Shown here: one piece after another, positions 1 to 64,000 of the stretch
Position numbering within the stretch: the stretch's first letter is position 1
Layout: the number at the start of each line of letters is the position of its first letter
DNA from: Octopus vulgaris
Lineage: Eukaryota
Length of the DNA: 64,000 bases
NCBI GenBank assembly: GCA_951406725.2
Contig: OX597828.1
Span: forward strand, 2,790,001-2,854,000
Direction of reading: 5' to 3'
The notes under the pieces: generated by a model
What the model was told of the DNA's origin: nothing
The model's database searches: none
What the model saw: the letters and a program-made list of their open reading frames with translations, nothing else
Made by a program: the position numbers and the translations under genes

Positions 1-250
1 ATGAGATTATTTCAAGACCTTAAGAACCTATTTAAAGCTTTTTATCAAAGTGTAATGAATAAAAAAGACCACTGAAGTCTTACGTTCGGAAAATCCTTTA
101 GATTCATGAGATTCAATCTGTGTTCTACTTAGATGATTATTTGAATGAACCCAAAATTAGATTTTGGTTGAAAGTCACCTAAATACAGGCCTCAGTTTAC
201 TGACAAGGGACGAATAACACTTAGCTAATTGTTCAACTTCATTAATGCTG

Positions 251-283
<33 letters not shown>

Positions 284-589
284 AAACAATTTTTAGTTTT
301 TTTTTCTGTTTTTTCTAGTTTGAGACTTAAGTACTTTTACTACAGAAAACACTTGCAATACTTTGGTAGTGTTAGAACTAAAGTGGAGAAAATACTGTGA
401 TATTATGCAAAACATTATAATACTACATGGAAAGAGCATGTGCTCACTTCATAACTTCAATGTTAGTTCTGTCTTAAGTCATGGACACACTTGGCAGTTG
501 CTAAAGGGCCTCACAAGTTTAGGGGTTCGTTTGTAATCTATGTATGCCATGGTTTGCTGTAAATAGATAAATAATCCCAGGGGCTTATA

Positions 590-850
590 ATGCTTCTAAG
601 ACAGCCTTGTACAAAGTCTCAGGTTCAACTTTACCATGTTATGCAAATATCTTCTACTTTAGGTCAGCTTAAATTTTCTGAGGGAAATTGGATCAACAGA
701 AGACCCAGCCTTGTCAAACACTGTATCATGCTGATTTTTTCTTAGGAATTACATTAAGAGTACATGTACCTGTAGAATATTCAACCACTTGGATATTATT
801 TCAATGATTGAACAACTAAATGCCCATTGCCAAAGACAATACTGATCCAT
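590..850 (+). mobile_element. Old, decayed tRNA/CORE-type SINE (variant tail family; related copy at ~16560-16850)
   Basis: Degraded head (caggttcaac...gcaaatatcttctac) followed by tail cagccttgtcaaacactgtatcatgctg, similar to cagcctcgtcacacactgtgatgctc at 16747. Confidence 0.45.
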
Positions 851-978
851 TTTTTATTGCAATACCATTATAATACCTCCTGTTCGATTGTGGTTAGTAG
901 AAATGATAAAAATGTTGTCAAAGTCAAATGCAATCACTGCTGTATAAAGTTATCTCCCATGGCTTTAACAGCCTCAGT

Positions 979-1407
979 GGATCTTTTCGGTTTGAACAGC
1001 AGTTTTTTCTAGCATTGTCATAAGAAATTGTCACCCATAATTATGACCCTAGTATCGATCTATTGCATTTCAGTCTGTTTTAGGGTTTAGGGTTAGTCAG
1101 GGATAGGGGTGGGAGGAAGGGTATCTTTTTTTCTTCACAAATGTAAATAAACCCAATCTGTTTCTTAAACGAGGGACATTTTCATACAGCACAGAATATT
1201 TTTTAACTCAATGGACGTCATCGATTGGTTGAAATTGCAGAAATTGAAGAAAAAAAACCAGCAAATATCTTACAAACTATAGAATTTTCTCAATAAAGCC
1301 AAGAGAAAAAGATGTTTTATAAACACATTCTACCAGTATACGAGATTCAAAATTTTTTAGTTACCTAGAAATTATGTTAAAAACTGCCGTTCAAACCGAA
1401 AAGATCC
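979..1407. mobile_element. Non-autonomous DNA transposon (MITE), Merlin/IS1016-like
   Basis: ~29-bp TIRs ggatcttttcggtttgaacagcagttttt / aaaaactgccgttcaaaccgaaaagatcc; GG...CC ends; 8-bp TSD gcctcagt (971-978) / gcctcaat (1408-1415). Superfamily inferred from GG ends and 8-bp TSD. Confidence 0.85.
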
Positions 1408-2086
1408 GCCTCAATTACACATTAAAACAATAACAGTTCTTATGTATAATTCATGCCTAGATTCAAGTCACTGCACATTGATTTTATCATGAGTTGTCTT
1501 TGTAGTTTTAATGCCCACTTGCTTTTTTCACATTTGCCACTTGTGTCCTGGAGGGAGCCAAAACTTACATCAATTTCATGGTAAAATGTATTTCAGCATA
1601 ATCAATACTTTACACTTTTGGCATCCATATCAGGGTCATCGGTCAAAACCATTGTCTGCATTGCTTTGCTGCATAGAAACTTTCTGGTGCGCTCAAGAAT
1701 ATTTGTGGCTTCAGATCTTCCATATCATTTTTGAAGTTGAGGACTTTTCTTTAGTCTTGCTTCTTTAATGTGACCCCAAAAGGCAGCCTTGAATTCAATT
1801 GTTTTCTGTTGCAGGGTGAAGCATGATGTGAAATTCTTCTCAATTCACTATTCTGTTCACAGAAGCATTGACAAGTCTTTGCAACAGAAATGATAGCATC
1901 ACATTCACAAAGAGAGATTCTGTGAATGTTTTATTTGCTTTCATGACTTCAGAGTCTTTTCATCATTTTGTCGTAGCAACAACGTCAACATTCTGCTGGA
2001 GACTGAACTTGCCCAGCAACACCTTTACCACATTGCACTGCTATAACAAATAAAAAATGATAGCTATTACCTATCAATAATGTAAA

Positions 2087-2680
2087 TTCTTCTTCTTCAG
2101 CTGTCCATTGTAGGTCAACGTTGACCATTCTGTAATCATCTCTGGCAGGCTTGTATGTAGGCTCCAAGACCTGCTCTTTATCTACTGCAGGTGACACCTC
2201 TTATGTGCTCTTTCTTACTCTGACCTGTTGTAATTATGAACTTCAGTGACTAGTGCCATTTATCTCACTGCAGGGCCTTCTCCTCCCACGTATCTGGGGA
2301 AATGCCAAAGTTTTTCACATGCCTCTTCAGTACATGCCTGTTTCACAATCTCTGGCCACCACAACTTTGCCTGCCATGACACAGTTCAGCATTGAAAGCT
2401 GCCTTTGGTAACCTACTGTTCTCCATCTTGTAAACATGTCCCACCCAGTGCAGTTACAATGGGGTACTGAGGGCCTCCATACTAACTGCACAGCATGGTG
2501 CAGGACCTCTACATCAGAAATGTGATCCTGCCATCTGCTATGCAAGATTGAGCACAGATGATGAAGTTGGACTCATATCAGGGTCTTTGTATGCCTGTGG
2601 TAGAGGGCCATGCATCCATGGCATAGAGGAGGCAAGGGAACACTGTGGTACTGTACACCTTTATTCTCAATGTCAAGTGT
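2087..2680 (-). mobile_element. RTE-clade LINE 3' remnant with (GAA)n tail
   Basis: Frameshifted minus-strand peptides IKVYSTTVFPCLLYAMDAW, RWQDHISDVEVLH, LHWVGHVYKMENSRLPKAAF, ISPDTWEEKA match the RTE ORF C-terminus; ends ggacagctgaagaagaagaa. Confidence 0.85.
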
Positions 2681-2767
2681 GAAGGATGAATTTTGAGAAA
2701 GAGCGAGAACATGAGTTAGTATAATTAGTGACATAGCTGCTAATGCATGTAATATACCAATACTTTA

Positions 2768-2985
2768 AGATGGTCAGCTGGCAGAAGCATTAGCACACCA
2801 GGATGAAATGCTTAGTGGTATTTTGTGTGTCTTTATGTTCTGAGTTCAAATTCTGCTGAGGTTGACTTTGCCTTTTACCCTTTTGGGGTCGATAAATAAA
2901 GTACCAGTTGCGTACTGGGGTTGATGTAATTTGCTGGTCCCCTTTCCAAAAATTCCAGGCATTGTGCCTAGAGTAGAAAAGAATA
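2768..2985 (+). mobile_element. SINE family B (tRNA-like head, central ctttgcctttcatcc...ggggtcgataaa domain)
   Basis: agctggcagaa...ttctgagttcaaattc...gactttgcctttt...ggggtcgataaataaagtaccag; same family as 50127-50352. Confidence 0.85.
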
Positions 2986-5900
2986 TACCAATACTATGTT
3001 TGTATTGATAAAATCAGTTAAAATGGCACGAGCTTTCTTTAACTATCACTTGACTAGGCTGGGCTCAAGTCAGAATCAATGAAACTTTCTGCAAAGTGGG
3101 TTCTTATACTTATCTTTAACCTAAGAATTTTTCTATTTTATTTTTCTTTCACTTCTCTTTTCACCCTGGATTTACTGATTTGTTCAGTTATGGAGCTTTG
3201 TTCACTTTGAACAAGGTCAACTATTGCAAAATTATCATGTCACATGATCACATTCTCACGTGCTTATTGATCAATTTCAGACTTTGCACCACATTCTTGG
3301 ATGTAATTACTTTTGTTGAAACAGGATTCCATAGTTGGTGCTCATGAAGGCTTAAGAGCTTGACTTAGAATCTTTTTTATTGATAATAGCTTGTAAGTGA
3401 ATATAAGCAAACTGATTATGAACCTCAGTATGGTTATCTTATTTTTAAAAAAAAATAATGACTTTGATTAGTTTCAGCAACAGGATTTTCAGTTGTTTTA
3501 TACTCTACGTGAGACTTAATCACATATGAGTCTAATTAGGACTGTATACAACATCTTTCATTGCATACAAGACATAACAAGTGAGATGGAACCAGATTGA
3601 TTTGATTGGGTAGTGCAGTTTAATTAAAATTGTTGTTTGGTGTCAAAGGAGCAGTCTGTTATGAAGATCCTGTCAAGAGAGGTTGAATGAATTTAAGACA
3701 ATATTTGGAAGAGCTATAAAGATGATATAGATAGTAAATTAACTTAACTGGGTGTTTTAATTAGTAACTGACTTATTTCTGAGTTTAAATCCTTCTTGAA
3801 TCGTCTGTTTTCCATTCCATTGTTGCTGCTGATTGCTTGTCACTTGAGTAGCAGGGAAATGGAGATATATTTTGTTGGTTGCATGAATAATAACTGAAGC
3901 AAACTTGCGAACATTTAATTGAAATATTTATAGACAGGCATAAAGATATTTGGTGTTAACTATTTACAATGAACAATATTAATAATTTCTTACTGGGAAA
4001 GACAGAAAAACTGCACCACATCTGTAAAAGTTGCATATGAGACATTGTATGAATGATCAGGATGGGTTTGTCCAAGAACCTGGAGTTGTCTACACAAATG
4101 TCCAGAAGTGTCAGTGTGGCAAGAGTAGAGGCACATGTCACTCAGTTACCGTCAACATTCTGTAATCAATTAAGCACCAAATTGTCTTTTATAGTAGACC
4201 AGAAGCCAAATTCTAAAAAGTTCAAGAAAACCATATCATACCACAGCCTCATGCTGACTGGTTGATTAATAGGCTGATCGCATGAAACTATGGTGGTTTG
4301 CTCAGGTTTTGAATCACTGCTGTACCACTAAAGTTGATGAAAAAAGCATCAGTAATATATCAAATAAATTAAATATCAATTTTAACTTTGAATTTTATCA
4401 AAAGTAATTAAAAAATTAATATTTCATTTATTATCTTATTTGGATCAACTTTATCATACTTCTGTTGTTGATAAAATATGTATCAGTAATATGCTAAGGT
4501 AATTTAGTTAATTAACTTTAGCTCTTCCTTTCACAACAAAACCTAAGAATCAAATTTGATATCATTTAAGCACTTGATATTATAATTACAGAGATCTGTA
4601 AAAGATAAATCCATTACCTCAAAATGGTAGTTATAAATGTGCAGGTATGCTCTTTGCAGTTCATATATTGTTTGAATTGTCTTTGCAAATATATGACTAA
4701 AATAAGCTGTGAACTAAGTCTATGAGCTGATTTTTGACGATCAGCTGTAGTCATTGTGCTTCATTTATCCTGATAATTTTTGTTAGGGGCAAGCATAAAT
4801 ATTTCAATATTCTACTTCTGTCACGTACATGTTTATAAATTTTTGTTTAAATTTCAAACCAATCTTTTGTTTTGAGTAGGAATGGTGAGTAGAAGCAAGC
4901 TTATTGCAAGTTGAATCCACAATCCTGTTTTGATTCCTGGTTCTGTCTGTTTCATTTATATTTGTGTTGTGAATATCCAAGAGAAAAGTATGAATATCAC
5001 AACATCCTATCGCCCTCCAACTATAAATTTATATCAGTTGAAGAAACAAATATTTTGCCTGAAATATCAAACACATAAAATTAAAAGAAAAATTAGGGAG
5101 TAAGAGAAATACCAGGGTTTAAATATTTAATTGGACTATCATCTGACAATAATTTGTAAGAATGTGTATACAATAAATGAGATTCAGATAAATACTGAGA
5201 CCTACATATTAGGAAGGGCCCTGCCAACGAAAAGAAATTATTGCAACACTGAATAATGTTAGAAGCAATTAAAAGCTTGTCTGAAGTAATGATTTCTGGT
5301 GATCCATAAAAAAGCATATTTTACAAAGAAATGTCACAAATTTAACCCAAATGAAAATGAGTGGGAGGTTTAAGGAGTGGATTTTGTAGTGAATAACTTG
5401 ATATGTAGGAAGTACACATAAACAATGAAGGTTTGGGTGTTATGACTGGATGTTAATTTAGTATGGTCAATTGTCTCTAAGTACATTGAGTGTAATGCAC
5501 CATATTCTCTTCAACTGAGAAAGATTATACAATAGAAGCCCTTCTCCTCTACCTTACAGATAGTCTGTCTAAATACAACGATAATAATACAAGCAACGTA
5601 CATGTTACTCTTACCAAGTCACTATAAAACTACACTCTGCTCATCTTTTTTATGTGGTCACTGCAATAGAAATGATCATTGATAAAGGGTTGCCCATTTT
5701 GAGGTGAAAACACAATAAAATAAAACAAATAAATGGTTGTAATTGTTTACTTGTAAGTTTGCCAAGGTTTTATTGTTTCCATTTGCAGCCTTGCAGAGTT
5801 GGCTAATATGTGTGTTTGTGTTTGGAGTTATATATCTGTATGTGTGTGTGTTTGTGTGAGGGGGTTACATGTTTCTATGTGTGTGTAAAAAGGCTTGGTT

Positions 5901-6225
5901 ATGTATGTGTTAGTAAGATGATGTTTGGTTGGTTAGTGCAATGATTAAATTCTCAGCAGATTATGCAGCCGGAGTGAGTTTTACAGGAATGATGCCACAC
6001 ATACATACATAGACAGACGCACTGATAACTTGACTTCAACTTCTGGCAACTATCACAACAGTAACTGATACCATTGTTAGAACATTGCAGTCCGTTGTAT
6101 TGTTTGGTTTTGCTCCGTTTGGTTCTGAGTTCAGATGAAGCCAAATTGACCTGTTAGAAAAGTACCAGTAATATATCAACTCAGTTAAATCAATTATAAA
6201 TGCTTTCCTACAAAAATTGGCTATA

Positions 6226-6630
6226 GGCACAGGAGTGGCTGTGTGGTAAGTAGCTTGCTTACGAACATCATGGTTCTGGGTTCAGTCCCACTGCATGGCA
6301 CCTTGGGCAAGTGTCTTCTACTATAGCCTCGGGCTGACCAAAGCCTTGTGAGTGGATTTGGTAGATGGAAACTGAAAGAAGCCCGTCATATATATGTATA
6401 TATATATATATGTATGTGTGTGTATGTTTGTGTATCTGTGTTTGTCCCCCCAACATCGCTTGACAACCGATGATGGTATGTTTACATCGCTGTAACTTAG
6501 CAGTTCGGCAAAAGAGACCGATAGAATATGTACTTACAAAGAATAAGTCCTGGGGTCGATTTGCTCAACTAAAGGTGGTGCTCCAGCATGCCACAGTCAA
6601 ATGATTGATACAAGTAAAAGAGTAAAAGAG
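6226..6630 (+). mobile_element. SINE family A, full length (tRNA-derived CORE-type SINE, octopus OR-like)
   Basis: A-box-like gtggctgtgtggtaag, B-box-like ggttcagtccc, CORE-like ccttgggcaagtg, internal TA/TG microsatellite, tail gactgaaacaagtaaaagag; about 20 copies in the window. Confidence 0.9.
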
Positions 6631-7069
6631 ATGTACTTAGTATGTAGAACAAGTAGAAAGATATATTTCTATATATGCTGATAGAACAGTATGTATAGGA
6701 TAAAATCCTTTAAGAGCAGAAAAATTTGTCAGCAGGCTGGTTGCTGACAAGTTTTCCTACACTTATGTTGTTCCTTATGTTAAGTTTTTAGTTGTTGTAC
6801 ATAGAATGCCATTATGAGGAGTGTCCCTGGTTTGGGTTTCTACAAGTACTTGAAGGGTAGAATTTGTCTTAATTGTAAACTTTCCAATCCTAGTCTGGTA
6901 CATCACCTGGGATTATGGGCCTTGTTTGCCCACATGACAACTGATGTGGTATGGTAATTTATTTACATGGTTAGCATTGTTGTGTCTTGCTGTTAGAGCC
7001 CTGTTGTTGCAAAACCTGTGTTGCCCAGTCTACACCATATGAAGGAGGGGCTAAACATGTATGAACTTT

Positions 7070-7102
7070 GCTGTTATTGTTGTTATTATTATTATTAATA
7101 TT

Positions 7103-7166
<64 letters not shown>
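7070..7166. repeat. (ATT)n microsatellite
   Basis: Direct trinucleotide run. Confidence 0.95.
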
Positions 7167-7167
<1 letters not shown>

Positions 7168-7169
7168 AC

Positions 7170-7532
7170 TGTTCAACATTTAATAGGTTGAGGCAAATTT
7201 CTACTGCTACACCTCTGTGTTGCTGGGGTGTATACAGCATTATGTGTTCTTTTCTGCTGGTGGGTGTGTGCAAGCTTTTCCCAGTACTATATTGTGTTAG
7301 TTTTTTTCTCTTGAGGTGTGATGCAGTCTTTTATTTTGTTACTGTTTCTATTGTGTGTTGAGTGTGTAATGCATTGGTTAACTTGATTGCTGGTGGAAGT
7401 TTATTTCACTGGGTAATTGTTGTATAGAGTGTGTCTTGTGTTTATGGGTTGTTTTGTTTAGGATGTATTATTGGATTGATAGTGTCTTGCATAGGATGTG
7501 GGCTGTTCCTAATAGGGCTATTTTTCTGGATA
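7170..7532 (-). mobile_element. R4/Dong non-LTR 3' end (ORF tail plus 3'UTR) between (TAA)n tracts
   Basis: Minus-strand QK(I)ALLGTAHIL(C)KTLSIQ*, typical of the R4/Dong ORF end; flanked by (TAA)n, the known Dong target. Confidence 0.7.
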
Positions 7533-7571
7533 TTAATATTATTGTTGTTGTTGTTATTGTTATTATTATCA

Positions 7572-7631
<60 letters not shown>
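7533..7631. repeat. (ATT/GTT)n microsatellite
   Basis: Direct trinucleotide run. Confidence 0.95.
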
Positions 7632-7633
<2 letters not shown>

Positions 7634-7669
7634 CAAAAGCTATATGTGTTAATTTAATTGGCAGAAGTT

Positions 7670-8150
7670 TTATCCTGAGTCACTCCAAATCTCAAGAATC
7701 CCTCTTAGAATTCTTACAAAATACATAATGGCTTTTTCTCTAGGTCAGCAATACATGTCTCAGTTCTACTCACCCCTTATATAGCAGTTTAAATATTGTA
7801 CCTTGTGCACCAGTTATCACAGAAATAATTTTCTCCCACAATCTCTTCAGCCCACTGGCTATGTCCTTGATTTACACTCTACTGTCATAAAGGATTGCAA
7901 AGTCAATCCACAACCATTATCTGTTCTAGTTTCTGTAGTATAATGATCTCTGATGTGAAATCCCATAAAATCCTTTATCATTTATCGAGACAGCCTTGGG
8001 CTCATATTCATACCACTTTTCCATCACTTCAAATTCACAGACTTGGCTGGTATCCCTATGGATTCTTTTGCCAACTGAATCATGCCTATATTTATACTCT
8101 TTTTGAGCAACTGTGCTACTCCCACTTAAAATACTTTCATCCCCTTTTCC
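7670..8150 (-). mobile_element. R4/Dong non-LTR remnant, restriction-like endonuclease region
   Basis: ILSGSSTVAQKEYKYRHDSVGKRIH...EKWYEYEPKAV...WIDFAILYDSRV...VITGAQGT (RHD motif, RLE region), with stops and frameshifts. Confidence 0.85.
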
Positions 8151-8469
8151 ACATATTCTGTATTTGCTATCTGTGTGTGCATGTGTGTGTGTGCACATTC
8201 CACTTTCACCTCTATGGTACTCTCTAGCCCCCTCCCCTTCATTTTCACTCTCTGTTCTATCCCTTACAGTTTCTGTACCCTCTAATCAACTTCCCATCCT
8301 TCATTCTCTAGTTCATCCCCATGACACACCATACTTGTATTTCTTATCCATATTCTCACCAACCTCAAATCTTTCTCTCATTTCCCTTTCCCCATCCATG
8401 CCTTCCTTCCATATTCACCTTTATAAAGTGGGACAGCACTGGTTCCTCTACACCCTTACTATTCTCCTG

Positions 8470-8471
<2 letters not shown>

Positions 8472-8530
<59 letters not shown>
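8472..8530. repeat. (CT)n microsatellite
   Basis: Direct dinucleotide run. Confidence 0.95.
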
Positions 8531-8535
<5 letters not shown>

Positions 8536-8544
8536 CGCTCATAA

Positions 8545-8722
8545 GTTGCAAGGTGACCTTGCTAGTACTGGCACTGTGAAAAAATTACCCCATACATTCT
8601 GTAAAATGGTTGGCATTAGGAAGGGCATCCAGCCCAAGAAACCACACCATTACTGAGACATTAGAGCTCAACACAATACTCTTTTCTTACTGGCATAGAA
8701 AGTGGATGTAAAATGATGATTT
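8545..8722 (+). mobile_element. SINE-like family C (RTE-type tail)
   Basis: ggttggcattaggaagggcatccagcc ... tggcatagaaagtggatgtaaaatgatgat. Confidence 0.65.
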
Positions 8723-8825
8723 ACTTGTATGTATGTATGTATGTATGTTTGAATGTATGTATGTATGTATGTATGTATGTATGTATGTATGTATGTATGT
8801 TTGTATGTATGTATGTATGTATGTA

Positions 8826-9255
8826 TGCTTGGTGAGGAGGGTGTTTATTGGACACCCTGTGGGATGAAAAACAAAACCCGTCAAAGGGCCGAGGAACTCT
8901 TGAGAGTCAACGGCCATCCAATAAATGTCTTAAGGCTGTATCATGCGCGGGGACATAGAAATAATTGGACTGAATACCCGATCATGCGGTTAAACCATTG
9001 GGAGTAAGGACTCCTAGCCTTTGTTAGGGCATCTTTCTAGGAGAAGGTAGCTCGGGTAACTGGGATAACTCTGACATAAAACCTGCGGCTCAGTGGTTAC
9101 CGATGATGTTGACTTGTTCTTCTTTTCGGATTATGGCTGCTGTTGCTTAGTGAGTGGGATTGACTCAGTGCACAGCATTTCCTCACTTTACAAAAAATCT
9201 TGCACAGGCATTGCTTTGAGCAATGGCCATACTTGATAACGAGGGGGCAGCCACC
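8826..9255 (+). mobile_element. RTE-like 5'UTR-derived non-coding element inserted in (TATG)n
   Basis: GC/CpG-richer block containing gggcatctttctaggagaagg...aactctgacataaaacc, resembling RTE 5'UTRs; TATG repeats on both sides (8727-8827 and 9256-9272). Confidence 0.5.
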
Positions 9256-9299
9256 ATGTATTTGTGTATGTATCTATCTATCTATCTCTCTATCTATCA

Positions 9300-9545
9300 A
9301 AAAGAATGAAAGGTCCTTCTTGAGCCCTAGGCTCATAAGGCCAGTTTCCCAGATTCTGTAGCAATGTATATTCCCACCACCCCTGTGATGAGACACCAGT
9401 CCATCACAGGATTATTCAGTTTTGTTAGCTGTAGCAATATGAAATGACATATTTTATTCAAGAACACAATGCATCACCCAGTCCAGGAATTGAAACCACA
9501 ATCTTATGGTTGGGTGCAACTGCCTAACCACTAAGTCACATGGTT
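9300..9545 (-). mobile_element. tRNA-derived SINE (family D-like), decayed
   Basis: Reverse complement reads gtgacttagtggttaggcag...ggtttcaattcctggac...gtgttcttgaa (A/B boxes, CORE-like). Confidence 0.6.
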
Positions 9546-10055
9546 CCACATACATGTATGTATGCGTGAATGTATAGACACATGTGTACACACACACACA
9601 CACATAGAAACAAGCCGCTAGACACAACAAATGGATAGAAGCTCTCACACCCATGTCTTCTCTTTTTAGTATAATGCTTGCTCATGTTTTTTTTTCTTAA
9701 ACTTAAATATTTTCTCTACGTTTCATTGATATCTGACACAAAAGTGTGGTGGGGAGGAGAGGGAGACAGTGAGAGGTATTTAGTTTCATACAATTATTAG
9801 ATTAGTAACCTGATTTTAGTATGAAAGAAATATCTTTGGAATTTATTAACAAGTAATCATGTGTGATAGTTCTATGAAGAAGAAATAAAATGTACATTTA
9901 TATCGTCATCATTATTTTACATCCATTTATCCCTGTTTGCATGTGTTGTATTAGTCTTTACCAACATAGTGTTGTAATGCTTATCGCACTCCCTTGTCAT
10001 ATGCATACACACATGCACACACATGCACACACACACACAAACACACACACAAACA

Positions 10056-10463
10056 CACAGGTATGACTGTGTAAATAGAAGTCTGCTTCCCAACTACATG
10101 GTTCCAGGTTCAGTCCCATTGCATGGCACTTTGGGCAAGTGTTTTCTATGATAGCCTTGGGCCGAGCAAAGCCTTGTTAGTGTATTTGATAGACGGAAAC
10201 TGAAAGAAGCCCATCATGTGTGCGTGTGTGTATGTGTGTGTGTGTGTCTTTTTGTCTGTCTGTTCCTCCTCCACAGCTTGGCAACCAGTGCTAGAGTGTT
10301 CACATCCCAATAACTTAGTGGTTCAGCAAAAGAAACTGATACACTAAGTACCAGGCTTTAGAAAAAAAATAAGCACTGAGGTTGGTTCATTCAACTAAGA
10401 AAAATTCTTCAAGGCAGTGCCCCAGCCTGGCCACAGTCTAATGACTGAAACAAGTAAGATAAG
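10056..10463 (+). mobile_element. SINE family A
   Basis: Colinear with 6226-6630. Confidence 0.85.
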
Positions 10464-10681
10464 ACACATTCATACATTAATCAACCTTGGAGTTCTAGTT
10501 TTATTTCTTTTTCTTTTTATAAATTGGTTATCTGATTAAAAATGTTAACCTTGTGTTGATTTCATTTTTATCATTTGTTTTAGATTTGTTTGGGTATAAC
10601 TTCAACCTGTTCTTATATTTTGAAAGCTTAATCTGAAGAAAATGCTTTGTGGATATAAATTTATTGAATTTATAACTTCAT

Positions 10682-11040
10682 TGGTGCATGGCTGTATGTT
10701 TAGATGCTTCTTTCCCAACCACATGGTTCTGGGCCAAGTGTCTTCTGCTATAGCCTTGAGTGGATTTGGTAGGCGGAAACTGAAACAAGCCCACCATGTG
10801 TGTGTGTGTGTGTGTGTGTGTGTCTTTATGTCTGTATTTGTACCCCACCACTTCCTGACAACAGTGTTGATGTGTTTACTTCCCTGTAACTTAGCAGTTT
10901 GGTAAAAGAGACCAATATATTAAGTACCAGGCTTAAAAAGAAAACAAGTACTGGGGTCAATTAACAAGACTAAAATTCCTCAAGGTGTTGCCCCAGCATG
11001 GCCACAGTCTAATGACTGAAACAAGTGAAAGATAAAAGAT
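10682..11040 (+). mobile_element. SINE family A (internally deleted)
   Basis: Colinear with 6226-6630. Confidence 0.85.
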
Positions 11041-11497
11041 TGAAACAATCATAATGAAGAGCTAGAAACAGGAGTAGTTTGCTGTTATCATCTCAATTCG
11101 ATACATGCTTGCATCCAACTAATCCAGATGGGTTAGACCAGACTACTCGAGACAGTATTCTGTGGTCAGATGGCCTTACAGGTGCCAATTCTTACTTATT
11201 TTTAAGTGTGTGTGTGTGTGTACATATGCAAGTGCAAACATAAATATCCCAGTGGTTCAAATAACAAAACTACCCACTTTATTGAATTATAGTGTAAACA
11301 GTGTGGTGTTCTGCAGATGCCTGTACTCTAAATGTAACGTGCAGGCAAAATCAGCATGACACTGTGTATGAGAAGACAGTTGCTCAACTCGGTTACATCT
11401 GCAGATATAAATATATATGTATGTGCTTATATGTATTATCTCTCTCTATATATATATATGGAATAAGCAAGACAAGAGGAGACATGTGGGATAAAGA

Positions 11498-11540
11498 GTC
11501 GCTGAAGAGGTCACAGGATGTGTGATGAAAGAGCCTTGAC
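11498..11540 (+). ncRNA. Degenerate minimal type-I hammerhead ribozyme candidate
   Basis: gtcg-CTGAAGA-g-gtcaca/tgtgat-GAAA-gagcct-tgac; core boxes present but stem II register and the NUH site are imperfect. Confidence 0.3.
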
Positions 11541-13019
11541 AAAGACACTAAAATAATAATAATAATAAAAGTGAAGTGAAGACCAATCGTATAGCATGGG
11601 TGTTTAATTGGCAATTTATGACAACACACATAGACACACACACACACAAACAAACAGAGCCCTTTATTGAAATTGAGGAGTTGCTTGATAAGGAGAAAAC
11701 TAGCATTTGTTGTGCTGTAAAATTATTCTTCCATGTTGCCAAGTCCCTGACCGACAGCCAAAGGCTATTTACTGTTAGAAATGGTGTCAAAAACCTTTGC
11801 GCTCTTAATTCCAGATTCAGAATGAGGCCTGATGTTTTTCCTATCATTAACATAGTATTTTTTGTACTATGTAAATAACATTTTCCATCTGCTACTACCC
11901 CCTTCCACATAGCTGTATAATTCATTTATTTTTTTCTATTTTCATAGTGAAGACCACTGATGTTATTATTTACTATTCAGCATTATAGCTTTGAAGGAAA
12001 GTTTGAATTTTGCTAAAGTGTTAGTATTCTGTATTGTGTTTATGAAAATGATATTTACTGTGTTCTGAATTCAAGCATAAAGTGAGGGTTCAAATTATGT
12101 TAAAGTTAATTATTCTGTATTATTATTTTGTTTTGTTTTTTCCCCTACCATCTCTAGACACATTTCTTTGATATATCTATGTCTCATCCATACAGTTCAT
12201 GAACAATATATATATAAGTGAAGTTAGATGAATGTTCAGTTGTTCAAAGTTATGTGGAAACCATAGATGTACAGAACAAATGACAGAGAAGCAAACTTAT
12301 GTCCACCAAGCAGGATGCATTCAGTGACATAACAATATATTATCTTCTGTATTAGCCTTCAATGTTAAGACTTTGAAGTGATCAGTGTACCTACAAATAA
12401 AGAGAATGTAATGACACTTCTTATGTAAATCATAGGGCTAAGTCTTGCTGACTGAGTGCAATATGCTTTGCTGTGGAGGCCTAATAAATCTAATTTTCCA
12501 AAACTTTTGGTTAGCTGATATTATTATCACCCTTGATTGATTTTAGATTTTAAACACAGGGAGATTTTCTCTACTAATTGCATGGATAATCTCAGTCAAG
12601 GTCTTTTTAAATCACTATATTATGTGTGTGAGACTCTAACAGTGCATATTCGATATGTAGAACACTCTTTACAATACTTTACTCTCCCTTCAGCCTTATC
12701 TGTAATGTTCATAATCAGTGTCACTACACTGTCCGTATTTATATAATATGTCTTGCTAATTGAACAGAGCATATTACATACAATAGGAACAAGCCCATTG
12801 CTTTTATCAGTTGGCCTGAAGACAAGGTCCACTCTCACCTGCATTGGCTTTATATTCCAAATGTTTCAATTAGTTGATGTTATTAGAGTTATCACACTTG
12901 CTGATTTTGATTTTAAACAACCTCAGGAGGGAGCCTTTGTCTTCTAATTACTTGGACAATCTCAGTTAATCCAAGTTTTGAACTTACTTTTTGAACACAT
13001 GTAAGACTCTACTGTATAT

Positions 13020-13230
13020 GTAGTATAAAGACAAGATAGCCATGGCTGGAATATTGGTTAAACAATAGAAAATTTGACACCAATGAGATGGATCAAACGG
13101 TCTTAGATAAAAGATACATAGGAAATTGTAGCACTTAAGGTGTAAAAAGAAGGACAGTCAGGGCAAAAAAGCCTTTGATCATAGGTCTACTTAATCATGG
13201 CTGACTTAGGGCAAAAGAATAACATATCAC
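13020..13230 (-). mobile_element. Unclassified dispersed repeat family E (also ~18610-18760, 24020-24460, 26380-26570, 28385-28450, 34120-34185, 44665-44845, 53505-53675, 55030-55115, 63000-63210)
   Basis: Recurring motifs gcctttgatcataggtct..., gacctggggctaaa, and ggctgctatttctagca / tagaaatagcagc. Confidence 0.65.
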
Positions 13231-13534
13231 AGACTGTAGTTGCCACTGTACTACTGAAGAACAAATGCATTCCCCACTAAGAGTGGTATTTTATTAAATT
13301 CCAATAAAAACGTTTTGGTTCTTTCCCTTGTGTGTGTGTGTGTCTTTTTGAACAGTAGTTTAGATTATAATTATTCTCTATCACTTAAGGTGGCATTTTA
13401 ATGAAGTAATATCTCTTGATTACTACATCAAATATGTGAGTGTTTTCATTACTCTTAAGTTTTCATACGGTTGATACTCATTCAGTTATTTAACGTTAAT
13501 TTTCCCATGCTACCATGGGTTACACAGGATATTA

Positions 13535-14000
13535 CAGTGATACCTTGAGTACAAGTTTAATTCTTCCATGACGGCGCTTGTCTTATGATTTACTCATTTT
13601 ACAAATCAATTTTCCCCATGGAAATTCACTAAAATGTAATTAATCTGTTCCAGGCCCCAAAAACCACTCAAAAATAATTTTTTATGAGTTTTAAAACAGG
13701 AAGGGTGTAGTTACAAGCAAAATAACAATTCATAAAAAAGAGAATGCAAAAGAAATCTGTAAACTGGTTTTATTAACAGAATGAGGTGCAAGTATGGCTA
13801 AGAAGAGTTTTGGAGTCTTGCATGAAATATATTCAGTCCTATCCTGAATACCAGTACTTAAGCATGACAAAAGATAGTAAATGATAAGAAAGATAAAACT
13901 GTTTTAACTGTAATGTTTTATTTATAAAAGTAAAGTTATTTCAGTATTGTAAGTCATCTATATTAATGTAGGTATTATAAGTATCGGTCTGCTTTGACAG
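13535..14000. mobile_element. Tigger/pogo-like non-autonomous DNA transposon end
   Basis: TA|cagtgataccttgagt...aattttccccatggaaat...aattaatctgttccaggccc resembles Tigger-type termini; far boundary unclear. Confidence 0.55.
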
Positions 14001-14204
14001 TTGGCTTGTGTCTGGTTTCTATCCTGTTCCACTCTGACTATTAGTTGACTGACTTTACACTTTGTAAAGGCCAGGCAAATGTTAAAAGACTAAAATTATC
14101 TTATTATTATCTGGATCACAAAAAAAACATAATGAAAATACAAATCTAAAAATCTGTTCTAGTTAGAAACATAACAATAAAATATAGGATTATCTGATTC
14201 TATA

Positions 14205-14400
14205 TCGTTGTCATCATCATTACCATTATCATCATCATCATTATCACCACCACCACCATAATCATCATCATCATCTTCATTACCATCGTTACAATTATCA
14301 TCAGCATCATCCTTGTTGCCGTCATCATCATCCTTATCATTGTCATTGTTATCATCGCCATCATCATCATCATCATAATCTAATGGCATAGATTATCATC
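14205..14400. repeat. Degenerate (CAT)n microsatellite
   Basis: Imperfect tcatca repeats; source of the poly-D ORF at 14159-14389. Confidence 0.9.
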
Positions 14401-14519
14401 AGTCAGCTCATGGATGCATGACACTATTCTGTAAGAATTGACAGAGTTTAGCCACTAAAATGGAACGAAGCAACATATCAAAAATGTATATTTTATAACC
14501 AAAATCATTTTATCCTTGA

Positions 14520-14732
14520 ATCTTTTGCTTGTTTCAATCATTTTGACAGCGGCCATACTGGGGCACCACCTTGAGAGGTTTTTTAGTTGAACAAATCAAC
14601 CTCAGGGCTTATTTTTTAAGCCTAGTACTTATCCTAGCTGCCTCTTTTGCCAAACTGCTCGGTTACAGGGATGTAAATGCACCAACACCAATTGTCAATC
14701 AGTGACGAACACAGTCATAAACACACACACAC

Positions 14733-14786
<54 letters not shown>

Positions 14787-14965
14787 ACATGATGGGATGC
14801 ATATTTGTAACTATTGCATGAAGCCCAAACAAGGAGACATGAGAACTTTCATGCACATATATACACATGACAGACTTTTTTCAGTTACTCCCTGTCGAAT
14901 CCACTCAAGTCTTTGGTTGGCCCAGGGTTGTAGTAGAAGAAACTTGTCCAAGCCCTGCGCAATGT
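14520..14965 (-). mobile_element. SINE family A
   Basis: Reverse complement of family A tail and body with an expanded internal (TA)n. Confidence 0.8.
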
Positions 14966-14974
14966 GATAGGTGA

Positions 14975-15170
14975 AGGTCAACAATTTCAGGGGAGGGTGC
15001 TATTTGATTACATCAGCCCCAGTGTTCAACTGGTACTTTTTTTATTAACCTTGAAAGGATGAAAAGCAAAGTCAATCTTGGTGGCATTTGAACTCAGAAT
15101 ATAATGTTAGGAGAAATGCTGCTAAGCATTTTTTCTGGCACAGTAATGATTCTGCAAGCTCAGCACCTTG
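14975..15170 (-). mobile_element. SINE family B
   Basis: ctggtact...aaaggatgaaaagcaaagtcaa...tttgaactcagaa. Confidence 0.8.
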
Positions 15171-17020
15171 ACACCCAAGCAAAAATATTGAAAAATAATG
15201 ATGAAAATGCATATGTAATTTTTAAAAGAATTTTTTTTTATTTACAACCAGTTTCATAATTTCTTGATTTTCAAATTTGTTTGTAAAGTAAATGAAGAAA
15301 TACAAAATGGAGATTTTATAGTTATGTGACAACCATTGGTGAATGTATCATTTTAACTGGTTGTTTTAAATGTGTCTTTTTCAAAGTGGTTGCCCATGAA
15401 TTGATACATTCACCAGTTGTTGTAAGATGTTAAACAGTAAGTCACCATCTTATCTTTCTTCTTGCAACTTGGAATAAATGATTTACTATTTAGTTCATTT
15501 ATTTTTAGTCCCTTTTGAAATCATGAAAGTGTGAAATTAGTTGGGTTGATAATTGTGAATAAAAAAAATGATTCATATAAATCTATTTTTCTATTTAGCT
15601 ATCTACCTGTTTATCTATCATCTATCTATCTATCTATACACACACACATACACACACAGGTGTGTGTGTGTGTGTGTGTGTGTGTAAAACATATTTTTTT
15701 CTTGCTGTGTACAAATTTTAGGCATTCAAGCAACACTCACACAACATTTACACCCTACTTATAAAGAAAGCCAAACAATGCACAAACATACAGTAATCAC
15801 CGGTATGAACCATAATGGTGTACAAATAATAGAGTAGAGCCATCATGCAATATACCGACCCTACCTAAACCCTCAATCTCTCAACATCTGGAATACAACA
15901 AATCCAAAACAGTGTACTTCATCATTATAATCGTTATCATCATCATCATCAACGACAATATTATTTATCATCCTCATTGTCAATTTCGATGTTGTTTCAT
16001 ATCTTTTTAATCAAAATACGAAATATGTAAAAAGCAATTTCTGAGAATTGAGAATGACAGATATGATAGGTGTGGTTATATAATGAGAACTGCACACTGG
16101 TAAAACTTGATTAATTGTAAACTTTTTTCTAAGCAAACTGTGAATACTTCATGTTTATTTAAAAACAGGTGTATACAGTATATTACATTGAACAGAACAA
16201 AGAAACAAAAAAAAATTTTCTGAGGTAGAAATAGTGAATCAGAAACAAGACACAGCTCCAGATTTAATATCTTTACTCAGCACAGAACACTAACAAAAGA
16301 ATTTGTCACTGATATGGTGTTCATTTAATATCGTACATGTACTATGTGACTTAGAGGACTTGTTCAAGCTACAATGACTGTGGAGCTATCAAACTTTTAT
16401 CTCATAATCCAACATTATCCAATAAGACAGCTGCAAATCTGAATTGTATCTATTGATCATGCCCTCTTGTGTTTGTTTCCTTTATTCATCAAAATATTTT
16501 GCCAGTGTCCACAGTGTGGGTTTTCTTTTTGATTTTATCATTATGTACCCTATGTATTGTGGGTGCAGTATGGTCAAATGGTTAAGAAGTTTACTCTGCA
16601 GCCACAAAGGCTTAGGTTCAATTCCAGTGTATGGCAGTGTGGGCAAATGTCAACCTTGGGTTGACCTATGCCTTGTGATTAAAATTGAGTAGATGGAAAC
16701 TATATAGAAGCCCATCAGGTGAATTGGATGTGTAATTCAAAGAGTACAGCCTCGTCACACACTGTGATGCTCGGTCATTGAGAGGTTAATTCAGCAAGTT
16801 GTATTTAGTTGATGGAATGACTGAATTTTTCTTGTCAAACAGAGATCCACCGTGTGTACTGTGTGAATTCCATGAAGCTGTGGTATATAATGTGCAGATT
16901 AGTTACTATAAAGCAAGAGTTACCCTACCAGAATGTTATACAATTTAAACAATCTGTCTTTTAATAAAGAAGCTAGGCCCACTTTTACATTATTTTCAGT
17001 ACAACCCTTGTGTGTACACA

Positions 17021-17061
<41 letters not shown>

Positions 17062-17643
17062 TTGTGTGTGTGTGTATGTGAAGGTGTATGCATGCATCTG
17101 CACATGCACTTAAGTGTTTCTGCCTCTCTGTGCTTTGTCACTGCTTTAAGAAAATGATAACAGTAATTTGCACTCTTTGTAAATAATATATGTCACAGTT
17201 TGAATGCTTCATTCTGTGTGAAACTAATGAAATAAAAATACATTTCAGGAAAAACAAAAACAAGGAGAGCATCTAATAATGACAAGGGTAGTGGTTTGTT
17301 TCAGTTATTTTGATCATTTAGCTTTGCGCACTGGTACCAGGCTGGAGCACTTCCTCCAAGAGTTTAGCTGGTTGTATCAACTCTAGTACTGAGAACCTAT
17401 TATTTATTTTATTGATTTTAGAGGGGTGAAAGGCAAAGTTCTCCTAGGTGACATTTGAACTCATGCAGCTTATAACCCCAGAGTATTTGACTCTCTGCCC
17501 TCTATTGCTCATACAATAGATTGTTCTGCCATCTATTGCTGTTGCTTAATAATCCCTAGTCAACCTTGAAGTAATAGACATAAGACCAGACAGCAGCCAG
17601 CTAAGTATCAAGTTAAATACAAGCTAAGACCTTTATATATATT

Positions 17644-17962
17644 TGTGGCTGTGTGGTAAGAAGCTTACTTACCAATCAGATGGCTCTATAGTCTTGTGAG
17701 TGGATTTGGTAGGTGGAAACTGAAAGAAGCCCATCATATGTGTGTGTTTGTATCTGTGTTTGTCCCTCACCACTGCTTGACTATCAGTGTTGGTGTTTTT
17801 GTGTTCCTGTAACTTAGCAACTCAGCAAAAAAGAATAATGAAATAAGAACCAGGCTTTAAACAAAAAGTACTGGGACCAATTCATTTTATTAAAAAATTC
17901 TTCATGGTGGTGCCCCAGCATGGCCACAGTCTAATGACTGAAACAAATAAAAGACAAAGATA
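17644..17962 (+). mobile_element. SINE family A
   Basis: Colinear with family A, with an internal deletion. Confidence 0.85.
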
Positions 17963-19022
17963 AATCCAGCAACATATATTTTTGCATAGCATTCCATAGA
18001 ATGGCATACAGTGTATTTGTTTAGACATTGTTCCTTTTAGTTTACTGTCAAATTTGTCTGAAATTTTTGAGACTTGATTAATGTTTGGTGTTGCTTGATT
18101 CCTTCTGATTTAACAGTTTGGATCTGAAGAGAAAATTGATGAGGTGGTTAATTCACTCCATAATGGATAAATACCTAACTGAGCAGACTTATTACACTGT
18201 GTAACATCATTTTTGTCCTTGGGTAGCAATTGTTGTTTCCGATTTGCTAGGAAAGTGTTGACTAATGTTTCCTTCGAACTTTGCTTTTGTTTATTCAAAC
18301 CCCAAAGAATCTCTCTCAACACATGGCCAGAATGCTCTCTCATTCCTCCTGCTCAGAGATGCACATATTATCAGCTGCTTAGGGGCATGGTCAAGTGGTT
18401 ATAGTCAGGCAAATGGCAAGCAAATCTGAAGCATTGAGCAGAATATTTGTTATAACAACATTTCTGCTTCAGCAACTTGGTGTTGAATCTGTCTGAAATG
18501 TAATGTAAAAGAGGTCAATTCCAAAACATTGATGTCCAGGTCACAAAAGGAATAGTAGCCATTTCTTTTGATTTCTAGATTGAAGCAAGTAGGAAATAAC
18601 ATTCACTGACCAAAGACAGAAAAAAGACAGTGTTATCAGTGGCATTCTGGCTGTGATCATGTTGCCTGGGGCTAAATAGTCTAATGTGTCCTTCCATTTT
18701 TTTCTGCTAATAGGTGTGATTTGAAGAAGACTTTTCTGCTATTTCTAATAGCTTGAACTCCTATGAAGACTCAATGTATGCATTTATCAACAATGAAGTC
18801 AATGTCATCTCTTCACAAACACCAGTTCTAATGCTACATTCTCATTTGCTTTGAAAGGTGTATTCCAAATAAATACAATCTCATTTCTACCATTTCTCCC
18901 TATCCCCACTAAAATATGAATTTGCTCTTTTCACAACAATCTCTGCTATATTTAATTCAACAGAAAACCTTTATGCTAATATTACCGTGTGTCTTGTTGC
19001 TTTATACATATCTATATCTATA

Positions 19023-19069
<47 letters not shown>

Positions 19070-19659
19070 GTGAGAGAGAGAGAGAGATGATCTTTTAGTG
19101 TTTACAATAGAGCTGGAAATGTCAGCAGTGACTATTATAAATATAGACACAAACTTCCAATTTTATTTTTGTTATTTCAGTGGGTTACCCTGCCCTTACA
19201 CATATATATTCAGCAAGGTTTTTTCAAATGTGTATATATTTTGTATAGATGTGTAATGCAATAAGTATTTTATATTTGGTATGTATACATTGTATATATT
19301 ACATGGGACATCATAGTTTTCATTATATACTTGGACTCTGTACATCTCTTTCTTCTTCATTTTGTGTTTTCCACTTAGCTCACCTTTTGTAAACGTTTTA
19401 CATAACTAATTCTTCATAACATTTTTTTGCAATATGTAAAAATATCTGACAACTTACCATTGCAGACTTTGTATTATTGATGAGGTAAAATAATATTAAG
19501 GCACGTCTGTAGCGACCACATTTCTGCTAAGCATGAAAATGAAATTATTTGTGAAATCTGTCCTTGATTTCTTGAAATTATCTTCCCTTTTCTTTGAGAG
19601 TCACTAACAACTAGTACTAAGTGTTTGGTTTCTTTATCCTACCAAGAACTACATTTCCA

Positions 19660-20030
19660 AGTTTGGCTGTGTGGTAAGAAGTGTGCTTCCCAATCTCATG
19701 GCTCTGGTTCAGTCCCACCGCATGGCACCTTGGTTAAGTGTCTTCTATTATAGCCTTGGGCTGACCAAGGCCTTGTACATGGACTTCGTAGATGGAAACT
19801 GTAAGAAGACCATCATGTGTGTGTGTTTTTCCCCCACCCCACAGCTTGACAACCAATGTTGGTTTGTTTATGTCCCTATAACTTGGCAGTTCAGCACAAG
19901 AGACCAATAGAATCAGCACCAGATTTTAAAAAGAGTAAGTACTGTGGTTGATTTGTTCAACTGAACCCTTCGAGATGGTGCTCCAGCATGGCTGCAGTTC
20001 AATGGCTGAGACAAGCAAAAGATAAAAGAC
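19660..20030 (+). mobile_element. SINE family A (plus head-only copy at 20178-20279)
   Basis: Colinear with family A. Confidence 0.85.
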
Positions 20031-20494
20031 AAACAAAAAAAGATGTCATGCAGTACATCGCCACCCACATGAATTACCTAAATTCCTGCCAATGAACTAC
20101 TTCAGTTATTTCCCTTTTCCCCACCCACCCACACCCACAAGATGTTTGTATGACACTGGTGAGACATACAACTTCCACAGGTGCAGGAGTGGCTGTGTGG
20201 TAAGTAGCTTGTTTACCAACCACATGGCTCCGGGTTCAATCCCACTGCGTGGCACCTTGGGCAAGTGTCTTCTACTATAAAATGAAAATTAGTTGTAATT
20301 TAAGAAAATTTTTTTTAATTTATTAAAATACCGTACCAATTTCATACTGGTTCATAGATATACTCCTAAAATCCATTTTAAAATATATACTGAGTATAAG
20401 AGATGACTTAGTTTTTCTAAGCCATCTCCAAAATAAACCATTAGACACACTATTTGTCTCTTTTGATATAGTAAATGGAACAGAAGCCATACGA

Positions 20495-20640
20495 TTCATC
20501 ATCATCATCATCATTTAATGACCTCCTTCCATGCTGGCATGGGTTGGACAGTTTGACAGGAGCTGCACCAAACTTCTGTGTCTGTTTTGGCATCGTTTTT
20601 ATGGCTGGATGCCCTTCTTAACACCAACCACCCCACAGAG
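20495..20640 (-). mobile_element. SINE-like family C
   Basis: catcatcatttaatgacctccttccatgctggcatgggttggac...ggctggatgcccttc. Confidence 0.75.
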
Positions 20641-20659
20641 TAATTGAAAAATTTTCTGA

Positions 20660-21240
20660 CAGGAAAAATTTCTGAACAACCTACCTGAAAAAATTGAGAA
20701 AAGCTCTATCATTGAAAAATTAAAGTTCATCCTGCAAAATACTTCTTTAATTTCAATATCTATGGACAAATATCTAGGACTGTGATGGGTATGAAAGTAG
20801 CCCCTACATATGCTAATCTTGTCATAGTATACTTAGAAGTCTAAATATATGAATACATACGATTAAGATTTGGCAGTAATCTCCATAAATACCTATTTGC
20901 CAACTGGAAATGCTATCTGGATGATTATTTTAGTCTGTAGACACAGTGTGGATCAACTCTATGGGTTTAGAATTCTAGTTAATAACAAACCACAGTATTC
21001 AATTCACAGTGGAATATGGTGAAAAGAAAGTAATGTTTTGGGATACTTTAATCATGCAAAGAGATATAAACATTGAACTGACAACTAGTTCAAACCAACA
21101 GACTCAAAACAATGTTTGTTATTTTCTTCTTGCCCTCCAAATAATGTGAAATAAATATACCTTTTAACCTGGTAAGAAGAATTTGCACAATTGTATCCAG
21201 TCCAAAGCTTTCAGAAAAAATACTTGTTTTTTAACAAACA
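20660..21240 (+). pseudogene. Penelope-like element reverse transcriptase remnant
   Basis: Decayed peptides TVMGMKVAPTYANLVIVYLEV, WKCYLDDYF, SIQFTVEY, FKPTDSKQCLLFSSCPP, NIPFNLVRRICTIVS match PLE RT motifs and thumb region. Confidence 0.9.
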
Positions 21241-21580
21241 TCCCAAATTCTAACATTTCCCTTTAAATCAATGTATCAAGAACACTCAGTGTGCATTTGC
21301 AGTTTTTTGTAATATGTGTAGAAGTGTGAAAGTGTAGTGGCCTGTGATAGTGAGGGTGTGGTTGGTTGTTTGATGTAATCATATTGTTTGTGAAGAATGC
21401 ATGTGAAAAGGTGGTAGTGGGTTTAGTGGGAGGTAAAAGGAAAGGCAAGAAGAATGTGGCGGGTGCGGTAGATATGTGTGCAAGGTATGGATGTGAGATG
21501 TTGTTGGTAGCAAAGTAAGAGGAGAAAGACAAATAGCAATAAAACATTAGTGCAAAAAACTTTTTTTAATTCTGTATTTA

Positions 21581-21772
21581 TAGGCATAGGAGTGGCTGTG
21601 TGGTATAGGCGTAGGAGTGGCTGTGTGGTAAGTAGCTTGCTTACGAACATCATGGTTCCAGATTCAGTCCCACTGCAAGGCACCTTGGGCAAGTGTCTTC
21701 TACTATAGCCTCGGGCTGACCAAAGCCTTGTGAGTGGATTTGGTAGACGGAAACTGAAAGAAACCCATCGTA

Positions 21773-21843
<71 letters not shown>

Positions 21844-22054
21844 GTGTATTTGTTTGTGTTTGTCTCCCCAACATTGCTTGACAACCAATACTGTTGTGTT
21901 TACATCCCCGGAACTTAGCGGTTCAGCAAAAGAGACTGATAGAATAAGTACTAGGCTTACAAAGAATAAGTCCTGGAGTCTATTTGCTTGATTAAAGGCA
22001 GTGCTCCAGCATGGCCACAGTCAAATTACTGAAACAAGTAAAAGAGTAAAAGAA
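21581..22054 (+). mobile_element. SINE family A, full length, with a tandemly duplicated 25-bp head
   Basis: taggc(a/g)taggagtggctgtgtggta twice, then a canonical body. Confidence 0.9.
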
Positions 22055-22237
22055 TATGAGTGAAGAAAATTTGTGAGGCACGTGCAGGGGCAAGATGGAG
22101 GTGATAGAGGTGTGTTGATGTCAGAATGTAAAGCATAGCATCGAAAAGCAGAAGGGAGAAAAGTGTGAAAATGGAGGTGATATCCTTATGCTCAATTAGT
22201 GATGCAAGTTGTGAAGATCCCCTATGCTTATGAGAGT

Positions 22238-22950
22238 ATATATATATATATAAAACTCAACTTGTGTGTCTGTGTGTGTATCTCTGTGTGTGTCTGTGTG
22301 TTTAACTTCCCGGCACATCTCCTCCTAGCCAACAAATCGTAGAACCACCAAAAATAGGTCACTTAAAGTTTAGGCGAATGAAAATTGGACTGCGCTATTT
22401 CTGTTCCAAAATTCATCTCGCAAGTGCAAAAATCGATAATGTGTTTGTTTAGGCCTTATCCCATGCATTGAATAGTGAACTTTACTCAGTCAGCTGTTTG
22501 ACGTGAACTGTGCAAGCATGCATAAATTGCGTGAAAAATAAAAAATCAAGATATAAAAATGAATCGCTGTAAACATTGTAGAAATTCGGCAAAGAAATGA
22601 ATTTTCGGAATGTAGCCTGGAGGGTTTTTCCGTATTAATCGTTTGGACTTTGTGAACACATACCAATTGTTTTCATAACATTTTTAATGCTTTGAATTAA
22701 ATGTGACCATTTTGTGTTGAGTCTGCAGTTTGAATCACTTTAACCAAATTTTAGCAGGACGGATTTTTGATCATTAGGATACATCGCCAGCGACTCCCTG
22801 AAACTCTCCCCTGAAATCCCCGTTCAGAAATCTATATATATAAAACTCAACTTGTGTGTCTGTGTGTGTATCTGTGTGTGTGTGTCTGCGTGTTTAACTT
22901 TTAGATCTACCAAGTTTCTTTATTAAGAATGGAAAGTAGTGTGTAGCAAA
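22238..22950 (+). mobile_element. Two stacked Helitron-like 5' segments
   Basis: (tc)tatatatataaaactcaacttgtgtgtctgtgtgtgtatc at ~22240 and 22831, lacking their own 3' CTAG ends. Confidence 0.6.
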
Positions 22951-23338
22951 TCTATATATATAAAGCTGAAGTTGTCTGTGTGTGGCAGGTTTGGTAGCCT
23001 TCAACTAACACTATCTCCTTCGAGACCCTGCAGCGCAAGTTGACCAAAATTGAGAGTATGATAGAAGAAGGCTTGCTCTTCATTCTGTAGAAGATAAAAT
23101 TCAAATCGGACTATGTTAACACCAAAAATTATTTACATCAAAAAGGTGCTTTTTTTCTATGAAAATCCCTATTTTTTATGATTTTTGACTGCTGTGTCAC
23201 CATTTCTCAGTGTATTTCAACTGGAAAATGTTCACTTGAAGAGAATAACATGTTGCATAATGCAAAATTTTTACTTTTCAAAAATTCCAATTCTAAAGGG
23301 TCGAAACAAACCCAAGCAACACCGGGTGATACTGCTAG
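22951..23338 (+). mobile_element. Non-autonomous Helitron
   Basis: A|TCtatatatataaag 5' end; subterminal hairpin acccaagcaacaccgggt; 3' CTAG|T; no TSD. Confidence 0.85.
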
Positions 23339-24147
23339 TATATAAATAAAATGAAGAACTGAGAATTGAGTGGTCTGCTCAAAAACACAGCATTGTACCA
23401 AGACTCATTGCCATCACCATTAAAAGACCCAATTCTGTGGATTATTGAATGGAAGCCTCACAACTGTTTGTAAACTAGGAATTGATAGTTTGGATTAGTT
23501 TATAGCTAAGTTAGCAGCTAACTTCCATTATTAAGTACCTGACAAGTGATTGCATATTTAGCAAATGGTTTAGTAATTAACCAGTGAAATTGGTTTATGC
23601 TAAAAGGTAAAAGTATAGTAATTATTTTTATAAGTGTAATTGTACTAAGTATTTTGAAGGGAATCTGAGTAGTTAACTCCATAACTTAGGTCCTCGTAAA
23701 AACAGTAGTAAACATTTCTGGTACTTTCAAGAAAGCAAGGAAACTCTCATAATCTTATCAACTCATAAATCCAAGTTAGAAGCCCTCCATATGAATCTAT
23801 TCAGTAAAGTGCTATGAAACAGTGGTGGTAGATAGTGATAAGAGAAGTGGCAATATAATTAGTGCTAGAATAGTGGTAAGAGTAATTATAGAGTATTGGT
23901 ATGAGCAGTAATGATAGGAGCATGTAACTCTGCTTTGTCCTACTATTTACGTAACTCACCTTGGAAAAGCAAACAAAATCAACTTCATTTCATCACATTA
24001 CTAAATAACAAATAGTGATTGTTGTTGCTTAGTCTAGGGCTTGCCCTGATCCACTGGACCTATAGTGAAAGGGGTTCCAGCTATAACTATTTTGTCTTTC
24101 TTCTTTTTTTTTTCAGGTATAATGTATTAAGGCTTCATTATTTTAGG

Positions 24148-24365
24148 GCAGTGTATTGGCTGAATAGTGAGAGCATTGGACCCAATACCTAGTGGTAGTT
24201 CATTATAGTTCTTTACATTCTGAGTTCAAATCCCACTGAGATCAACTTTGCCTTTCATCCCTTCAGGGTCAATAAAATAAAGTACAATTTAGTACAGGGC
24301 TCAATGTAATTGATCCCACCCACCCACCCACCATCATCTCAAAATTTGCTGGTCTTATATAAATT
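24148..24365 (+). mobile_element. SINE family B nested in repeat family E
   Basis: ttctgagttcaaatccc...actttgcctttcatcccttcaggggtcaataaaataaagtac. Confidence 0.75.
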
Positions 24366-25629
24366 AAAAACGCCATATGATCTTCCCATTTAAGATAGCA
24401 TAATGTGATATGGAGGAAACTTGTTTGTTATTTTTAGCAGACTGAGTGACCATGTAGAGGCTTCCTTTTGACTTGTTCTTATTGTTGCTAATGTTGTTTT
24501 CAACCAACTATCATTTAACAAGTTACTTTATAGGTAAGTAGGTTACACTGACTAGATTAAGAATGTTTCTGAAATATTATTATTTTAAGTAAATCATTCA
24601 ATGTTTTCATGGTTGTCTGCATGAGTCAACATCTGTATAGAATTGTGCGTGTTATATTTGGGTCACTTGATTTAAAGAACAGAAGTATTCTCTCAAATCA
24701 TCAGAATAAAAATGAGGAAAAAATACATTAACAAAATGTAGAAAATAAAGCTAGCTGTTAGATGTTTATACATGAGATTACATTATGTATAATTAGAAGA
24801 AGATAAGAAAGAAAGCCTTCTACATTGGCAAAACTACATGTAAATGGTACAGGTTAACAAAGAAGCTCATACCTGATTGCTTTATTTACAATGAAATAGC
24901 AGCCAAATCTTCTTCAAATAATGCAATAATTGACAGCCAGTGTTGGTATGTTTACATCCCTGTAACTTAGCAGAATATGTACCAAGCTTAAAAATAAGTC
25001 CTGGGATCAATTTGCTTGACTAAAATTCTTTAAGGCAGTGCTCCAGCATGGCTGCAGACTAATGACTGAAACAAGTAAATGAGTAAAAGAGAGACCACAG
25101 AGGATCTGATTTAAGATAGTTGTCCTGTAAAATACCTCGTCTTTGTTTGTTTTTCTGTTTTTCGTATTTAAGTATAATGTAACTTACTTCAAATTTTGAT
25201 TCTGATGTATTGTTTTAAGTTTCTCACAAATGCAGTATGTTGTTGATTCTATTAAATAATTTTAAGAATTAATCATTCAGTATTATTAAGCTTCAATACA
25301 TCTGGAGATGAGCATTATGAAGAGTATGTTTGATCATATTTTTCAACTGCGGCATCACAGTTACCTTGTTGCATATTGATCATAATTTCCTTGATCAATA
25401 ATAACAGTGATTTCGTATTTATTGTATCGATATTCAAACCCATAATAGGCTTTTGACATTATTAAGGTGAAAATAAATACTTAAATATTATTAATGGATG
25501 TTAACTAGGCAAGTCTAGAAATGAAGATGACTTCACTGAAAAATAGCAATATTAAAGAACTGGAGAAAAAGTTTGATGGTATGTAAAAGAACATGTATAA
25601 TTCACTTTATAAATCAGCTGAGACATCCT

Positions 25630-25915
25630 AGTTTTGCAAGCTTGTGGGTGCTGGTACCACATAAATGCACTCATGCTGGTGCCACATTGAAGCAACCATG
25701 CAGGTTCCACGTAAAAGTGTCAGTGCCACATAAAAATCACCCAGTACACTCTGTAAAGTGGTTGGTGTTAGGAATGGCATCCAGCCATACAAACCATGCC
25801 AAAACAGACAAAATGGAGCCCGGGAAGCCCTTCAGCTGCCCAGCTGCTGCCAAACCATCCAATCCATACCAGCATGGAGATGGGATGTTAAATGACGACA
25901 ACAAACAATGACAAT
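25630..25915 (+). mobile_element. SINE-like family C
   Basis: Repeated gtgctggtgccacataaa subunits, ggttggtgttaggaatggcatccagcc, tail ccataccagcatgg...gttaaatgacgac. Confidence 0.8.
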
Positions 25916-26894
25916 GAAAAAGAAGAAATCAGGTCTTTTTTCAAATCAATCTCTAGTCATTCAGTACACAGTTTACTAGTTAAAATCCTTTTACCCTTCA
26001 GCATACTAAGAATACTTGTAAAACACTGATATCAATCCAATCAATAATATCCTTCCAACTGTAAAATATGTCTTTTGTTTATATATACACATTAAACTTA
26101 GCTTATACATCGTTTCACACAAAAGTAGGCTAGTATATTGACTTTATATCAATTAACATTTCAGTTATTTTAATTTGTATATTATGTCATCTAAATACTC
26201 TTGCCATGTCACTGCTGACATAAATGTCATAGGTTTACCATATCTGGTCTAGGGACCAGAGTATGGAAATATTGGGGCTATAATATTGTTGATAGGATGC
26301 TCCTAGACTCTTGAGTGACTGCCAACCATAGTAAACCAACACCAACAACACTATTATCACAAATAGTAAGGGAGCTTCTTCAGGGTCACTTGACATCTGA
26401 GAAATAGTGACCTAAATCTCCCTCAAATCAAATCTTATCATCTCCAATAAGAAAAGAACATATTGAATAACATAGACTAAAATACCACAAAAAAAAAGAC
26501 AGGACAGCCATGGCTGGGAAGCTTTTGATCATGAGACTTAAATTCAGAGTTGACCTGAAGTTAAATAGCACCACCATTGCCTACCATCACAAGTACTAAC
26601 AGGTCAACACTACCAGCAAGAACATCATTATCCCAACTCCACTGCCACCATCACTACTATTACTGCACCACCACCGACAACAATAGCAAATTTATCATCG
26701 CATCTAAAAGTGCCACCATTTTAATGCTGTTACTATCCATAATAATAACTACAATACTGATGCAGTGCTTCTTAAAAGCTGATGGAGATGTGAGATGCTT
26801 TTTTTTTAAAGCTAATGGAATTGGTTTCTTGTGTCTGCTTCCATTTATATCTCTTTCTACTGCCCAAGATTCTGTTGTAACTCTGTTTTCTATT

Positions 26895-26912
26895 TACTTA
26901 TTATTATCATCA

Positions 26913-26970
<58 letters not shown>

Positions 26971-27022
26971 CATCATCATCATCATCATCATTATTATTAT
27001 TATTATTGTTATTATTATTATT

Positions 27023-27105
<83 letters not shown>

Positions 27106-27115
27106 TATCATTATT
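26895..27115. repeat. Compound (ATT)n/(ATC)n microsatellite
   Basis: Direct runs; source of the poly-L/S/I/M ORFs. Confidence 0.95.
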
Positions 27116-27700
27116 TCTTCATCTTGTAATTCCTGGTTTTCTGATTTTATTGAACAAAAATCTTACTACAATAGGATTTTGTTAGGTCACATATTCAACA
27201 CATCAATGTCCAACTACCTTGTCCATATATATATCAATCAATATATAAGAGTAAGATCCAGGGATCCAAATGTAGGAAATTTGTAAGCTTCAAGCAGTCA
27301 TGGATGGACACATATATATATATATATATACATATAGATGGATGGATGGATGGATGGATGGACGGCTGGAACATGGCCTTAAAGGCTTTTAGTCGAAGAA
27401 ATTGACCCCAGGACTTATTCTTTGTAAGCCTAATACTTATCCTATCACTCTTTTTTGCCAAACTGCTAAGTTACAGGGACGTAAACACACCAGCATCGAT
27501 TGTCAAGTGATAGTGAGGGGACAAACACAGACACAAAGACACACGAACATAAATATATACATATATATGTATAATAATAGAAAAATTATACAAATATGTA
27601 TAATTAGATTAAAAGTTGAGTAGAGCACTGGCCTGGTTTAGGCTGCCTCTCGTCATCCATAGATTTACTTCAGGAATTTCATAGTGGCAGTTAGGGTAAC

Positions 27701-28095
27701 ATTATTAATAAAAGTAGAAGATGGATTTCATATCAGACTTTTATTAGGTACAACATATTTTTTGACCTGTCAATCTAGGTTTCTTCAGGTACATCAATAA
27801 AAAAAATCTCACCAGAGATTTTTTATGTCAGCTGGCTTGTCCATCAAATTCGAGAATGAATAAAACCAAAGAAAATTATTGGAACACAAAAAATTCAAAT
27901 ATGAATGTGGAAGGTATACATTCCAGTTTAGACATAATCAGCTTTTGCTGTTATAACTGGTTAGAGAAACAAAAAAAGAAAGTAGTGAGATTTTTTTATC
28001 AATGTACCTGAAAAGATCCAGAACGAGGGGTCGAAACATATGTTGTACCTAGTAAAAGTCGAATACGAAATCCATTTCCTACTTTTATTAATAAT
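27701..28095. mobile_element. PLE-type fold-back cassette with divergent hammerhead motifs
   Basis: ~110-bp inverted arms 27701-27812 / 27985-28095, each containing gtac-CTGAa(g/a)A-stem II-(g/a)AAA-(c/a)atatg-tt-gtac. Confidence 0.75.
28004..28048 (+). ncRNA. Minimal type-I hammerhead ribozyme, one core mutation (CUGAAAA)
   Basis: Stem I gtac/gtac, stem II gatcc/gggtc, GAAA, palindromic catatg stem-loop III, GUU site. Confidence 0.6.
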
Positions 28096-28275
28096 ATGTA
28101 TATATATATAATAATATAATATATATAATAATATGTATATATATATAAAACAGGCTCTTTCAGAAGCCCGAGGCTATAGTAGATGACACTTGCCCAAAGT
28201 GTCACAGAGTAAGACTGAACCTAGAACCATATGGTTGGGAAGCAAGCTTCTTACCACACAGCTATCATCATCATT

Positions 28276-28309
<34 letters not shown>

Positions 28310-29289
28310 TATATATATTTATTCATGTATATAAGTTGATTTCTTTTGGTTTATAATTCTTTCTTGTTCTTATACTAGTATTAGCGAACGTTGTAATGCC
28401 TTTGAGCACAGGTCTGATCAGTCAGAGCTGGCCTAAGGCTGAAAATTCAACTGCAAAACCACACTGGCTTTAGTAAGTGCTGTATTCATTATCCTGCGGT
28501 TGTTTAGTATTTTAACCTTGCAGTTGTTGTTGGTTAATAATTTTGTTTAAAAAGTTTCTTTATATTTTTATTTTCTCTCTTTAATAATGTTTATTTTTTT
28601 CGTTTTTGCTTCTGTCCATGTTTTATTATTACATTTCATTTTTTTACAATTTTATTTCATTTATCTTAGCATCAAATTCGTACTGAAATAACTTGTTCCA
28701 AATACAAACCATATTTTCCCTACTTATTATGTGCAAATGAGTGGACACACATGTGTATGTAAGTGAGTGTGTTTCTATACAAACTAGATTCTTAATTTCC
28801 TGATTTCCCATTATTTTTGACATAATAGCAATAGTACAATGACTAGCTTATTTTCATTTTCAACTTGCCTTTCGTCGGCTGTTTTTACTCTTTCATAAAT
28901 GAGCATAATTGTACATTATAACTGCTTAACTTCTAGTTTTATTTCATTAATAACAGAATATGACAATAGAAAATAATAGTTTTTTTTTTTTGCCAGACAT
29001 CATAGGAAAGTGTTGATGGTTATCATCATCACAAGACTTTTTAATCTATTGATTTTGGACTCAATCTATTTGATTTTGATTCGTAAAAAGTCAACTCTAA
29101 GCGTGAGTTGCCATTGTGTGGTTTCTAAAATCACATCTAGTTAAGGGGTTAACTTTGCCATTAATTTCAGGGACTGTTAGGCTCACCCCTAACCTCATCC
29201 CATAACAAGAGGGTTTCAACAGGTTTGGACAATTCAACCTCAACTCTATGAAACTATTATTCCTATCAAATATTTATTGTGAAATTGTA

Positions 29290-29593
29290 GTTGTGGCCTA
29301 TGCTGGTGACATGTGAAAGGCACTTGTGCCAGTGATACACTGGGGACAACTGTGCCAGTGACACGTAAAAGGCAACCATACCAGTGACATGTAAAACACA
29401 CCTTAGCTGGTGATGCATAAAAGACACCCAGTACACTCTGTGGAGTGGTTGGCATTAAGAAGGGTATCCAGCCACAGAAATCAGGCCTCAACACACTGAA
29501 ACCCAGTGTAGCTCTTCAGCTTCCCAACCCCACTCAAACCATCTTACCCATGTTAGCATTGAAAATGGATTCTAAATGATGATGATGATGATG
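29290..29593 (+). mobile_element. SINE-like family C
   Basis: Several (g)tgcc/tggtgacacgtaaaa subunits, ggttggcattaagaagggtatccagcc, (TGA)n tail. Confidence 0.8.
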
Positions 29594-29974
29594 TTCACTA
29601 GTTAAATGGTTAATGGTGGATCCACTTTTGATAAGTGAGAGCAACCCTGGTCAAAATCTTGTCCATACCCATAGGTTGAGTACAATATTGACTTTGGTAA
29701 AAAAACAATGGTATTGACCCTTGAGCCCTACATAACCACTGCAGGACATCACTTGTATATGTATCATTGCAAGTCGTCTTTGTGCCAAGTTCATACTGGC
29801 AAGTTTTTAAGCCAAAATATTTGTGCAAGCATCTTGAAAGCTTGCAAACTTCTGTTTAACTTTTGTTGTTGCTGTTGTTGTTATTGTAATCGCTGTCTTG
29901 TGTGTCAGAAACAATTATGAGGGTAAAGGAAATTGCTGAAAAGTTATTGGAGTTAAGAATTACAGACCTATTCT

Positions 29975-30506
29975 TTTATCTTTTACTAGTTTCAGTTATT
30001 AGATAGCAGCCATGCTGGAGCTCTGCTTTGAAGAATTTTTAGTGGAATGAATTAAGCCCAGTACTTGGAGTTTATTTTCATTTCATTTTTATTAAGCCTG
30101 GTAATTATTCCATCGGTCTCTTTTGCCAAACCACTTAGTTACACAAAGATACACACACATAGACTTACAGAAAGAGAAAGAGAGAGAGAGAGACAATGAT
30201 GTAGATAACCGGATGAAACTCCTTGGGTTTGATATACAGAATATATATACATGTATACATTTATGTATATATTCTGTATATCAAACCCAAGGAGTTTCAT
30301 CTGGTTATTTGCATCACTGTCTCCATATCTGCTCACTTTGATTCCTCTTACAACCACTCTTTACCTCACTGACTTTGTCCTCGATATAGATTTCAGAGTG
30401 TAAGTTCAAAGCTTTTGAGTGTTACTAAGTGTTTTCTATATAGAGATTCTCTCAGTCTCATCTGTTAATTATGTGTGTGTGTATACACACACACACATAT
30501 ATATAT

Positions 30507-30555
<49 letters not shown>

Positions 30556-30690
30556 AACGGACAGACAGATAGATAAGATGGGTTTCTTTTAGTTGTCATC
30601 TATCAAATCCTCTCACAAGGCTTTGGTCAGCCTGAGGCTATTGTAGAATACAAGGTACCATAGGATTGAAGTCAAGACTGTTTGCGAATT
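29975..30690 (-). mobile_element. SINE family A split by insertions including the 30190-30323 palindrome
   Basis: Tail at 29975-30140 and head at 30575-30690, same orientation. Confidence 0.65.
30190..30323. repeat. Palindrome with 58-bp arms around a TA-rich spacer
   Basis: 30190-30247 is the reverse complement of 30266-30323 with 4 transition mismatches. Confidence 0.9.
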
Positions 30691-30698
30691 GCTTTTTG

Positions 30699-30750
<52 letters not shown>

Positions 30751-30754
<4 letters not shown>

Positions 30755-30951
30755 TGCAGCATGGAATTTTGTCAGTGAACAGGTCACGGTCTGAAAGCAA
30801 CGAAAATATTTTGCCAAATTTAATTTAAATGTTAAAGTAAATCTAACGGTGTTTGTGTGTTTCTCAAATGGCTTATAAACACCACACTGCAATTGTTTTC
30901 GTTCCAGCACACGATCTCAGATCAGGTCACTTGCTATGCAAGTACATCTCC
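30751..30951. mobile_element. Unclassified ~200-bp element inserted in (TA)n
   Basis: Short inverted ends gagatg...catctc, (TA)n on both flanks, CpG-richer than background. Confidence 0.45.
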
Positions 30952-31223
30952 ATAATATATATATACATATGTGTGTGTGTGTGTATAGATCAATATATAT
31001 ATATATTTTCATACATGTGCATGTGTATTAGTTTAGACACACAAGCGCACACACACGCACGCACAAGCACACACACACATGCATATATTCATATTCCCCT
31101 TGATATTTAGAATTATAGAAATGTTAATCTTTTTAATAGTGACTTTTTATTGTTGTTGAATTTGAGACAACCAGTGAAAGAGACGGCATGAAGAGACTGA
31201 TGATTTTGTGTGTGTGTGTGTTT

Positions 31224-31271
<48 letters not shown>

Positions 31272-32244
31272 GTGTTGGTAAATTTGACTAAAAATGCATT
31301 GTTGAAATGTATCCTGTAGGTAACTAAAGACCCAGCTAAAGAACCTATAATTCCATTATTTGTCCTTTTGTCTAGGCTGGAAATGGTAATTTATCCCTAG
31401 CTTTCATCTAATTTTGTTCCTCTTGGTTAAGTTTATTTAAAATTGTTTGTCAACTGCTGTAATGTCTCAAAGATGTTGTTGTGTAGCGAAGGAAGAGTGA
31501 AATAAACAAGAATATAGGTGGAATATATATGGTCAAGCTGAGAATGTTTGCCCTCACAGACTTAATAATATAGGACTGAAAAGATTAGAGAAAGGTGGGC
31601 TATATATCCATCTCCCACACACACTCTCCTTTATTTCCCAATGTCTCCCCAGCCCCCACCCTACATTTTGTTGTTTTTCTCCAAGACTAAACTGTTTTGC
31701 CAGTCTTTTACTTACTGGAATAGTGATGAGAGAACAGATGTACGAGAATTTACTCTGGTTAGTATTGATGACTGAATTTATTTAGAGTCCTACTTGTTTC
31801 CTTGTGGAAGTCATAATAACATGGAAACATGCCTGTTATTGTCTCCCTTATTTACTGAAAAAAAATGTTAGTCATTGAGTAATATTGTTTTTACTTAACT
31901 GCATGATTATTTGTAGTTAGTATTTTGATGTTCATATATCAAAATATATACATTAAACTCCAATTTGACTATTGTCTTTTATGCAAATGATATTAGTAAT
32001 CTATGTAAAGAATTCTTGTTTTCTGCACCAATCAGTGCTTGAAAAAGGAGCAAAGAAAATTACAATGCAGATCCTTTGTTGGGTAGGAAATATAATTATT
32101 CTGGGATCTTTGAATTGATCTTCGTTGACATAAAACATGAGTAAAACAATACATAATAAACTGCTGTAACAAATGCTTTCCATCAGAAAATACTTTTTAT
32201 GTTTTTAAATCTTAGATGATGGATGATTAATGTGCTTTTTTCCA

Positions 32245-32430
32245 ATACAATGCGGCAAGTTGGCTGAATCGGTAATGAAATGCTTGGCAGCATTTCATCC
32301 GTCTTTACATTCTGAATTCTGAATTCAAATTCTGGAGTCAATAAAATAAGTACCAGATGAGTACTAGGAGTCAATGTAATCAACTTACCTATTTCCCCAA
32401 AATTGCTGGCCTTGTGCCAAAATTTGAAAG
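32245..32430 (+). mobile_element. SINE family B (deleted)
   Basis: gaaatgcttggcagcatttcatccgtctttacattctg...gtcaataaaataagtaccag...aaattgctggccttgtgcc. Confidence 0.75.
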
Positions 32431-33404
32431 TCATACATGTTTTCCAATTCAGTCCCTCATTATTCAGAACTGGAAGTATCTAATATCAGCAATAGTCCTT
32501 GGCTTTCCCTTGCCCAGGTTTATTAATTAATTATTACTTAAAATAGATACATTCACTTGAATTCACGTTACTTTTGATAAATTTTAAAAGATTTTGACAT
32601 TCTTCAGTTGGTTTGCTCAGAATTGTTGTATCCAAGGTATTCTTATTTTAGAAATTACCACAAAAGGACATCACCTTTGACCTCCTGAAAAAGATGCGCT
32701 TCTACATAACATTTCAGACACCTATGTATAAAACTGTAGCCAATAACATAGGGCATACATACATTCACTTTTATATATGATATTTTGCTAAGGCACTGCT
32801 ATTTTCTTGGACCATTCAGACAGTAAAGAATTGGCTTCTGTTTTTGATAAAATAATTTCATATTATGTCCTACATTCATTATAGAATATTTAGTCGGCAT
32901 TAGTCATTTAACAGATAGATTTTTAGTGCTTATTCTTTTATAATAGTGCTCTGTGGTTGGAAAGATAAGAGTTAAATAAACAGTTAAGTAGATAAATGCT
33001 GAGTTATATTGATAATGGATCAATTGATAAATATGCTAGCTAGACTGATAAGCAGAAATCCCAGAGACCAGACAGATAGACATCACAAGTGGTACCATGT
33101 AAACATGTGACAATAGCTGGATGTTTCCTATTATCAATAAGTTCTTCAATCTCCATCAACATCAATAATCAAGGCATCGCAGAATTTTAGATTTTCTATT
33201 AAATCCCTTGTTATACTAAACAATGCAAAACTCTTGGTGATGTCCTTATGTTCTTATCACATGATTCTTGTGAGAATGTGTGTGAGAGAGAGAGAGATCT
33301 ACACACACACACACACACACATGTACATCTACACATATACATGCATACATATAGAAAGATATTCATATATGGATATATGTGCAAATACATCTCTCTCTCT
33401 CTCC

Positions 33405-34480
33405 GTATTTTTTTATCTGTAGCAGTCATTTGACAGCAGCCATGCTGGAGCACCACCTTAAAGGATTTTTTAGTCAAAGAAATTGACCCAGGACGTTTTG
33501 TAAGCCTGGTACTTATTCTATCATTCACATTTGCTGAACTGGTAAGTTGCAGGCGTGTAAACAAACCAACATCGGTTGTCAAGTAATGGTGCAGACACAA
33601 AACACACGCAAACACACACACATATCTTAGCTTAAAAGCTGCACTCCGTGTGGACTTTTATACTGGCTCCTGTGGAGGGCCAAATGAGACTGCGGGCCAA
33701 AACTAACGAGAACAATAATAATAAAGCATTTATTGGTACTCTACCAATATGGTGTTACTTTAAATTCAGTGAAATGAAGAACTTGTAAGTTCACAAATTC
33801 TTGGAGTTCTTTTAAAATTTGAATAAAAGATGTATATATACACACATATATATTGTAGTTTTGTGTCCTGTTTGTCTCCCACCACCACTTGATAACTGGC
33901 GTTGCTGTGTTTACATTCACGTAACTTAGTGGTTCAGTTAAAGAGGCCAATAAAAAAGGTACCAGACACAAAAAAGAAAGAACTGGTGTCGATTTTTTCG
34001 ATTAAAATTCTTCAAGGGTGGCCGCACGCTGATGACTGGAAAAGATAAAAGAACCACTAAGTTTCTTACTAAAACTTAAAGCTAAGGGAAATAACTCTTG
34101 TACTATGGCATTGAAAACTCTGGTGGTCACTTTACCTGCTAGAAATAGCAACTCAAATGCTTTTAAATCAGATCTTAATGCTGGATGTTCAAGTACCAAA
34201 TGAAGGGCAAATTTTCAATCTTGGGATCATCCTGATTCCAAGAAGGTATAATATGTCTATGTAGAGCAAATGTAGACTGAGATACAGGGGTCTCAGATGG
34301 AGAGACAGTTTAGTTATTGTTAATATAGATATACAATGGGCTTCTTTCAGTTTCTGTTTACCAAATCCACTCACAAGGTTTGGTCGGCCTGAGCCTATAG
34401 CGGAAGACACTTGCCCAAGGCACCATGCAGTGGGACTGAACCCAGAACCATGTGGTTGGGAAGTAAGCTTCTTATCACGT
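33405..34480. mobile_element. Cluster of family A pieces (minus tail 33405-33620, plus tail 33845-34050, minus head 34330-34480)
   Basis: Each piece is colinear with family A. Confidence 0.75.
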
Positions 34481-35069
34481 GGACCATCTATGTATCACAC
34501 ATAATGTTTACACACTGACGAAGGCTAGTTATGGCAGTATTTGTTCTGAGATAACATTTCTTATAGATTTGCTGTGTTAAGAATGCAATAATTATCAGAG
34601 AGAGAAACAGACAAACAGACAGATGAAAATTTGTCCCAGTGACAACCAGTGAGGACACTGGATGCCTTTTTGGCCTGTTTGGGCCTGAAAATTAAATGAC
34701 ATGATTGTTGAGTCTTATCATGAAGAGCAAAAATATTCTTAGCTTTGCGTATCGTCATCGTGTGGCAGAATAAAAATAAAAATGGCCAGCGAACAGGTCA
34801 GCCGGAATTTAGGGAGAATTAACGAAATTCTAATAGGTTGTTAGCGATGAGATCATTTAAAACTGTCAGTCCTGAAAACATCTAAGATATTAGGAGCGTA
34901 GTAGAGAGGGAGAAAAAAGAAAAAAGGAGCAAAAATATTCTTAGCTTTGTGTATCGTCATCGTGTTGAAATTTAACATAGGCAAAAAAAAAAAAACAAAA
35001 AAAAAAACCCTAATAATAATTTAACATTACTTGAAAAGGTAGTGGGTAGCGAACTTCTTCACTACTTCA

Positions 35070-35907
35070 GGGAGTGACGACCCTGCTTGACACGAGTTCC
35101 GGGCTCAGCTGGCTCCGGCTGACAGTACCCGGTATGGGCCCCTGTCCAGGGTTATGGAAAGGAGACAACCTTCAATGAAATCCGGAGTGGAGCCCCGAAG
35201 GCGGTCTAGTGTTCGATTCGACACTCTTCCGGCAGCTCCTGCAACCAAGCTGGTGCCAAACGTAATGCACTGCACTCCACTGGACTACATCAGCAAGGTC
35301 GAGAGAGGAAACCTGACGATTGGGCTACCCAGGACTTTCTTATCTATAGCCCAGGCCTGCGCAAAACTGGAGAGGACACTTCAGTGCTGCTGTAAAAAGC
35401 TGCAGAAACAACACGGGAGGTAACAGTTACGAGTGATAAGTCCATTCAGATTGGCGTAAAATATGGACGCTACGGGTTACCTCTGCCGGTGGGAGGGACT
35501 TCCATGTCCTATTGGTTAGCTACTGCCCACCTCAAGCTGGGCAGCCCCCAGTTAATAAGGTGCTGACCCGCCACAAGCCACCTGTTCCATTGGGTGCTTG
35601 GAGCTAAGAGTATGACTCGAAAAGCGGCCTGCAACCTCTGCACCAGGCAAGCAACTAAAAGGAAAGAAAGGAAGAGACATAAACAAGAGACCATGGCACT
35701 ACAACCAGCCAGGAACAGTCTTCGCTGCATTTGCAGTACCTGCTAGAGGGAGTGTTTGTCCAGGATAGGACTACACAGCCACAGCAAGAAATGTAACAGG
35801 AAATAAAATATAACAGCCGGACTAGACCTAGAAAAAAATAAATAAATAAATAAATGCGCAACTCCATTGTCTCCCGAGACAGAAAGGATGCCAATACCAA
35901 TACCAAT
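35070..35907 (+). mobile_element. Internally deleted (bipartite) RTE-clade element: 5'UTR fused to ORF end and 3'UTR
   Basis: GC-rich RTE-like leader (gcagcccccagttaataaggtgctg...ctgcaccaggcaa) joined near 35690 to CICSTC*RECLSRIGLHSHSKKC and 3'UTR ccattgtctcccgagacagaaaggatgccaa with a short (CCAATA)n tail. Confidence 0.7.
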
Positions 35908-36012
35908 CATGAAGAGATCTTCTGTTGTACCATCATATTTCTGTACTTGCTTCATACTTGTATATATGCATGAATAGATGGATGAATGTGTATGTATATA
36001 TATATATGTATA

Positions 36013-36083
<71 letters not shown>

Positions 36084-36140
36084 ATATATATATATAATTT
36101 ACAATTATAATTATGCGTGTGTGTGTAAATATATGTATAT

Positions 36141-36319
36141 AAATAATAACAAAACAAGTTACTGATATTTCAAATGCATATAATACATATATTTCAAGTG
36201 GTTACCCATCAAGTCATGTATTCTCTTCAATTGTTAGAAGGGAAATTTGTGTTATGTAATCATTTGAAAATTACGTAGGATATGCATTCAAAATATCAGT
36301 AATTGGGTTTGTTATTTTT
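36141..36319. mobile_element. Decayed fold-back cassette with divergent hammerhead-like remnants
   Basis: ~64-bp imperfect inverted arms 36141-36205 / 36256-36319 beside (TA)n; minus strand tTGAAGA...GAAA-tatatg-ta. Confidence 0.55.
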
Positions 36320-36588
36320 CAAACATTATGTGTCTTATATTTATAACAATATAGCCTATCCTTATTTGGATAATACAGTTACAATGCAACATGCATTTCA
36401 GAATGAACACTGAGTTCAAAACAACTAGAAAAGTGTACTGCATCAAAGCATACAACTGAATATATGTGTGTGTGCATATGTGCTCGTGTATAATGGGTAA
36501 GAATACAGCAAAAGGCAGACAAATAGTATCCTTTCTGCTAAGCCTTCTATTACTTACTCTATTCACCCCTCTCTGTTTCAAGATGGGG

Positions 36589-36632
<44 letters not shown>

Positions 36633-37339
36633 AATAACTTCACTCATTAAGATTTTGTTTCCTTCTGAAGCAGCAATGAGTGTCCAGCATATAATTTGAA
36701 CTTGTCTTATTCCATATACATTCACTAATGCCAATCTACTCCATATACACATGCACACAATGCACAATGCCTCACTTACTGAGATCCAGACACCAGAAAG
36801 AGCTATGAAGGCTTACTCTTATTCCCTTCTTTCTTGTTTGTGAGATTAAGATATGACCTCTCCACATATTCTTCAACCAATCTATGAGGAACTACTACAA
36901 AGTATTAGTCAGACCATGATCTCTTTTATTTGAGTTATCAGAGCAAACTACTCTCAGCTCTTACTTTCCTGTTTTTCCATAATTTACTTCTCACCTTCCC
37001 AAGTGTTAAACTAATACTCCTGTTTGTTGTTTATACACCTGTCTACGTCTTTTGTTTTTCTGTAAATTTCAACTACATATATATATATATTTGCTCGACT
37101 AAAAGGCAGTGCTCTAGCATGGCCAGTCAAGTGACTGAAACAAATAAAACAGTAAAAGAGTATATATGACTAAGGTTTTAGAACATCTACATTGCTAGAA
37201 GGTAACACATTGCACACAGCTGTCTATATTAATTTTTTATATATATTATATATATTTATATATATGCACAGTGTGTGGCAGCACCAACAGTCGCCAGTCA
37301 AATTTACCACATTTGTATACAAATATATATATATATATA

Positions 37340-37607
37340 TCACGTGATCACGTGACCGACCAGACCATCAGATGTTGCTACACATCGCTGGTCACAATGC
37401 ATTCGCATTGTATTAGCCTTCGAATGACGCCACCCTGCTGGCTAAGCGAGCAGGCCAACAGAAGAAAGAGTGGGAGAAAGAGTACAACAGAGATCACCAC
37501 CCTCTGCCGGAGGCTCGTGGAGCTTTTAGGTGTTTTTGCTGGGAATCGAAACCGCGATCCTACGACCGCGAGTCCGCTGCCCTAACCACTGGGCTATTGG
37601 GCTTCCA
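37340..37607 (-). mobile_element. tRNA-derived SINE family D, young
   Basis: Reverse-complement head ggaagcccaatagcccagtggttagggcagcggactcgcggtcgtaggatcgcggtttcgattccc (A and B boxes); CpGs retained; inserted in (TA)n. Confidence 0.85.
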
Positions 37608-37701
37608 AATATATATATATATGCATGTATGTATGTATATTGTCAGTAGTTCATATATCTGAAAAAGAAGCACTCTGAAGCATTAGGACAATAATGTAAT
37701 T

Positions 37702-37924
37702 TTAGGAAGTTAAAAGTTATGGCTGGTCATAGAGTGACCATTTGACCATTGGTGTTGCACCTTTAAAAGTGATTAGCACTACAAGCGCTACTCATTAGAC
37801 AAAAAAATGGTTGAAGGCACCTTCAGCTATTTTTTTGTCTAATGAGCCGACTGTACTGCTAACCACTTTATAGGTGCAAAACTAATTGTCACTCTATGAC
37901 CAGCCATGACTTTTAACTTCCTAA
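37702..37924. mobile_element. Fold-back cassette with two decayed divergent hammerhead motifs
   Basis: Whole 223 bp is self-complementary (36-bp ends with one mismatch); right arm gt-CTAATGA-gc...gc-AAAA-ctaattg-tc-ac; downstream part matches the HHR copy at 45778-45862. Confidence 0.7.
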
Positions 37925-38277
37925 TAAATGTTTGTGGGTGGTGGTGGGTGAGGACTTCATAAATATGAATAAAATGCGGGAAAATTATTAGGAAAGCAAA
38001 ATCTGGTAGGATTGTAAGGATAAAATTTGAAAATAGTGTAGGGGAAATAACTCTGTTTTGCTATGTCTTTCAGCTGCCTCTATAAAAATCAAGAGAGAGC
38101 GGATGAGATTGTTGTTCAGAGTTCCTTCACTTGAAACTAAGATGTGTAATTTAGGCTTGGCAAAGAGAATGGATAGTAAAAAATTGCGTGATTATTTATG
38201 AAATGTTGTAGGGAAGTGAAAAGACGGTAAAACTAGTTGTAAATTACATTTATATATACAGATTTATATGACTGACT

Positions 38278-38346
38278 TAAACCTTTGGACGTGATACTTC
38301 ACCAAAGCTGCAGACCAAAGACTAACCGATACAAAAGTAGAAGTAC

Positions 38347-38386
<40 letters not shown>

Positions 38387-38449
38387 GTACTTCTACTTTT
38401 GTATTGGTTAGTCTTTGGTCTGCAGCTTTGGTGAAGTATCACGTCCAAA

Positions 38450-38455
<6 letters not shown>
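38278..38455. repeat. Near-perfect palindrome: 70-bp arms around (TA)19
   Basis: 38278-38347 is the reverse complement of 38386-38455 with one mismatch. Confidence 0.95.
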
Positions 38456-38487
<32 letters not shown>

Positions 38488-38574
38488 ATACATATACAAT
38501 ACAAAAGTAAAAGAATATATATATATATACATCTTATCTACTCCATTCCTTAACTCTTGTATATCTATCTATCA

Positions 38575-38605
<31 letters not shown>

Positions 38606-39152
38606 ATATCCTTTTGTCTTTACGACCACTTTGTATACTTTTGTATCTTTTTATCTTTATCTCACTTTATCTTTATTTTTGTTTTTTCATTTTTTACTCT
38701 TTATTTTTTGTACCTTTTACACTTTCCCAATACATTTCTAGAATTTATGACCCTATACCTGACGTTCTTTATATCTTTATATATTTATATTTTTACATCT
38801 TTACTTTTTATTATATTTTATATTTTATTATCCTTATAATTATATTTATATATATATTTTTTTGTGATCCCAACTTCATTAACATTTCCTACCCTTCCCC
38901 TCTTTCCTCCTTTTTCTCTTTCTCTCAACATCCAATTCCTTCCCTTACATGAAAGAATCTACCCAGTATTCATTCAATATTGAGTGAGAAAACGGTATAG
39001 ACGATTTTTTGGGGAGTCTAATGTACGCCTATGAAGATTTACAAACATACTTTCCCAGTGATACTCGGTTTACCTACCATTATAAACAATACCAAATGTT
39101 TTTTCTCAAACCTTTCATAATGTGATACAAGTCTTTGGTGTAGCAATTGCAT

Positions 39153-39245
39153 GCGGCTGAAGAGGGCTTTTGAACTATCTTTTATGTCGATTATGCATTG
39201 ATGTAAGAATAAGTTGTTCTATAAAGCTCGAAACATATGTACCGC
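39153..39245 (+). ncRNA. Minimal type-I hammerhead ribozyme with intact core (PLE-type)
   Basis: Stem I gcgg/ccgc; CTGAAGA; stem II gggcttt/aaagctc with an extended hairpin; GAAA; palindromic catatg; GUA site, predicted cleavage after 39241. Confidence 0.8.
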
Positions 39246-39284
39246 GACATCCTTTGTGTCCTGTTTTTCATTTTATTTCATTTG

Positions 39285-39333
<49 letters not shown>

Positions 39334-39367
39334 ATACAAAAGTAAAAGAATATATATATATATATAA

Positions 39368-39888
39368 TACTCTTTTACTTGTTCAAGTCGTTCGACTACA
39401 ACCATGCTGGAGCACTGTCTTGAAGGGTTTCCGTTGAACAAATTGAGCCTAGTGCTTATTGTATCACTCTCTTTTGCCGAACCGCTAGGTTACAAAGGTT
39501 GTAAACAGACCAACACCAGTTGTCAAGCAGTGTTGGGGGGAGGGGGACAAACACAGACGCACATAGATATCATCATCATCATCATTTAATGTCCACTCTC
39601 CATGGGTGAAACTGTTTGACTTGGAGTTCATGAACCAGAGAGCTACACCAGATTCCAGTCTTATTTGACATGGTTTCTTCACCTGGATGCCTTTCTAATG
39701 CCAACCATATATATATATGTATGTGTGTGTGTGTCTGTGTGCCAACCATATATATGTGTGTGTGTGAGCTTTCACATGCCACCGGCATGGGTGCCATTTA
39801 CATGGCACCATCAGTGACTATAACTATAATTCAATGGTGCCATTTAAAAAGCACCAGCGATGGTCCAACTCTGATTTTCACAGGTGTC

Positions 39889-39940
<52 letters not shown>

Positions 39941-40252
39941 TGATAGAAATGGTAAGACAACAAAAGAATGGAAGAGACCTCGATATTATGTAAATAGAGG
40001 AATTTATCTGTAAATGTAATATGTGACAATTATTATCATGGCTACCAAATAATTGTCACATATTACATTTACAGATATATATATATATATACGACAGGCT
40101 TCTTTCAGTTTCCGTCTACCAAATCCACTCACAAGACTTTGGTCAGTCCAAGGCTATAGTAAAAGATACTCGCCCTAGGTGCTACTCTGTGGGACCAAAC
40201 CTGGAACCATGTGGTTGGGAAGTAAGCTTCTTGCCATACAGCCATACCTGCA
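39368..40252 (-). mobile_element. SINE family A with nested family C (39567-39890) and a fold-back insert (39940-40077)
   Basis: Tail at 39368-39560, head at 40090-40252, intervening elements inside the SINE microsatellite. Confidence 0.75.
40005..40077. repeat. Perfect 30-bp inverted repeat with a 13-nt spacer
   Basis: tatctgtaaatgtaatatgtgacaattatt / aataattgtcacatattacatttacagata. Confidence 0.95.
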
Positions 40253-40779
40253 GCAAATACAATAAATATATATAGGGATAAGTTATCCTGCCAGGTTCTG
40301 TAAGAGATTTCAAGTATGGTTCAGCTTCCAGCTAACTTCATTAAGTAGCAAGAAGCATCAAGGATTGCTTAGGGTGAGCAATCCCACTGTAATTCTTCTG
40401 TGGATAAATCCAGATTTACTTTACTGGATTATGAATGTTTTCAGGAATGTAAATCCAATTATAATGAATACAAAGACTGGTAATTCTTTAAATTTTGCTT
40501 TTAATTTAACAGTTAATTATACAACATAATTTGTTTGTTAAAATGACCAAAACTTGTTTCTGCTGCATGGAGTATGTGCAGTTGCATATGCAATTTCACT
40601 CAAAGTCTTTCCACAAGCATGGGCTGAAGTGATTCATACACACACACAGACACATGTGATGACTGTTAGTAATACCCATCCTGAAAGTTAAGTCTATAAT
40701 AGTTTTCATAACACCATTAAGACTCACCTACAAAGCCAAGTTGTCAAGAAACGAGCGAGCACAAGATCTCCTCCTTCAC

Positions 40780-41400
40780 ATTGAAGCAGATGGCTTCTAC
40801 CATACTGTGGGTTCTTATTTCTTGTGCTTGGGGTTATCCTTCCAATAGATTTCATTATAGAGTGTCTTAGCTTCATCATCTCTCATCAGTAGATAATACC
40901 ATGATGACATTTTTGGACAATTGCTTATGATGTGGGTGATATCTTCAGTGTGAACTGCATCAGTTGTCACATTTTATTGCTTTTCTTGTATCTTTATCCC
41001 TTTTGTGCATCAGGAGCTTGGTTGTTATTCCCTGTTCCTGGATTGCAAATGCATACCCTTCAAATTGGGAGGTAGTAATCCAGCTATTGGTCCATGATAG
41101 ATTGCTTTGATGATCAATGTTACTACCATCTTGGAGCTTTCTACTAACATATCCATGCAAAGTCTTCTGCTCATAAAGGCTCATCTGATGATATGTTGTG
41201 GTAGAATCATGTGACTTCTTTGGGCATGTATTCTAGGTTATCAGACAAGGAGTGTTGCTTTCAAGTCTTATAATGTTATCAGCCTAATGTATGTGAACTT
41301 GATCGAGGGATGCACATCAACACTTGGTGGTTAAAAGATGTTGCCAAAAGAATATGATATGACATTCAAAGGCACTTTGAATCTATGTTAAACTTCTGCT
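40780..41400 (-). pseudogene. R4/Dong non-LTR ORF remnant (pre-CCHC region)
   Basis: KTLHGYVSRK...FEGYAFAIQEQGITTK...; frameshifted EDITHIISNCPKMSSWYYL. Confidence 0.8.
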
Positions 41401-41411
41401 GCCTTGTTTAC

Positions 41412-41414
<3 letters not shown>

Positions 41415-41501
<87 letters not shown>
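41415..41501. repeat. (GT)n microsatellite
   Basis: Direct run. Confidence 0.95.
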
Positions 41502-41503
<2 letters not shown>

Positions 41504-41892
41504 TTACTGAATTTAGTCAGGACCCTCATCCTCTCTCTCCTAACTGGACTACCCCCACCCTTCTCTACTTTTATAATTGTGATTATAATCCTGTCTCCTC
41601 TAAGCTGAGAGGTCTATCACTTTGGCTAGTGTATCCATGGAGATTGAGTCAGTCTCCTTGATTGGGCTTGTTGGGATGAAAATAGGGGAGTGGAAAAATT
41701 GCCATGTTTAATAAAATTAAAATAGTTCCAGTTTTTCTTTTCACTTGTCAAACACCTTTGTGAAGAAAAAGGAATTACGTAGATGCAAACTCTATTTTGT
41801 CATCTAATTATGGAGGAGAGGAGTGCCATAAATTTTATTTACCAATGTGAGGCAAGGCCAGTATTTGTCAAACTGGGAACTACTGTCCTAGG

Positions 41893-42258
41893 TTGTCTGC
41901 CACATGGCCTGGGGTTTTGAATGTCTTGTCAGAAACCAATACTACATAGTTACTGATTAGTCTTATTATTGTATGGGTAAGCTATTCCTGTTTCTTCCTT
42001 CTTATTATCTTGTGGAGTATTTCAACACCTGCCTGGTAATGATACCCAAAATATCAACCATAAACATTGCGTTTTGAAATGTCATGTTTATGGTTGATAT
42101 TTTGGGTATCATTACCAGGCAGGTGTTGAAATACTCCACAAGATAATAAGAAGGAAGAAACAGGAATAGCTTACCCATACAATAATAAGACTAATCAGTA
42201 ACTATGTAGTATTGGTTTCTGACAAGACATTCAAAACCCCAGGCCATGTGGCAGGCAA
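41893..42258. repeat. Long palindrome: 175-bp arms, 16-nt spacer
   Basis: 41897-42067 is the exact reverse complement of 42084-42254 (171 bp, checked block by block). Confidence 0.97.
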
Positions 42259-42960
42259 ATGGAGTACCTGACCAGTGGAATATGTCCTCTCCTCAGAAAG
42301 CTGAAGAATATGTGTTAGCACTCAGGCATTAATATATAACAGAAGTGATGTATGCATTTGCCACCTCTGTCTGACCTTTCAGAGTCAGCATTCTCTTGGC
42401 CCATTTCTAGGTGAGACTCGCCATCCTGCTTGTCACCTAATCCATGTTCTTCTCCATCTGGAGACTCTGAAAAATTTAACTGGTCCGTCCATCCAGCATC
42501 CCATGATGTTATTAAATAGCATGGATCTGCCTCTCCCAGTGCTGAGCTGTAGGCCCACTGACTTTTCTTGTTTAATTTTTGCTCCTGTCATCATCTCATA
42601 TTCTTTTAGAGCTTTTGCTGATCAGGTCTGTGTGCCTGGTGTTTGACACTATGATGCTGACATCATCCACATATGTCAACATAGTTCTCCCACGTTCATG
42701 CAGGATGCCTCTCAATGCCTCCAGTTTCCACAGTGGTACATTTGCAAGAGATGAGAAGGGACTCCTTTTACAGACTGAGTGCATGATGCTGAATGTTTCT
42801 GATGAGTAACCATCCACCCAAACTACCAACGAGATGCTGCTATACATTGCAGCAAACCAGCTGCAGAAAACAGGATCAAAACTGACGGCCAGGTATTGGT
42901 AGTTGATCCTATTATAATAGCAGTAGAATTGATTGAATTTCCACAAGGTTCTGCCATGAC
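42235..42960 (-). pseudogene. Tx1/L1-clade reverse transcriptase remnant
   Basis: FDPVFCSWFAAMYSSISLVVWVDGYSSETFSI..., MLTYVDDVSIIVS (YxDD), TGAKIKQEKSVGLQL, GHIPLVRYSIC. Confidence 0.85.
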
Positions 42961-43198
42961 TGTAAATACTTTGCAAACTGCAATATCTGACTGTTTCCAT
43001 TGTAGAAGTCAGTTGAACATTTAGCCTGCATGAGACCAACTGGTTTCTTAGGGTATTCTTACTTCAAGCTGTCTCTATTAGATAAGTTGAGTATTAGAAG
43101 TAATTAAAAGAGGAACATAAAAGCAAATATGATTGTGATGTGATATATATTTTACATCTTTACACATCTTATAAAAATAGCATAACAAGGTTCACCCT

Positions 43199-43997
43199 AG
43201 TAACAGACTTTCACATCTGGATCCCTTTGTAGCGAATCCTGCATGCATGAAGTGGATTCGATCCACCATAGCCAAATTTGAATTAACACTGCTACAGAAC
43301 TTTTCCCACAATGGAACAATGGTTTTTCTCTGACAAGTAGTTTTTACATTTTCCAGATGCCTTTTAGCTAGGCCGAAACAATGTCTTCACCACTTGACCC
43401 TTTCTAACATCTTCTGCTTCACCAAAAGCTAGAATAGATAACAAGACCACCAACTAAATCTATTGTTCTCAATGATATATCTATCCTTCTGGATCTTTAT
43501 ATAAGCAAGCACACCCCAAGCAAAAATCAGTCAGTAACTTGTCGGCAACTGAACAAGACATTTCGTGACGACTCAATTAGTAAGGAAAGGACTGCTAGAA
43601 TTTAATGGTCAGAGAGAGAAAGAAGAATTCCTACCAGCAACTTCAGATACCGTTCCACACTCTCTCCCTCTCACTAGCTCGAACTCTGTTCTCTTAGAAC
43701 ATCATTCTATCTCTCTCAGCAATTACTACTAACAACAAAGAGAACCCAAACTCAAACATTCTACCGCATCTATCCATCACATGCTTTTGGATTTATCAAC
43801 CTGCCTGTCAAGGCAAGGTATTGTAACATAACGGTAAATAAATATTTCCTTAAAACTTCATGCACTTTGTTCCTCCACATCTTACAGTACTGCAAACATA
43901 AAAATTATTGTCGTCACACCAGCTGACCACGACATATTTTAATATTGTTTACCAACCAATGTCTCCCATTACAACTAAAAAATTCAATACCGTTACA
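43199..43997. mobile_element. Probable solo LTR (~800 bp)
   Basis: Ends (a)gtaac...gttaca (TG..CA with one mutation); flanks ccct/cctt as a possible 4-bp TSD; internal tatataag and aataaa. Confidence 0.5.
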
Positions 43998-44164
43998 CCT
44001 TCAAAAAGAGGCATTAGCAAAGGGTCTTCTATGTTGATGCCATGAAGGATCTTATGTTGTTACTCTACCTGTTTATAACATCAAACTACGACCATTCTTA
44101 AAATAGGGACTTCAAATAAAATGTATATTTTAAGAGAGTTGACTCTTTTCTCTTTCCTGTTTCC

Positions 44165-44372
44165 TTTTTGTCTTGCAATTTACTTGGTGACTCACTGGTG
44201 CTGGTGCCACATAAAAAGCACCTAGTGCACTCTGTAAAGTGGTTGGCATTAGGAAGGGAATTCAGCCATAGAAAATATGCCAAAGCCGACACTAGAGCTT
44301 GACACAGTTGTGCGGATTGCTGAATCCTATCAAACTGTTTCAATCCATGCCAACAGACATTTGATGATGATG
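44165..44372 (+). mobile_element. SINE-like family C
   Basis: gtgctggtgccacataaaaagcacc...ggttggcattaggaaggg...(TGA)n. Confidence 0.8.
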
Positions 44373-45354
44373 CTGAATAGCAAGCCAATACGTAGTGTTT
44401 TAAGAATGGTTTTGCCTTCAAGCATCTCTTAGCCCTTTATGATATGGTAGTGTCCAGTTGTCATGAAAGGTCAGCAGAAATTTGTTAGCAAGGAAAGTTT
44501 TAGTTTCCTCTTTTTCTCTATAAGTTCGTGTTGTGGATAGAGTTTTGGGATATTTATAGTATTTTTCAAATGTAACAAGGTTCTCACTATTTTCCTTTGA
44601 TCATGGAGCTTATACCTGACTAATGGACGAGTAAGGTCGTAAATAAAGAACATTCATGGAAAACTGTTGTTGTTTTTGTTCAGTCCAGGTTGGCTCTAAT
44701 CGAGTAAACTTATCATCAAAACATTCAAACCGTATTTATTCTGTTATTCTGCCTATCTAGTGCTACCTTCTGTCGTAGGTTCTTCCTTTGCAAAGATGGC
44801 AGAGGGTAATTTTAAGGAAATTTTGGTTGCTATTTCTAGCATGCAAAATACCTTGCGTAGAATAACAGTTGACTTAAGTTAGCTCAGAGACGAGCAACGT
44901 AACCTACATCGAATTGTATGTGCCACTCATCATACACTGAAGTGAGTTGCAAAGAATTTATTCGCTCCAGGGGAAGTAACTCTTCCAATCTCGAGGGTCG
45001 TAATCAATTGTAGTAATTAATTACGCTCAGCTCTGCATGCAATACTTCTTATGACAAAAACAGTTGCAAGTTGCAAGAGAAAGCGGGTGCATTGTTATTT
45101 ATTAATTTCTTTTTAAGCCTTCATAATCACTGTTCACTTCCTTTGTATATTCTATGTACCGTTCATGCAGTTTTCGTTAATTATTCTCATCAGTTGTGCA
45201 AATGAGCAATAATTTTGTCAACTGGTTATTATTTTAGATGTTCAATTTGTATTTCACTGATATTGGATAGCCATGATAACGCTGTGTTAACGTATAATTT
45301 CCAGGATAATGATGTTAATTTCAATAACATTATGTGTGTCTGTGTGTATACAAA

Positions 45355-45610
45355 CACGTAGGAGTGGCTGTGTGGTAAGTGTCTTCTACTATAGCTTTGG
45401 GCCGTCCATAGCCTTGTGAGTAGACGGAAACTGAAAGAAGCCCGTCTTATATATGTATATATATATATATGCATGTGCGTGTTTGTGTGTCTGTGTTTGT
45501 CCCCCCCAACATCGATTTACAACCGATACTGGTGTGTTTACGTCCCCGTAACTTAGCAGTTCGGCAAAAGACACCGATAGAATAAGTACTAGGCTTACAA
45601 AGAATAAGTA
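45355..45610 (+). mobile_element. SINE family A (deleted)
   Basis: Colinear with family A. Confidence 0.85.
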
Positions 45611-45674
45611 TATATTAGTGCAATAGAATATATAATAAATAGAATAAATATATAATTTTTTCAATACGTATTTT

Positions 45675-45758
<84 letters not shown>

Positions 45759-45777
45759 TATGTGCCTCTGGCCAACA

Positions 45778-45835
45778 AGTCTGACGAGTTGCCTATACCA
45801 CTAAGATATTTATAGTTGCGAAATCATCGGTCACT
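45778..45835 (+). ncRNA. Minimal type-I hammerhead ribozyme, core intact with weak stems
   Basis: agt-CTGACGA-g..ctata/tatag..c-GAAA-tcatcgg-TC-act (GUC site); adjoins (TA)n(GA)n. Confidence 0.6.
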
Positions 45836-46014
45836 CTCTGACTAGCCATAACAACCTTCTAAGTATGTGTGTATATATCATTATCATCATCATTTCAACA
45901 TTTATTTTTTCCATGTTTGCATGGGTTGGACAAAATTGAATTACTTTATTGTGACAGTGTCTATATTCAGATGCCCTTCCTGTCCCCAGTTCTCACCTAT
46001 TTCCAAGCAAGGTA

Positions 46015-46205
46015 ATATTGGTTTCAAATTTTGGCACAAGGCCAGCAAGTACAGGGGAGTGGGTAAGTCAATTATTTCATTAACCCTGAAAGGATGAAAT
46101 ATAAGGTTGGCCTCAGTGGAATTTGAACTCTGAACTTCAAGATGGGCACAATGTCACTAAACATTCTGCCCAGCATGCCAACGATTCTACCAGCTACTGC
46201 CTTCA
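46015..46205 (-). mobile_element. SINE family B
   Basis: aaattttggcacaaggccagc...aaaggatgaaa...atttgaactc. Confidence 0.75.
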
Positions 46206-46319
46206 AGTCAGGTAATAGTTCTCCATGCCTAGACATATTGAAGGTGAATAACAACACCGCTTGTATGACAGTGATAATCATTTACAACTATCACATGATG
46301 TCAAGACAAGAAGACACAA

Positions 46320-46353
<34 letters not shown>

Positions 46354-47259
46354 GTAATCTCTCTCTCTCTCCCTATATATATATATCTGTGTGTGTGTAT
46401 ACATATGTATATATATATACATATCCAGCAGAGTAGCTAGTTCTAAAATCTCTATACGAGATGCAAGTAGTAACTCTACTGAAAAGTAACAGTTGTTACT
46501 GCCTCAATAAGGTTGTTCCACACAGAACACTTACTACTTTTTATACACACACACACACACACACACCACACACACATCTTTCAGTTTCCACCTACCAAAT
46601 CCACTCGCAAGACTTTGGTCAGCCTTGGGATGTAGCAGAAGGTACTTAAACAAGGTGCCACACAGTGGGAATGAACCCAGCACCATGTGGGTGGGATGCA
46701 AATTACTTACCACACAGCGATGCCTGCACCACTATATGCACGTGTGTATAAGCGTTCACCAACACAGCCACCATCAAAACTAATACAACTGCTTCCATTA
46801 CCAATATATCAATACCTTAATACCATTTACTCTTTGTTTTAATACCTTAACAGCTAACAAAATCAGCAGCAATAATATGACAAAGGTAAGCAACCCCATT
46901 GAAAATAAAAGGCAATCACATAAGACGATGCAGTGTCCAAGTGTATTTGAAAACTTGAAAACGATGTTTCAATCTTCAGTCAATGAGGACTCATTTGAGA
47001 CTAAACAACAACAACAATAAAATAGATAAGAACCATATAACTACCACCATTACAAACAATATCCCCACTATCACTAACTATAATCATGCTGTACTTCCTC
47101 CCATTTCATCCCTTCATTTTCTCATTGTCAGTCTTACATCCATAGGAATAAGACAATAACTTTTACTCTCACTAAATGGTATTTTCCTTGTGCAAAAGTT
47201 TTACTACATATTTGTTGTGGATAATTATGGATTGCTGCTACTGTTGGGTTTACCTAAAG

Positions 47260-48200
47260 TTCAAGGTGTCTGCAAAGAAGCCATTTAGTGAAACTGAAGG
47301 TAGTAGTGTGAATGTGGACTGTTAAATGGATTACACTAGATGTTAAATTTGATGTTTTAGGAAGGCTTCATGCAGGAGAAAAAAAATCAGTCACAATGCT
47401 GGTTTAAAAGGTTTAAACCTTTAGCATTCTGTCAATTGTAATTCTTATTTATTCACATTATTTTGAATTAATCATGCTTTATCATTTGAATTAATCATGC
47501 TTTATGGTAGCTTTATGATTTCGGTGACATTACTGTTTATGTTTAGAATGACATTGAAGGGTAGGTGTAAGAGGCTGGATCTGGCCAGTTAGAACATAAA
47601 GCAGGAAGAATATTTGGCCAGATTATAATGCTAAAGGATTAAGAAGTGTTTGGATTTGCACAACATAAAAATGACTGGTGAGGATACAAAGGTTACTGTT
47701 AATTATCCTGAGCAGCTGAAAGAAGTGGTTGAGAAAGGGGTCGCACACCAGAACCAGTATAAAATATTGCTGACATTGCACTTTACTAGATTTCTGAGAG
47801 GGAATGCCACTGGTGATCTGAAATTATTCAATGTATCAGTCTGAAAATCTAGAGTTGATACTTTAAGATATATTGTCTTTCAAACAACTTACAAAAGCAA
47901 TTGACATGAAGGATAAACCAGTCATGAGAAGAAGTGAATGGTACATAGAAAAATATATGGTCAGATTGTATCAGTGGCTTTACAAGATTTCTGCAGGCAG
48001 GAAGTTTACATAAAACTTGGAAAGATAATATGACACTTGCAAGTGATTTAAGGTTTAAAGAAGTCATAGCAAATAATGTTGTTGTGCTGCTAATATCCCA
48101 TAGAGAAAGTTTATCTAACAAGGAACTGCTGCTATGAGAATAAGAACAAACTTGAGAATACAGAAATTCTTCCAGCTTCACCTAAATTGATTGTAAAGGA
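47260..48200 (+). pseudogene. Tigger/pogo transposase remnant
   Basis: ITLDVKFDVLGRLHAGEK; WFKRFK|KCLDLHNIKMTGE...YPEQLKEVVEKG; NIWSDC...LASDLRFKEV...SHRESLSNKELL. Confidence 0.8.
47417..47638. mobile_element. piggyBac-like TTAA MITE inserted in the Tigger remnant
   Basis: TTAA|acctttagcatt ... aatgctaaagga|TTAA; removal restores WFKRFKKCLDLHN. Confidence 0.85.
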
Positions 48201-48613
48201 TATTGCTAAAGAGTTGGGTATTCACAGATGAAACTTTACAAGCTTTTGCTGATAACAATCTTAATTGTGAATGTAACAAAAATTATAAGAGAAGTTCATG
48301 TGCTGTATGTATATGTATATATGACATATGCATATAAATATTCATAGATATCTAGATATAATTCAATCAAATTTTACTTGAAAACTTTTCATATTTGAGT
48401 GAAGTTTATATTGGTGGTCTTTCAGGTGATACCTTATTTAAAACTGTTTCTTTAAAAGAAATCTAGTCTTCACAATTGATGTAATTACCACTGAGTTTTT
48501 GTATAAGCTTTGTATAATTATAAACATGTAAATATCTGTGGATGTCTTGAGGCTGCATATATTTACAACTTTATTGTATTTATTAATATGCATACATGAA
48601 AGAATATGTTTAA

Positions 48614-48932
48614 CACGTGAAGCTTGACGGGCCACAATCGTGGCCATCAGGTACAGGTCAATAGGCCACGATTGTAGCCCAGCTAGATGAATTTATGGGC
48701 ATTTGTTGGGGGTCAACTGTCATTCAAAAGCTCCAATACCCACCAGAATGCAAGAGGACTAATAGTTCAACTAGTGACTATCCAGATGATGTCAAACTTG
48801 CCACCATTATATACTAAGAAGATATTTTGACTATTTTTTTTTGTTTTTTTTATGTGTGCATGGTTGTTTCATTTTCATAAGATGTGCTCAGCAGTCCATG
48901 CTATGTAAGTGCAAATCCCGGCGCTTCATAGG
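48614..48932. mobile_element. Second TTAA-flanked MITE (piggyBac-like)
   Basis: TTAA|cacgtgaagc ... gcttcatagg|TTAA; internal 17-bp hairpin at 48629-48680. Confidence 0.6.
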
Positions 48933-49267
48933 TTAAGCAAATTCATATATTGCTCCGCTACTTATGTTAGGACAGCTATCTAATACACGTGATTCCTGCC
49001 ATCCCTGAAAAGCAAATGTATTAGATCTTTTTTACCTATGGACCCTTTTCATTCCTATTTTACTTTGGTGGACCTTCATAGCCATTTGATGTTCTAGAAT
49101 AGAACATTTTTGTAATTAAATATGGTTAGAAATTTTATTTCAAAATTGTTAAAATATTTTGTGTACTGTAAAAGTATAAGCAATTTATTGCACAGAAATT
49201 TTAACAGCAAATTCTAATATGGACGTCCAAGGGCCATAGGGAACTACTGTAATTAGAAACCCTGTTG

Positions 49268-49320
<53 letters not shown>

Positions 49321-50126
49321 TATGTATATGAAACACATATGTACATAATGTTGTGTGCGTGTGCGTGTGTGCATATGTATGTATGTATACACTCATTGAA
49401 TAAAGTTCGAGTGCGAAAATAGCCAAAAATGTTTCCGCAGTTATGTCCCTTCACTAATTCGTATGTTTCCGTAATGTTTCGGTGCGTTAAGGTTATTTCC
49501 CGGTTTTGGATATTTGCATAGATAAAGGGTGGGGAATTGGCGAAATCAGTTGTGGTTCGGACAGGCGCCCTGAGATATTTGTTTTGGTTCGTTACATTCT
49601 GGGTTTAAATCCATCTGAAGCCAATTCTGCTTTTCATAATTTAGTGCACTTAATCTGTACCAGTGTGCAGTAATCTAGAATGGTGAAGTACAACCCACCC
49701 CCCAAAACCGCGCCTAATAAAAGGGGAAGGGATACACAAGGTGGGGCTGACTGTTATTAGTTAAAACATTATTATTTGTAACACAGTCCAACTTATAAAC
49801 AATCACTCATGCTGTCTCGCTTTCTCTCTCGCTCTGTTTCCGTTTCACTTCCTCTCGGTCAAATGGACCTCGTTAAAAAATAAGTGTAAGGCAAAATTAA
49901 AAGAATGACCGATGTTGGAACAAATATTTTGTACAATTAATGATCTTTCTAATGGTCACTCAACCATGAATTTGAAGTAAACCAATTATTTAGCTGTCCT
50001 CAAGTTTGGCATGATGCCAAGTGACCTTAATTTCTCTACTATTTGTAACTCTGCCATGCATACATACATCTGTCTCCATATTTTTCTCCCTCTCCCGTTT
50101 TTCATATCTATCCATCTATCTATCTA

Positions 50127-50352
50127 TGGCGAGCTGGCAGAACCGTTAGCACGCCGGCCGAAATGCGTTGCCGTATTTCGTCTGCCGTTACGTTCTGAGT
50201 TCAAATTCCGCCGAGGTCGACTTTGCCTTTCATCGTTTCGGGGTCGATAAATTAAGGACCAGTTACGCACTGGGGTCGATGTAATCGACTTAATTCGTTT
50301 GTCTGTCCTTGTTTGTCCCTTCTATGTTTAGTCCCTTGTGGGTAATAAAGAA
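50127..50352 (+). mobile_element. SINE family B, young full-length copy
   Basis: ggcgagctggcagaaccgttagcacgccgg...gagttcaaattccgccgaggtcgactttgcctttcatc...; CpGs intact; in a (TATC)n context. Confidence 0.9.
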
Positions 50353-50399
50353 ACATATCTATCTATCCTAGATGATTACTGAAAGAAGCCAGTTGGAAG

Positions 50400-50955
50400 G
50401 TTTTTCAGTTTCTGCCTTCCAGATCCACTTGCAAGGTTTTGGTCGGCCCAAGGCAATAGTAGAAGACATTCTCCCAAGGTGCCATGCATTGGGACTGAAC
50501 CAGAGCCATGTGGTTGGGAAGCAAGCTTCTTACCACACACACAGATCCGTCCATCTTTCTTTCTTTTACTTGTTTCAGTCATTTGACAACAGACATGCTG
50601 GGACGCCACCTTGAGGAATTACAGTCAAGCAAATTGATCCCAGTACTTTTTTTTTCTCAAAGTCTGGTACTTATTCTATCAGTCTTTTTATTTTTTTTGC
50701 CGTAATGCCAAGTTACAGGGACGTTAACACATCAACACTGGTTGTCTGGACAGTGCTGCCACAGACACTATTACACACATAAATATATACATATATATAA
50801 TGGGCTTCTTTCAGTTTCTGTCTACCAAATCCACTCACAAGGTTTTGGTTGGCCCAAGGCTATAGTAGAAGACACTTGCCCAAAGTGCTACACAGTAGGA
50901 CTGAACCCAGAACTATGTAGTTGGGAAGCAAATTTCTTACCACACAGCCGTACCT
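50400..50955 (-). mobile_element. Tandem SINE family A copies (head 50400-50540; full 50560-50955)
   Basis: Colinear with family A. Confidence 0.85.
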
Positions 50956-51304
50956 ACACAGACACACACACACACACACATGCAAACAAACACTTAACCC
51001 AGCTATGTTCCATCCCATCATTCTGTTGATGCCGAAGTTAGTAAATTCTCCACTTTTCTCCTTATGACAATAACTTGCAACCTGAAGAAAAGCTAAGCTA
51101 AATACATATATATGTTAAACCTTTGAGTTACATAACACATATTACAATTGACTTGGAAACTTGTAGTATGGATTTACCTTCTCCATTCCTTGTACCTATC
51201 AAAATATATATATATACATATACAACCATTCCACCCATGCTAGCATGGAACATGGACATTAAATGATGATGATGATGATATATATATATATACAGTACAT
51301 ACAT

Positions 51305-51450
51305 AGACAGTTGCATACGGAAGTGCTGATCACTTAAAGTGGAAGGAACTTGTGGAAGATGGAGACCCAGCAAGACATGGGACAAAGTACTGAAGGCCAA
51401 TCTCAAGACACTGAGGCTTATGAAGGAGATGACAAAGGACCAGGATATCG
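51305..51450 (+). mobile_element. RTE ORF C-terminal fragment, among family C pieces and a family A head (51575-51645)
   Basis: DSCIRKC*SLKVEGTCGRWRPSKTWDKVLKANLKTLRLMKEMTKDQD. Confidence 0.75.
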
Positions 51451-52569
51451 GGAGCCGGTACCATGTAAAAAGCACTTGTGCAGGTATCACGTAAGAAGCA
51501 CCCAGTACACTCTCTAAAGTGGTTGACATTAGAAGGGGTTTCCAGCCATAGAGACCATACCGGAACAAGATGCCACTCAGTGGGACTGAACCCAGAACCA
51601 TGTGGTTGGTAAGCAAGCTACTTACTACACAGCCACTCCTACACCTATAAGCTATTTTTCAAGTGTTTGGCTTAAATATAACCAAGTTTTAAAAATAACT
51701 GAAGTTACTTTCCTAATTTAAGTAACTTGATCTCTTTACAACTGTATCTGCTTTGAGCATCTTTTCTTTCATTTCCAGGTAACAAGGAGACTGCTCTGCC
51801 AGTTATTGGTAAAGACATCTCCTTGTATAACGTGGTTGACTGCATGAGTGACTCACACGTATTCTCCACAGGATATTTTTAGCACTCCATCAACCATCCC
51901 TGATCCTCCAGCTGCTTTCCTTACCTTCATGTCCTTTATGGCCCTTTTGATGTTAACAGTGCATTTAGCTGTTAGATGTACTGGAAAATAGTCATCACCT
52001 CTCTCTCTCTTGCTCTTTCATGCACTCTAATAATCTCTCTCACATTAACAATTCCATACCTTTTCAGTGAGGATGAATGAACCACTATTATTTTGTACAC
52101 TTCACCAATGATGTCCTGATCGAATTGTATGACTTTTGCTCACTTTTGTCAGTCATGTAAGACAACCATCTATGAAGCAGTCACAGATTCTGCCAGCTCT
52201 CTTACCTCCAAAACTGCAGTCAATCCTTTTGTTTCATTCCCAAGAGGATCTCTACCAACTTTCTTGAATCTTCCTTCCCACCACTTTCAACCAGGATAAC
52301 TTCATAAACAGTTTTCCTGCAGTGAAAGTTTCTACATTTGCTGTCCAATTTGGATCCTACTCCATATTGCACACACATGGCAAAACTCTATGAAATCTTT
52401 CTCCATTCCACCTGTGTTACCATCTATGTATACAATTCATGCCAAGTGTAGAAACATCTCCAAGTATAAACCAACTGGCTACTGACTCCAAATAAATAAC
52501 ATTATATATATATCTAAGAAAAAAATAATCAAAAACACACTTTGTGAAACATGGACATACAAACGGTGT

Positions 52570-52740
52570 CATCATCTTTTAACGCTTGTTTTCCATGCTG
52601 GCATGGGTTGGATGGTTTGACCAAAGCTGTCAAGGGAGCTGCACCAGGTTCCAGTTTGATTTGGCTTGTTTTCTACAGTTGGATGCCTTTCCTAATACCA
52701 ACCACTTTATAGTGTGTGCTGGATATTTTTAATGTGACAT
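52570..52740 (-). mobile_element. SINE-like family C
   Basis: ttttccatgctggcatgggttggatggtttgac...ggatgcctttcctaataccaaccac. Confidence 0.8.
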
Positions 52741-53059
52741 TGGTATGCAATGTTAATTTGAACCAAATTTCATTAACTGGTATAAAATAACTATTTATTA
52801 GGATTGATCTTCAGTGAGATTAAATGTTATAAACCTTGACTTTCAAAGTGTTTGAGTAGAAAGACTCTGAAAGTTGAGTTGTGTGACAAACTCAATTTCA
52901 GTTTCAACAGGAAAAGAACCATATCCTCTACAACATGTATTGAGTACTTCTCCCGTTCATCCAACATAAACATACATATAAACAACATAAACATACATAT
53001 GAGTGTGATGTATTTATATGATATAATTTGATTTATCTTGAGGAGAAAGATTAGGTCCT

Positions 53060-53345
53060 TTCTTTTATCTTTTCTTTTACTTGTTACATTCATTAGGCTG
53101 TGGCCATGCTGGGGCACAGCCATGAAGAGTTTTAGTCAAACAAATCAACCCCAGTACTTACTTTTTTTAAAAACCTGGTACTTATTCTATCAGTCTCTTT
53201 TACTGAGCTACTAAGTTATGAGGGACGTAAACATACCAACACCAGTTATCAAGAGGTGGTGGAGGACACACAGAGGTCAGCCTGAGGCTAGACACTTGAC
53301 CAAGGTGCCATGCAGTGGGACTCAACCCAGAACCTTGTGGTTGAG
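53060..53345 (-). mobile_element. SINE family A
   Basis: Reverse-complement colinear with family A. Confidence 0.8.
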
Positions 53346-53991
53346 TAAGATAAGTAAGATAAATGAAGATTATCTCTTAGAAAGGCATACACTTCATAAC
53401 TTCCCTTTCTGCCTCTGTCGTAAATATGAGGTTTTCTGCATGTAAAAGAAACCTTTCTATATATTAGTACTGAACTCTAGTAGTAATAGTAGTGTCAAGA
53501 ATGGTAGCTGTTGTTTAGCCCTGGGTAATCCTTGATAGAGTAGATCTATCGTCAGAGACGTTCTTGCCGTGATTATCCTGTATTTTTGAATATCTACATT
53601 GTTTACATATAACCTTCTGTGTTTTAACAATGTATGTTTGAGGAATATTCGGCTGCTATTTCTAGCAGGTCAAACTGCTGTATAATGTCAGTAGTAGTAG
53701 CAGTGGTTGAACACAGAAGCAGTAAGAGTAAACGACAGCAGCAGGAGTAACATTAATAGTAGTAATAGCAGTTATAGAAGTAGTGTTTTCTGTTTATTTC
53801 GTGATTTTCAAAAATCAATACCAAACGGATATTTTACCAGCACATCTCTGAACTCTCAATACAATGCTTGCAGTTTTGAAGCCGGCATTTTTATAAAGGG
53901 GGTAAAAAGGAGCCATATACTATTTCGTTGTGTGGAGATCTGTGTGTTTACTTGTGTAATTCATAAAACACACACATACACGCACACATAG

Positions 53992-54063
<72 letters not shown>

Positions 54064-55809
54064 TATATGCGTGTGTAAGCGCGTGCGTGTATTTTCTGCG
54101 TTGTGGAACTAACCTTCTTGGATACTTATACCGGTCATTCTCCCTTACTGGATTTTCCGTTATTCCTCAGGTAAATATCGATATATATCTATCTATAATA
54201 AGAGAGTATTCCCCTCCACCCACCAGCTTTCGTCATAGATGTATTTGTCAATCTATTTATTTACCTCGAAAGCTAGTGTTAGGGATCGTTTCTATGGCCA
54301 GTACAGCCATCTCCTGCCATGAAATATCTTTGGGATTATTTTCAAGCTTGACCGAAAACTATATTAGATCATATTTTCGATCAAATCTGATTATTCATTT
54401 TATTAAATCTATTTATTTTGATATTTCGATTTAATTACTCTTTCTTTTCGTAGCTTTCCATTCTAGTTCGATTAGAAAAACAATGTGCGCGTCAGTTGAA
54501 ACCCTTCTAATGTATGTCTATCTTAAACCTGACATGTTCTTGCTATCGTTCTAATTTGCCTGAATATCATAATGTCTGATTAACTATTTTCTACCTCTTA
54601 GTCTATTTCTTTCCCCTCTTTCTTTTTACACACACACACGTATATACACATACCCACACGCATTCAGTTGTATTTCTTTTGTTACGCATTGTACTTTACC
54701 TAGTATTTATATCTAGGCTTTACCTTGTCTGTGTTTTTATTTACTGTTATGGTTAGCTAATACATACCGATTAATACACTCACACTGTGCTCACTATGAT
54801 AAATATATACTGCTGTTTAACTGATTTCTCACATAGCAATGAAGCCTGGGGTCGTTTTCTGCACACACACACACACACACACAAACGGTTTGTCATTTGC
54901 TAGTAAAGTGATTTATTCGGACATTATGCACTATTATAGACCTACCCTGGGCGGTCGTCGTTCGACTTAATAAAAAAATAGTAATTATAACCAGATTCCT
55001 TCGTACGTCCTTTCTTAGGGCTTTACAAGAAAAGTCGAGATCATCATCACGACTGAAATGCCTTTCAATACAGGTCTGCTCGATCAGATCAGATCAGAAC
55101 TGAAGCTAAATAATGACAATCAACAGACATGAAAACATTACAAACACACCATATCAATTAGGTTCCGTTCCTTGTTCGTTTAACCTACAAAACAAGTTGT
55201 TTGGTGAATGACGTTCAGAGCGACACACTACAACACAACCCCCACTCATCGCTACCAGCATCAACAGCACCATCACCAACCTTTTTTAAACCATGCCTAT
55301 GTTCGTCTGGCCTCTTCAAACGATTGACCGGTTCGGACATATAGGACAGTCCATTGCCATCAGAGGTGGATATGTCAACGATGTTTAGACTCCGCCTCTC
55401 TCTCTCCCCCTCTCCCCCCTTGTAGGACGGGCACCGTTTCAGAAGTTTAACTACATAGACTCATTCATACATATACACTGCACCATTATTGATTTCTTGC
55501 GTAGGCATTATTGATTTGTTACGTATGGGTAGGTGAAAATGAGATTATGGGACTTTCATGCCTTTCTCAAGAGCTCTAGTGACATAAAGGAATGCTGATA
55601 CGTCTCGTCTGGAGATTGATCGATTATACCTTTTATTCTTCGGAGCTATTTACACACTGCGCCAAGATTAATGACATTCTAGCAGACACCGACCATAATT
55701 CTAACCCCACCTCCATCCATTCACCTATTATTTCACACCTACGTGGACTTTACACCGTCTTCATTACCCGTTTACTCCTACATATTCTCTCTCCATCCTT
55801 TCCACTCAC

Positions 55810-55870
55810 CTGCTTAAACACCCACTCTTGACGCCATCCGGAAAACATCAACATATTCAGAAGTAAACAA
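55810..55870 (-). promoter_or_regulatory. Putative first (5'UTR) exon / TSS of a minus-strand gene
   Basis: Minus strand ttttccggATGGCGtcaagagtgggtgtttaagCAG|GTGAGT: consensus donor, YY1-like ATGGCG, ETS-like CCGGAA, at the edge of a CpG-enriched unique region (~54060-55850). Confidence 0.5.
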
Positions 55871-55959
55871 TGCAGTTATTTGTGTGTGTGTGTGTGTGTA
55901 TATATACACATCCCCCCTCTCACTCTCTGTGTGTATATATATGTGTGTGTTTATCTTTT

Positions 55960-56315
55960 TCCTCTTTTTCACTGTTTCAATCATTAGACAGCGGCCATGC
56001 AGGGGCACCACTTTGAAGAATTTTAGTCAAACAAATCGATCCTAGAACTTATTCTATCAGTCTCTTTTTGCCGAATCTCTAGTTTACGGGGACGTAAACA
56101 CAGCAACACCAGTTGTCAATCGGTGGTGAGGGACAAACAGACACAAAGACATACACAAACATAGATATATATATACCACAGGCTTCTTTCAGTTTCCATC
56201 TGCCAAATCCACTCACAAGGCCTTTGGTTGGTATGGAGCTATAGCAGAAGACACTTGCCCAAGGTGCCTGAACCCGTGGTTGGGAAGCAAACTTCTTTCC
56301 ACACAGCCACACCTG
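55960..56315 (-). mobile_element. SINE family A
   Basis: Reverse-complement colinear with family A. Confidence 0.85.
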
Positions 56316-56494
56316 TCGTATATATATATATATATTTCATGTAATATAGATTGACTTCTCATAATCATAATGTGGTTAGCTTGAGTGACTTTAAGGCTTG
56401 TGAAATTGGAAATTCGACATTCATACCTTTTCCAAGAGCATTACTGACATAAGTGAAATGACTTCACTGACTTAATCTTTCTCCCAGAACTTAT

Positions 56495-56720
56495 ATCATC
56501 ATCATCATCAGCTACATTTAATGTCCATTTTCTCTGCTGGCATGGGTTGGACAGTTTGACAGGATCTAGCTAGTCATCGGGTCACATCAAAGTCCATTGA
56601 CTTGACTGCTTTGGCATGGTTTTCAGAGCTGGATGTCCTTCCTAATGTCAACCACTTTACAGAGTGCATTGGATGCTTTTCTCCAGCCACCGGTATTAGT
56701 GAGGTTTCCAAGTAACTGGC
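56495..56720 (-). mobile_element. SINE-like family C
   Basis: (CAT)n...tgctggcatgggttggacagtttgac...ggatgtccttcctaatgtcaaccac. Confidence 0.8.
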
Positions 56721-57114
56721 AAGGTAAGAAAAGAACATGATGTTAGAAAAAGAAGGGAAAAGAAAAGAAGGCAAAAGTCTCCTTGACTAAATGGGAAGGA
56801 GTTAGTATTTGAAAGGGGGAAGAGGGTCGATGATTCTATACCAGGTGTTGTAAAAACAAGCCCAGATGTCTTGCAGCAGAAATACTAGGCCACTTCCACA
56901 CACCCACATTATATAAGGGTAGATGGGTGTGCTGGAAAGCTAGAAAGAAGATGGAAGTGGTGGTGGGATGCTTGAACATCTTAAGATACAAGGTGTAAAA
57001 GGGGATCATGGGTGGTGGGGATAGAGGGGGAAATTTCACAAGTGTGTGAGGAGAGAGGGTTAGAGATGAGGTGGGCATGAATGTAGTGAGAGATATAGGG
57101 GGTGGGTCTATGGT

Positions 57115-57500
57115 TAGGCACAGGTATGATTGTGTGGTAAGAAGCTTGTTTCCCAACTACATGCTTCATGGTTCAGTCCCACTGTGTGACACCTTTGGCA
57201 AGAATCTTCTATTCTAGCTGCAAGCTGACCAAAGACTTGTGAGTGGATTTGGTAGAAACTGAAAGAAGCCTCTCATATATATGTGTGTGTGGGGGGTGTG
57301 TGCCTTTCACCAGTGTTGGTGTGTTTATGTCCCCTTTATGATTTAACAAAAGATGCCTTAGTGGTTTGACAAAAGACAGCAATAGAATAAGTAGCTGGCT
57401 TTAAAAAAAGTACTAGGGTCAATTCATATGAGTAAAATTCTTCAAGGTTGTGTCCCAAAATGTCTGCAATCTAAGGACTGGAACAAATAAGAGATAGAAG
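57115..57500 (+). mobile_element. SINE family A
   Basis: Colinear with family A. Confidence 0.8.
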
Positions 57501-57899
57501 ACAAGTGGGGCATGGTGGAAAATATGAGAGGGCATTGAGAGTGATAGCAGATAAGAGAGGTATTCAGAATGGAGTATAGAAGAGAGGGAGAGAGAGAGAG
57601 AGAGAGAGAGCAATGGCTGAAGGCACAGAAAGGTCATGAATGGTAAAAATAGTGTGGGCAGGGATGGGGAAATGGAAGTGAAGCAGTAGGGGAGGGGATG
57701 TAATGTGTGCCTATTCTGCTCTCAGATGATTACAGTAGCCAAGTAGAACAAAAGATAGAGAAGTGATGGGTGTTAAGCAATGAGATGTGGGGGAAATGCT
57801 TGATAGAACAGAGAGAGAGAGTGGAGTGGGGTGGTCATGGACCCCTTCCTTCGTATGTACAAGCATAACCAAAATATGTGTTAGGATATCATTTCTGCT

Positions 57900-58380
57900 G
57901 TGGTGGATGGCTTTTTTCAAACACAGCAAATCACCAATCATCATATTCTTTTGTCATTTCCTTCATAAGGTTCAGCATCTTGAGACAGCCTTCACTACTT
58001 CATCCCAGGTCTTTCTGGATTTCTTTCTCCCACAGGTTTCACCTACTTTAAGCAATCAGCTCTTCTTTACACAGCTGTCATCTCCATATTCATCACATAA
58101 TCAAACCAGTGCAGTCTTCTCTCTTGCATGCTATTTCTGTTTCTTCTTATGCCTTAATTTTTCCTCTCAGTACATTAACATTTTGTCATACATGCATACT
58201 GTAATTGCACATCCAATGGAATAAATATGCTAGCTTCATTCCTCTCTAGTCTTTGCATATTCACTGCATTCAGGGCCCTACCATGTAGCATTGCCCTTTG
58301 TACACAAGCATCATACAATCTCTCACTTGCAGAGACCCTTTTGTTGATAAGCAAGGTAATAGCTCTCTGAATTTTCTATA
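57900..58380 (-). mobile_element. RTE-clade LINE 3' remnant
   Basis: QERRLHWFDYVM followed by frameshifted GETCGRKKSRKTWDEVVKAV; related to 51305-51450. Confidence 0.75.
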
Positions 58381-58406
58381 TGTATGTATATATGCATCTA
58401 TATACT

Positions 58407-58438
<32 letters not shown>

Positions 58439-58439
58439 C

Positions 58440-58712
58440 ACCAGCGCTGCCTTGACTGGCTTCCGTGCTGGTGGCACATAAAAAGCACCAATCCGATTGT
58501 GGCCGTTGCCAGCCTCCCCTAGCACCTGTGCTGGTGGCACGTAAAAAGCACCCACTACACTCACGGAGTGGTTGGTATTAGGAAGGGCATCCAGCTGTAG
58601 AAACACTGCCAGATCAGACTGGAGCCTGGTGCAGCCTCCTGGCTTCCCAGACCCTGGTCAAACCATCCAACCCATGCTAGCATGGAAAACAGACGTTAAA
58701 CAATGATGATGA
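58440..58712 (+). mobile_element. SINE-like family C, young copy
   Basis: Two gtgctggtggcac(a/g)taaaaagcacc units, ggaagggcatccagctgtagaaac, ccatgctagcatggaaaacagacgttaaacaatgatgatga. Confidence 0.85.
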
Positions 58713-58965
58713 CTCAAGCTGGTGTGCCAGCAAAGCCACTGTCTAATGACTAAAACAAGTAAAAGGTTATATATATATATATATATATAATAAATATTAG
58801 GGAATAAATCCAAATTTACAGGGAAAAAATCAGATTTAGGATTAAATCCAATTTTATAGTAAAATATTATATAATATTATTAGAGACAAAACCACTATTT
58901 TGCAAAACAAACAAGGAAAGACTTAATCAATACATAAAATTTTAATAAAAAGTATATATATGTAT

Positions 58966-59039
<74 letters not shown>

Positions 59040-59043
59040 GTAT

Positions 59044-59075
<32 letters not shown>

Positions 59076-59607
59076 TATATACTATCTATTTTCCATGCTG
59101 GCATGAGTTGGTTATCCTTTTAATTTTTCTGACCAAATGCCTCAGAGTGCACTCATAAAAGCTCCAGTGCGTCTTGTTGGCTACCACCTGTTATTACTAT
59201 CTTACAGAGTAATCCTATGGGATGGTTATACATGTGGAACTCCTTACGGATGGAAAGTTTTAGACTTTGTATATGTATTGCAACATCTGTTTCTGCATCC
59301 CACTTATTCATTCGTGAGGACATTTTCATATTCACAGGATATTATTTATATTTATGAATCTTGAGTATGCCTTCATTACATGTGACTGCTTCTTTGGGCA
59401 TTTACATTAATGTCTTTTTGCTAGATCGATGTTTACACTCAAAGACATTTACCATTTTCACCAATCAGGAAACTCCATTAAATTTCTGGCTGTTACTTGT
59501 GAATCATCACAGCTTATCAAAGACAGAGACAAAAACAAAGGAGACAAAGAAAAGAAACATTGAGCATTACTTGTGGTTCATCACATCAAGCCTAAGACAA
59601 GATATAT

Positions 59608-59657
<50 letters not shown>

Positions 59658-60663
59658 CACACACACACACATCCATATGCTAGTACATATGTGTGTACAT
59701 ATATACACAGCTAAATATACATAAATGCATATACACACACACACTATATATACCCATACACAAACATACACACAAATTACTTCATCCCTATTATGAATCA
59801 CCCACAAACCAAGCTTTAAAACAAGAGAACATCAAATACAACCAGCTGCCACACCCAACAGCATAAAGAAATCAAATATACTAGAAATTATAAACCCTTC
59901 ATCAACATTCACAACATAAGACTTAGTAAAGGAAATAAATTAAATAAAAATGTTTAGAGCTGTCGTATGTACCACCAGAGTTGGCCTACAGGAACAAATA
60001 ACACCATTGGTGTACAGATTCATTAGAACCGTGTCAACCCTTACTATTCACCAAGGCATCTTGGAGTGTGTAGTTATTGCCCTTGGCAGAAACTAAATGG
60101 AACAGCAGATATGTGGATCATAGTTGGTTGTTTGATCAGCTGCGTGTGATTAGTTGTCTTGATCAGAGCAACAACAATTATTACTTTGAGGTCAGGTTGA
60201 CTATCAACTGTATCAAGCCTTACTGGTGTTGAAGAACCCACAAGGAGTTTTGGCTACAATAACTCCTCTTAAAATACCAAGTGTACTCCAGTTGATCTAC
60301 AAATGCTTCAGTTGTATTTTTCTTATATGATCACATTATTGATTTATTGCAAGCTAAATCCTCAGACTTAAAAAAATCTGCAAAATTGTGATGTGAAAAA
60401 TTTTGCATTATTTGCCTGGATATCAGATCAAGGTACTTTCTAACCAAACAAGGAGCTACCTGGTGGTGGTTGGAATATGACAGTAAAGCTCAGTATTACA
60501 GATTAATTTTATTATTGATAGCAACTAAAGCAGGTGAGATTATGTACAGTGTCTGACTTGATATTCTAACTTCAAATCTTTTTCTGGTTGTCTTGATCAA
60601 TGCATTGAATCCAACTTACTTTCACTTTGCTACAGAGTAGCTTAGAATAGAATCAGCGGTTAA

Positions 60664-60888
60664 CCCGTTAACATTCAAATTATTCTGTCCAATGTATTAT
60701 GTTTATTTATTCACATTATTTTGAATTAATTATGCATCATCTCATAGCTTTGAGATTTCAATGATGTGATTGTTTACTTTTAGAATGACAATATAGGACA
60801 AGTGTGAGAGGCCAGATCAGGCTGATTTGAATACAAAACAGGTGGAATATTTGGGCCTGATATGGGGGCCAGTTTAAATGCTAAAGGG
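60664..60888. mobile_element. piggyBac-like TTAA MITE
   Basis: TTAA|cccgttaacatt ... aatgctaaaggg|TTAA; same family as 47417 and 62331. Confidence 0.85.
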
Positions 60889-61514
60889 TTAAGCGTGGTA
60901 CATAACCTACCTGTTCCATTTACCTGACAAATCTCTGTGGTTGTTAGAGTATTATATTGTTGTTGTTGATGATGATGATCATGATGTTGATGATAGCAAC
61001 AACTGCAGTGATGATGATCCACGTTAAGATATAACTTAGAAATTGATAAATTTCTATTGAGAACTGGTCGTAGAATATATTACATTTTCAGGCTTTTTAA
61101 ATGTAAATAAGTTATTCTATTGGATGTTTCAATATATTTATTTGGTTAGTTATTTTATTATTCAATAAGTAATCAATAACTCCATTTCACAGGTTTTGCT
61201 CACATCTGTTGCAACCGATAAATAACATAGAGTAAAAAACGGTCATCAATAAACAGCAAAAAATCAGAACAATTGGGGTTCAATTACTTACATATTCATT
61301 CCTGATATCTTCCAACAGATTCAAATGTAAATATGCTAATCGTTGGAAAAACAGTGTCTTCTTTCAGGTGAATGTGTCTTCATAACATATACTTAATTCA
61401 TTAGTGTAAGACATATTTGGGATGCTCAGTCTTTTGATATCGTTGTGTCTCCTCACCCATGACCACCCAAGACTAATGAAGAGTTTGTGACTTTTGTTTA
61501 ACAGCAAATAAATT

Positions 61515-61870
61515 CTCTTTTTCTTGTTTCAGTCATTAGACTGTGGTCGTGAAGGATTTTTAGTTGAATTAATTGATCCCAGGACTTATTTTTTTCTTAA
61601 GTCTGGTACTTATTTTATTGGTCTCTTTTGCTGAACTGCTAACACATCACAGGAACATAATCACATCAACAACGGTCATTAAGTGGTAGTGGGGGTCTCA
61701 CACAAACACACACACACAATGGGCTTCTTTCAGTTTCCATGTACCAAATCCTCTCACAAGTTCAGCCCGAAGCTATAAATAGAAGACACTTGCCCTAGGT
61801 GCCGAGCAGTGGGAGACTGAACCTGGAACCATGTGGTTGGGAATCAAGCTTGTTACCACACAGCCACATC
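61515..61870 (-). mobile_element. SINE family A
   Basis: Reverse-complement colinear with family A. Confidence 0.85.
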
Positions 61871-62018
61871 TGAATATGTATGTCATTTTCCTAATTCTTG
61901 CTGTTCATTGTGCACATGATGGCTTATTATCGGTTGGCAGATATCAGCTCACGTCAGCAAATGATTTCTTCACTGAAGTCATAAACTCTTGATTGATTCA
62001 TTAGTCTTGGCTGGCTTT

Positions 62019-62056
62019 GACTGAGGAGACACGATGATGTCAAAACACCAGGTTTC
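62019..62056 (+). ncRNA. Degenerate hammerhead candidate
   Basis: ga-CTGAGGA-gaca/tgtc-AAAA(GAAA)-caccagg-tt-tc; the core change is CpG-type (cg to ca). Confidence 0.35.
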
Positions 62057-62330
62057 CCAAAGTTCCCTTATGCTAATTACTCAAGTGTGTTATGAACATA
62101 TATTCATCTGAATTTAGAAGTTGTTTGTCAGTGATGAAATACAACAATGTTTAGTATATTCATGTTCAAAGCTGCCAGAATGTATTAAGAGTGGATATGT
62201 CATTGTAATATAAGGTAGTATTGACAGAGCTTTATATTAAGGATGGGTAGATGTACAGAAATATATACGGGTATCCATTCATGGGGGTCACTAAACCTGA
62301 ACTCTCATTCTAGTGATAACTAACCATTAA

Positions 62331-62865
62331 CCCTTTAGCATTCAGATTTTTCTGTCAAATGTAAAGCTTATTTATTCACATTACTTTGAATTATTTGCAT
62401 TATCTCATAGCTTTGCGAGTTCAATGATGTGATTACTCTTTTACTTGTTTCAGTCAGTTGACTGCGGCCATGCTGGAGCACCACCTTTAGTCGAGCAACT
62501 CGACCCCGGGACTTATTCTTTGTAAGCCCAGCACTTATTCTATCGGTCTCTTTTGCCGAGCCGCTAGGTGACAGGGACATAAACACACCAGCATCGGTTG
62601 TCAAGCAATGCTAGGGGGACAAACACAGACACACAAACATACACGCACACACACATATATATATATATATATATACATATATACGATGGGCTTCTTTCAG
62701 TTTCCGTCTACCAAATCTACTCACAAGGCATTGGTCGGCCCGAGGCTATAGTAGAAGACACTTGCTCAAGGTGCCACGCAAGCATGAAAGATCCAATCTA
62801 GTTGGTTTGAACTGAAAACAGATAAAATATTTGTGCCAGATGTGGTCAGTTTAAGCACTTAAGGG
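62331..62865. mobile_element. piggyBac-like TTAA MITE with a nested family A SINE (62434-62780, minus)
   Basis: TTAA|ccctttagcatt ... taaggg|TTAA, interrupted by a young SINE. Confidence 0.85.
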
Positions 62866-64000
62866 TTAAAATAGGTTTGTGGCTGACTCTGTGCTTCACA
62901 TCAGGCAATAAACTCTCACTAGTTGACAACAGCTTGTTCTCTTTCCCCCTTGTAAGTAGACACTGTCTCCTGGTGCCTTCAATGAACCAGAAGGGTCCCT
63001 CTCCTTAGTCACTCAGCTACTTAGAAATAGCAGCTAAATCTTTCTCAAAAACTACACTATTGTCTTAAAAATATGGAAAGATATATTGCATAATATAACC
63101 CTAGAGATGCTATGTCTGAAAAAAAAATAAACAAAAAGAAAACAGAATGGTTATTAGTGAAACACTTTTGATTTTAGGCTTGTCCCAACAGGAATGACCT
63201 AAGGCTAGATAGAAACAAAACAGTGTTGAGATAAGGACCTAAGAAAGGTATCTATCTAATTTCTAAGTTTTAGATTTTGAACATGACAGAATTAGAATAA
63301 TCTTGGGCTCTAATATTTTACTACAACTGATGATTTTGTGTTCAAATCTTTGTGCAATCCCTCCATGGTTAGTAAAATAACTGTGCTATACCATAGTGAT
63401 GTACTTTGATCCACTTTGTGCTTTGCTCTAGAATTGAGCTTCAAACTTAATGCAACTTCAAGGTGTTTATTTCTTAGAAACAGTGGCATGATGAGTAAGG
63501 ATGCTGAAATACAGTTAAATTTTGCATGTACAGTCTCATTGCAGATTGTGTGTGTGTGTGTATGTGTGTGTTTTGAGTAAAATAACTGCAGAAATAAAAG
63601 ATTACTCATGTGTAGGCCTTGAGTTTATGCCATCTGCATTTTGCAGAAATCAAGGCAGAACATCTAAATTTTGGTACCTCAGTTTATATAACAAAAACAA
63701 ATAGGTACCACATTCTCTGTAACAAACTGATATTGTACCTATGAGTAATTAATATGTCATCTACTTAATACTATACTACAGAATTCAACTTGTTACAACT
63801 TATGTGGACATTTGACCGAAACATAGGGTACGAAAGAATGGCTGTTTGCTGTCCTTGGCAACTTGATGAATAAAATTTTTTTTTTAAATCTATAAGCTAC
63901 AAATTTATTAAAAACTGGTAAATAGTATTGTTTAGATAAAATGGACAGTAATTAGAAACAAGATAATTTGGAATTGTTTAGATTTTATTTCATTTGCACA

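Follow-up and report, generated by a model that had tools for sequence, protein, structure and literature searches.

The fold-back cassettes in a 64,000-nt stretch of the Octopus vulgaris genome (contig OX597828.1; here referred to as the window) very probably go back to protein-coding Penelope-like elements (PLEs) that inserted in heavily 5'-truncated form and are now dead. In each of them two ribozyme-bearing 3' ends lie head to head, likely as a result of priming from both strands of the target. This reading is built on the family identity of each cassette, on coding parents in three families, on junctions that vary from locus to locus, on a tail carried by one arm and on variants shared by the arms of a locus. 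The cassettes do not multiply as units. A sequence-only reading had described them as three inverted repeats with outward-pointing hammerheads and had proposed a non-autonomous, retrozyme-like family. Its fold-backs, their orientation, the genome-wide families and the PLE and hammerhead identity were confirmed; an intact core was found in none of the six arms, and the non-autonomous family was not upheld.

Cassette 1 is an inverted repeat (27701-27805/27991-28095, 83% identical) of asymmetric build. Its long arm of 285 nt (27701-27985, minus strand) represents the pLTR with which a Hydra-type PLE ends on its 3' side and contains a hammerhead at 27748-27792 with a G12A change. A tail (27618-27700, minus strand), common to other copies past the repeat end, adjoins this arm and is missing from the right one. 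The short inverted arm of 113 nt (27983-28095, plus strand) is untailed, overlaps the long arm by 3 nt (27983-27985) and carries a hammerhead at 28004-28048 with a G8A change. In cassette 2 (36142-36205/36256-36319, 80% identical) the left arm (36141-36230, minus strand) is untailed and its ribozyme is cut by the fold point within the CUGA core, with loss of the 5' strand of stem I. The right arm (36235-36319, plus strand) has a degenerate core and continues into a tail (36320-36390). Cassette 3 (37702-37924) matched its own reverse complement at 79%. Here the tail (37635-37701) belongs to the left arm (37635-37820, minus strand), which has a G5A change and a damaged GAAA, and the untailed right arm (37816-37928, plus strand) carries G5A and G12A. 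Outward-pointing hammerhead-shaped motifs and a one-sided tail were present in all three cassettes.

Intact cores were found in the window only in the two single copies of the earlier description. One is a single-armed, untailed copy of a young family, here named family 4 (38592-39294, plus strand). It comes from the 3' end of a Hydra-type PLE, and its type-I hammerhead (39153-39245) is intact. The other (45751-45863, plus strand; hammerhead 45777-45836) is intact in its core only, with weakened stems, and belongs to the family of cassette 3. A possible further cassette at 54218-54277 had no family, since its only candidate (1/1) was the match to itself. A broken reverse transcriptase (RT) remnant, earlier placed at 20660-21240, spans 20716-21230 on the plus strand. 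Its motifs are of Neptune/Poseidon type as judged by eye, and no Pfam, homolog or Atlas match and no match to Hydra proteins was obtained; it is therefore not the parent of the cassettes. Two further near-perfect palindromes are present in the window and may be artefacts.

Each cassette is a member of a genome-wide repeat family. A first look gave at least 692, 23 and 510 candidates for cassettes 1, 2 and 3 (families 1 to 3), respectively, all of these counts being lower bounds. In three of the four families (1, 3 and 4), RT/GIY-YIG coding sequence of a Hydra-type PLE was located upstream in longer copies. In family 3, RT and endonuclease were collinear with the pLTR in copies L122 and L116, and the family is close to Hydra-1_Obim, its loop III being identical. 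Family 1 carried the endonuclease part upstream of the pLTR in copies L019 and L021. A first impression of family 4 as non-coding was overturned by an ORF in longer flanks. The whole element of this family, L272, consists of a pLTR piece, tail, ORF, long 3' UTR and pLTR. For family 2 the alignment covered the end, the ribozyme and the tail.

Among the protein marks of the Hydra clade are a CxCX5C linker and, around the conserved E and N, CxxC and CxH. The linker and CxH were present in families 4 and 1, and CxxC and CxH in the endonuclease of family 3. Where the clade has DKT in place of DKG, a family 4 copy has DKI; this site was not recovered in families 1 and 3. The GIY-YIG domain (PF01541) scored above the cut-off in one of 11 scanned relatives of the family 3 endonuclease. 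The endonuclease piece itself had no Pfam match, and its homolog and Atlas searches were empty, unlike the HMMER representative search. The putative assignment of families 1, 3 and 4 to the Hydra clade is based on motifs and on a comparison with Hydra-1_Obim by eye. Pieces of families 3 and 4 were also found at 90-99% likeness in contigs of three presumed-RNA runs, where ends, strand and locus are unreadable, so that these matches have no bearing on expression.

Within the window the hammerhead motifs are inconspicuous. An Rfam scan returned 137 matches at E ≤ 5, none of them a hammerhead, and a strict structure scan found one zero-mismatch motif, at 39157. Bare short-core motifs, whose density the sequence-only reading had proposed to compare with shuffled sequence, occurred four times compared with 1.59 ± 1.33 in shuffles, 8 of 100 shuffles reaching four; the density did not differ, and none of the four lay inside a cassette. 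Single-strand folding showed five of six motifs to be no stabler than shuffles. What makes the motifs credible is the alignment of the families, which the window by itself could not replace. In aligned copies of each cassette family the core reads CTGA(A/T)GA...GAAA and loop III is palindrome-like, both as anticipated in the sequence-only reading. In families 1, 3 and 4 the CUGANGA/GAAA core is conserved between differing paired stems; stem I of family 2 is weak in the alignment. Judged by family, the cassette arms are type-I hammerheads with decayed or truncated cores.

The arrangement of the arms was examined in 83 loci of family 4 (L108 and L110 were left out as duplicates of L107 and L140; the segmental duplicates L151 and L152 were both counted) and in a motif-picked set of 39 of 40 loci of family 3 (without L214). 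Two arms were found in 42 of the 83 loci; in the other 41 a second 3' end was not visible in flanks of up to 3.5 kb. Among 87 exact motif matches of family 4 there were nine divergent pairs and no convergent pair, with gaps of 21-1294 nt. The tail was restricted to a single arm in 39 of the 42 two-armed loci (binomial p = 3e-9), the exceptions being two tailless loci and one with tail sequence on both arms. In locus L097, which was scored as single, a short inverted tail end adjoins a partly tailed arm. Family 3, read by eye, gave a similar result (22/39 two-armed, 21/22 one-tailed). Two whole ribozymes were spanned in 14 of the 42 two-armed loci of family 4 and fewer in 28.

No junction was repeated among these 42 loci, and none recurred in the motif-picked set of family 3. 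Arms overlapped at the junction in 12 of 38 cases, by a mean of 2.1 nt compared with 0.73 nt expected for blunt joins, and 26 of 38 contained unaligned bases. Some junctions were near-symmetric (L105, L154, L180 and cassette 3). The arms are frequently not nested: the untailed arm extended further in the 5' direction in 24 of 39 loci, and in seven loci the inverted arm consisted of tail only. The inverted arm ended at the cleavage site in one of 42 loci, read through it in 30 and stopped short in 11, so there was no enrichment. Minority variants were shared within a locus at 11.1 per kb versus 1.8 per kb (28 loci; 0 of 5000 permutations). Gene conversion between arms could also yield such sharing. 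The flanks consist of (TA)n, which masks any target-site duplication.

A non-autonomous family that is expressed and moves as a unit of two ribozymes, as first suggested, is very improbable on these data. One observation in its favour comes from 12 loci of family 3 with fold points a few bases from that of cassette 3, but these had been chosen by a fold-back query and their junction sequences differ; the motif-picked set revealed this query bias, and a fixed fold point was rejected. The junction of cassette 1 is also that of a cluster on C5, with the two arms of each place bearing their own subfamily marks. We read this as a hot spot, and it is the sole fact fitting a reused fold-back. On the other side, recurring junctions are missing from the motif-picked sets, 28 of 42 two-armed loci have fewer than two whole ribozymes, and a comparison of arms with and without the tail gave no distinguishing column among 253 (smallest p = 0.23). 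Outward-pointing ribozymes leave one sense ribozyme per transcript, and therefore no unit-length monomer can be excised. Moreover, three of the four families have coding parents. Animal non-LTR retrozymes (PMC7229834; bioRxiv 10.64898/2026.07.22.740005) share the type-I hammerhead and PLE ancestry, but they are non-coding direct tandem repeats, whereas the octopus cassettes are inverted ends of coding elements: ORFs lie upstream in families 1, 3 and 4, and tandem units were found in none of the 83 loci, without any locus holding two whole direct units. Only partial direct pieces were seen in family 3. Even less probable is an origin as MITE-like DNA transposons bounded by long terminal inverted repeats, or as fold-back artefacts of the assembly. 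Short non-coding palindromes within TA tracts would suit both, and the two other palindromes of the window might be such artefacts. However, the cassette arms are only 79-83% alike and hence old rather than chimeric reads, the ends are asymmetric with a tail, and the arms run into PLE ORFs, these ends being preceded by RT and endonuclease in collinear order.

How the inverted arm arises in a PLE is the closer question. It could be formed by self-priming, in which cDNA or antisense RNA would fold onto itself and serve as template, the endonuclease then trimming the tail at one end; self-priming was proposed in PMC3846280 and endonuclease resolution in PMC8557442. This would account for the head-to-head geometry, the short microhomology, the within-locus variant sharing and the near-symmetric junctions. 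A simple fold-back, however, predicts that one arm is a subset of its partner, whereas each arm had private sequence in 24 of 39 loci, and the seven tail-only arms do not fit either. Self-priming survives only with a long-range fold-back and later trimming of the template arm, and we consider it unlikely. Two start sites, with each strand of the target acting as primer, seem preferable, because arms of the same locus share variants yet are often not nested. In such a process both strands would be cut by the PLE protein within a (TA)n tract. From one of the DNA ends cDNA synthesis would begin at the tail's far end, and from its partner at the end of the pLTR; each cDNA would terminate early, and their 3' ends would be joined by 1-4 nt of microhomology or short filler. 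Paired outward hammerheads would then be a by-product, present only where both cDNAs had passed the motif, and would decay afterwards.

The layout itself is known. Two-armed insertions have been described for EN+ PLEs (PMC8557442 Fig. 2; Pen2a_Av, PMC3846280), which likewise show an inverted 5'-truncated copy head to head, a pLTR hammerhead, a tail at one end and microsatellite targets. The octopus families share with them the upstream ORF of RT and C-terminal GIY-YIG (both parts in families 3 and 4, the endonuclease part in family 1), the inverted truncated copy (42/83 and 22/39) and the single tail (39/42, 21/22 and 3/3 in families 4 and 3 and the window, respectively). They differ in that octopus arms are usually shorter than 300 nt, so only a hairpin remains, and in the tail length (about 60-90 nt versus 30-40 nt). 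A hammerhead-bearing octopus PLE, Hydra-1_Obim of Octopus bimaculoides, is also in print (PMC8557442 section 11 and supplement), and the shared features are RT motifs, the CxCX5C linker, the CxxC/CxH endonuclease and (TA)n targets. It has its loop III in common with family 3, and the two are closely similar over a stretch of RT; stems I and II are different. Unlike in Hydra-1_Obim, Asn/Ser-rich inserts are present in the ORFs of families 3 and 4, and the 3' UTR of family 4 exceeds 2 kb with microsatellite-like blocks, whereas Hydra-clade elements are 'generally <3 kb'.

As objects the cassettes are therefore ordinary, with a known insertion layout, a known clade and a published octopus relative. 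Their value lies in data on the formation of inverted PLE ends, for which self-priming has been proposed (PMC3846280) and two start sites have been demonstrated in vitro (PMC11167929). Young and abundant families give countable rules: a single tail, non-nested arms, one source per locus and read-through of the cleavage site. Poseidon of the green anole, a PLE of a different clade, is alike in cutting and extending both strands in vitro, in RT starts at two sites bounding the tail and in insertion without ribozyme cleavage (PMC11167929); the available part of that paper does not treat the pairing of both start sites in one insertion. We lean slightly towards a general reading in which PLE integration is paired: one protein-RNA complex would start a cDNA on each strand of the target, each at its own tail-bounding start site, with a single RNA, uncleaved or re-closed into a circle, as the shared template. 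Thousands of loci with octopus-type Hydra stubs would then be a record of such events and would settle twin priming versus self-priming.

A read-through transcript of a cassette is predicted from its sequence to fold into a dsRNA hairpin. The many old hairpins of this kind, if read through in host introns, would be dsRNA and a possible ADAR substrate in cephalopods.

All three inverted repeats reported by the sequence-only reading were present in the window, namely cassettes 1 (27701-28095), 2 (36141-36319) and 3 (37702-37924), each with inverted arms and outward hammerhead-like motifs. The window is part of contig C15 of a genome of 2.8 Gb. No hammerhead was among the matches of an Rfam search of the window and a strict structure scan found one perfect motif, at 39157. 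Bare core motifs in the window were not above shuffled sequence. A genome search revealed each cassette as a member of a repeat family (families 1 to 3), and both core strands, CTGA(A/T)GA and GAAA, were present in the aligned family copies together with a paired stem II, a loop III resembling a palindrome and a stem I that closes the motif; the stem sequences differed from family to family. Since the cassettes are repeat families and the aligned copies keep the core between different stems, the motifs are real and their identification as hammerheads is upheld. Minimal hammerheads of Penelope-like elements (PLEs) can cleave as dimers. In the window, all six cassette arms carried a damaged ribozyme motif. 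The hammerhead copy at 45778 belongs to the cassette 3 family, and 54218, suggested as a possible further cassette, had no detectable relatives.

The arms of cassette 3 (37792-37798 and 37839-37845) shared the core change G5A and a T-run absent from the family majority; this may reflect a ribozyme already inactive in the source RNA, or conversion of the arms. Furthermore, a piece of a fifth PLE end was located at 36995-37090. A related piece in the fetched locus L134 (1255-2470) is hammerhead-bearing and lies downstream of a canonical-type RT/GIY-YIG remnant.

The RT remnant at 20716-21230 belongs to a different type with no link to the cassettes, and drops out as their parent. Longer copies of family 3 carried an endonuclease upstream, which had 2198 relatives at E<=0.001. 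One of these, P0017 (723 aa), aligned from RT through endonuclease along the loci L122 and L116 and was collinear there with the ribozyme-bearing end (pLTR). Compared by eye with Hydra-1_Obim, a Hydra-clade PLE of Octopus bimaculoides, in the PMC8557442 supplement, the RT stretch of family 3 was closely similar and loop III of the published ribozyme was the same. The same kind of endonuclease was found upstream in family 1 (L019 and L021). Family 4, represented in the window by the single copy at 39153, had copies 96-99% identical to one another. It seemed to be non-coding at first, which was ruled out by the whole element L272, which runs from a pLTR piece through a tail and an ORF carrying Hydra motifs to a 3' UTR of over 2 kb and a 3' pLTR. 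According to this layout the tail, the stretch beyond the repeat end, is therefore the leader that separates the ORF from the 5' pLTR.

Asn/Ser-rich inserts, resembling the N-rich inserts of Adineta Penelopes, occurred in the Hydra-type ORFs of both family 3 and family 4 (loci L272 311-7892; L261 3211-5146; L112-L128). The long 3' UTR of family 4 was microsatellite-like; that of family 1 measured about 0.5 kb. In DNA run X15 the summed contig depth at 39108-39281 was about 70,000-100,000 versus 23 in unique flank, which is no copy number and gives a rough hint that family-4 ends number thousands. PMC13282606 reports that PLEs have expanded in Octopus vulgaris.

Among 87 exact matches to one family-4 motif, nine divergent and no convergent pairs were found, with gaps of 21-1294 nt. 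The family-4 set comprised 83 loci, 23 obtained via DNA search and 60 of the remaining pattern matches, and in 42 of them an inverted 3' end adjoined the main arm. Each of these 42 two-armed loci had its own combination of arm starts. Two whole ribozymes were spanned by 14 of them (one of these having its motif deleted), one by 18 and none by 10. In family 3, 22 of 39 motif-picked loci were two-armed, again with different junctions. None of 253 alignment columns separated tailed from untailed arms. A fixed fold point in family 3 was rejected, the 12 copies folding near that of cassette 3 being picks of a fold-back query with differing junctions. The 3-nt junction of cassette 1 also occurred in a duplicated cluster on contig C5, with both arms of the own subfamily at each place; here we infer a hot spot adjoining a small internal hairpin. 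Given that junctions were not repeated and differed from locus to locus, and that no column separated the arms, the fold-backs are not the mobile units they had been suggested to be. The cassettes are independent insertion products.

The tail was present on exactly one arm in 39 of the 42 family-4 loci (two had none, one had both), in 21 of 22 family-3 loci and in 3/3 window cassettes, with L097 of family 4 as a further likely exception. In the 39 family-4 loci the untailed arm reached further 5' in 24 and the tailed arm in 13, with two ties, and seven inverted arms of this family were tail-only; one arm is therefore often no copy of the other. Minority variants were common to both arms of one locus six times more often than to arms of different loci. 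Of 38 junctions, 12 overlapped by 1-4 nt, above the level of blunt joining, and 26 had filler or unaligned bases. The cleavage site was read through in 30 of 42 inverted arms. For the anole Poseidon, PMC11167929 describes cutting and extension of both strands and two start sites bounding the tail, ribozyme cleavage not being needed. Given PLE identity, the simplest model, which we consider fairly probable, is that both target ends would prime, one at each start site, cDNA synthesis from both would stop early and the products would be united by end joining. Self-priming followed by later trimming (PMC3846280) remains the rival to such paired priming. In a literature search of journals outside subscription, judged by title and abstract start, no study was found that treats paired priming by PLEs.

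An inverted 5'-truncated copy with a tail at one end, as in the window cassettes, is described as a common layout of PLE insertions (PMC8557442; PMC3846280). In contrast, retrozymes are described as non-coding direct tandem repeats (PMC7229834; bioRxiv 10.64898/2026.07.22.740005), and the cassettes are not of that kind. They are real sequence of a known kind, of low interest as an object and of moderate interest as a data set on PLE integration.

Other palindromes were found nearby. At 41893-42258, arms of 182 nt (98% complementary, 2-nt spacer) showed no hammerhead and had one weak match elsewhere; this is either a palindrome of recent origin, unique to this site, or a fold-back created in the assembly. 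Arms of 89 nt (99% complementary) with (TA)n at the centre lie at 38278-38455, just upstream of the family-4 copy, where a DNA-run contig spans the left arm only. A further inverted repeat (65 nt, 89%) with a TA-rich centre is located at 30183-30330. In the flanks of the fetched loci L002-L030, long unrelated palindromes (100-880 nt) occurred within 1.5 kb of many loci, and fold-backs are therefore very common in the Octopus vulgaris genome.
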